41,363 bases of DNA from an uncultured virus (IMG/VR IMGVR_UViG_3300035698_023946) (Duplodnaviria; Heunggongvirae; Uroviricota; Caudoviricetes). Below, piece by piece: positions 1 through 41,363 of the stretch; position 1 is the stretch's first letter; each line of letters starts with the position of its first letter. The translations under genes were made by a program, and so were the position numbers. The DNA is taken from the IMG/VR virus record IMGVR_UViG_3300035698_023946, one strand, 5' to 3'. Below the pieces are notes generated by a model. The model was not told the DNA's origin. It ran no database searches and worked only from the letters and a program-made list of their open reading frames with translations.

Positions 1-419
1 TTCTTTATCTCTTCTTTCATCTCAGAAAGAGTAATTCCCTTAGAATCGAATAGTTGCAAAAACTTTTCCAACTCCCTTATCATTAATCCATCATCTTCTT
101 CTTTAGACCAGCCTAAACTGATTCCATAATTTTCCTCAATATATTCTAAAACCTCTTGCCAAGAACTTATTCCATTAACTTGCTTAATCAGCTCAATTTG
201 ATCCCCTCCCTTCTTACAGCCAAAACAATGCCACAAGTTCTCTTCAAAATCAATCGAACAAGAAGGAGTGTTCTCTCTATGAATAGGACATAAAACCATT
301 TCCGTTGACGATCTTTTGGAATATTCTATTCCAAAATCTTTCAAAACATCTTCAATAGAAATTATGTTTTTAATCTTTTGTGCAAGTTCTTTTGAAACTT
401 TAAAATCTTTAGTATCCAT
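1..419 (-). CDS. DnaG-type primase N-terminal CHC2 zinc-finger protein (partial; runs off the window start)
   Basis: Not in the ORF track. Manual translation from ATG at 419 gives MDTKDFKVSKELAQKIKNIISIEDVLKDFGIEYSKRSSTEMVLCPIHRENTPSCSIDFEENLWHCFGCKKGGDQIELIKQVNGISSWQEVLEYI..., open to position 1. CPxH...CxxC(xxGGD) is the primase zinc-binding domain. It lies directly downstream of the DnaB-like gene. No TOPRIM domain is visible in the window. Confidence 0.85.
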   Translation of the reverse strand, partial: MDTKDFKVSKELAQKIKNIISIEDVLKDFGIEYSKRSSTEMVLCPIHRENTPSCSIDFEENLWHCFGCKKGGDQIELIKQVNGISSWQEVLEYIEENYGISLGWSKEEDDGLMIRELEKFLQLFDSKGITLSEMKEEIK

Positions 420-446
420 TTTCGTGTCTGTTTTATTTTAGTCCGT

Positions 447-2054
447 TCAGGTAGAATCGTCAAGAAGGTCGTCTACTGACCGTAGGCCCTGGAGTTCTCT
501 CATATCCGACAACAAGACCTCGTCATCATCTGGCTCACTTTTCTTAACGGAAACTCCAGTAGTCAGCTCTTCCTCGTCTTCTTTTGACAAAAAAGCCTCC
601 AACCCGTACTTGTCAGTCACCTCTTCAACTTCAGAAGAGATTTCACTTCCGGTGAGCGTCAACGATTCTGAAGTGGTTCCCTCAATCACAAATTCAGGAT
701 CTCTAAAAGCACAAATATCCCTTTCGAATCTTAAGGGGATATGAATATCGGCAACACCGTTTCTGTTCTTAACTATTTTCAAATTGCATTGACACTTATC
801 CTGATTGCTCATCTCAATTCCAAACATCGAATCAGAATCTTGAAATATTTGATCTGATTGACTGATGTCTTCACCAAAAATCTCAGTAACTCTAACTCCC
901 TTTTTTTCTTTCACGGCTGTAGATTTAACTTGAGAAGCGGCAACGATGGGGATATGCCACTTCTTTGCTACGGCTCTCAAATCTTTTGTCACTGTTCCAA
1001 ATTCCATATCTATTCTAGCACCATATCTTTCACCCGGCTTGATGAGAGAAATTTGATCGACAAAAACAATATCAGGGACCCAGGTTTGAAAATGATTCTC
1101 AACAATCATCTCTATATTTGAAACAGAAAATTTTCTAGCTCCTAACTGGAGAATGGCATATCTTCCACCATCTGGCTGATTTTCACAATTCTTTTTCATC
1201 TCCTTCTTATATGCAATCAGTCTATCAGATTCTTCATCCGTCACCTGTCCCCTAATGATAGAAGTCAATGGAATCCCTGTTTCCGAACTACTTATCTTAT
1301 GAGACCACATCAACATGTCATCTTCACAAGAAACAATGAGCACTTTTTTACCATGAAGACATTGCAACCAAGACATGCACTTCATAAGCGTACTCTTACC
1401 CGTTGCAGGCCGACCTGCGACAACATTTAACGTCCCTTTCTCGAAACCATTGAACCAATGATCGACAGAAGGATAGTAAGTAGGTATCCCTGCATATTTT
1501 TCAGGATTTTCTTTACGTAATCGTATGTCTTCTAACTGAGGTTCTATTTCATTAATGAAATCTAATACTTGCCATTCTCTCTCCTCTATATTGTGCTGTA
1601 GTGAAAGAAGTTTTTTGGTAAGATTTTTTACAGTTTCTCCAAAAGACTCTGTACCCTTCTTTCTTTCTTCCATAAATTCAACAACTAACTCGCCGGTTTT
1701 TTTAGAAAGTGCATCATCTTTGAATTTATTGAAATAGTAATCAAAAGATTCATCATCTGGACAAGAATCGTAAATACTATTGAAAAATGTTTCGTATTCA
1801 TGATAAGTCTCAGGATCGATTTTAGAAGAATTTCTAACATCTTCCATGTATACAGATTTTGTCAGTAAATTAGTAGTATTGTAATAATAATGAACGGCCA
1901 TTTCAAAAAGATCACGAACACCTTCATTGATAAACCATTCCGGCTGTATATTCCCACTAACAGCCGTCTCAATCAATTCCTTACTTCGGAATAGATACGA
2001 AAGGACGACCCTCTCATACCTACTTCCTTCTTGTTGAACAATTCTTCTAACCAT
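447..2054 (-). CDS. dnaB: Replicative DNA helicase, DnaB/SF4 family
   Basis: Walker A AGRPATGKST, VSCED (catalytic Glu), Walker B DIVFVDQI, IVAASQV, SDQIFQDSD and KNRNG arginine-finger motifs; GIPTYYPSVD..FNGF linker; long acidic C-terminal tail. Confidence 0.93.
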   Translation of the reverse strand: MVRRIVQQEGSRYERVVLSYLFRSKELIETAVSGNIQPEWFINEGVRDLFEMAVHYYYNTTNLLTKSVYMEDVRNSSKIDPETYHEYETFFNSIYDSCPDDESFDYYFNKFKDDALSKKTGELVVEFMEERKKGTESFGETVKNLTKKLLSLQHNIEEREWQVLDFINEIEPQLEDIRLRKENPEKYAGIPTYYPSVDHWFNGFEKGTLNVVAGRPATGKSTLMKCMSWLQCLHGKKVLIVSCEDDMLMWSHKISSSETGIPLTSIIRGQVTDEESDRLIAYKKEMKKNCENQPDGGRYAILQLGARKFSVSNIEMIVENHFQTWVPDIVFVDQISLIKPGERYGARIDMEFGTVTKDLRAVAKKWHIPIVAASQVKSTAVKEKKGVRVTEIFGEDISQSDQIFQDSDSMFGIEMSNQDKCQCNLKIVKNRNGVADIHIPLRFERDICAFRDPEFVIEGTTSESLTLTGSEISSEVEEVTDKYGLEAFLSKEDEEELTTGVSVKKSEPDDDEVLLSDMRELQGLRSVDDLLDDST

Positions 2055-2059
2055 ATCGA

Positions 2060-2794
2060 TTAACCGTTCCGAATTATCTCAACAATCTTCTTCATGTCGA
2101 GACCTTCTTTTGGTTTATTTTTAGTGTTGTAAGATTGTAGGTTTTGTATAACCTCAATCAAATTAAATTTTCCCAAATTATCTTTCATCGACAAGTCTAT
2201 GAGATTGAGATATTCATTAGCGTAATTTATGATAGTTTGACAATACGAATCTGCCAATGATGTGTAACTTTGATATGAACAAAATATCATCGGCTTTCTT
2301 CTCTGTCTCCGATAAGAGATTATGTCAGAAAGAGTGTCATGTATTTTTGAATCTTTTTGATTCTTAGATGAATCTATAGAATCTAACATCAAATAGTCCA
2401 CCTCATAACATCTATCGATAGACTCCTGATCTCGTTCTCTATAATATCGATTTATGTTCAATATCAAAGATGAAAACTCCACATAATAACAAGTCTTCAT
2501 ATTCTCTAGTGCAGATCTTAATACATAGAACCCAAGTAATGAAATCCCTTGTTTCCTATTCCTTTGTCCCTTTATGAAAAACCCTCTTCCATTCTTGAAA
2601 TTATCTTCTAAATTCTCAATATACTTGACAACTTTAGCTAGTGCCAGCATCTTAAGCTGACAAGGTTTTTTATCAAATCCATTCACATCATAATCTTTCA
2701 AAGAATAACGCCAATACTCCAGTGGTATATTGGCTTCTTGTTTATTTGTCTCATGAGTATATGAATTGACTTTTAAAACCTGATCGTTCATCAT
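2060..2794 (-). CDS. DnaC/IstB-like helicase loader (AAA+-derived, degenerate Walker A)
   Basis: ANIPLEYWRYSLKDY N-terminal motif, GRGFFIKG strand before the P-loop position, Walker B-like DYLMLDSID and IISYRRQRRKPMIFCS (compare IIxxRYxxxKPTIITSN). Immediately upstream of dnaB. Confidence 0.75.
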   Translation of the reverse strand: MMNDQVLKVNSYTHETNKQEANIPLEYWRYSLKDYDVNGFDKKPCQLKMLALAKVVKYIENLEDNFKNGRGFFIKGQRNRKQGISLLGFYVLRSALENMKTCYYVEFSSLILNINRYYRERDQESIDRCYEVDYLMLDSIDSSKNQKDSKIHDTLSDIISYRRQRRKPMIFCSYQSYTSLADSYCQTIINYANEYLNLIDLSMKDNLGKFNLIEVIQNLQSYNTKNKPKEGLDMKKIVEIIRNG

Positions 2795-2816
2795 TCAGTT
2801 TTCTCCACTAACTCCT

Positions 2817-2845
2817 AGTATAAAAACTTCCTTCCGGATTGTCAA
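2817..2845 (-). promoter_or_regulatory. Sigma70-type promoter for the loader-helicase-primase genes
   Basis: Minus strand TTGACA (2845-2840), 17 nt spacer, TATACT (2822-2817); GGAG Shine-Dalgarno-like sequence before the ATG at 2794. Confidence 0.8.
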
Positions 2846-2872
2846 CGTTTGATGAGAGGAGGAGACCGCTTG

Positions 2873-3082
2873 TCAATCATCAAGAAGTAATTTACGGCCA
2901 ATAGCTCGATACTCAAGAGATCTCTTGATAGGTTCAACCATAGCTTCTGCAAGAGTTTTTCGACCTTCATTACAATCTAAAGCCGCAGTCATGATAAGTT
3001 CTCTTTCATAATCTCTGATAGGAATCGAAAAAGTAGGATGTTCTTGAATACTTTTCGGAAGTGATTTTATTTTGATTAACAT
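2873..3082 (-). CDS. Small hypothetical protein (~69 aa); C-terminal half resembles the N-terminus of a large-phage major capsid protein
   Basis: Likely start is ATG 3082, overlapping the upstream stop (ATGTTAA); the track starts at 3115. The segment ELIMTAALDCNEGRKTLAEAMVEPIKRSLEYRAIGRKLL is a recalled similarity only, not searched. Confidence 0.6.
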   Translation of the reverse strand: MLIKIKSLPKSIQEHPTFSIPIRDYERELIMTAALDCNEGRKTLAEAMVEPIKRSLEYRAIGRKLLLDD

Positions 3083-4014
3083 TTTTTCAATTCTCTTTTT
3101 AACTGAAGTAAACATTTCAAAGAAGATCGATTAGGATGACCGTTCAACCACCAACTCTTTTTTCTCAAGTTCAACGCATCGACAGACTTGTTCATAAATA
3201 CCTTCCAATCAGGAATCTCTGATTTACTCAACTCATTTCGGAAAGGATAAGGTCCCCAGTAAATAGAATTCTTGATGACATCTTCCAGGAAACGAGTTTC
3301 ATCTTTCAAGCTAGTCAATTCGAACTTAAGTCTATTCTTTATCGTTTCATAAATTATCTCATGAGTTCTTTGAGGAGTTTTTTTGAATCTCTTCCAAATG
3401 AAATACTGCATCACAGGAATTCCCATTTGGCGAATGAGATGATCTAGGTTTTTCACTTCATCATCAAGAGACTCAAACAAAGTGTCCTGATCGATCCTGA
3501 CTCCTCTAAGATTCTTGTCCCAAAATCTTTCTCTTTCTCTCATTGGTTCAATATTGTTCACAAAATAATAAGGTATCCTCTTTTTAACAATGGAAACAAA
3601 AGCATAAAACTTCACATCATTTTCCAACATCCATGGAAATGTGTTTTGGTAAATATCGAAATACATATTCTTCAATTCTTCATTTGTGAAAAAATACTCT
3701 TCAAAAGCAATCTTCCGAATGTCTGAAAACGTGATATTGAAAGTTTTCAAATCCATCGGAAACTTTGTATCAAAAAAACTCTGGTATAAATCAGTTATGA
3801 ACTTTCTCCAGTGAGTGAAAGTCCAACCATCTACAGGTATTTGTAAATCAATGGGAAGTTTTTGTTGAACGGGTATGATTGAGGTTTTTACAAATCCTTT
3901 ATCATCAAAAAAAATCGGATTTCTTGGAACAAACTGTTTTTCAGGTATTTTGACCATTTCTTCACAAGTGTCAGATAAAAGTGACTTTTTCATGAGATCA
4001 ACTGCAGATACCAT
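3076..4014 (-). CDS. Hypothetical protein (312 aa); possible origin-binding/initiator protein by position
   Basis: Long ORF with AAGGAG about 9 nt upstream of the ATG; first gene downstream of the candidate origin and the 4163-4191 promoter; no recognisable motif. Confidence 0.75.
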   Translation of the reverse strand: MVSAVDLMKKSLLSDTCEEMVKIPEKQFVPRNPIFFDDKGFVKTSIIPVQQKLPIDLQIPVDGWTFTHWRKFITDLYQSFFDTKFPMDLKTFNITFSDIRKIAFEEYFFTNEELKNMYFDIYQNTFPWMLENDVKFYAFVSIVKKRIPYYFVNNIEPMRERERFWDKNLRGVRIDQDTLFESLDDEVKNLDHLIRQMGIPVMQYFIWKRFKKTPQRTHEIIYETIKNRLKFELTSLKDETRFLEDVIKNSIYWGPYPFRNELSKSEIPDWKVFMNKSVDALNLRKKSWWLNGHPNRSSLKCLLQLKRELKKC

Positions 4015-4162
4015 CGATAAATTTCTCCTTTTAACAAATCTTACGTGGTGATTGGATTTTCATTCAGGGATACCCTCACTCATCTATTCTCATTAACAAA
4101 ATGAAAAGCATCTGTTTTTCTGTTCCTTTTAAAGTTCGAAAATGAACACTTTCTTCTTTCTT

Positions 4163-4191
4163 ATTATATTTTCAATTTCCCTAAAACTCAA
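4163..4191 (-). promoter_or_regulatory. Sigma70-type promoter firing away from the candidate origin into the replication operon
   Basis: Minus strand TTGAGT (4191-4186), 17 nt spacer, TATAAT (4168-4163). Confidence 0.7.
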
Positions 4192-4192
4192 G

Positions 4193-4660
4193 CCCTTTTT
4201 TCTTTTTTGCTTTGCTGTTTCTGCTGTTCTTTCCTCTGGCGACCGAAGGGAGACTGCCAATCGTGAGCGTCATGAGCCAAAGGCGAATAGCGAAGGGTTG
4301 CAAAAGTGCTTTCTTTGGTGGAGGCATCTCTGAAAGAGTGCTGTAACCAAAAAAGTGCTTTAATTGAGAGTCGTTCAAAATTTTGTCATTCTAAGGGGTC
4401 ATTCATGTACCCCCAATATAGCCCCTCATTCTTGTGGCCCCATATATGGGGGGTCAATTTTGGTAAAAATCTTATTACAAGACTTCGTCTTGATGACCCC
4501 TTCACTCCGTTCACGGATCATGATGTCCTTCGGACATGGGTAGAAGAGAAAAAGAAGAAAAGAAAAGAAGCAAAAGAAAAAAAGAAAGTTTTATAAAAGA
4601 ATGGCCCCCCATATATGACCCCCCATATATGGGGCCTCTATATAGACCCCCCAATACTCG
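4193..4660. other. Candidate origin of replication (non-coding, dyad-symmetric)
   Basis: Only large intergenic gap, embedded among replication genes; pyrimidine tract 4193-4237 opposite purine tract 4541-4588, GAA-loop mini-hairpins on opposite strands, and GC-rich palindromic repeats. Confidence 0.6.
4436..4636. repeat. Perfect 21-bp inverted repeat pair, each arm with the palindrome CCCCATATATGGGG
   Basis: GGCCCCATATATGGGGGGTCA (4436-4456) is the exact reverse complement of TGACCCCCCATATATGGGGCC (4616-4636); partial copies at about 4408-4421, 4603-4617 and 4645-4656. Confidence 0.92.
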
Positions 4661-4775
4661 ACCCGCAAACGGCTCTCGTTATTATACGAAAAAATATATC
4701 CCACCACGAATTGGACCAAGTTAAAATCTTGTTTATCATTAATATGGTTCTAGAGAGGCTTGTAAGTGGTTGATT

Positions 4776-5630
4776 TCACTGAACTAAGATGGATTCTATT
4801 TGATCTATTTCCTCTTCAGAAATGTCCGGTGTATCGTAAATAAAAGAAATGAAGAATTTTGAATGTCTAGTTAACGACAAGCTGTTTTTTTCTATATGAA
4901 AACCATTTTTGCAAGCTTTTGGAATTTCAATTAAGGTTGTTTTGTTCAATATCGTCCTCTTGATTTTTTGACCTTTCAAGGCTGTGATGAATGGAATTTT
5001 ATATATGAGGACCACATTCAAGTCATTGTCACATTCAATTTCAAAAGCATCTTTTGAAATCAATTTTTTGTCATTGATTAACTTAGGAACGAAATTTATG
5101 ATGAGGCTTGTCGTCTCGTCAATGTCTCTCACAGCTCTTCTTTGGATCAATTCCCTAGGATGCACGATGATGGTCTCATTAAAAACTTTTCCATTAGGTA
5201 GCCTCAACTCTTTTTCAATGGTTTTTCCATAGTAAAGGTCTAGGAAGGTAAGCTCATATATGACGTTTTGAACAATTTGTCGATTAAAAACTCCCCTTCC
5301 TCCAAACAGGTCTTCAAAATTGAATCCACCAGGAAACCCTGATCCTCCAAAACCGCCACCTCTGGCTCCTGAAGACCCGAACGGAGATTTAGGCACTTTG
5401 GGATTAAACCCTGTCTCCATGTCGTATGAGCGTCTTTTAATGGGGTCTGAGAGGATTTCATATGCCTCTTGAACTTCTTTGAACTTGTTTTCCGCTTCAG
5501 CATCACCCTGATTTCTGTCAGGATGATGCTTGAGGCATAATTCACGATACTTTTTCTTTAAAGATTCATCTCCATCTTCAAAATTTGATAAAATTCCAAT
5601 TGTTTCGTAATGATTAGTTGTTTCATTCAT
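4776..5630 (-). CDS. DnaJ-family co-chaperone (J domain, G/F-rich region, C-terminal domain, no zinc finger)
   Basis: [14 protein letters not shown]...[26 protein letters not shown] domain with [35 protein letters not shown] and [10 protein letters not shown]-terminal motifs; no CxxCxGxG repeats. Confidence 0.9.
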
Positions 5631-5631
5631 C

Positions 5632-7287
5632 TTATATTATGTCTGATTTGCTTTCTTTTTCAAATTTAACAATTTTAGCGACCTTACTAGGGTCCTCTCT
5701 CAAAAAGTAATTCTCATCAACAACTTCTACGTCAAATAGTTCTTCAGATTTATAAGTTCTCTTTCTAGCTAATGCATGTTTTTTGCAATATTTGCATTCA
5801 TCCATGAAATCGATGACAATTGCTTCAGTTTTTCCCTCAAAAGGACGGATTACCCTTCCGATTCGTTGTAAAGCCTTTGTTTTACTCTTCCCGGAACCGG
5901 CCAAGATCAAAACATCTAAACTAGGGATATCCAGACCTTCATCGGCAAGCGTTGTGGCAATCATGATTTTAAGAGTTCTATTTCTCAAATTCTCAATAGC
6001 TTCATTTCTTTTTTTAGAGCTTTTTGTTCCATCTATAAACACTGCGTCTGGAAGCAACTCTTGTAAAAGCTTACCATGTTTTATTTGCCTAACAAGAATC
6101 AAGATAGATTTATCAGCTTCAGAAAACACGTTAGCCCAATGAGAAATCCACCTGTTTCTATCCTCGTTTTCAACAATTTCTTCCTTATATTCTGTTTGAT
6201 AAGATTTTGATCGACACCGATTGTTTACTTTCCACATGAATATTTTTGGTTTAACTAAATACCCATTTTGGATCAAGTGTGAAGAATCTACATTTATCAA
6301 ATTTTCTCCAAAAAGACCCTCTATCGTAATGTCCTCACCATCTTCTCGAAAGGGAGTTGCAGAAAGTCCGAATTTATACAATGCGTTTTGACATTCGAAT
6401 AAAACATTTCTGCATGTTTCTGCAGGAGCATGTTGGCATTCGTCAAAAAACAACAATCTCACTTCATGCAATAGGTGCATGACCATTTTCATTTGATCTT
6501 GATCGACTTCTCCTTCTTCCATGTCTCCCAGACCACCATCCATCCATTCTGAAATCTCTTTTATTGAAGCGGAAAACTCGTCGGCTTTTCCTAAACATCT
6601 CATGACTGTTTGAATTGTGGCAACATTGATCTTTTTAATTTCACACTTACTGTCGCCAATGATTCCGACTTCCCCTTCCATATCTAAAGAAGTTTCAAAA
6701 CATGACTTCGCTTGATATAAGAGATCTTTAGTAGTAACTAAAAACAATACAGGATAGATTCCTAATTGTTTAATAATGTTGGCAGCAACAATTGTCTTTC
6801 CGCCACCAGTGGCAATCTGTAGAAGACCTCTTTTTTTAGATAAGGCAACATCGATACATCTTTGTTGATACTCTCTTATCTTATAATCTTCATTCCAATT
6901 TAAGTTTAGATCGATATCTTCATTTGCAGAATACTCGGTCGCATGTTCTATCATTGGAAACACGTTATACTTGGCCATGACTCTGATTATTCTTGGAACA
7001 TTACCTGTCAAAAGCATCCAAGGTTCTGTCACATATCTTTTCCAGGCAATTTTCTTCAAAGGGATTCCAGTCAGGTTTATGAGATGCTTCCGACCGTCCC
7101 ACAACCGATTCCCATCTCTGTCAAATTTGTTGTACATTTGAGTGTGTTCTCTGCCAATGACAGGAAAGGAAAGTTCTGTGTCAATTTCGTTGAGCATTGG
7201 GCCATAATAGTACTCTAACTCATTTGGAACAACCAACTTAGAGAGAATATTTCCGATAACAATTGTGGGTCTGCGGTCTTGATCCAT
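5632..7287 (-). CDS. Superfamily 2 DExH helicase (UvsW/XPB-like)
   Basis: Q motif IREYQQ, Walker A IATGGGKT, motif II FFDECQH, motif III LSATP, motif V ADEGLDIP, motif [10 protein letters not shown]. Confidence 0.92.
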
Positions 7288-7293
7288 ATACTA

Positions 7294-7322
7294 AGTTTAC
7301 TCCAAACCTAAAACAAAAACAA
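7294..7322 (-). promoter_or_regulatory. Possible sigma70-like promoter for the SF2 helicase-dnaJ unit, possibly leaderless
   Basis: Minus strand TTGTTT, 17 nt spacer, TAAACT, then 6 nt to the ATG at 7287; overlaps the upstream terminator. Confidence 0.35.
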
Positions 7323-7346
7323 CCCCATATTGAATATGAGGTTGCC
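7311..7346 (-). terminator. Rho-independent terminator after the 44-aa gene
   Basis: Minus-strand RNA GGCAACCUCAUAU-UCA-AUAUGGGGUUGUU forms a stem with G:U pairs and runs into a U-rich tail (UUUUUGUUUU). Confidence 0.75.
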
Positions 7347-7379
7347 TTTGATTAAAGAGAAATTATCTAGGTATTTATT

Positions 7380-7514
7380 CTAATCTGAATCTTTATTTTC
7401 GGTTTCTAGATCTTCGGTTTTAAGGTCTTTATCTTCAAGACTTTCTGTTTTCAGCAATTCGTCTTTGGAAATAGCTTCTACGATGTTTCCCTGAGCTTTT
7501 TTTACAAATGGCAT
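7380..7514 (-). CDS. Small acidic protein (44 aa) MPFVKKAQGNIVEAISKDELLKTESLEDKDLKTEDLETENKDSD
   Basis: AAGGAG about 7 nt upstream of ATG 7514 and a terminator after the stop; the longer track start (7634) overlaps the plus-strand gene. Confidence 0.7.
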   Translation of the reverse strand: MPFVKKAQGNIVEAISKDELLKTESLEDKDLKTEDLETENKDSD

Positions 7515-7593
7515 AATAATTCTCCTTGTTACTACTTTTAATATTACGTATTTTTTATTTAAAGTCCTCTTTGAAAAACCGTATAGTAGGTTT

Positions 7594-9129
7594 ATGCCTT
7601 GCGATATAATTTTTGATAAACAGACGAACGACATCCTTCAAGTCTTCCACAACCCTAACGTCATCCATAAAAAGGGTTCTGTAGATTTTCGAAATTTCTT
7701 CCATCAATTGAGAAAGAAGGGAAAGAATCCTGGTTTTGTACCCTGGATTCCAAGCGTACCTGAAGATGTTTTAAGGAATCCCCATAAATACAAAGTCAAA
7801 TTTGAAGACCATTACTCTAAACCGTTAAGTTTAATGCGTAAAGAAGACCTTGTGAAGTTCCCAACAAAATTTGACACAAAGATAAAAGATAGAAAGATAT
7901 TATGGTGTGGAACTTTTTACGACTACATCAGCTATTCGAATATAACTAGGGATTTATCTTTTTCTCTTTTTGAAGATGGTGAAAACATCAAATTCTTTTC
8001 TACCAAATCTTCTGGAGAAGTTGAAATCGATGAAAAGACAAAACTTTTCATCGATCAACATATGGCTACAACAAAGGAGGTTGAAAGAACAGATCAATTG
8101 AAAATCGTGTCTTACATACCGTTGTTTAAGATACCCCATTCTGCCTATAACATCTCCTATACCATGCTAGAAACATTTGACACCCAACAAGAAGTTGTTG
8201 ATGCAATGAATTCGTACTTAAATGAGATTTGGGTTCCCACAGAATATTCAAAAAAGATTTGGTCAAAGAATCTTGATAGTAGATTGAAGCTGAAAGTGAT
8301 GCCGCTATGGTTTGATGAAAAGAAATTTTATCCAGGGGTCAAGCCTTGTGATGTCAGATTCGAATGCATTAATGACAACGGAGTTTCTTATCCAGAGACT
8401 CCTTCGGGATTCAGGTTTCTGAATATAGGTAGATATACTCATCGTAAAGGTCTTGATGTTTTAATCAAATCTTTCATAGAAGAGTTTTCTAGAAAAGACG
8501 ATGTGTCATTAGTCTTGTTTTGCCGACACATAATCAATAAAGACGAATTCAACAAACACACTAAATCTAAATTGATAGAAATAATCAATAATGTGAAAAA
8601 GGGAAAAGATAGCCCTCCCATATATCTTAACATGGACCCTATACTCCCAGAAGACCAAGGAGGAATGTATGGGTGGGGTGATTGTTTCGTCTTGCCTTCT
8701 AGAGGTGAGGGTTTCGGGATGCCAGTCATAGAATCAGCAGCATGTAAGATTCCAGTAATTTCAGCAAATCATACTGGCTTATCTGATTTCATGGACGAAT
8801 CTGTCGGGTGGGTCATAAACACCGATAAAGTTGACAACATCGGAAGTGTGTTTGTCACCGCAGAAGGTAAACAAAAATATTCTGGCAAATATCCAGAATG
8901 GCAACAGTGGATAACGGCGCTTTATAACAATATGCTATTTGCAGTGATGGGTAGACCTGCCATAGAAGAATGCAAAGATCATATGAGAACTCTTTATGAA
9001 AACAATGATAAAAATAAAGAAGAAAAATTAGAAAAGTTTCATGACAGAGTTCATGAAAAATACACTTGGTCTAAATGTTATGCTAAAATTAAGACAAGAA
9101 TAAATGAAGTCATCGATGAAAACTCTTAA
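7594..9129 (+). CDS. GT-B fold glycosyltransferase (GT4-like) with an N-terminal extension of about 95 aa
   Basis: YTMLET, EIWVPTEY, FRFLNIGRYTHRKGLDVLIKSF and FVLPSRGEGFGMPVIESAACKIPVIS (EX7E motif); C-terminal YTW helix. Confidence 0.92.
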   Translation: MPCDIIFDKQTNDILQVFHNPNVIHKKGSVDFRNFFHQLRKKGKNPGFVPWIPSVPEDVLRNPHKYKVKFEDHYSKPLSLMRKEDLVKFPTKFDTKIKDRKILWCGTFYDYISYSNITRDLSFSLFEDGENIKFFSTKSSGEVEIDEKTKLFIDQHMATTKEVERTDQLKIVSYIPLFKIPHSAYNISYTMLETFDTQQEVVDAMNSYLNEIWVPTEYSKKIWSKNLDSRLKLKVMPLWFDEKKFYPGVKPCDVRFECINDNGVSYPETPSGFRFLNIGRYTHRKGLDVLIKSFIEEFSRKDDVSLVLFCRHIINKDEFNKHTKSKLIEIINNVKKGKDSPPIYLNMDPILPEDQGGMYGWGDCFVLPSRGEGFGMPVIESAACKIPVISANHTGLSDFMDESVGWVINTDKVDNIGSVFVTAEGKQKYSGKYPEWQQWITALYNNMLFAVMGRPAIEECKDHMRTLYENNDKNKEEKLEKFHDRVHEKYTWSKCYAKIKTRINEVIDENS

Positions 9130-12100
9130 ACGATATCGAGGTAAATTGGTGACGACCACATCCTATGTCTTGAAGTCTTATACATCGCGGTGACGTAATA
9201 AATCAACATCTCTCCGACATCACTTGATCCATTAGTCAAATCGCTAAAACTATCTGTATACGTTCTAAACGCTTGAGGAGCAGATCGAATTAGTGTTTCA
9301 GAAGCGACCGAAACAGGATTCGTCGTTACAACGTTATCTTCAGGAATATTCAATCTATAAATTGAGACATCCACGTCTTCACTATTGATGGACATCAATG
9401 TGATTGTAACCCCATCTTCTAGGTCGCTCTTTGAAACATCTCTTCCAGACAAGTTCCAGCCCATACTGTAAGCGTCACTTCCGATAGTGACACCAAAATC
9501 CAGAATTCCTCTGATTCCTGTCGAAGCGAAAGTTCTACCACCATATTTGATTCCGCTAAAAATACTGTCTCTGGTCAAATCGTTTGCCCAAACACCAGTG
9601 ATGCCGCGATTGTTATCATCTGGAAAATCTCTAGCCAATTCTGCATGATATAATCCTGGCCTTGAAACATCTCCGTTAGAATTTGCTGCGACCACTCGTT
9701 TATTTCCTCCAGTCATGGAACCATGGAAATAGTAAATGTTAGAATCTTCTTCAGTCGTATTTGGTTGCGTTAATCCAAAAACACCTTTTGTATCTTCATT
9801 AAAGATATGTCCATGTTCTGAGTAAATTTCAACAACTTTATCGCCTGCTATAATTTCATCAGGAACGACAGATGTGTCGAATTCATTTTCGAAAATATTG
9901 TAATTATACTTGTCTCCAATATTGTCGGAAAAATTACGATTATATGCGGAAAGCTGTAACATTGAAAAATAATCATTTGCTGTCGAAAGCTTAGACCATA
10001 ATTTCGGATAAGTGCTAACTGCGTTCGGTTTTCTATCTAATGATGGATTATCGGTTATGTTTCCATTAAAGATGAAAGTTCTAACTCCATGATTTACATT
10101 TGCTGTGGCCATACTATACGGAACATATCTAAATGCAGGAATAGTTACAAATTGCCTGTTGACCAAATACTTATTAGCCTTCCTGTCTATTTGAATCCAT
10201 TTATCTAAAGTTTCAGTGGTGCTTGGAAAAGCGTCCAAGTTATCGGCAACAGCACAAAAATCTAACTTAGCAACATCCCTCGCATATTGATATATAAAAT
10301 CTGGGCTTTGTCTTCCTGTAGAAACTCCGGAACGACAATTCAAATCCCCAAAGAAAACATTTTGACCATTTAAGTTAAGGCTTGGATGGTAAAGGATGGG
10401 AGGCCCTTCAGAGGAGATACCTTCTTCAGTGGAAGCGGTGACGAAAGTTACACCACCAGGAACTTGAACGGTATAATTAACTTCTCCTTGATAACTTGAA
10501 TCAACAGTAATTTCAATACTTGATGGAGCTTGATAAGTTCCTACCAAGTCTTCATCTTGTAATGAAAATCCATTAAACGTCAAAGTTATGACTCCATTAA
10601 AATCTTCATATTTATTACCATTTGTGTCTACTATTTGTATATTTATTTCTACTTCAGATGTTGCCGGAAGCATTGTATTGTAAACTTTGATCCCATTACC
10701 TAGAACAAACCCGGTAGAACTCAGAGCTGTTTTTATTGGAGCATCGCTATATTCGATGACATTTTCAACATTCGACACGCTTGTGTCGAACCCCATCCAA
10801 ACATACGTAGAAACTGACCCGAACAATCCATTTAAAGAACTCTCCAGATGTCCAGTTTCATTAGATTGATTAAATATTTCAAAATCAAAACCACTACTTG
10901 CAGAGGTCAAACTCCCAACCACCAATGTCAATGAATCTGCTGTATCGAGGCCAGAACCAAAGACTTGGAAAGTTCCGTAAACTTGATTGTCAGATGCAAT
11001 TAGTTCTCCACGTTTGAAGGTCGCTCCTTCTTGAGAAGAGGTCAATTCTAAAACATTTTTATTACTTTGATTCAAATCATCAAACAACCATTGGCCTTGA
11101 TGTCGTAGTAATTCGAAGTTATCAGTTTCATTTAAACTGGAGTCTAGATATGTGAATTTATCACCTAAAGTGAAAAAGACATATGATCCAGTATTGATTG
11201 ACGATTTGCTTTGGTTGTTAGTTATTATCGTTTTTTCAGGACTGTACGTCGAATCAAAGGACAGATAAAGCCCATCAAAGATATTGTATGTCTCCAGGAT
11301 AAGAGGCGTATCAAAAACATTCTGAGAAGCAAATAGTGGCAATGCTGTTCTAGTTGTCGAAGTCTCTGCCGTTTCTGATAAAAATTCTACTCCAACACTT
11401 CTAAGTGTAACGCTCAAGGCATCGTAAGCGTTTTTAATAATTGCAAACAACCTTCTTTGAGAGCTCTCAGAAACATCTATTTGGATTATCGCGTTCAATC
11501 TGTTTTGCTTATAGAATCTGACGATCCCTTCGTGTGGATTCAACGTATATGTTCTTGAATTCTGAACGACTTCATTAATGTAAACGGCAACGCTCATCTC
11601 TTTAGGCCATGGACCATTCTTAGACGTGTAGACAAATCCATCAGTACTTGAGCATATCTCACTTGTTCTGTTCGTCGTATAGGCCATCTTTTCGACATGG
11701 AGCTTATTGCTAGAATCTTCCGACCACGTATTCGCATCAGACAAATACCAGTCATCTTTCATCTTCTTCAAATTACTTACTCCGTAACTGTATCCGTAAG
11801 TTCCGATATACTGATCCCCAACTAACAGATTTCGGCTAACAACAACTTGTCCAATTTTATCCGTATCATAATCTCTTTCATCAAGAACGATCTTGCTTTC
11901 AGAATATGTGTTGTAATTAATATCTATGTATTCTAAACTTGGGAAAGCATTTGTGGAATCTTTCCTCAGATACACTTCTGCTTCGAAAAATCTACATTCA
12001 ACACCTGTTAGTGAAATGGTGTTTAAACCATCTGACAAATCCTCATAATCTGTAAACGATAAATCTAATAGTTCATCATTATCGTCTGCAAATCGATACC

Positions 12101-14612
12101 TCAGTTTTGCAGACGATTGAGAAGGAAGCCTTATCTGAACATCTAAGGATGTTACTTCTGCATAACTTTCAGATAATAAAGTCTCTTTTCTAAAGACTCC
12201 TTCAGTCGTGTTTGATCCTTCTTTCCCATAGATGTAGGTTCCGGCGGAACTTATTTGAGAATCTGTTTCTGTAAACAATATTTCAGCATTATCGAAAAAG
12301 TCTTTTATTGCATAAAGATTTTCTCTATCATAATTAGTTCCAATAACAACAATGTAAGCCTTTATTATAACTTTGTTTTGTATCGAGGAGTCAGAAAGAA
12401 AATCATTTATTTGTCTTAAACTATCGGTATCAACTCCATCGGTCAACATCACAAGGACTTGTCTGGCAAAATTCGTGTTATCATCTCTTATCGTATCGAC
12501 GTTATAAACAAGATGATTTACTTCATCTTGTTTTGTCCAAGAAGTACCCCCAGAGATAATACTCTTAGTAGACAAGTATAAAGCATCAATTAATGGTGAA
12601 GATAAAGTTCTACTTTCAGTATTAGTTCCAATTTCATCTATAAAATCTGACAGATTATCTGTGGCATCTTGAATTACAAATCCATTTGTGATGTTATCGA
12701 TTGTTTTTCTAGCATATATAGAAGGTTTTCCTTGAACTAAAGAAGTTTCAGTTAAGCTGATATTTGAAGGAACATATTCTTCTTTTGAGACTCCTTCAAA
12801 TTGAATTATTTGAAATCTTGACTTTTCATTAGACCCGAACATCGAAGATGACAAAGAACTTACAATATCTTGTCTTTTATTATTTGGATCGGAATTATTA
12901 ACGCTATCACTATTGTCTACCAGATAGGTTAGGTAAACATTTTCTCCAAACGTATTTTGTGATAGAATGTGCAGGATATCATTGTCTTGAGGATTCAATT
13001 TGATGTCAACTATATCGTTATCAAACCCGTAATTGCTTGATATCGGATTGAATATGACACCTTTACTAAACGACACTTGGCCTTCTTGCGCTGCATATAG
13101 AATTTCTTGAACAGTATCTTTTTGAATCTGAACGACAGGTTTTCTGATAAGCCCTCTAATTAAAACATCATCATCTGACTGGTGCCCAGCAAATGAAACA
13201 CCATCATCTAAGCTCAATGACATTCCAGTGTCTAATCCGACATAAATGACAGATGAATTTGCATAAATGGAATAACAATCATCGATACTGTCCGCTGCAC
13301 CGATCCTTGTCCAATTTGGTGATGAAAAATTTGTTAAAACATACAGCCCCGTTCCAGTTGCCCAATACATTTTTGCATTAGATACATCTACAAAGATATT
13401 TCTACCAGTTGGTTTCGGGCTTATTGCGGAGCTGAAGCTGCTTAATGTTTCTGTTGATAAAACATATTTCAAAACGCCCTGATTAGATGTCGATAAAAAG
13501 ATGATATCTGTATTAGAAGGGTGCCACTGAATATCGTTGACGGTGGAACCGCCAGTTACAGCAGTTCCATCGCTCCATGTTGTTCCGCCATCTGTTGTGA
13601 AGAAGACTTTTGATGTAGGGTAATTTGCGGCAACAACGAATGTGTCGTTAGAACTTGACAATATTCTAATAGAAGAAATATTGTTTGCGGAAAATGCGGA
13701 AACGCTTGACCAAGATGCTCCTGAATTAGAACTGTTGTATAACCCGTCAAGTTCGCTTCCAGCCAAAACAAAGCAATTCCATTCATCATCTCCAGAACCA
13801 ATATCAAAACTTAAGATAGCTGGAGGAAGACCGATGTTAGAATCAACTATTTTTGAAAAATCATCTTTTCTATCTACGAAACCTAATCTTTTCCCCGCTC
13901 CGCTTAAAGTGATATGGTCTTCTAAAATCTTTACATTGTCTTTATAGCCCGATATGAAGTCTTGTCTTCCAGAGATTCTGACACTTTCTGAATCCTTTCC
14001 TGGAATGTTGATGACGTCTCCTTCGGTTGAACTTTTAGTTATTTCGTTAAATCTGCTATAAACTTTAAGACATCTTGTAAAGTTTTTATGAATGGAAATA
14101 TTCACTTCTTCAAACCCTTCCATTCGGATAGGGACTCCTTCCGAATCTGACAAACCATAGCCTTCTTCAGTTCCAGACATATGGAACACATCAAAGAAAT
14201 CTATTCCGGATTCAAAATCATATCCTTCCCCATATCCATAAAAGGTAATCGGACCATAAAAATCATCATCAGTAGCAGCTGTTAAATTGTCAAAAGCATA
14301 TCCATAAGTATTCAGATTGGTCCCGTCAATATTAGAATGAACCCAAACAACGAAGTTTTCAGAATCGACATGCTCTTGGCGTAGCGCCACCGCTATATAA
14401 CTGGTATCAACCGTGACTGATTCATCTAAGACAAAGTTATACCACCCTAAATCCGTTATGTCTAAAGAGCTTCTAGTGATGGTCGCAAAGGGCGTTCCCA
14501 AAATATCTCCCTGTTCGTCTGATTCATAAATATTTACGAACACATCGAAGTCCTCATCGAGGTCTCCAAATCTTTCTAATAAGAGAGAGCAAGCTTTGAT
14601 TTCTATAGCCAT
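9126..14612 (-). CDS. Large putative virion protein (1828 aa): BNR propeller, VWA domain, beta-sandwich modules and a degenerate PHP/DUF3604-like C-terminal domain
   Basis: Asp-boxes SSNSGASW, TTDGGTTW, SLDDGVSF; VWA LVDNSDS...LVMLTDG; PHP-like FFGDLNCRSGVSTG...YARDVAKLDFCAVADN, VEIYSEHG, GITGVWANDLTRDSIF, MWSSPIY. No signal peptide seen. Confidence 0.75.
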   Translation of the reverse strand: MAIEIKACSLLLERFGDLDEDFDVFVNIYESDEQGDILGTPFATITRSSLDITDLGWYNFVLDESVTVDTSYIAVALRQEHVDSENFVVWVHSNIDGTNLNTYGYAFDNLTAATDDDFYGPITFYGYGEGYDFESGIDFFDVFHMSGTEEGYGLSDSEGVPIRMEGFEEVNISIHKNFTRCLKVYSRFNEITKSSTEGDVINIPGKDSESVRISGRQDFISGYKDNVKILEDHITLSGAGKRLGFVDRKDDFSKIVDSNIGLPPAILSFDIGSGDDEWNCFVLAGSELDGLYNSSNSGASWSSVSAFSANNISSIRILSSSNDTFVVAANYPTSKVFFTTDGGTTWSDGTAVTGGSTVNDIQWHPSNTDIIFLSTSNQGVLKYVLSTETLSSFSSAISPKPTGRNIFVDVSNAKMYWATGTGLYVLTNFSSPNWTRIGAADSIDDCYSIYANSSVIYVGLDTGMSLSLDDGVSFAGHQSDDDVLIRGLIRKPVVQIQKDTVQEILYAAQEGQVSFSKGVIFNPISSNYGFDNDIVDIKLNPQDNDILHILSQNTFGENVYLTYLVDNSDSVNNSDPNNKRQDIVSSLSSSMFGSNEKSRFQIIQFEGVSKEEYVPSNISLTETSLVQGKPSIYARKTIDNITNGFVIQDATDNLSDFIDEIGTNTESRTLSSPLIDALYLSTKSIISGGTSWTKQDEVNHLVYNVDTIRDDNTNFARQVLVMLTDGVDTDSLRQINDFLSDSSIQNKVIIKAYIVVIGTNYDRENLYAIKDFFDNAEILFTETDSQISSAGTYIYGKEGSNTTEGVFRKETLLSESYAEVTSLDVQIRLPSQSSAKLRYRFADDNDELLDLSFTDYEDLSDGLNTISLTGVECRFFEAEVYLRKDSTNAFPSLEYIDINYNTYSESKIVLDERDYDTDKIGQVVVSRNLLVGDQYIGTYGYSYGVSNLKKMKDDWYLSDANTWSEDSSNKLHVEKMAYTTNRTSEICSSTDGFVYTSKNGPWPKEMSVAVYINEVVQNSRTYTLNPHEGIVRFYKQNRLNAIIQIDVSESSQRRLFAIIKNAYDALSVTLRSVGVEFLSETAETSTTRTALPLFASQNVFDTPLILETYNIFDGLYLSFDSTYSPEKTIITNNQSKSSINTGSYVFFTLGDKFTYLDSSLNETDNFELLRHQGQWLFDDLNQSNKNVLELTSSQEGATFKRGELIASDNQVYGTFQVFGSGLDTADSLTLVVGSLTSASSGFDFEIFNQSNETGHLESSLNGLFGSVSTYVWMGFDTSVSNVENVIEYSDAPIKTALSSTGFVLGNGIKVYNTMLPATSEVEINIQIVDTNGNKYEDFNGVITLTFNGFSLQDEDLVGTYQAPSSIEITVDSSYQGEVNYTVQVPGGVTFVTASTEEGISSEGPPILYHPSLNLNGQNVFFGDLNCRSGVSTGRQSPDFIYQYARDVAKLDFCAVADNLDAFPSTTETLDKWIQIDRKANKYLVNRQFVTIPAFRYVPYSMATANVNHGVRTFIFNGNITDNPSLDRKPNAVSTYPKLWSKLSTANDYFSMLQLSAYNRNFSDNIGDKYNYNIFENEFDTSVVPDEIIAGDKVVEIYSEHGHIFNEDTKGVFGLTQPNTTEEDSNIYYFHGSMTGGNKRVVAANSNGDVSRPGLYHAELARDFPDDNNRGITGVWANDLTRDSIFSGIKYGGRTFASTGIRGILDFGVTIGSDAYSMGWNLSGRDVSKSDLEDGVTITLMSINSEDVDVSIYRLNIPEDNVVTTNPVSVASETLIRSAPQAFRTYTDSFSDLTNGSSDVGEMLIYYVTAMYKTSRHRMWSSPIYLDIV

Positions 14613-14613
14613 T

Positions 14614-17600
14614 TTATTGTATCTTAACAGTCTGTCCTAATAGTCTACCTTCAGTAATCGCGTCCGCACTTCCTATGACGGGTTCAAGAGTCCAGTCGGT
14701 ATTGTTGTCTTCACTTTTAACTAGTATTCCTTGGTTTGTTCCAGCATACAGTATTCCATTTGAATCAACTTCAAAACTAAAAATGACATCAATTTCAGAA
14801 TTGAGCGTGTCATAAACTTTTGTATAATTGATTCCACGATCAGTACTCACATAAATTCCGTCATCCGTTCCTGCAAAAACATTAAAGATGTAACGGCTTT
14901 CCCAACCGTATCCTCTAGCCCATGTCCCGGCGAATTCTTCTTCAAATTCGTCCGTTCCAGTTCCTATTTCGATTCCAGTGACATCAAATACGTCGAAGAA
15001 GTCTAAACCTTCTCCATAACCGTACCCGTATCCGTAAACCTCTTCTAGCTCAGAAGTTTCAACCACTTTAAGAGAATATACTTTTCTATTTTCTAGGCCG
15101 ATAGCCTTTGTTAATCCCGTTCCATCAGTACTATAAAAAGCCCCATCATCTGTTCCCAAAACCCATTCATCTATCGATATAGAATCTCCAGAAAGAATTT
15201 GAGATGCATCAGGAATATTTTTTATCTTTATATCATAAGTATACTCTTTTGGAGTGAATCTTTTATAGACTCTTAAATGGTCTCCAATTTTATTGAAAAA
15301 ATAAGGAAATGAAATAGGTCTTCTATAGTATGCGAAAAAGGTATAAGTATAAGCAGTTTCTTCTTTTAGTTTAGCGTGAACTCCTGTAGTCGTAGAAGTC
15401 GTTCCTGCTCCATAAGTGTCAGTAAGGTCATCTGTTCTAGTAATGTGCGTCGTATCGATAAAAGGATTATCAGGAGTGAAAGTATTGACGCCAACAAGAA
15501 GACTGGAAATATAATCGTTTTCTTCATTTCTAGAACTTGTTGTATTTAATACGTTTCCAGCAATTACTAATCCATCAGGGAATGGGCGAATTCCTGGAGC
15601 AAATAAAAATAGAGAATCGTAAGGGGAGTTGTCCCCATCTTCAATAAATCGTCTATATTCAGTTCCGTATTCATGATCGTCCCCAGGATCAAAGTTGGGT
15701 TCAACATCATTTTCATGTCTAACGATTAGGATTCCCTTAAATCCTAGTGATTCTTGAACTTCTGGAGATGCACCTGGAATCGTATATACTCTTCGTTTGT
15801 TTAAATCGTCCAGTAAATCTTTAGGCATCCCCCCGACCAAGAAGTTTCCATCATCATCTTTCTCTCCCCAAGAGAAAGATATCCCTTCATCTGAAGAAAA
15901 GGTTTCTGGAGTTGTGATCTCTACCGTATTCGCTCCAGTAGTTACAATTCTTAAACCATCATCGCTACCGATAAATGTTCTCGTGATGTTTCCAGACCTA
16001 TAAGACCAGATGGATCTGACATCGCTTCCTCTCATTTGATCTTTTGAGAAAGTTCTTCCCTGATCGGTTGAAAACCATAACCCGTTATTTGTTCCGATAT
16101 AAAGATTGTTGTCAGCAAAAACTTCTGCCGAATAAATGACTCCAGGAGTTTGAAAATCTCCGGCACGATACCAAGAACTACCAAGATCGTTTGAGATGTA
16201 GGCCCCTAAATTGGTTCCGACTAGAATTTTTGTTCCAAAGATTCTTTTAACGGTGAAGACATGTGTAGGCCATTGATCGGCATCTGTCTTATTTACTTTA
16301 AAAGGATTTGTTGTTGGCAGTATCGCGTCTGAACCAACAAAAATCTTAGTTTTGTCAAAAAGGTCACCTTCTTTGTAAGCGGCAATCTCCAAATGCTCAT
16401 AGTCATCAGATTGAAAATCAATACTTTTCACTTTGCTAATCGCAGAATCTCTTATTCGGCTGTCTATTGTAATTCTATCTTTAGAACCAATGACGGAATC
16501 TCCGATTTGAACATCAATATTAGAAATATTTGTGATAGCATTGTCTGAGATTACTCGGATATTGAAAGAATCATTATTTGGTTCTGTATAAAAAATGACG
16601 CCATCTCCAGAAGTTGACAATAAGAATTCTCCAGACGTTTGATCGATTAAATCGATATCGTTTATTGTATATTGAGAAGTATTCCCCTCCATTAACGTCC
16701 AAGTGCTTCCGTCATCTTTACTTCTATAGATTCCATAAGAAGGATAGTCTACATAGGCTATTTCTCTACCCAGGCTATCTAATCTGATGATCATCTTATT
16801 TGCTTCATCGGCCCCAGAGACTCTTGCGGCAGGACCTATTAAAGTCCAAGAAGAACCTCCATCAGAAGACTTATACAGCCCGACAGTCGTAGCCGCATAA
16901 ATGACGGCATCGTCTCCACTCAACAAGGTTCTATTGTCAAGGTTTTCCGCAGAAACAGAGATGTCATTAATATATTTTGTTCCGAGGTTAGTTAAAAATG
17001 AAAACTGATTTCCGTTATCTACACTCTTATAAATACCCTCTGAAGTTCCTACATAAAGAGGAGTGATGCTCTGAGATTTTACTTTTTTATCACTGTAGAC
17101 TTCAAAAACATTCCCAATTCTTGAATTAAGCAAAAATGGAGATGGTCCAAAGATAGGAATCAAAGATTTCTTGTCTTCTTCATCCGAGATTTGAGTTCCA
17201 GTTAAGAATTGTCTTCTTGTTTGATCGAAATGTGTTGCCCCGGTCCATTCTGTACCATCACCAAGTTTATAGGTTTGAATGTGCATCCCCGGAACATTGC
17301 TCACTTCCACTTTATCTGATCTAGGATTGAGCGTGAGAACGGAATTCGTACTTGATAAAACCTCGAACATAAAAGCGTTTGCATTCCCATCGGTATCTAC
17401 ACGTTGATTTATGTTTGGGCTAAAAGCGTGACCGACGTAGTTGTCGCTTCCGCCATTTGGGAATATCTCAAAAATTGGTTTAGTCAAATCGATGGCACTT
17501 TCAATATCTCCGTCGATGAAAACTCCCGAAGCATTTGCTTGAGAAATATCATAAGTGAGTTCGACATCGGTACCAACATGAAATTTGATTTTCCAACCAC

Positions 17601-20600
17601 TACTTAGGAGATAGTCGTTAGATTCTAAAAATGAACCTACATCATTTGAGCTAGAGGAAGCATCGGCTAATATGACCGCTGTTAAACCAGAATAGACCTC
17701 TCCTTCCCAATCGTTGTCAATGTATTTAGCTGCGGTCACATTTCCTAACAAGTTCGTCATCGTGACTGTGTGTGGGTCAAAATCGGAATACAAACGGACT
17801 TCACCCTTGACTACTGATGGGAATTTTGTATAAGCGATATCACTTCCGCTCTTAGTATAAGAATAAAATGAATAGTAATATTCTTCACCAACATCAAGGG
17901 TATCGCTGATATCTAAGAAGTCTGTACTGGTATAAGAGTCATCACCATCATCAATATCGTTCGGATAAATGACCACAGAATCGCCTAAACCGTCTCCGGT
18001 CACATATTCTATATTGTCAGATGGAATGTCTGTAGAAACGCTTCCTTCATGTCTGATGACCAAGGTCCCATCAGAACCCAGAACTTGAGACCAATTAAGT
18101 TTGACAAAAACAGTGTGATAATAAGTATCGTGCTCTAGTGTTGTCACGCTTGAATTCGCAGAAATTCCAGATGTCTTTTGCACCCACTTTTCTGTAGTAA
18201 CATCAAACTTGTAAAATCCCTCTTGTGTTCCAAGCCAAATGTTTCCTTCATCAAAATCAGAAACTAATATAGATGTCAACAATTCTGTTTTCAATCCATC
18301 ATTTTTTTGATCAAAAAACTTACCAACTTCAGAAGGTTCTTCACTACTGTTAAACATGACCCCATCTTCTGCAGTTGCTACCCAAATGCTTTCATGAGTT
18401 TTTCCGCTAAACGAACTAATGTCTGCGACATTCGCTCCTATTAGATTCTTGCCCCTCCGGAAACCGATATCATAGTCTATTTCTTCCCAATCTTCTGTTT
18501 CGAAATCGAATCCAAAAACATCAAAGAAAGACCACGGGTCAACATTGTCGATATTTTCATAACCGTAACCGTATCCCATTCCGTATTGCACATGGAAATT
18601 ATAAGGCTGAAATGGAGAATACCCATACCCATAACCGTAATCAGATGTTTTCAATTTGTAAATACCATTTCCCCACAAACCGACATAAAGGGTACCGCCA
18701 AGTTCAGGTGTATGAAGAACGTTTTCAACAAATAACAGGGCCTTTACTGGAGCTACCGGTAAATTACGAGTGATAACGCTAAAAGTTTTACCGTTATTAA
18801 TAGACAGGTAAACTCCAGATTTTTCATTAGAAGATCCAAAAACAGCAGCATAGATATATCCCATTCCGTCTACAATAACGTCTGAGATGAATGATTCTGA
18901 AGGAATGTCTTGACCAATTCTAGTCCAAGAGTATCCTCCATCTTGACTCATCAATAAATGACCAACATCATAATCGAGAGATTTATCATTCTTGATGACT
19001 ATCTCATCCTTATTGTTCGTATTTTGTAATTCAGCAGGGTTGAACATCGAAACAAATAACATATCTTGATGATAATCGGAATTAAAAGAGTTGACGACTC
19101 TAAATGGTCTGTATTTTTCCGGAATACCGTGAGAAAAGAACACGGTTCCTTTTTCAAATGCACTTGGTAATTCGAAAGAATCACCATCAATACTTCTGAA
19201 TCCTAATTGAACAGAAGTGTCCAACTTATTGTCTGTCATATCTCTGAATCTAGAACAGAACAAGTGCCTTAAATTGTTTTTGTTAGCACCGATAATAAAA
19301 GAATTTCCGTTAGAAGTCTCGAATATCCCATTAATCGCAACATCGGCACTACCACTAGAATTTCCTCTCGGGTTTCCTTGCCCTTTAAAGTCAATCAACG
19401 TAGAACCTTCAAAATAATTTGTTAAAGGATATCCTCCTAATGAATTTGTTAATGACACACGACCAGGATCGGCTTCAAATGAAGCTCCACCTGAAATGAG
19501 CTCTGCAGTAAATTTACCTCCGGTTCTATTTATTCTCAAGACTGCAGAGCCTCTGTTCGTAATGCTTCTTCTATTCGTTAATGCGACCACATCTCCAACA
19601 ACAACTGCTTGATCGTTTAAAGTTGTATCTGCATTGTTTTTCGTGATGAGAATATTCTTGTATCTCAACAAAGGTAGCTGGCCACGATCATCTTCTTCGT
19701 GAACGGTAGTCCAAACAGTCCCGCTTGTCCAATAAAGATTTCTATATCCACCTGCCCAAATTTCAGAACCATCACTATTATATTTGATTGAATAAATTGT
19801 TTGTTTATTCAATCCACCAACACTGTTTATGAATCTGGCTCCCGTTAGTAAGCCAGCAGCACCTTGTAAATCGTATACAGAATTGCCACTTATTCTAATC
19901 GCTTTAAGATCAAAATCATTTGTGGAGATAAATGTGTTGTTTCCAAAAACATGAACTCTTTGGATTGATATATTTTCGAGTTTGATCAAGTTGTCTGCAC
20001 TTGGGATTAAGGAAAAGCTTCGTCCATCCGAATCTGAAGCAAATAAGTTACTAGTATTAGAAAGTAGTAGATAAGGAGGGTTCTGGTAGGTCAGCGTGTA
20101 CCCCCCTCCACCATTGTCCCAATCTGCTCCTTCATCAATAATGATATTGTTATTATCTATCTTAGAAATTACAGTTCTTGTATCAATTTGATCTGAACTA
20201 ACTGTGATAGTTAAAGTGGCACCAACTAAGATGTCTTCAAAAGAGTCCCCAGAAGCAGGATCATCGACTAAATCAGAGAAACTAGATGTATGAGCTTTGT
20301 CTGTTGTCGTTACCGATCCAGCATCTTCTGTCGCAACAACGAAATCTACATTTCCTATAGACTGACCGATTGAAGAATCTGATAGATCGTAATATTCTAA
20401 ATCGCCTTTGTTAAGAGTGGATTTTCTAATTAAACTGTTAACAAAAACGTATACAGAATCATCGACTTCATCTATAAACAATCTCGCATCCAAATCCTCA
20501 GATTGTTGATATATCTTAAGGTTAGGTATATCTGTAGAATTGATATCGAAGTCAATTGTGTCGGAAGAAATCTCTTGAGAAATAGTTTGATAAAAGAGAA

Positions 20601-23600
20601 GATCTAAAGTCGAATTTCTAGACAAGTCTGTAATAACATTATTCGAATTAACAAAAACATGATTGCTTGAAGAATCGATAAAGATATTATTTATGGCATA
20701 ATCGTCTACACTTGTTACGACATACCTTGTAGAAAAAATTGTTCCAGAACCAGACAAGACCATAAGCCCTGTTGTTGGAGAATCTCCATTCATACCAGCG
20801 ATTAAGTTTCCATAAGAATCGGCAACTAAAGCCCCGATTGGCTGCGGGTTTCCAGTTACAGAAGAGATGTCTTTATCGTCAACATCGACTGTGTGAATTC
20901 CTAAATTAGAACCTAAGTATACAATTGGTTCTTCTACAATATTGACACCTTGAGTATTTGTCGAGTCAATGCTAAATGAATTAGAATACCATGGCGAAGA
21001 AAAAGTGCCACTCGTTAGTTGATAATGATATCGATAAGAAATGGAAGAGTCAATGGTTCTTGTTTGATCTGTAAAGCTGCTGTTTGATCCATAATATATG
21101 ACCAAACTATTAGAGGCCGTCACATTCTCATCGACTCGATCAGCAATCATGAGCCGATCATCTTCATTCATAGAAGCAACAACATCTCCTGAAACATAAA
21201 CCGTGCTATTCCCAGAACCATCACCAACATTGATTGCCACAATGTCAAAAACGGCGGAAGATGAATTTTCTGGTCTTACCGTAATTGTTTGAACAACTTC
21301 TCTCGTATTTTCTGATAGAGTTTGGTCTATTGTTATAGCGGTTCTTCCGCCTGTGAAAACTCGACTCACGACCGTTCCGTAAATTGGGTTCGAATATTCT
21401 GTTTCAGATACAGGATTGGCAATGACCCCACTTATCGTTCTTGTAACTAACACGTTAGAAACATCTGAAAGATTTGTTTCAATCTGTCTTACGTCAACAT
21501 CGTAACTACTATAGTCTATTTCTAACGCTGGTTTGTATTTTATTGCAGACGAAGTGAATGATTCGTTAAAGATAGAACTATTTTCTTTATTGAGAAAAGA
21601 AACTGAGCTATTAGTTGTATCTATGATATAAACAGAGTTTGAAGAAATTGCGTAAACTTTATTGTTAAGCTCATCGACCGACAAGCTTAAAACTTCTTGA
21701 GACAGTTCATTTGTAGTTATATTGGAAAAATTTATATCAATATAGTTGGCTTGATTTGTTATTGATTCACCATCTACGATAGTTATTCCTTTGGTAGATC
21801 CAAAAACATAATCAACATTGCCATCACTCCCGGTGATGGATTCGATTACATTTATTTCTAACGAAGCTAAACCATCGCTAATGACTTCCATGTCGGTTAG
21901 GGTTAAACTATTATCACTAATATTGACAGTATATTTTTGAACACCGACACTCGTTCCAACTAGAAGTGCATTTTTACTTTCATCAAAGAAAATACATTGA
22001 GGAGCACTTATCCAATAGCTTGATGGGAAGGTGTAAAACTTATAGTCAAATTCATTATAATCTGAATCATCTACAATTCTAAAAGAAACTCCATCACTCG
22101 TGGAGATAACCATAAATGAAGTTCCACTATACATTCCATTTACATCGTTTCCAATAAAACCGTTAACATTTGTTAATGTATATTGAGAATCGTCATCTAT
22201 CGCATTAAAATAATAGTTTCCGTTACTGTCAAAAGAGACATCTTTAATTACCAGATTGTTTAAAGAGCTTTCTTCTTCATTTTGATAGAATCTGTAATTA
22301 AATCGTTTCCAACTACCTCCACGATTTGCCGACAAATACAAACCGTTCAAGATTTCTATTTCAGATCTATCGGAATCTATTGACATCAAAATTTGAGTTT
22401 CATCTGTTGGGTGAAATTTGATGAACTCGATGTCACTATTGAGAATTGTTTCTCCGCTAATTTTCACTGACAATCCATCAAACCAAGTAACAACCGTACT
22501 CGTCAAAGTCTCAGAGACATATAAGAGGTTATCGGCAACAAGAACTCCATAAGATGAACTTGAAGGAGAAACTGCCAGAGGGACCTGTATCTCGGTCACA
22601 GAAGGAATGCCGATTGCACTAAAAGCTGTCACATTCTGATTGGTACTTCTGTAAATAGCGTCACTAAGAGTCACAAAAGCTTTTTCAGTACTATCGATAC
22701 CTGTGTAGGTTCGTGAAATTCCATTTTTTAAGATTCCCGAAAAAACCACAAAAGCAGTCGTGGAATTGCTGAACTTATCGTTGTATTTGTAAGTCTTATG
22801 AAGGTTTCCTTCTTCAACCGATAAGAACAGAATGTCTTGTGAAACAGCATCTACCGTTTCGGTGATCCCCCAGGCAGGAACCGATCCCCTAATTCCCTCA
22901 TTCTCTTCAAAAGACTGAACCGAAGATCCATCCGATCCGCTGATCGTATCTACAGACGTCCAATACCAACCCTCATTAATAGAAGACCTTAATTTATTGT
23001 CCTGAACAACAAAAACACCGGTAACAGCATTGATCACTTCTTGCCCATTTGAATCTGTCACCAGGTTCCCAATTTCAATAGAAGCACTGCTTAAAGACCC
23101 AGTTGTCACAGTTTCTCCTGGATCGCTAAATTTAATGGTAGCGGTACCGGCAGTCACTTCATATGTAGCTATCTTATAAATTTCATCATTGAGTTTAATG
23201 AATTGGTTAATTAAAGACCCGTCCACTTGATAATCTACATTTCCAGAGACATCTACATCTACAGAATAAAGACCAGAAACTTTACAGGCTGGAGTTACCG
23301 AAGTATCTACGTGAGAAAGATTGGCTACAACTTCCACATATCCTGTCTCATCTATCAGGCTATTGTTTCGTCCAAGTATTTCAAAAAATACAGGTTCTCC
23401 AGTTATGTCTACATTCGCACCATCATAAGATGTGTCTCCTACATCGTATTCCCCAAAATCAGAATCTGTTGGTAAACCAGAAATGTAAATCTTAGATTTG
23501 TTTTCATTTTGGAAAAAATCAATATTTGTCACAGTTCCAGATATCGTATTTTCTGCAACTGTGACCGTTTGAGTGTCTGAAAATTTGGGAATTGTTTTTG

Positions 23601-26600
23601 AATTAGATTCCCAAATTTTAGCAGAACTAGAAAAAACTCTTCTAAAGTTTTCACCACTATCGTTAGAAACGTAGATGTAATAAATGAATCTATTTCTTGT
23701 GACAACCGTTACGATATCATTTTGAGCATTGATGTGAAGGATTTTATCTCCACCAGAGAGACCAGAAGAGGTGGTGTCGAACGATACTCCTTGATTGTCA
23801 GAAATGTAAATAGAACCAGAAGATCCGACATAAAGATTATCATTATCATCTACTGCAATTGTTGTTTCGCGGACCAAATTGTTTTCATAAATTACTTCCC
23901 AATTCAGACCTCCATCAATTGTTTTAAAAACTGTCGGTTTATTGGTTCCGAAATATAAGCCATTCAAGAAATCTTCTTCAGAGAAATCGAATGGCAAATT
24001 GCTTTCACAATAAATTATGCTTGAATCCGTTGCGCTAAATCTGACTCTAGAAATAGATAGATGAGGAATTGACCAAGGATAAACCTTATCCCAGTTTGAT
24101 CCATTATGGACAAATAGTCCACCACCATCTGTGGAAATGATGATTTTATCAAAACCAGAAGAATTTTGATAAATATCCATATCTGTCACATCATGGTTTG
24201 TTAAATCGTCATTAAAGTTTGCCCATGTGTTTCCGTCATCTGAAGAGGTGTAAACTCCTCCTCCATAAGAATGTGAATAAAGAACGGAATTACTAATGAC
24301 GCTTCCTCTTATCTTCCAGTCTTTAATGTCGGTTCTGTCTAAACCGATACTCATTCTTGCCCATGAAACACTTGAAGATAATGCATTAGTCGTCTTATAA
24401 ACTCCATCATCTCTAGTCCCGATAACTACTTCGGAACCATTCGACCCTGGTTTAATGGCGACATCCCATACATAGTCAATACCTGTTGAAATAGATTCCC
24501 AATTATCTCCAGAATCTATCGATCTGAAAACTCCTCCGCCAAATGTTGCTGAAAATACGATGTCATTTCCATCAACAAGAACTCCATCAACATTTTTAAC
24601 AGAGAAATAAGAACTACCAATATTTGACTCAATCCAAGTTGGAGTTCCAGATAATGGTCCATATCTCCAAACACCTTGTTCAGTTGCAGCAAAGATGTAA
24701 TCTGAAGCAGAATCTGTAGAAAGAAGTCTATTGAATTTTAAATCAATTTCATCATCATACTCGCTAAAATACCTTTCTAAACCGGTTGACAATTGAGTAT
24801 AAGACCCCATATCGGAAACGAGGCAAAATGTATCGTCTCCATAAGTAATCCTTCCATTCGGGTCTCCTGTGGTCCTCGTGCTAACGATTGAATAATACAA
24901 TCTGGAAGTATTTACCCCAGTCAATCCGCTCAAGGTCGTGAAGATAGAACCACTTTCATCTCTAATTCTAAACACAGTGCTATCTCTAATAGAATGAATG
25001 GGATACCAATAAGAATTACTATCTACGTCATATTGCAAAAGTAATCCCGGAAGCTGTTCTCGACGCCACACTCCAAGACCGTAAAGGTGAGAGTACTTAA
25101 CGTCTACATAAGAAACTCCATCAACGACGGCTTGTTCAATTTGTTCTATCTTTAAATCAGATTCTCCGTTAACGAAGGTTACTGGAAATCTTTTAGTTCT
25201 TAGCTGATTGGTGGCAGGTCTTGACTCCACAACAAATGGCATACTCTTTCTCTTACCAGCCGATTGAGTCATTTCGCTGTTTAAGAAAAATGAGAAATAT
25301 ACTTTTTTACCAACGACATCTGTGGAGAATGTTGCTGGGGAAGCAATCTCAACGATATCGTAATAGCTGCTTCCAACTTGAGTCGGGTTACTTATAGCGT
25401 CTAAATTGCTAGTTTGCCCATTTATTTCGCTGATAACGGCTTTAGATATGGTATAGTAGAATTCATCACTATTTGTGAATGGGCTTGAAGCAGGTACTCC
25501 CCCAAAAGTCAATTCATGAGTGCTTGGTTGAGCTGAATAGGTGTACAGCCCATACCTTATATGTTGTGCATTTTTGGCGACTAAAACAATCTTGTAATGA
25601 GCGGCAGTGTCTCCGCTGAATGTGAAGTTCGTGTATGAATCTGTTATTGTTATAAATGTAGAAGCACCGTTTACAACCGAACATGTTCCACAGTAATAAT
25701 ATGCCGGTTCAGTATCGTACATGTCTTCGACTTCATAAACACCATTTAATTCGGTGGCCACATAGTGTTTAGAAGAATCCGTCGGATGGTCGATGATGTC
25801 TGAAATATTGTATTCTGCGATTCCGGAAACCGGATTTAAATTAGTTATGTCTGGCTTAAAGTCATCATGTTCAAGACGATAATTATTATTTCCAGAAACT
25901 ATCCCATTTCTATGTAAAACATTTTTAGGCAATCCGTAGAATCTATTTTTTTCTTTTAAGAAATCATGATCTAAAATTGACCATATATTTTTTCTAAAAT
26001 TTGTAGATAGATGTTTATTTTTAAAGAGTAATATAGAATGATTCAATCCAGAAGTATCAAATGTTAATAAGTTATGATAATCTAAGAAGTAAGAATTATC
26101 TATCGTAGCATTTGATAAGAAAGAATGATTCTCAGGAAGATAGACAAGATGTTCTAGCTTATTAGTGGAACCCCAAGACTGTCTTATCTTTTCGAATTTT
26201 TCCAGGTCTTCACTATTGTCTCGTAAGAACCTGATTTTATTAGAGTTAGAATTCTCTGTAGAGTAGAATCTGGAAAAGTCTACAGTGGTTTGATTAAAGT
26301 CATCAGTAGTGAAAGAGTCAGAAAAAATCCTAGCATACAAGTTGTTTTCAGATGTATCTGACAAATTGCTTTGATCTAAATCCCAAACTCTCCAAGAAGC
26401 AGCATTTTCTATGTAATAATCATTTTCTTGATTTTTATTAAAATCTTGAAACCATCTATCTCCCTTATTCTTGCTTCTGTACATCCCCGAAAATTGAGTC
26501 CCCAACAAAGAGGTTCTTTCGTCACTTAATATTCTAATGACATTTGTGAACTCCGTAGGAAGAGATACTCTGGTCCAAAGAGTCCCTCCATTTTCAGTTT

Positions 26601-29600
26601 TATATAGACCGTCATTTGTCCCTGCATAAATTGTGTTTGGTTGTGACCAAGATATTTTGAAACAAACAATATTATGTTGATCTAATCCATCTGTAATTGT
26701 GAACGAATTAGCATTTCCAGTAAAATCGCCACCAACCCTAATCCACGAACTACCTGAATTCCTGAAAATTCCACCGCCATAACCTCCAAAATCTTTCACC
26801 GAGCAATAGAGGGTGCCGTTAGAGTCTATTTCGAATCCACTAATCTCTAAGTTATTATCATCTATTAGCTCTGTGAACCCTGTGTTAAGCTCTGTGAAGT
26901 TATCTCCATCATCTATCGACTTCCAAACTCCTCTTGTTTTTGTTCCAACATATAGAATCGAATTGGCATAGAGAATCTTAGTTGTTTCAACCTGACCCAA
27001 ATCACTTTCTCCAATTCTTACCCATGAAGAAATCTTATTGTTATTAATTGACAGATCGTTATTAAACCCATTCCCAGGATTGTAAATATGTAAACTTTTG
27101 TCAAACTTATCAAAAGTAGCTATGATTTTATCATCACCTTGAGTCACGTAGGAAAGAAGTTTTATCGGAGTGCTCCGGAAGTTAAAAAACTTTCCTATTT
27201 GCAAAACGTCTTCGGGTATCGTTCCGGAAACAAAGGTGAGATACATTCTAGTAGAAACAGCATATTCAGTTGTTGGCAAATCTACGATATTGCCAACAAT
27301 CGTACCCAAACTTCCTGTAATTTCAAGATCATCAATATTGATTTCGATCTCTTTAGCATCATATGTGTTCTTGTACAGTCCATTAGTTGTTGAGATAAAA
27401 ATTTTACTAGTATCGCTTGTGTCAGCAGCAAAATCTTTAATCGTGAAATTCACTCTGATATTACTGTCGATATCGGATCTTTTGATTTTGTCAATTACCC
27501 ATTCATTCACTTCTTGATCGCCAGTTACGTTCATTACTGGTGAAGCGTATTGTCTTCTGAAAAGATCATCAGACCCCCAATAAACAATAGGAGATGTTCC
27601 TAGCTTTCCTGAAGTAGTACTTTCAATGTAGGGTAGATGCAACGCCTCGTAATTTGAATTAGTTAATTTACTTTCCACATCTCCATAAAAAGAATCATTA
27701 TCAGTTGTTTTGAAAACATATTTTCTAAAGTTCGCCCCATTGTCATTAGATACAAAAAGACCGCCTACATCTTTATCTTTCATCAAGACATAAGAGATGT
27801 AGTTTTTAGAAGGAGATAATTGAATTTCTGATATTTCATATTGCCCTTTTAAATTGCTATCTCCATCAAAAGCTCCTGGGTTGAAAACAGTTTTCCAGAT
27901 AGTTCCACCGTTTGTTGTCTTATGAACTCCATGAAATTTTGTTCCAATATAAACGACATCTTCATCTTGAGAGTCGATATCTAAAGAAGTGATGTAGTAA
28001 TCGTCCAAACCTGCATTTTTAGTTTCTGATCTAAAAGTGCCACCCCATTTAAGAGACCAGGTAGCAGTCGTAGAATTATATCCTAAGTACAATCCGTCAA
28101 CTTCATCTTCATCAAAAGTTGGGGAACCAGAAACACTCATGAATTTTACAATGTTATTTTTTCGAACCCATTTTTCTGAAGAATCTGTTGAACTTTCTTT
28201 GAAATATACCCCATTTTCTGTTAATGCATACATTCCACCTAATGTCGAAGAAGATAGAAGGCCGAAGACATTTCTGGAAAAACTACCAATAGAATCGGAG
28301 TCATAAGCTTTAGAATTTTCAATCGTAGAATTGATAAGATCTATCATTTCATCAATTCTAAGATCATCAATTTCAACATTGTCAATAGACACTGCATCAA
28401 AAACTTCAGGGAAAAATTCTTGAACGGCAGTTAAGAGCTGAATAAAATTGGCATCTCTAATCCCTGCAAACCCATGAGTGTGTCCGGTTTCATGTTCTAA
28501 AAGTAAATCTTCTAATTCAGTATGACTCTTCGTTCCTACTCCCAAAATTCCTCCCAAAGTAGAAGTATTTGGAATAGTGATCTTAGCAACACTACTTGAC
28601 AAAACCGGAGATGGCAAAGTGACAAGTCCAATCGTGCCAAAGTTTATAAGATCAATACTATTTGTTAAATTAGATTCCTCTATGACAGTGATGGTGAATT
28701 GAACGTTAGAAATTGACATTGCCACACTATCGAAATCATCATACAGTATGTTTAAAAGATCTGCGGCAGGGTCCGTACTTCTAATTCGAATAGAGTTATA
28801 AGAATTAGATTGTATTGTATATTCTACTTCTGGATCATTTCTTATGTTTACTACAATACTAAGCCCTGCTAAATTGAATCCTAAAAAGAGATTTTCATCT
28901 GTTTCAAAAACCAATTCTTGAACTACCTGTTTTCCGGATGATGAAAATTCATTAAAAGAAACAGTTCTAACAGACGCCCAGGTCCCTTCAACCTTTGTCA
29001 CAAACCTGTTGTCAAGGTAAATCTTTTCTGAGCTAGACAATTCACTGTCCCACGGACCTCTCAAGGCGTAAAAATGTCTTAGAGAAGAAACTGTAGTGAT
29101 AACATCTTTGGGAGTTCTGGCCTCCGTGAAGGTTATTTCTTGAGTTTGGAAATCAAAAGTGTATGAATCAGCATACCTGCTATATGCAGAAGACTGAGGT
29201 ACATTGTTAACAAAAACTAAAGGATCGGAATGATTGTAAATAACAAATTTATCCCCGAATTTAAAGCTTTGATTTTTTGTATGTTTCCCATCATATCGAT
29301 CTATTCGTATTCTGTATTTTTCATTTAAGCTGTCTACGTCAGTTATTCTCAGTACTTTGAATTTCTGACTAGAGTTTAATCCTGCATTTGTAGAATCGAA
29401 AATGATTGTGTCGCCAACTGAAAATTTAGCTAATGCACATTTGACTGAAATGTCCTTCGTGGTCGTGTTGTAATTTGTTATAGTTCCTCTTCCTGATGCT
29501 GGAACAAAAATGCTATTAGTCAAATCTGTGGGAACGCCAATTATAGGAAAAGCATTTCTTATAGAGATGTCATAAGGAGTTGCCGTTGATTCTATTTGAT

Positions 29601-32373
29601 AAACGCCTTCATCACATCCCAGATAAATTTCTGAAAAATTATCGTCATAAACAAAGGATTTAAAACAATTGACGCTATCTTCTATCCTCTCGTTCACTTC
29701 TGTCGAATAGGTCTCATTAGAAACTTTAAACCATGTCGATGATAAAAAGTAGAACCCATCATTGGTAGAGATGTGAACGTTGCTGTCAATGACGTCCAAG
29801 TGAGATATAGAGGTGATTTCTGCAGGAGTGGCAGTTACTGAAGACCAAGTCACATTTAGAGTTGTAATGGTTGTCGATTTGTAAATGTCACCACCATCGA
29901 CCGCATAAAGAACACCAGAAGAAGTGAAGATTTCATCTACATTCCCTCCACTCGGAGAGGTGACGGTTTTCCATTCCAAAACCAAAATGTCTTCATTTGC
30001 ATCAATTGAGGGGTTTAGCGGAAGATCGATCTCGATGTATCCCTCTGTCGTATTTGTCGCCGTGACGGTGAAGATAGACACCTTCGTTCCACCTTGACGA
30101 CTAATATAAACCTTGTCACTTACGGTGAACAGTGCGGCATCAGTAGTCGATATTGCTATTCTCTTCGCATTACCGCTTTGTCCAGAAGTGGGTTTAATTG
30201 CATAACTCTTTGTTTGGATGATAGAGTTATCACTCAAGAGCATATATATCCCATCATAATCGTCATCATTGTTTACGATGATTTTTACGATATAAGTTGT
30301 CGAACCAGATTCCCAAATACGATTCCACTTAAGAGTATCCAAATCCTTATCCGGATACATGTGTAACGTTTGAGGATTTCCGGTATCGGTCTTAGACGAA
30401 CTAATGAAAATATTATTATTAGTAATATCTGTAGTTAAGTGGTGAAACTTCGATGAAGTCGTTAAGTTAGTGAACTTGTTAGAATCTACAGTTCTATAAA
30501 ATTCCTCTTCACCTAGAAAGCCTGTCGCCTTAGCTCTGGATACCCAAGAATCATCCTCATAGGAGAACAGAGTGTAATCGGACAGCAGCAGAGGAACGAC
30601 ATCTCCACTTTGAAGGATGTATTCCATGCTTCTTGGGATAGGAAAATCTGGTCTATATTCTTCTTCGATAGAAGTGCTTCCAAACAATCTATCGTCCTCA
30701 GTGGTCAGAACCGTATTATTTGTTAAAACAAACCATTTATCGTTATAGTTCTCAATTTGAAACGAGTTCTTCAACGCAGGAAATTTTGCTAATCCTGGCC
30801 TGTATTCTGTTAAATTTGTACTTTCGCAATAAGTGGTATTGATGCTTCCTGTCGTTGATATTGTTTCATCTTCTGTTGGAATGGGAATTAGCAGCTCTTT
30901 ACTTCTTCCTATATGGCTGATTCTAGGAATTGATTCTGGATTAAGATACCCAGAATTAACATTTGAAGCAGAGAAGGCTGCTCCAACATCACTTTTAGAA
31001 AATTCTCCTAAAGCATCAATCTCTAAGACGTTTTGTACCTGAGTTAGAGAATCAATTAATACGAGTTGACACTGAACGGTATCTGTAGGTTTTAACGGAT
31101 TTGAGAAAAGAATCTGTACACGGTTTCTTTCTTCGCCATAGAGCTTAAATCCTTCATATTGTCTTTCGCCATTAATGAAAATAAAAAACTCATACGGATA
31201 GATGACGACTTTATAAGCAGTATTTGGATCTTCTTGAAAATTGACGATATCAGATAATAGCTGATTTGCAACTAGACCAGCATGATTATTTTTTACTCGA
31301 ACTACTCTGGCAATTTCATCTTGAGAAGTATCTGGATTAATAAAATATCCCACATAATCTAAAGAGGTATCTAAAGCAACTCCGACAAGTTCATCAAAAA
31401 CAACATTTGAAGCTTGAATGTATCCTTGAGTTGTTCGAAAATCTATTTCAAACTCTGGAGGAACGAGACCGGCCTCATCAGCAGTCGTTTGTTTTACAAA
31501 CTCATAAAGAGTATTAGATTCTATGGAAGAATCTGCCGGGATGCTTGTGCCAGAAGCAATCGCACTTCTTTTTGTTAGCTTGACCTTGTTTAAGCTAAAC
31601 TCGTTAACAGAGGTGTCTTCTTTATGATCGTGCTGATAAAGCGCTTCGGGTATTGTTGAACCTTCAATTCCACTTGTAACGAATTTCTTCAACGATGTAT
31701 CTATGCTAACGATAGAGTCTTCATCGGTTTCTAATTCGGCCAAGATTAAAGCATCTTTTGGAATTATTTTTACCTGAATCGCATCGGATTCTAGCCTTTT
31801 AGAATTGAACTTTATTTTCTGGCCGTCAACTTCATAAGAACCTTTGAATTCTTTCCCATTAATAAAAATTAGAACATCTTTTTCTGCCGGATTGATTCCC
31901 GAGCCATTCACTTCATACCATTTCAAATAATTCCCTGCAAGAGAAGTGTTTGAAAAAGCATTTCTTAAACCGTTATAATCTACATTGATAACAATGTCCG
32001 TAGAAATTTGATAATCTCTTATTGGGCTAATAGAAATGATGGCATGAGATGACGCATTAATGGTGAAGCTTTGAGTAGAGTAGGACCTTACTGCGATGTT
32101 GGACTTATCTACCACCTCTTCAACCCCATCTCCATCATTGTCTGCAAAGATGAAGTAAGGGATGATCGCCAAACCTTGAGATACGGTGACGCCCCGTGTC
32201 ACTGCAGAATTCTTAGCGACATTAAACCCTCTTAAGATTCCATTGCTATAATTCTTGAGCACACTCGATATTTGTGTGTCAATTGTGACAAACCTATTTT
32301 CTTCTGCACTAGCAAGTAAAGGCTCACCATTTTGAAGAATTTCTAAACGGAAATTGTCAGTTCTTAATGGCAT
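14614..32373 (-). CDS. Giant (5919 aa) putative tail/baseplate adhesion protein with multiple BNR/Asp-box beta-propellers
   Basis: Uninterrupted 17.76-kb ORF; about 20 hand-counted [ST]x[DN]xGx[ST][WF]-like Asp-boxes with many [YF]xGTxxG[VL]Y blade motifs; N-terminal NGILRGFNV...VTVSQGLAII resembles phage tail/baseplate attachment segments; FN3-like and FING-type small modules; no signal peptide or transmembrane segment apparent. Confidence 0.8.
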   Translation of the reverse strand: MPLRTDNFRLEILQNGEPLLASAEENRFVTIDTQISSVLKNYSNGILRGFNVAKNSAVTRGVTVSQGLAIIPYFIFADNDGDGVEEVVDKSNIAVRSYSTQSFTINASSHAIISISPIRDYQISTDIVINVDYNGLRNAFSNTSLAGNYLKWYEVNGSGINPAEKDVLIFINGKEFKGSYEVDGQKIKFNSKRLESDAIQVKIIPKDALILAELETDEDSIVSIDTSLKKFVTSGIEGSTIPEALYQHDHKEDTSVNEFSLNKVKLTKRSAIASGTSIPADSSIESNTLYEFVKQTTADEAGLVPPEFEIDFRTTQGYIQASNVVFDELVGVALDTSLDYVGYFINPDTSQDEIARVVRVKNNHAGLVANQLLSDIVNFQEDPNTAYKVVIYPYEFFIFINGERQYEGFKLYGEERNRVQILFSNPLKPTDTVQCQLVLIDSLTQVQNVLEIDALGEFSKSDVGAAFSASNVNSGYLNPESIPRISHIGRSKELLIPIPTEDETISTTGSINTTYCESTNLTEYRPGLAKFPALKNSFQIENYNDKWFVLTNNTVLTTEDDRLFGSTSIEEEYRPDFPIPRSMEYILQSGDVVPLLLSDYTLFSYEDDSWVSRAKATGFLGEEEFYRTVDSNKFTNLTTSSKFHHLTTDITNNNIFISSSKTDTGNPQTLHMYPDKDLDTLKWNRIWESGSTTYIVKIIVNNDDDYDGIYMLLSDNSIIQTKSYAIKPTSGQSGNAKRIAISTTDAALFTVSDKVYISRQGGTKVSIFTVTATNTTEGYIEIDLPLNPSIDANEDILVLEWKTVTSPSGGNVDEIFTSSGVLYAVDGGDIYKSTTITTLNVTWSSVTATPAEITSISHLDVIDSNVHISTNDGFYFLSSTWFKVSNETYSTEVNERIEDSVNCFKSFVYDDNFSEIYLGCDEGVYQIESTATPYDISIRNAFPIIGVPTDLTNSIFVPASGRGTITNYNTTTKDISVKCALAKFSVGDTIIFDSTNAGLNSSQKFKVLRITDVDSLNEKYRIRIDRYDGKHTKNQSFKFGDKFVIYNHSDPLVFVNNVPQSSAYSRYADSYTFDFQTQEITFTEARTPKDVITTVSSLRHFYALRGPWDSELSSSEKIYLDNRFVTKVEGTWASVRTVSFNEFSSSGKQVVQELVFETDENLFLGFNLAGLSIVVNIRNDPEVEYTIQSNSYNSIRIRSTDPAADLLNILYDDFDSVAMSISNVQFTITVIEESNLTNSIDLINFGTIGLVTLPSPVLSSSVAKITIPNTSTLGGILGVGTKSHTELEDLLLEHETGHTHGFAGIRDANFIQLLTAVQEFFPEVFDAVSIDNVEIDDLRIDEMIDLINSTIENSKAYDSDSIGSFSRNVFGLLSSSTLGGMYALTENGVYFKESSTDSSEKWVRKNNIVKFMSVSGSPTFDEDEVDGLYLGYNSTTATWSLKWGGTFRSETKNAGLDDYYITSLDIDSQDEDVVYIGTKFHGVHKTTNGGTIWKTVFNPGAFDGDSNLKGQYEISEIQLSPSKNYISYVLMKDKDVGGLFVSNDNGANFRKYVFKTTDNDSFYGDVESKLTNSNYEALHLPYIESTTSGKLGTSPIVYWGSDDLFRRQYASPVMNVTGDQEVNEWVIDKIKRSDIDSNIRVNFTIKDFAADTSDTSKIFISTTNGLYKNTYDAKEIEINIDDLEITGSLGTIVGNIVDLPTTEYAVSTRMYLTFVSGTIPEDVLQIGKFFNFRSTPIKLLSYVTQGDDKIIATFDKFDKSLHIYNPGNGFNNDLSINNNKISSWVRIGESDLGQVETTKILYANSILYVGTKTRGVWKSIDDGDNFTELNTGFTELIDDNNLEISGFEIDSNGTLYCSVKDFGGYGGGIFRNSGSSWIRVGGDFTGNANSFTITDGLDQHNIVCFKISWSQPNTIYAGTNDGLYKTENGGTLWTRVSLPTEFTNVIRILSDERTSLLGTQFSGMYRSKNKGDRWFQDFNKNQENDYYIENAASWRVWDLDQSNLSDTSENNLYARIFSDSFTTDDFNQTTVDFSRFYSTENSNSNKIRFLRDNSEDLEKFEKIRQSWGSTNKLEHLVYLPENHSFLSNATIDNSYFLDYHNLLTFDTSGLNHSILLFKNKHLSTNFRKNIWSILDHDFLKEKNRFYGLPKNVLHRNGIVSGNNNYRLEHDDFKPDITNLNPVSGIAEYNISDIIDHPTDSSKHYVATELNGVYEVEDMYDTEPAYYYCGTCSVVNGASTFITITDSYTNFTFSGDTAAHYKIVLVAKNAQHIRYGLYTYSAQPSTHELTFGGVPASSPFTNSDEFYYTISKAVISEINGQTSNLDAISNPTQVGSSYYDIVEIASPATFSTDVVGKKVYFSFFLNSEMTQSAGKRKSMPFVVESRPATNQLRTKRFPVTFVNGESDLKIEQIEQAVVDGVSYVDVKYSHLYGLGVWRREQLPGLLLQYDVDSNSYWYPIHSIRDSTVFRIRDESGSIFTTLSGLTGVNTSRLYYSIVSTRTTGDPNGRITYGDDTFCLVSDMGSYTQLSTGLERYFSEYDDEIDLKFNRLLSTDSASDYIFAATEQGVWRYGPLSGTPTWIESNIGSSYFSVKNVDGVLVDGNDIVFSATFGGGVFRSIDSGDNWESISTGIDYVWDVAIKPGSNGSEVVIGTRDDGVYKTTNALSSSVSWARMSIGLDRTDIKDWKIRGSVISNSVLYSHSYGGGVYTSSDDGNTWANFNDDLTNHDVTDMDIYQNSSGFDKIIISTDGGGLFVHNGSNWDKVYPWSIPHLSISRVRFSATDSSIIYCESNLPFDFSEEDFLNGLYFGTNKPTVFKTIDGGLNWEVIYENNLVRETTIAVDDNDNLYVGSSGSIYISDNQGVSFDTTSSGLSGGDKILHINAQNDIVTVVTRNRFIYYIYVSNDSGENFRRVFSSSAKIWESNSKTIPKFSDTQTVTVAENTISGTVTNIDFFQNENKSKIYISGLPTDSDFGEYDVGDTSYDGANVDITGEPVFFEILGRNNSLIDETGYVEVVANLSHVDTSVTPACKVSGLYSVDVDVSGNVDYQVDGSLINQFIKLNDEIYKIATYEVTAGTATIKFSDPGETVTTGSLSSASIEIGNLVTDSNGQEVINAVTGVFVVQDNKLRSSINEGWYWTSVDTISGSDGSSVQSFEENEGIRGSVPAWGITETVDAVSQDILFLSVEEGNLHKTYKYNDKFSNSTTAFVVFSGILKNGISRTYTGIDSTEKAFVTLSDAIYRSTNQNVTAFSAIGIPSVTEIQVPLAVSPSSSSYGVLVADNLLYVSETLTSTVVTWFDGLSVKISGETILNSDIEFIKFHPTDETQILMSIDSDRSEIEILNGLYLSANRGGSWKRFNYRFYQNEEESSLNNLVIKDVSFDSNGNYYFNAIDDDSQYTLTNVNGFIGNDVNGMYSGTSFMVISTSDGVSFRIVDDSDYNEFDYKFYTFPSSYWISAPQCIFFDESKNALLVGTSVGVQKYTVNISDNSLTLTDMEVISDGLASLEINVIESITGSDGNVDYVFGSTKGITIVDGESITNQANYIDINFSNITTNELSQEVLSLSVDELNNKVYAISSNSVYIIDTTNSSVSFLNKENSSIFNESFTSSAIKYKPALEIDYSSYDVDVRQIETNLSDVSNVLVTRTISGVIANPVSETEYSNPIYGTVVSRVFTGGRTAITIDQTLSENTREVVQTITVRPENSSSAVFDIVAINVGDGSGNSTVYVSGDVVASMNEDDRLMIADRVDENVTASNSLVIYYGSNSSFTDQTRTIDSSISYRYHYQLTSGTFSSPWYSNSFSIDSTNTQGVNIVEEPIVYLGSNLGIHTVDVDDKDISSVTGNPQPIGALVADSYGNLIAGMNGDSPTTGLMVLSGSGTIFSTRYVVTSVDDYAINNIFIDSSSNHVFVNSNNVITDLSRNSTLDLLFYQTISQEISSDTIDFDINSTDIPNLKIYQQSEDLDARLFIDEVDDSVYVFVNSLIRKSTLNKGDLEYYDLSDSSIGQSIGNVDFVVATEDAGSVTTTDKAHTSSFSDLVDDPASGDSFEDILVGATLTITVSSDQIDTRTVISKIDNNNIIIDEGADWDNGGGGYTLTYQNPPYLLLSNTSNLFASDSDGRSFSLIPSADNLIKLENISIQRVHVFGNNTFISTNDFDLKAIRISGNSVYDLQGAAGLLTGARFINSVGGLNKQTIYSIKYNSDGSEIWAGGYRNLYWTSGTVWTTVHEEDDRGQLPLLRYKNILITKNNADTTLNDQAVVVGDVVALTNRRSITNRGSAVLRINRTGGKFTAELISGGASFEADPGRVSLTNSLGGYPLTNYFEGSTLIDFKGQGNPRGNSSGSADVAINGIFETSNGNSFIIGANKNNLRHLFCSRFRDMTDNKLDTSVQLGFRSIDGDSFELPSAFEKGTVFFSHGIPEKYRPFRVVNSFNSDYHQDMLFVSMFNPAELQNTNNKDEIVIKNDKSLDYDVGHLLMSQDGGYSWTRIGQDIPSESFISDVIVDGMGYIYAAVFGSSNEKSGVYLSINNGKTFSVITRNLPVAPVKALLFVENVLHTPELGGTLYVGLWGNGIYKLKTSDYGYGYGYSPFQPYNFHVQYGMGYGYGYENIDNVDPWSFFDVFGFDFETEDWEEIDYDIGFRRGKNLIGANVADISSFSGKTHESIWVATAEDGVMFNSSEEPSEVGKFFDQKNDGLKTELLTSILVSDFDEGNIWLGTQEGFYKFDVTTEKWVQKTSGISANSSVTTLEHDTYYHTVFVKLNWSQVLGSDGTLVIRHEGSVSTDIPSDNIEYVTGDGLGDSVVIYPNDIDDGDDSYTSTDFLDISDTLDVGEEYYYSFYSYTKSGSDIAYTKFPSVVKGEVRLYSDFDPHTVTMTNLLGNVTAAKYIDNDWEGEVYSGLTAVILADASSSSNDVGSFLESNDYLLSSGWKIKFHVGTDVELTYDISQANASGVFIDGDIESAIDLTKPIFEIFPNGGSDNYVGHAFSPNINQRVDTDGNANAFMFEVLSSTNSVLTLNPRSDKVEVSNVPGMHIQTYKLGDGTEWTGATHFDQTRRQFLTGTQISDEEDKKSLIPIFGPSPFLLNSRIGNVFEVYSDKKVKSQSITPLYVGTSEGIYKSVDNGNQFSFLTNLGTKYINDISVSAENLDNRTLLSGDDAVIYAATTVGLYKSSDGGSSWTLIGPAARVSGADEANKMIIRLDSLGREIAYVDYPSYGIYRSKDDGSTWTLMEGNTSQYTINDIDLIDQTSGEFLLSTSGDGVIFYTEPNNDSFNIRVISDNAITNISNIDVQIGDSVIGSKDRITIDSRIRDSAISKVKSIDFQSDDYEHLEIAAYKEGDLFDKTKIFVGSDAILPTTNPFKVNKTDADQWPTHVFTVKRIFGTKILVGTNLGAYISNDLGSSWYRAGDFQTPGVIYSAEVFADNNLYIGTNNGLWFSTDQGRTFSKDQMRGSDVRSIWSYRSGNITRTFIGSDDGLRIVTTGANTVEITTPETFSSDEGISFSWGEKDDDGNFLVGGMPKDLLDDLNKRRVYTIPGASPEVQESLGFKGILIVRHENDVEPNFDPGDDHEYGTEYRRFIEDGDNSPYDSLFLFAPGIRPFPDGLVIAGNVLNTTSSRNEENDYISSLLVGVNTFTPDNPFIDTTHITRTDDLTDTYGAGTTSTTTGVHAKLKEETAYTYTFFAYYRRPISFPYFFNKIGDHLRVYKRFTPKEYTYDIKIKNIPDASQILSGDSISIDEWVLGTDDGAFYSTDGTGLTKAIGLENRKVYSLKVVETSELEEVYGYGYGYGEGLDFFDVFDVTGIEIGTGTDEFEEEFAGTWARGYGWESRYIFNVFAGTDDGIYVSTDRGINYTKVYDTLNSEIDVIFSFEVDSNGILYAGTNQGILVKSEDNNTDWTLEPVIGSADAITEGRLLGQTVKIQ

Positions 32374-32388
32374 AGTTGTTTGTTATTA

Positions 32389-35300
32389 TTAGCTATCCAG
32401 ATTTAGTAAGTGCTCACCATCGACACACTCAAATTGCAATCCGATATCAAAGACTTTCGGGATATCTTCATTGCTGGAAATCAGTTGTGCTCCAATCTTA
32501 AATTGAGAATCTCTTGAGTTTTCAGGTATTTCGAATGCTTCATCAAGATAAACCCTTTGGAAAGTATCGAAATCATCGCTATCGTCAGTACTGATTCCCC
32601 AAAGAACTCTTGTTCCATCTGGAATGTTTGGGTTTGCAGTGATGATCCCTCGTAAAAGATTGCTGTCAAGATCGAAATTCTTGCTAAGCAATAAAACCGT
32701 ATTACCAGTAGAATAGCTTATGGTCACGGAGTTAAGTGTTGGAGAATAAGTTTGAGAAGTCGTACTTAACGTGACTTTGAATTGTAAAAATTTGTTTTTA
32801 ACTAATTCATTATTAGTGTTCAAATTCCCATCAGAAGTGAAGTGAAGAATGTTGACTCCTGTCGCAGTAGCGGTTGCTGGAGTATCCCAATCAAGAATAT
32901 TGTAAGCGGGATATTCTATCCCAAAAGCATCTTCATTATAGGTTTTGTTTAACAACTCTTCTTCCGTATCGGCGGTTCTGATTTCTATCTTAACGTCATC
33001 TTCATCAACGATGTCTGCATCCCAAGTCAATTCTCTCCAAAACTCAAACCCAGCTCCACCTGAGATTATGTCTGATTCATAAATCCCAGTAGATTTTTCA
33101 ATGATATGGGCGTCGTATGCTTGCTCCCCAACATTTGTGAATGTGAATTTGTTATTTTTTGCCCCGGCCACGAAGTATTCAACAATTGCATTCGACAAGT
33201 TCACAGTAGGAACTAAACCTGTTAAACTAATCGTTAATGGTATCGCTTTTTGATTCAAGTACTTGTCAAAATAATTACCATAAATAGTGGTCGCATTTTT
33301 AGTGAGATTTGTTTGTTCTATTACGGTTTTCTTTCGTCCATAATTGACATAGAAAACATCATCTTGAGAAGCTATATCATTTACATTTCCAATCGAAAAC
33401 GGTCTACCGATCAAATCGTCAATGTCATATGCCCCATTAAAGCTATTCAGTTTCCCAGAAATGATGACCGATTTTGCTTCAGGAACGAATAGGGCTTGTC
33501 TAATTTCACTAGATACAGAACTGCCAATATCTAGTTTAACGGGGAGTCCAAATAAATCTAAATAGGAATAATTGAAAGTGATTTCATCAGATGTCAGCTT
33601 CGTTGTTCCATCACTTAATTCTTCGTAACCTGTCCAAGTTCCTTCAATTGGATCTTGAAAATATATTACATCATTAATATTGTCTACTATTTTTAATAAC
33701 CACTTACAAACTCTAAACTCCGTATATCCGAGAATAGTGTCTTTTACGAAATCGAAAACAGGACGACTTTCTGAATCATTCATCATCCATATGGCTTTTC
33801 TGCTGTCAGTTGTTAAACTGGTTTTTGTTACTAATGCAAATTCATTTTCTTTAATATTAGGTTGAATGATATGGTAATGCTGATTGTAGTCAGTTCCGCT
33901 GATTTCAGTCGTTGGAGAAAGTGACAAGCTATCATCTTCTTGAACTCCAGCTCTTACATGATTGTAATTATCTCCAAAAACTTCTTCTTGTTCATCTGTC
34001 TTGATCTGATTATTGTAAAAAGCTCCTTCTATTGAATCTTTCGATCTTACAGCGTTTGCATCTGTTGATGAAGGAATGTCTGTTCCGGTTGTCGGATCAG
34101 CAAGTGTAAATAGACAGAATTGATCTTTTAAAGCGCTATCTTCTAAAGATTTGCTTCCAATCGCAGTCGTGAAGGTGATTGTATTTTCTGATGAATCTAT
34201 CTCATTCACAATCGGATATTTTGGAAAGAAATTAGTGTCAATGGCACATTCGTTTTCTAATGCTGCTGCTGTTCTAGTTAGATCGTCTTCTCTTCCGAAA
34301 GCAACATAAAAAGCATAAAACCACAATGTGTGCCACCCTCGTTTCAAATCAATAAATTCACTATTTGCTATGGTTGAGTTATTGACACTAAACAGATTTA
34401 AAGATTCAGCATGATTGTCGAATCCTTTAATGCTATTGTTTATCAATAAAGACTGAGATCCGGCAACAGTTCCGGTAAATTTGTAATTGCCAGTCATCGG
34501 TGCGTAAAAATTACCATTAAAAAAAGCTTGAGTATGTTTTATAGAAGAATTATTGTTAAAATCTTTAACGTAATTAGATAAAGAGTTTTGAGATCTAGTA
34601 GTTTGACCTATTTTTGTAGGAGATATTGTATCGGCGTTTAAGCTTTCTTTAAAATCTATGTTAGAAAAATCGGTAAATGAATATGGCTGACTTGCACTCA
34701 GTGAAGAATTGAACTCCATAAACTCTGTATTAATTCCACCAGTAGAAAAGCTTCCACTTGCCAAGTTTACCACATTAACAGTTAGAATCTTTCCAAAATT
34801 AGCATTAGACTTGATGTAGTCAAGAATCTCTCCATTTAAAGACCTTAACTTAACTTTCATCACAAAATAGCTACCAAGGTCTTCTAACCCTAAGCAGGTG
34901 AAACTATCTGTGGTTTCTGTCACATCTCCGACATAAACAGTCTTGCCGATCATACTGCTTGCAAATGGTTCCTGAATGCTAGATATCGAGATAGGTGTGT
35001 CTGATGTCGAAGAGTCAATCCTGATAGGAATCTTAGCCCAATAAAAAGTGCTACTCTGATGAGTTTGGCTTCCGTAATGAACTCCTTCGATAAAAGGATA
35101 GGTGGTTGAGGAGTTGTCGTAAAAATCGCTTTCATCAACACCCTCGATATCAATCAATACGCTCGAAGAATTCGTCGCAGCTAATCCGATAGAATATCGA
35201 ACTTCATAACCTACTTTCCAAAACTTCTTACCAGTATATGATGTCTCAGGAGAGGTGTAGAATCTGTCTTTAAAGTTTGACAACTGAACGGCGATGATGT

Positions 35301-38300
35301 CCTTAGAGACGTCCATTATGTTTTTGTAATCAACAATAACGTTCTCTTCGCTTGAGTTAATTATGCTATTGATTAATGTCGGAACACCAGCCGGATTATT
35401 GTAGTCGTAAAAAATATCTGTTTGTTCGACATTTCTAGAGATAGAGGCCGTTCCTAAATCTGCAACAACTGAACTACTTGTTAAATCTGCATTACTTTTT
35501 ACAGATAAAAAGAGGTCAACAACTTCTTCATCCGCATTTCTGATACGATATTTAATGTGTCCAACGTCTTCTCCATCATCAGCATATTGTAAGTCAGTTA
35601 ATTCGACATTGCTGAATTCCACATCATAAAACGGATTAGAATCAGAAGTAATTTCTAATGCAGTCGGTTCATTTCTGGTATATGCCAAATTGACGGCAAG
35701 TGATTTCTTTAATGAGACTGAACCAACATCTATGAATGAGGTGTTTGCTGCGCCGAAGATGGTGTTTACCAAAACGTAATCTTCATCATCGTCTTTTTTG
35801 TAAATTCTATAACCAGTTGCTCCAGAGACGGTGGTCCAAGAAAGTTGTAATCTGAATTTATCAGATGTCGTTTCCGTAGACGATATGCTTGTCTCCGAAG
35901 ACTCATTAAAAACATTAACACTGCTTCTCGTGAAAGAAACGACCTTATAATAGTAGGTGGTGTCTTTTCTTAGATCTCCATAATTTGCTAAGGTAGATGC
36001 GATTGCTCCTGTTGGAGCCGATAGAGTCGCATTCACCGTGACTGCGCCATGTTCTAGGTCTCCATAATCATTCCAAGAGACAAGATTTGCAATTCCTTCT
36101 GGAGAGATGTGTCCCGCAGGAACATACGCAAGGACATAACGTTTATTGTCATCTTGATTTCTCCCATAAACATAATATCCCGAAGCATCTTCTACGATGG
36201 GCCAAGATATCACTATATATCGGTTAAGAATGGTTGTTATCGTTACCTTCTTACTGTTGTAGTATTCGGTTTCAATTCCGCTTGCATCAACTGCAGAAAC
36301 ATTATATTCGAAAACGTTTGGGCCATAAAGAAGACCGTTGTCATTTTGAATTGTTTTCAAAGAGTCTAATACTGGAGTATCTAAATCGGTCGTGTAGTCG
36401 TAAGAGTTATCGTCTGGGAACTTTTCGATAACTTTAATTCCTTTTACTCCAGAAATGTTGCTTTGGGTTTTTATATGAATGGTTACAGAATTGTTTTCTA
36501 TAGCCAAAGAAGGATTGTAAATGGAAAAAGTATCTCCAGAAATATAATAATCAATTTCTTCTGTGCTTTCCGAGTAGGTCAAGTCTTCCAAAACATTTCC
36601 TTGAATGATGAGCGAAGACCCAACATTGTTCAAAACAGGATATTCTAGAAAAGAAGAACTAGTTGTCATCTTAATTCCGACAAATCTGTTACACAATCCA
36701 CTGTCTCCGATTTGAGCGGTATCTATTTCTCCTTCCAAAGGTATATCTGAAGTTTCATTTGCAATTTCCCCAGCGTTATCTGTCAATTGAGAAAATAGAA
36801 CATTATTTGTAGCGTCTGTTAAAACGGTGACAGTATCTCCATGAGAATTCACCTGTGCTTCTAAAGAAGAAATTGGTACTTCGAAGTATGCCTCAGTTGT
36901 TCCGTCTGGATATCTCGTATTAGTGTAGAGGTTATCATAATCGTCAGATAAGCTGATGACCTTGTTTGTAGAATCTATTTCTACAATTTCAAATTCATTT
37001 GGAAACGATCTGGTTGTATTTTGTTCTATGACAGCTTTAGTTGAGTAATTTTTAAATGCGTAATATGAATTCAAAAATTTAACTTTATCACCGGTCCTGA
37101 ATGCAGACCAACTGTAAAGGTCTGTGTAAAATTCTGACGAATCACCACTTTGTTTATTCACGCTATTCAATGCATCGGAGTTATCGAAATAATAAGAATT
37201 TCTAATCAATTCTAGTTCTCTAATTGAGCTCAACCCCAATCCCATCGTATGTTTTGGTAAACCGATCAAATCCCATCCTAATTCATCTGGAGGACTGTTG
37301 GATGCGGTTATCCGTGTTCCATTCGTCCATGTTGGAGTTAAGATGTACGTCTCTGGATTTACATAATTTTTTCCAATCTTCAAAAGAGAAGAAGTGTCAC
37401 GAAGGCTCGATGCCGGATTTAAAGCATTTTCAGGAGACAACAAAAACATTCTTTGATCTAAATAGATTTCATCAAAAGATTTATCTCTGGTCACTCCCGT
37501 GTAAACATCCCCATATACCTCATTCACATAATCGCTGTTGATATAAAAAGACTTAATTAAAACGACTCCTGAATAAGGAATTGAAAAGTTCCATTTTACT
37601 CTGTCATTTCCTCCAGAATCTGATTTTGGGACAAGTAAAGTTATGGAAACCTTGTTAAAAATCAAGCCTGTCAATTTGTCATCTAACAGTTGTTCAACGG
37701 TAACATTATTACCATCGGCTACCCCTTTTATCGCATTATACAGCTCTTGTTCGGTGGAGGTATTTTCTGTATAATCGAAGTTGTAAAAATTGGCTATTGC
37801 AGCGGACGTGACATCATATCCAGATTTGTAGTAAAGATTATTCAAATCCCCCTTAATTGAAGATTCGTCAATTCCGCCTTTATCGGGAAAGTATAACTCG
37901 ACAAAAAATGTTCTAGTTGTTTTTCTGTTTTGCAAATCATTATCTGCATCATACAGTAGGTCGTCAAAGGGAAAAGAGAAATCGACACTCAAATAATTGG
38001 TCGATTGATCTGCTGAAATAAAGATGCCTTCATTTTCACCCAATTGATCTGTTGGAGTTTTAAAGTTTGAATGAAATTCTAGCCCATTGTAAACAGACAC
38101 GATGTCAATATCGCTCACCAAAGGTGCTGTAGAATCTATCTTGATAGGCATCCACCCGGAAAAATCTGAAAATTCAGAAGCCTGTGTCCCTTTGGCTCTG
38201 ACTCTCCAAAAGAAGACTCCATGTTCTGGGATATCTACATCTGAGACTTTGATCTGAGTAAGATTCGTTGTAAATTGATTAGATGAAATAAGATTATCAG

Positions 38301-38481
38301 TACTCTTCTCTTTGCTGACCTCAATTTCTACATATTTTTGTAGATCAGAATCAATATATTTCCACTCCAAATTTCCTGTATTGCTATTAATCCATTCAGC
38401 CGGATCGGGTCCAGAGGGAATAGGTGTGAGGGTTTTCTTGTTGAGGAAATAAATCCTTTGTGACTTAGATGCATGTACCAT
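32389..38481 (-). CDS. Large putative virion protein (2030 aa) with FN3-like and PA14-like domains
   Basis: FN3-like FFWRVRAKG, ISWPIVEDASGYYVYGR, YYYKVVSF, LSWTTVSGATGYRIYK; PA14-like FNGNFYAPMTGNYKF...IDLKRGWHTLWFY; C-terminal GIYESDII...FLQFKVTLST..SPTLNSVTISY module. Confidence 0.72.
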   Translation of the reverse strand: MVHASKSQRIYFLNKKTLTPIPSGPDPAEWINSNTGNLEWKYIDSDLQKYVEIEVSKEKSTDNLISSNQFTTNLTQIKVSDVDIPEHGVFFWRVRAKGTQASEFSDFSGWMPIKIDSTAPLVSDIDIVSVYNGLEFHSNFKTPTDQLGENEGIFISADQSTNYLSVDFSFPFDDLLYDADNDLQNRKTTRTFFVELYFPDKGGIDESSIKGDLNNLYYKSGYDVTSAAIANFYNFDYTENTSTEQELYNAIKGVADGNNVTVEQLLDDKLTGLIFNKVSITLLVPKSDSGGNDRVKWNFSIPYSGVVLIKSFYINSDYVNEVYGDVYTGVTRDKSFDEIYLDQRMFLLSPENALNPASSLRDTSSLLKIGKNYVNPETYILTPTWTNGTRITASNSPPDELGWDLIGLPKHTMGLGLSSIRELELIRNSYYFDNSDALNSVNKQSGDSSEFYTDLYSWSAFRTGDKVKFLNSYYAFKNYSTKAVIEQNTTRSFPNEFEIVEIDSTNKVISLSDDYDNLYTNTRYPDGTTEAYFEVPISSLEAQVNSHGDTVTVLTDATNNVLFSQLTDNAGEIANETSDIPLEGEIDTAQIGDSGLCNRFVGIKMTTSSSFLEYPVLNNVGSSLIIQGNVLEDLTYSESTEEIDYYISGDTFSIYNPSLAIENNSVTIHIKTQSNISGVKGIKVIEKFPDDNSYDYTTDLDTPVLDSLKTIQNDNGLLYGPNVFEYNVSAVDASGIETEYYNSKKVTITTILNRYIVISWPIVEDASGYYVYGRNQDDNKRYVLAYVPAGHISPEGIANLVSWNDYGDLEHGAVTVNATLSAPTGAIASTLANYGDLRKDTTYYYKVVSFTRSSVNVFNESSETSISSTETTSDKFRLQLSWTTVSGATGYRIYKKDDDEDYVLVNTIFGAANTSFIDVGSVSLKKSLAVNLAYTRNEPTALEITSDSNPFYDVEFSNVELTDLQYADDGEDVGHIKYRIRNADEEVVDLFLSVKSNADLTSSSVVADLGTASISRNVEQTDIFYDYNNPAGVPTLINSIINSSEENVIVDYKNIMDVSKDIIAVQLSNFKDRFYTSPETSYTGKKFWKVGYEVRYSIGLAATNSSSVLIDIEGVDESDFYDNSSTTYPFIEGVHYGSQTHQSSTFYWAKIPIRIDSSTSDTPISISSIQEPFASSMIGKTVYVGDVTETTDSFTCLGLEDLGSYFVMKVKLRSLNGEILDYIKSNANFGKILTVNVVNLASGSFSTGGINTEFMEFNSSLSASQPYSFTDFSNIDFKESLNADTISPTKIGQTTRSQNSLSNYVKDFNNNSSIKHTQAFFNGNFYAPMTGNYKFTGTVAGSQSLLINNSIKGFDNHAESLNLFSVNNSTIANSEFIDLKRGWHTLWFYAFYVAFGREDDLTRTAAALENECAIDTNFFPKYPIVNEIDSSENTITFTTAIGSKSLEDSALKDQFCLFTLADPTTGTDIPSSTDANAVRSKDSIEGAFYNNQIKTDEQEEVFGDNYNHVRAGVQEDDSLSLSPTTEISGTDYNQHYHIIQPNIKENEFALVTKTSLTTDSRKAIWMMNDSESRPVFDFVKDTILGYTEFRVCKWLLKIVDNINDVIYFQDPIEGTWTGYEELSDGTTKLTSDEITFNYSYLDLFGLPVKLDIGSSVSSEIRQALFVPEAKSVIISGKLNSFNGAYDIDDLIGRPFSIGNVNDIASQDDVFYVNYGRKKTVIEQTNLTKNATTIYGNYFDKYLNQKAIPLTISLTGLVPTVNLSNAIVEYFVAGAKNNKFTFTNVGEQAYDAHIIEKSTGIYESDIISGGAGFEFWRELTWDADIVDEDDVKIEIRTADTEEELLNKTYNEDAFGIEYPAYNILDWDTPATATATGVNILHFTSDGNLNTNNELVKNKFLQFKVTLSTTSQTYSPTLNSVTISYSTGNTVLLLSKNFDLDSNLLRGIITANPNIPDGTRVLWGISTDDSDDFDTFQRVYLDEAFEIPENSRDSQFKIGAQLISSNEDIPKVFDIGLQFECVDGEHLLNLDS

Positions 38482-38484
38482 TAT

Positions 38485-39174
38485 TTAATTACCTAATGCC
38501 CCAGTAGATTTGATTTTTACTTGACTCTCTGATTCTATAAGAGTTCCTGTCGATCTTAAGTTAGGATGATCTAACCATTTGTTCATGACGCTTGCTGTGA
38601 CGGTCACCATTCCCCCTCCACGAGGAGTATAGATGTGAGCTTTAGATTCATTGTCTACTAAGAATTCTTGAAACCATTGAGTTTCTTCAAATGAATATGG
38701 AACGCTTATTTTAAAGCTCAACTCACCAGCGGCATCAGTCAAAGCCTTATATGACAAATGGTTCGTTCCATCTTGAAATGTCGTATCGTATCCGAAGGTG
38801 GAAGAATTATAATATAAGTGAAGTTGTCCTGGACCACTTATGTTTAGAAAAACCTCATAAACGGCAGCTGGAGAGATGTCGAGCGTTACATCTAGGATGT
38901 CTGTTGGTTGAGCTTCTCGAATTACTTCTGTATATTCATATCCGTAACCATAAGCCCAACCTCCATAATTTGTTGCATCTGAAACTTCAAAAAATCCCGT
39001 CCCATCTCCATCTAAATCAAATGCATCAAAGAAGGTCAAAGTATCTGGGTTTTGTAATACTCCAAAACCCCAAGATGACTCTGGTCTTAGAATTTTCTCG
39101 ATAGAAAAATCCATAGAAACAGAGTCGTAAAAATCAACTTCTTTACCAACAGCCTTTAATTTTATTGAAGACAT
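38485..39174 (-). CDS. Hypothetical protein (229 aa), probable virion component carrying the YG/FFDxF module
   Basis: Closely coupled between two large genes; contains TFFDAFD...YGGWAYGYGYEY and an Ig-like-looking C-terminal part (LTDAAGELSF...VTVTASV). Confidence 0.7.
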   Translation of the reverse strand: MSSIKLKAVGKEVDFYDSVSMDFSIEKILRPESSWGFGVLQNPDTLTFFDAFDLDGDGTGFFEVSDATNYGGWAYGYGYEYTEVIREAQPTDILDVTLDISPAAVYEVFLNISGPGQLHLYYNSSTFGYDTTFQDGTNHLSYKALTDAAGELSFKISVPYSFEETQWFQEFLVDNESKAHIYTPRGGGMVTVTASVMNKWLDHPNLRSTGTLIESESQVKIKSTGALGN

Positions 39175-39175
39175 C

Positions 39176-41363
39176 TTAAGATCCCGCTACATAGTCGATT
39201 TCAATATCCCATTCAAGATTTCCGCTAGAAGATAAGCTTGAGGACGCGACTGGATCTCCATCTGAATCAAGAACAGGAGTATAAGTCTTGAATCCGAAAA
39301 CTTTAATCGGAACAGAGCTCTTATAATTCAATCTGATCCATGTCGCATCTATTCTTGGGAAAGTTATTATGTTGGATTTTTCAACATAAACTTGTTTTCC
39401 TGTATCGATATCGATTTGATTTAAACTGTTATCAATTTCGATATATGGGTTCGTCCCATCTACACCAGATTTTCTTATTCTAGCATAAACATCAGTTCTT
39501 ACATTCAGTCTCACCAGATAGTTTGCGAGGTTATTATTTGCAAAGATGGACTGATCCTCTGTATTGCTAAAGATTATTCTATTACCATCTACGCTCAATA
39601 CATCAAAGAATCCCTCTTCAGGTTCTCTAGACCACAATCCGGCTTCCACTGATTTAAACTTGGTCCAAGTAGTTCCATCTATAAGGTCTTCCGAAGCATA
39701 ATAAAGCTCGAAATTAAATCTTGATTCTGGAGAATAATCCCCATCGAGATTAAAACTAACTTTTGTTATTGGAATTGAATGAAAACTTCTATGTGTTTTT
39801 TGAGCTTGTAAAAATATAGGATCTACTGTCGGATCATTTGTCCCAATTGGAGGAGTTCCAACAGGAATGTCAATACTTTGAGCAGCCGATGAAAACTCTG
39901 CATAAGAATCATTGTAAAGACTAATGATATTTCTGTATCTCGTCGGATAGGCCGAGGGGACTCCGGCGGCCTTCTCAGTTGAGTCAGAATAAACGTAATC
40001 GATAGAATCCGGAGTTGTTCCAGTATCAAGAAACGGCATGTCTACATCTTGGATTCTTACTCGCATTCTGTTTATCAAGAAGTTTTGAACTCCATCAGTT
40101 CCTTTAATGAGTAAGTATCTAACAGTTGTTTGTATTTGTTCGCTGATAGCACTGTTGCCTACAATTATATCTCCTATTTGAGATGCTAAAATCTTACTAG
40201 GCACATTTGTTTTGATATTGAAAAACTGATTATGAATGTTACTGTCATATCCTAAGATGTCAATTGTCAAAGGATTATCTACGTCTGAAAAAATGTTTCC
40301 GTTCGAATCATTGACTTCAAATACAAACTCTGATACGTGAGTAGGTTTTCCTAAATCAACAATCAAATAACCTTCTGCCAGTATCTCGCAATTAGTTCCA
40401 CTCGTCTTATTGAATGCATTTTCAGGATTATTGCATTTTCCATAAGTAGCAAAATCTTCAAACAGTACTAAATTGTTGATATTGAAATTTCCAGTACCAG
40501 AAGTTTTAACGACCATAACATCTGAATAAGTTAAAGACTGATTGAAAGTCATTGAAAAAATGCTTTCTGTCGCAAAGGCTATTTCAGCATTCGTGGCCGA
40601 AACATCAGAAGCAGAAAGTTCTATTTCAGAAACTAAATCAAATATCGGACTGTTATAATCAACAACAAAATTGTTATCATTCGCTAATATCTGGAATGTG
40701 GCAGATACATCTGTTCCAGCTTGATCTTCATCTATCGCATAAATGAATGACATATGTTTGAAGGTGTTAGACGGACTATCTAAATGAACGTGAGCGGCTT
40801 GATCATTCGCATCAAATCTAGTATAGGAAGAATTGGAAACGATATTTTCCGGAGAATCAGATGGGCCATAAGATTCAACGACCTGATAATCGTAATAAGT
40901 TCCTGCATCAGATGTGATTGGCCTCATTCTTTGTGTCGGGTTTTCCATGATCACAAAGCTGTCTTCATTGGTCACGTCGGCCTTAATTGTAATTGCATCT
41001 TTATCAATTGTCTCAGTAATGAACAAGGCATCCATCCAGGCATGTTCGGAATCAATGTTATCAAAATAGGGTAAAGTGATCGAATATCCATAAGAAGCAT
41101 TTCCGACTCCGGATCTAGGAATTGGAAGCAATGCCGTTTCATCAGTGTCGAAAGCGAATACCATATCATAAGGATGAACAAGACCAAAAATAGAATCTGA
41201 CAAATAACCAATCTGATAAATTCCCTGTCCACTTTGACCGGCTCGTTCACCAATAAAGAAGTCAGGATAATCACCCAGCCAAGCACCTCCCGTGGAATCA
41301 GCTGAAGGACCGACAAAACTGACAGGATCATTAAAAGATCCTGGGGTATTAGATCCTAACACA
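39176..41363 (-). CDS. Putative virion protein with F5/8 type C (discoidin)-like domains (partial; 5' end outside the window)
   Basis: Frame is open to the window edge, so the GTG at 41362 is probably not the real start; NPENAFNK...YLIVDLGKPTHVSEF...VRYLLIKG and a second ITKVSF...FELYYAS...TTWTKF...FPRIDATWIRL unit. Confidence 0.7.
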   Translation of the reverse strand, partial: VLGSNTPGSFNDPVSFVGPSADSTGGAWLGDYPDFFIGERAGQSGQGIYQIGYLSDSIFGLVHPYDMVFAFDTDETALLPIPRSGVGNASYGYSITLPYFDNIDSEHAWMDALFITETIDKDAITIKADVTNEDSFVIMENPTQRMRPITSDAGTYYDYQVVESYGPSDSPENIVSNSSYTRFDANDQAAHVHLDSPSNTFKHMSFIYAIDEDQAGTDVSATFQILANDNNFVVDYNSPIFDLVSEIELSASDVSATNAEIAFATESIFSMTFNQSLTYSDVMVVKTSGTGNFNINNLVLFEDFATYGKCNNPENAFNKTSGTNCEILAEGYLIVDLGKPTHVSEFVFEVNDSNGNIFSDVDNPLTIDILGYDSNIHNQFFNIKTNVPSKILASQIGDIIVGNSAISEQIQTTVRYLLIKGTDGVQNFLINRMRVRIQDVDMPFLDTGTTPDSIDYVYSDSTEKAAGVPSAYPTRYRNIISLYNDSYAEFSSAAQSIDIPVGTPPIGTNDPTVDPIFLQAQKTHRSFHSIPITKVSFNLDGDYSPESRFNFELYYASEDLIDGTTWTKFKSVEAGLWSREPEEGFFDVLSVDGNRIIFSNTEDQSIFANNNLANYLVRLNVRTDVYARIRKSGVDGTNPYIEIDNSLNQIDIDTGKQVYVEKSNIITFPRIDATWIRLNYKSSVPIKVFGFKTYTPVLDSDGDPVASSSLSSSGNLEWDIEIDYVAGS

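Follow-up and report, generated by a model that had tools for sequence, protein, structure and literature searches.

A candidate replication origin and control region in the non-coding gap upstream of a phage replisome-loading operon

Gene context and coding status of the gap

The DNA analysed here (hereafter, the window) is a 41,363-nt stretch, part of the genome of an uncultured salt-lake phage, and its sole long non-coding gap lies at 4015–4775 (761 bp). Directly downstream of this gap is an operon encoding an orphan 312-aa protein, a DnaC-like loader, DnaB, and the DnaG primase, and genes for a J-domain protein and a helicase lie on the other side. The main features of the locus are as follows:

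3–419, zinc ribbon of DnaG (CHC2, PF01807, E 5.5e-19)
447–2054, DnaB
2060–2794, DnaC-like loader (weak match)
3076–4014, minus strand, gene of the orphan 312-aa protein, first gene of the operon
4015–4775, non-coding gap between the orphan gene (3076–4014, minus strand) and the DnaJ-domain gene (4776–5630, minus strand), the unit that holds all the elements described below
4776–5630, minus strand, J-domain (DnaJ-domain) protein
5632–7287, SF2 helicase

Based on codon usage, the gap ORFs are spurious-like and non-coding; an earlier, sequence-only reading of this DNA had named a translated ORF among the findings that would refute it. The 12 ORFs of at least 40 aa that overlap the gap score from -0.24 to +0.02, as spurious ORFs do and lower than the 5th percentile of chunks of real genes (0.082), and no Pfam family exceeded its cut-off in the gap, the sole match to a gap ORF being YxzE with 18 bits against a cut-off of 40. 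Proteins encoded across the purine and pyrimidine tracts (see below) were considered, namely a 63-aa hydrophobic ORF (4142–4333), a 47-aa ORF (4511–4654), and a 96-aa ORF (4306–4596), and were rejected on their spurious-like codon usage; open frames through the tracts are uninformative, because pure purine or pyrimidine runs are automatically free of stop codons. The gap contains no tRNA, tmRNA, or Rfam family. Across the window, no Rfam match reached the gathering score, and the best matches at relaxed thresholds (E ≥0.3) scored far below it.

The core of the gap is GC-rich (99.98th percentile of the window) in an AT-rich genome, and 469–778 window positions have a less stable duplex than the gap. 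DnaA boxes are absent from the gap (7 in the window vs 13.6 expected). A GC-skew inflection, put forward earlier as a mark of the origin, was not found at the gap in the window, where skew tracks the coding strand. Contigs from four salt-lake sequencing runs carry the identical sequence at 2–4x depth with zero variants. A depth spike at 4512–4618 was discarded, since it was produced by unrelated contigs matching the low-complexity purine tract. A search of the phage collection for close relatives at the DNA level gave no match.

Tracts, hairpins, and palindromes within the gap

The gap contains two mirrored tracts together with hairpins and palindromes, and every motif coordinate of the sequence-only reading proved correct. 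The elements are listed from left to right:

4163–4191, minus strand, promoter-like TTGAGT-17-TATAAT (10/12 matches) of the orphan/loader/DnaB/DnaG operon
4193–4237, plus strand, pyrimidine tract (40/45), which on the minus strand is an A-rich purine tract adjoining the promoter-like site of the operon on its upstream side
4243–4249, plus strand, CCGAAGG mini-hairpin motif, 6 nt past the end of the pyrimidine tract
4290–4296, plus strand, GCGAAGG, the second plus-strand C-GAA-G motif
4303–4361, plus strand, 59-nt imperfect hairpin with the tip CTCT-GAA-AGAG (4328–4338) and a direct repeat, AAAAGTGCTTT, in its arms
4393–4430, degenerate C-run/AT/G-run copies, GGGGTCATTCATGTACCCCC and CCCCCAATATAGCCCC, from k-mer enrichment
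4436–4453, palindrome GGCCCCATATATGGGGGG, iteron-like site 1, with a terminator-like score on the plus strand
4492–4478, minus strand, hairpin CAAGAC-GAA-GTCTTG (6-bp stem, GAA triloop)
4517–4506, minus strand, hairpin TCCG-TGAA-CGGA (4-bp stem only)
4537–4523, minus strand, hairpin ATGTCC-GAA-GGACAT (6-bp stem), which includes CCGAAGG, 8–9 nt past the end of the pyrimidine tract
4542–4588, plus strand, purine tract (46/47, 80% A+T), equivalent to a pyrimidine tract on the minus strand
4603–4654, C-run/ATATAT/G-run cluster with a half-site at 4607, a full palindrome at 4621–4634, and CTCTATATAGACCCCCC

The two pyrimidine tracts, noted earlier as lying one on each strand and facing inward, are the top two purine/pyrimidine-skewed 45-nt windows of the 41,363 nt, with purine fractions of 0.98 (4542–4588) and 0.11 (4193–4237) and a next value of 0.22; among 200 simulations with a first-order Markov model, none produced a 45-nt window beyond 0.91. 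The tract at 4193–4237 forms an imperfect inverted repeat (33 nt, 73% complementary) with 4555–4587, and the A+T content of 4550–4599 is 80%, whereas the core of the gap is GC-rich. Two of the five CCGAAGG copies in the window lie in the gap, one per strand, and each starts 6–9 nt past the 3' end of the pyrimidine tract of its own strand. The broader pattern [GC]CG[AG]AG[GC] has 16 matches in the window, three of them in the gap. The chance that two random 15-mers have a 7-mer in common is p ~0.008, which bears on the mirrored CCGAAGG, whereas the alignment of the arms beyond the tracts is marginal (score 26 vs 19 ± 3.6, p ~0.06). The shared design is therefore limited to the tract and CCGAAGG: this part of the proposal that the same design appears on both strands stands, and the full hairpin series does not extend to both.

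The two 6-bp C-GAA-G hairpins of the minus strand are perfect and spaced 45 nt apart, and the window has only 11 such perfect hairpins whose stem reaches 6 bp and whose loop is 3 nt; pairs of such hairpins at most 60 nt apart with the same loop and closing pair occurred in 2/300 simulated windows. TCCG-TGAA-CGGA is real, with a stem of just 4 bp, and the segment holding all three hairpins folds moderately better than shuffles (DNA z -2.5; 4/200 shuffles equal or better). On the plus strand, CC-GAA-GG (4243) and GCC-AAA-GGC (4276) have stems of 2–3 bp and do not stand out as hairpins, and neither strand of 4236–4300 folds better than its shuffles (DNA z +0.77, +1.0; RNA z -0.13, +1.18), a weak test because ViennaRNA gives sheared G.A mini-hairpins no bonus. 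The third plus-strand hairpin (4328) survives as the tip of the 59-nt hairpin, which on the plus strand has an RNA fold of -24.8 kcal/mol (z -4.3) and a DNA fold of -12.9 kcal/mol (z -3.9), with 0/200 shuffles as good, and is weaker on the minus strand (z -2.2). Folding of each strand, suggested earlier as a check, favoured 4303–4361 clearly and the three-hairpin segment moderately.

Palindromes of the form CCCCATATATGGGG are confined to the gap within the window. All five matches to CCCCATATATG (at most one mismatch) fall in the gap, at 4438–4634, and 0/100 shuffles attain five. C-rich 7–9-mers are >100-fold enriched in the gap, and k-mer enrichment shows GACCCC, ACCCCC, and GGGGTCA to be concentrated there. 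Palindrome site 1 with its flank (4436–4463) forms a 28-nt inverted repeat (89%) with 4609–4636, the 4603–4654 cluster folds as DNA with z -3.3 (plus strand) and -3.2 (minus strand), and degenerate palindrome copies lie at 4393–4430 and 4636–4654. A search of viral_contigs with the paired-palindrome pattern gave 0 matches. In copy number, these clustered, putative initiator-binding repeats agree with lambda-like iterons.

Gaps of relatives and the orphan protein

A distant relative (G001, a 125-kb contig carrying locus L001) keeps the orphan/loader/DnaB/DnaG operon, with a flanking protein that is only 22% identical. The corresponding gap exceeds every other ORF-free stretch of the 125 kb in length (857 nt; next, 481), its core is GC-rich (99.94th percentile), and it holds the sole cluster of three GCGNAGC motifs within 150 nt among the 34 motifs of the contig. 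A gap of at least 636 nt lies upstream of the orphan homologue in 3/3 loci with at least 600 nt of upstream sequence (window, 761; L001, 857; L003, ≥636, where the contig ends); loci L002, L004, and L005 have at most 170 nt upstream, and L006 is identical to L001. The gaps carry repeats of their own: ATTCAATCTATAGGCT three times in L003, and GAGCGAAG twice and ATCA(C/T)TCTTCAAA twice in L001, where a third, TCTTCAAAAC, was found on reading. A private repeated motif in each gap is as expected of iterons co-evolving with their initiator. Alignments among the gaps of the relatives gave no score above shuffles; with no alignable similarity between them, the covariation test in syntenic intergenic regions that had been proposed as a check is impossible.

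The tract-then-hairpin design is not seen in L001, where mini-hairpin motifs lie in a purine-rich stretch and mostly on one strand, and the L003 gap contains no X-CG-N(1-2)-AG-X' motif. Taking all gaps together, mini-hairpin-type motifs are modestly enriched (11 vs 5.0 expected, p 0.014). The cumulative skew minimum of G001 falls exactly at its gap, where 86 minus-strand ORFs switch to plus-strand ORFs; this skew reports coding strand and not replication, because skew stays negative in a minus-strand block lying right of the gap.

An exhaustive search of 1.84 billion representatives found 11 homologues of the orphan protein, and the order orphan-loader-DnaB-DnaG is kept in the window, L001, and L005. 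Its predicted structure is all-helical and confident (pLDDT 82). Pfam returned no family for the protein of the window and only noise (E ≥0.1) across 10 members, PDB sequences and Foldseek gave no match, and a word-index search and the Protein Atlas returned no relatives and nothing above chance, respectively. Single-protein scans found no relatives in viral_contigs and none in genome_contigs, and a further viral scan recovered the same contig only. Fold comparison listed, among unrelated helical proteins, the DnaD-domain structures 2i5u (Z 4.7) and 2zc2 (Z 3.9) together with several sigma-factor chains (Z 3.6–4.6); no initiator family matched by sequence or fold. Modelled as a complex, orphan and loader reached a score of 0.14 (mark 0.32), which speaks neither for nor against binding. 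The position of its gene makes the orphan a candidate origin-binding or organiser protein; its family combines a confident new helical fold with a constant first place in the operon, which makes it a concrete candidate for a novel family of initiators.

Interpretation and comparison with known systems

We tentatively read the gap at 4015–4775, upstream of the replisome-loading operon, as a replication origin and control region, of which the tracts and hairpins would form the central part; judged from sequence features, this could well be what the region is. The sequence-only reading had gone further, to a bidirectional origin with two helicase-loading or priming sites: gene context makes an origin plausible, whereas two such sites are only a possibility, given that the plus-strand hairpins are weak and the design is not seen in L001. 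By analogy to ssiA/ssiB of RSF1010, priming sites on both strands are nevertheless plausible. At such an origin, a dimeric phage protein, the candidate by position being the product of the orphan gene, would bind the palindromes, the neighbouring A+T-rich purine/pyrimidine tract would open, and the phage loader would put DnaB onto the opened DNA; the adjacent J-domain protein could recruit host DnaK for loader release in the manner of lambda. C-GAA-G hairpins would remain folded in the single strands and mark the starts of a DnaG-type primase, with synthesis then running outward across the pyrimidine tracts on both strands.

A bolder version, which we regard as a long shot, is a hitherto undescribed way for a phage to start replication in both directions. 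C-GAA-G mini-hairpins on the two strands, still folded once the duplex has opened, would each mark a start a few bases from a ~45-nt pyrimidine template, and outward synthesis would begin with a long polypurine RNA, whose unusually stable hybrid with the template might let it remain in place as a primer of the R-loop or polypurine-tract kind. An orphan family of all-helical initiators, with no relatives known, would recognise this origin, and the origins of the phage group would share mini-hairpin clusters as their conserved hallmark.

The main rival explanation is a purely transcriptional control region with no origin, made up of a terminator of the helicase and J-domain genes, repressor operators (the palindromes), an A-rich tract acting like the UP element found upstream of promoters, and a leader. 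We consider it somewhat doubtful, even though the left tract and the right palindromes can be explained in this way without any origin. On the minus strand, TTGAGT-17-TATAAT lies directly downstream of the A-rich tract and a good Shine-Dalgarno sequence precedes the ATG at 4014, yet the promoter-like site is weak evidence because the window as a whole holds about as many of these matches as chance would give (69 vs 65.6 expected). On the right, the minus-strand hairpin 4636–4603 is followed by ATTCTTTT, and the hairpin and T-rich run within 4603–4654 resemble an intrinsic terminator of the DnaJ/helicase genes; this site was seen in folds and is absent from the list of the terminator scan, which does include the plus-strand palindrome at 4435–4456. 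Terminator-like sites also exceed expectation in the L001 gap (3 vs 0.6). Against a transcriptional role for the whole gap, a terminator and a promoter need ~200–250 bp, compared with the 761–857 bp present, and the 47-nt T-run extends far beyond a terminator tail. The mirrored CCGAAGG, the twin GAA hairpins, and the GC-rich core would be left unexplained, as would the largest-gap status in the 125-kb relative. Some parts of the region probably serve transcription as well as replication, namely the left A-rich tract beside the promoter-like site and the terminator-like palindromes and T-run on the right.

The GC-rich core, which recurs in G001, could instead encode one or more small structured RNAs or a long structured leader, its hairpins being RNA helices, and the 59-nt hairpin does fold better on the plus strand owing to G.U pairs; in L001, 4236–4385 folds well as plus-strand RNA (z -3.1), and gene-sense terminator-like hairpins have no upstream co-directional gene to terminate. 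This is unlikely, as neither tRNA nor tmRNA was detected, no Rfam family was found in the window, L001, L002, or L003 at gathering or relaxed thresholds, and a 301-nt candidate (4175–4475) and the 150-nt cores of the window fold with z of only -1.6 and of -1.1 and -1.9, respectively. A functionless relic is still harder to accept, whether as low-complexity slippage tracts and palindromes at a rearrangement boundary or as a decayed miniature inverted-repeat element. Gene orientation at the gap does differ between the window and G001, and the 28-nt, 89% inverted repeat (4436–4463/4609–4636) brackets hairpins and the purine tract, but the 41 kb contain no further copy, the contigs of four runs do not differ in sequence, several independent features each exceed chance, and the combination of long gap, GC-rich core, and mini-hairpin cluster recurs in a relative with a flanking protein of only 22% identity. 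Least probable of all, in our view, are N4-type single-stranded hairpin promoters, in which an extruded template-strand C-GAA-G hairpin would recruit a phage RNA polymerase that starts ~10 nt away and transcribes outward over the pyrimidine tract. N4 promoters have a short-stemmed hairpin, a purine-rich loop of 3 nt, and a start at such a distance, and the minus strand does carry two 6-bp stems with GAA triloops, with purine tracts starting 4–11 nt from the hairpins. The plus-strand copy, however, has a stem of only 2 bp, and transcription to the right would run antisense to the J-domain gene. No T7- or N4-like RNA polymerase was found: PF00940 gave no match in G001 (a weak result, as the control genomes of the search gave none either), and three giant ORFs have no Pfam or PHROG assignment (no PHROG match; sub-cut-off Pfam matches and one VWA match without a passing stretch, in a window that is a partial genome).

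To our knowledge, the origins of uncultured phages have almost never been mapped, and we know of hairpin-marked priming so far from ssDNA phages and IncQ plasmids. If the region is merely a terminator, promoter, or operator array, the finding is ordinary. As an origin, it would provide a signature, namely the largest non-coding gap, situated upstream of an organiser/loader/DnaB/DnaG operon, in which private palindromes and mini-hairpin motifs accompany a GC-rich core. This signature could serve the annotation of replication modules, the design of vectors for unexplored hosts, and the interpretation of coverage data. If the mirrored tract-plus-hairpin units are true start sites, hairpin-marked priming would extend to a large double-stranded phage.

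Among known systems, the gap resembles lambdoid ori-lambda (O, P, and host DnaB/DnaK/DnaJ), where dyad-symmetric repeat sites adjoin an A+T-rich tract followed by inverted repeats; the lambda iterons are 19-bp imperfect inverted repeats beside an AT-rich tract (PMC7466680). Both lie at replication-initiation genes, with a loader and a J-domain protein encoded nearby in the window. In contrast to lambda, whose sites are inside the initiator gene, those of the gap are non-coding and comprise just two perfect palindromes plus half or degenerate copies in two clusters 150 nt apart; the orphan, as candidate initiator, shows no resemblance to lambda O, DnaB and DnaG are both encoded by the phage itself, and the tract is a near-pure purine/pyrimidine run with a mirror copy.

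The oriV of RSF1010 (IncQ) has two ssi signals on complementary strands that are exposed by the helicase (PMC8567376), and the gap is similar in its paired, inverted single-strand signals on complementary strands, from which synthesis would follow helicase exposure. The mini-hairpin of ssiA contains the heptamer CCGAAGG, identical to that of the gap, and the phage G4 origin contains GCGAAAGC (both from PMC13037366). The RSF1010 signals are similar to each other over ~40 nt and have a ~20-nt hairpin each, whereas in the gap CCGAAGG is mirrored (p ~0.008), the arms align marginally (p ~0.06), and the hairpins amount to 15 nt (6-bp stem) on the minus strand and a 2-bp stem on the plus strand. IncQ oriV also lacks the long pyrimidine tracts of the gap, and the primase of the window has a DnaG-type CHC2 zinc ribbon, unlike the Pri-type RepB' of RSF1010. 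By its title, a paper cited in PMC8567376 reports that DnaG-dependent priming signals can replace ssiA and ssiB.

N4 virion-RNA-polymerase promoters share with the gap the 6-bp stems and the GAA triloop (PMC13037366), but no N4-like polymerase was detected (by a weak PF00940 search), and location and orientation are unfit for early-gene promoters. With G4-type DnaG-dependent complementary-strand origins (PMC13037366), the gap and its operon have in common a DnaG-type primase and a series of neighbouring stable hairpins on a single strand, some of them mini-hairpin motifs; those origins belong to ssDNA phages, whereas the phage studied here is double-stranded and encodes its own helicase.

Gene setting of the gap

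The minus strand of the window encodes a phage-type replication module, in which a non-coding gap separates an orphan gene from a J-domain gene.

Replication module and adjoining genes of the window
3-419, minus: DnaG CHC2 zinc ribbon
447-2054, minus: DnaB-like helicase
2060-2794, minus: DnaC-like loader, weak (PHROG 3277, E 7e-6)
3076-4014, minus: orphan gene, 312 aa
4015-4775: gap of 761 bp between the orphan and J-domain genes
4776-5630, minus: phage-encoded J-domain (DnaJ) protein, adjoining the replication genes
5632-7287, minus: SF2 helicase

In phage lambda, host DnaJ recruits host DnaK and the helicase loader is released; by analogy, the phage J-domain protein could recruit host DnaK for loader release. 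Immediately upstream of the SF2 helicase gene, a strong terminator-like hairpin (17 pairs followed by a T-run; 7314-7350, minus strand) marks where a separate transcription unit begins. Beyond this helicase are a glycosyltransferase and three consecutive giant ORFs (1,828, 5,919, and 2,030 aa) that fill 29 kb (9126-38481, minus strand). These ORFs have no convincing family: Pfam matches were marginal (VWA barely over the cut-off, without a passing stretch; Sortilin and tachylectin under it), and PHROG gave no match. Contigs from four salt-lake metagenome runs are identical to the window (depth 2-4x). No nucleotide match was found among 50,697 phage records, and the helicase relatives found share only ~23% identity.

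The orphan gave no match by word-indexed search; 11 relatives were found among 1.84 billion representatives. In this family, the orphan is always the first gene ahead of the loader-like gene, DnaB, and DnaG. Its AlphaFold model is confident and all-helical (pLDDT 82, pTM 0.79), with no clear structural relative in PDB or BFVD. The only structural hints were weak rows for DnaD domains (Z 4.7, 3.9) and sigma factors (Z 3.6-4.6), and these predicted resemblances serve as leads only.

Tracts, hairpins, and dyad sites

The gap is non-coding. All 12 overlapping ORFs of at least 40 aa score as spurious ORFs do, and the gap contains no Pfam family above cut-off, no Rfam family, and no tRNA. Its core (4209-4358) has 50% GC compared to 36.7% for the window (99.98th percentile), and 3 of the window's 16 [GC]CG[AG]AG[GC] motifs are in the gap, where ~0.24 are expected.

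The sequence-only reading had described, on each strand, a pyrimidine tract followed by C-GAA-G-type hairpins, and its motif coordinates all proved right. Both tracts (4193-4237, pyrimidine on the plus strand; 4542-4588, pyrimidine on the minus strand) are real and exceptional, being the two most extreme 45-nt purine/pyrimidine windows of the 41 kb (purine fraction 0.11 for 4193-4237 and 0.98 for 4544-4588; next-ranked 0.22). In 200 Markov simulations, the most extreme 45-nt window never exceeded 0.91. On each strand, CCGAAGG occurs 6-9 nt beyond the pyrimidine tract's 3' end (two of the window's five copies are inside the gap), and the chance that two 15-mers have a 7-mer in common is p ~0.008.

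The minus-strand hairpins ATGTCC-GAA-GGACAT and CAAGAC-GAA-GTCTTG are beyond chance: both are among the 11 perfect hairpins of the window (stem of at least 6 bp, 3-nt loop), and 2 of 300 simulations produced neighbouring hairpins that agree in loop and closing pair. The plus-strand half has the motifs but is weaker than that reading suggested. The stems of CC-GAA-GG and GCC-AAA-GGC are only 2-3 bp, folding of 4236-4300 on either strand is not above shuffles (under an energy model that gives sheared G.A mini-hairpins no reward), and the arms past the tracts align marginally (p ~0.06). CTCT-GAA-AGAG sits at the apex of a 59-nt hairpin (4303-4361) with z -4.3 (RNA) and z -3.9 (DNA) against shuffles of the plus strand. 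Folded as ssDNA, either strand of the entire gap outperforms its shuffles (z -3.1 and -4.1; 20 shuffles per strand), and much of this excess is owed to tract-to-tract pairing and palindromes. Two perfect hairpins with a 10-bp stem and 3-nt loop are located within coding sequence, at 314-336 (primase gene; GAA loop, minus strand) and 5038-5060 (J-domain gene), and are the longest among the window's 43 such hairpins.

The most repeated element of the gap, absent from the sequence-only reading, is a dyad site composed of a C-run, ATATAT, and a G-run.

Dyad sites of the gap
4436-4453: dyad site GGCCCCATATATGGGGGG
4603-4636: dyad site GGCCCCCCATATATGACCCCCCATATATGGGGCC
4393-4430 and 4636-4654: degenerate dyad copies

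All five window matches to CCCCATATATG (at most one mismatch) are in the gap, a number reached by none of 100 shuffles, and 7-9-mers related to the dyad sites are >100-fold enriched there. With their flanks, the two dyad sites form a 28-nt inverted repeat (89%) that brackets three hairpins and the purine tract.

The gap in relatives

Six loci were recovered with the alignment; two of them (L001 and L006) are identical. The window, L001 (orphan homologue at 4830-5786), and L005 keep the order orphan, ~250-aa protein, DnaB, DnaG, and L004 keeps it partly. Wherever enough upstream sequence is present (three loci), the orphan homologue is preceded by a long ORF-free stretch, of 761, 857, and at least 636 nt; the remaining three loci end within 170 nt upstream. 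L001 belongs to a 125-kb contig, G001, in which no ORF-free stretch is longer than the gap (857 nt; next 481). The core of this gap has 57% GC (99.94th percentile), and the gap holds the contig's only cluster of three GCGNAGC within 150 nt (34 in total; the 31 outside the gap give ~0.2 expected per 857 nt).

Each gap carries its own set of repeats. Other observations count against the comparison: the relatives' gaps have no alignable sequence in common, mini-hairpin-type motifs pooled over gaps are only modestly enriched (11 vs 5.0 expected, p 0.014), with none in the gap of L003, and L001 does not show a pyrimidine tract followed by a hairpin. Gene direction on the helicase side of the gap is inverted between the two phages, running with the replication operon in the window and diverging from it in G001 (107216-108072); the gap is therefore a rearrangement boundary.

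Two terminator-like hairpins with T-runs (4051-4190 and 4678-4705, gene-sense plus strand) are present in the L001 gap with no co-directional gene upstream, and a promoter-like TTCACA-17-TATTAA was seen by eye ahead of the first; this gap may hold one or two small RNA genes. In L002, a short piece of upstream sequence (1-70) is strongly enriched in CG (8 vs 1.1 expected); it contains GCGCAAGC and CCGCAAGG, both on the non-gene strand, then a T-run on the gene strand.

No skew inflection marks the gap in the window, where cumulative GC skew falls on either side. In G001, the global cumulative-skew minimum is at the gap (107-108 kb), which is also the switch point from 86 minus-strand ORFs to plus-strand ORFs, and skew is negative again in a minus-strand block to the right. 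Skew therefore tracks the coding strand and is uninformative on replication here.

Origin reading, rivals, and precedents

In position, size, and content, the gap is compatible with a phage origin and control region. The pattern described in the sequence-only reading is confirmed in part, and its interpretation is supported in part; a replication origin with its control region is our best, if tentative, reading. Two defined priming or loading sites would be an attractive detail of it and, judging from the geometry, synthesis would proceed outward over the pyrimidine tracts on both strands. Transcription signals probably overlap the gap region. Because a promoter-like site lies directly downstream of the minus-strand A-rich tract and a T-run comes after the right palindromes on the minus strand, a purely transcriptional control region is the main rival, but it leaves unexplained the gap size and the mirrored CCGAAGG and twin hairpins, and does not account for a GC-rich, mini-hairpin-rich core that recurs in a relative with a 22%-identical flanking protein. 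Reading the hairpins as N4-type promoters would call for a matching polymerase, and none was found in a PF00940 search of G001, in which control genomes also gave no match.

Membership of the IncQ type was rejected on the primase type (DnaG CHC2 zinc ribbon here) and the plus-strand stem; unlike IncQ, the plus-strand CCGAAGG copy of the gap has a 2-bp stem only. Lambda iterons are 19-bp inverted repeats (PMC7466680); the private dyad sites of the gap resemble them and, as in lambda, adjoin an A+T-rich tract; the gap also has strand-specific hairpins. The phage G4 origin contains GCGAAAGC (PMC13037366). For the mirrored signals, RSF1010 oriV is the nearest precedent, with two ssi signals on complementary strands that are exposed by helicase and used by primase (PMC8567376), and the CCGAAGG mini-hairpin of the gap is likewise found in ssiA (PMC13037366).
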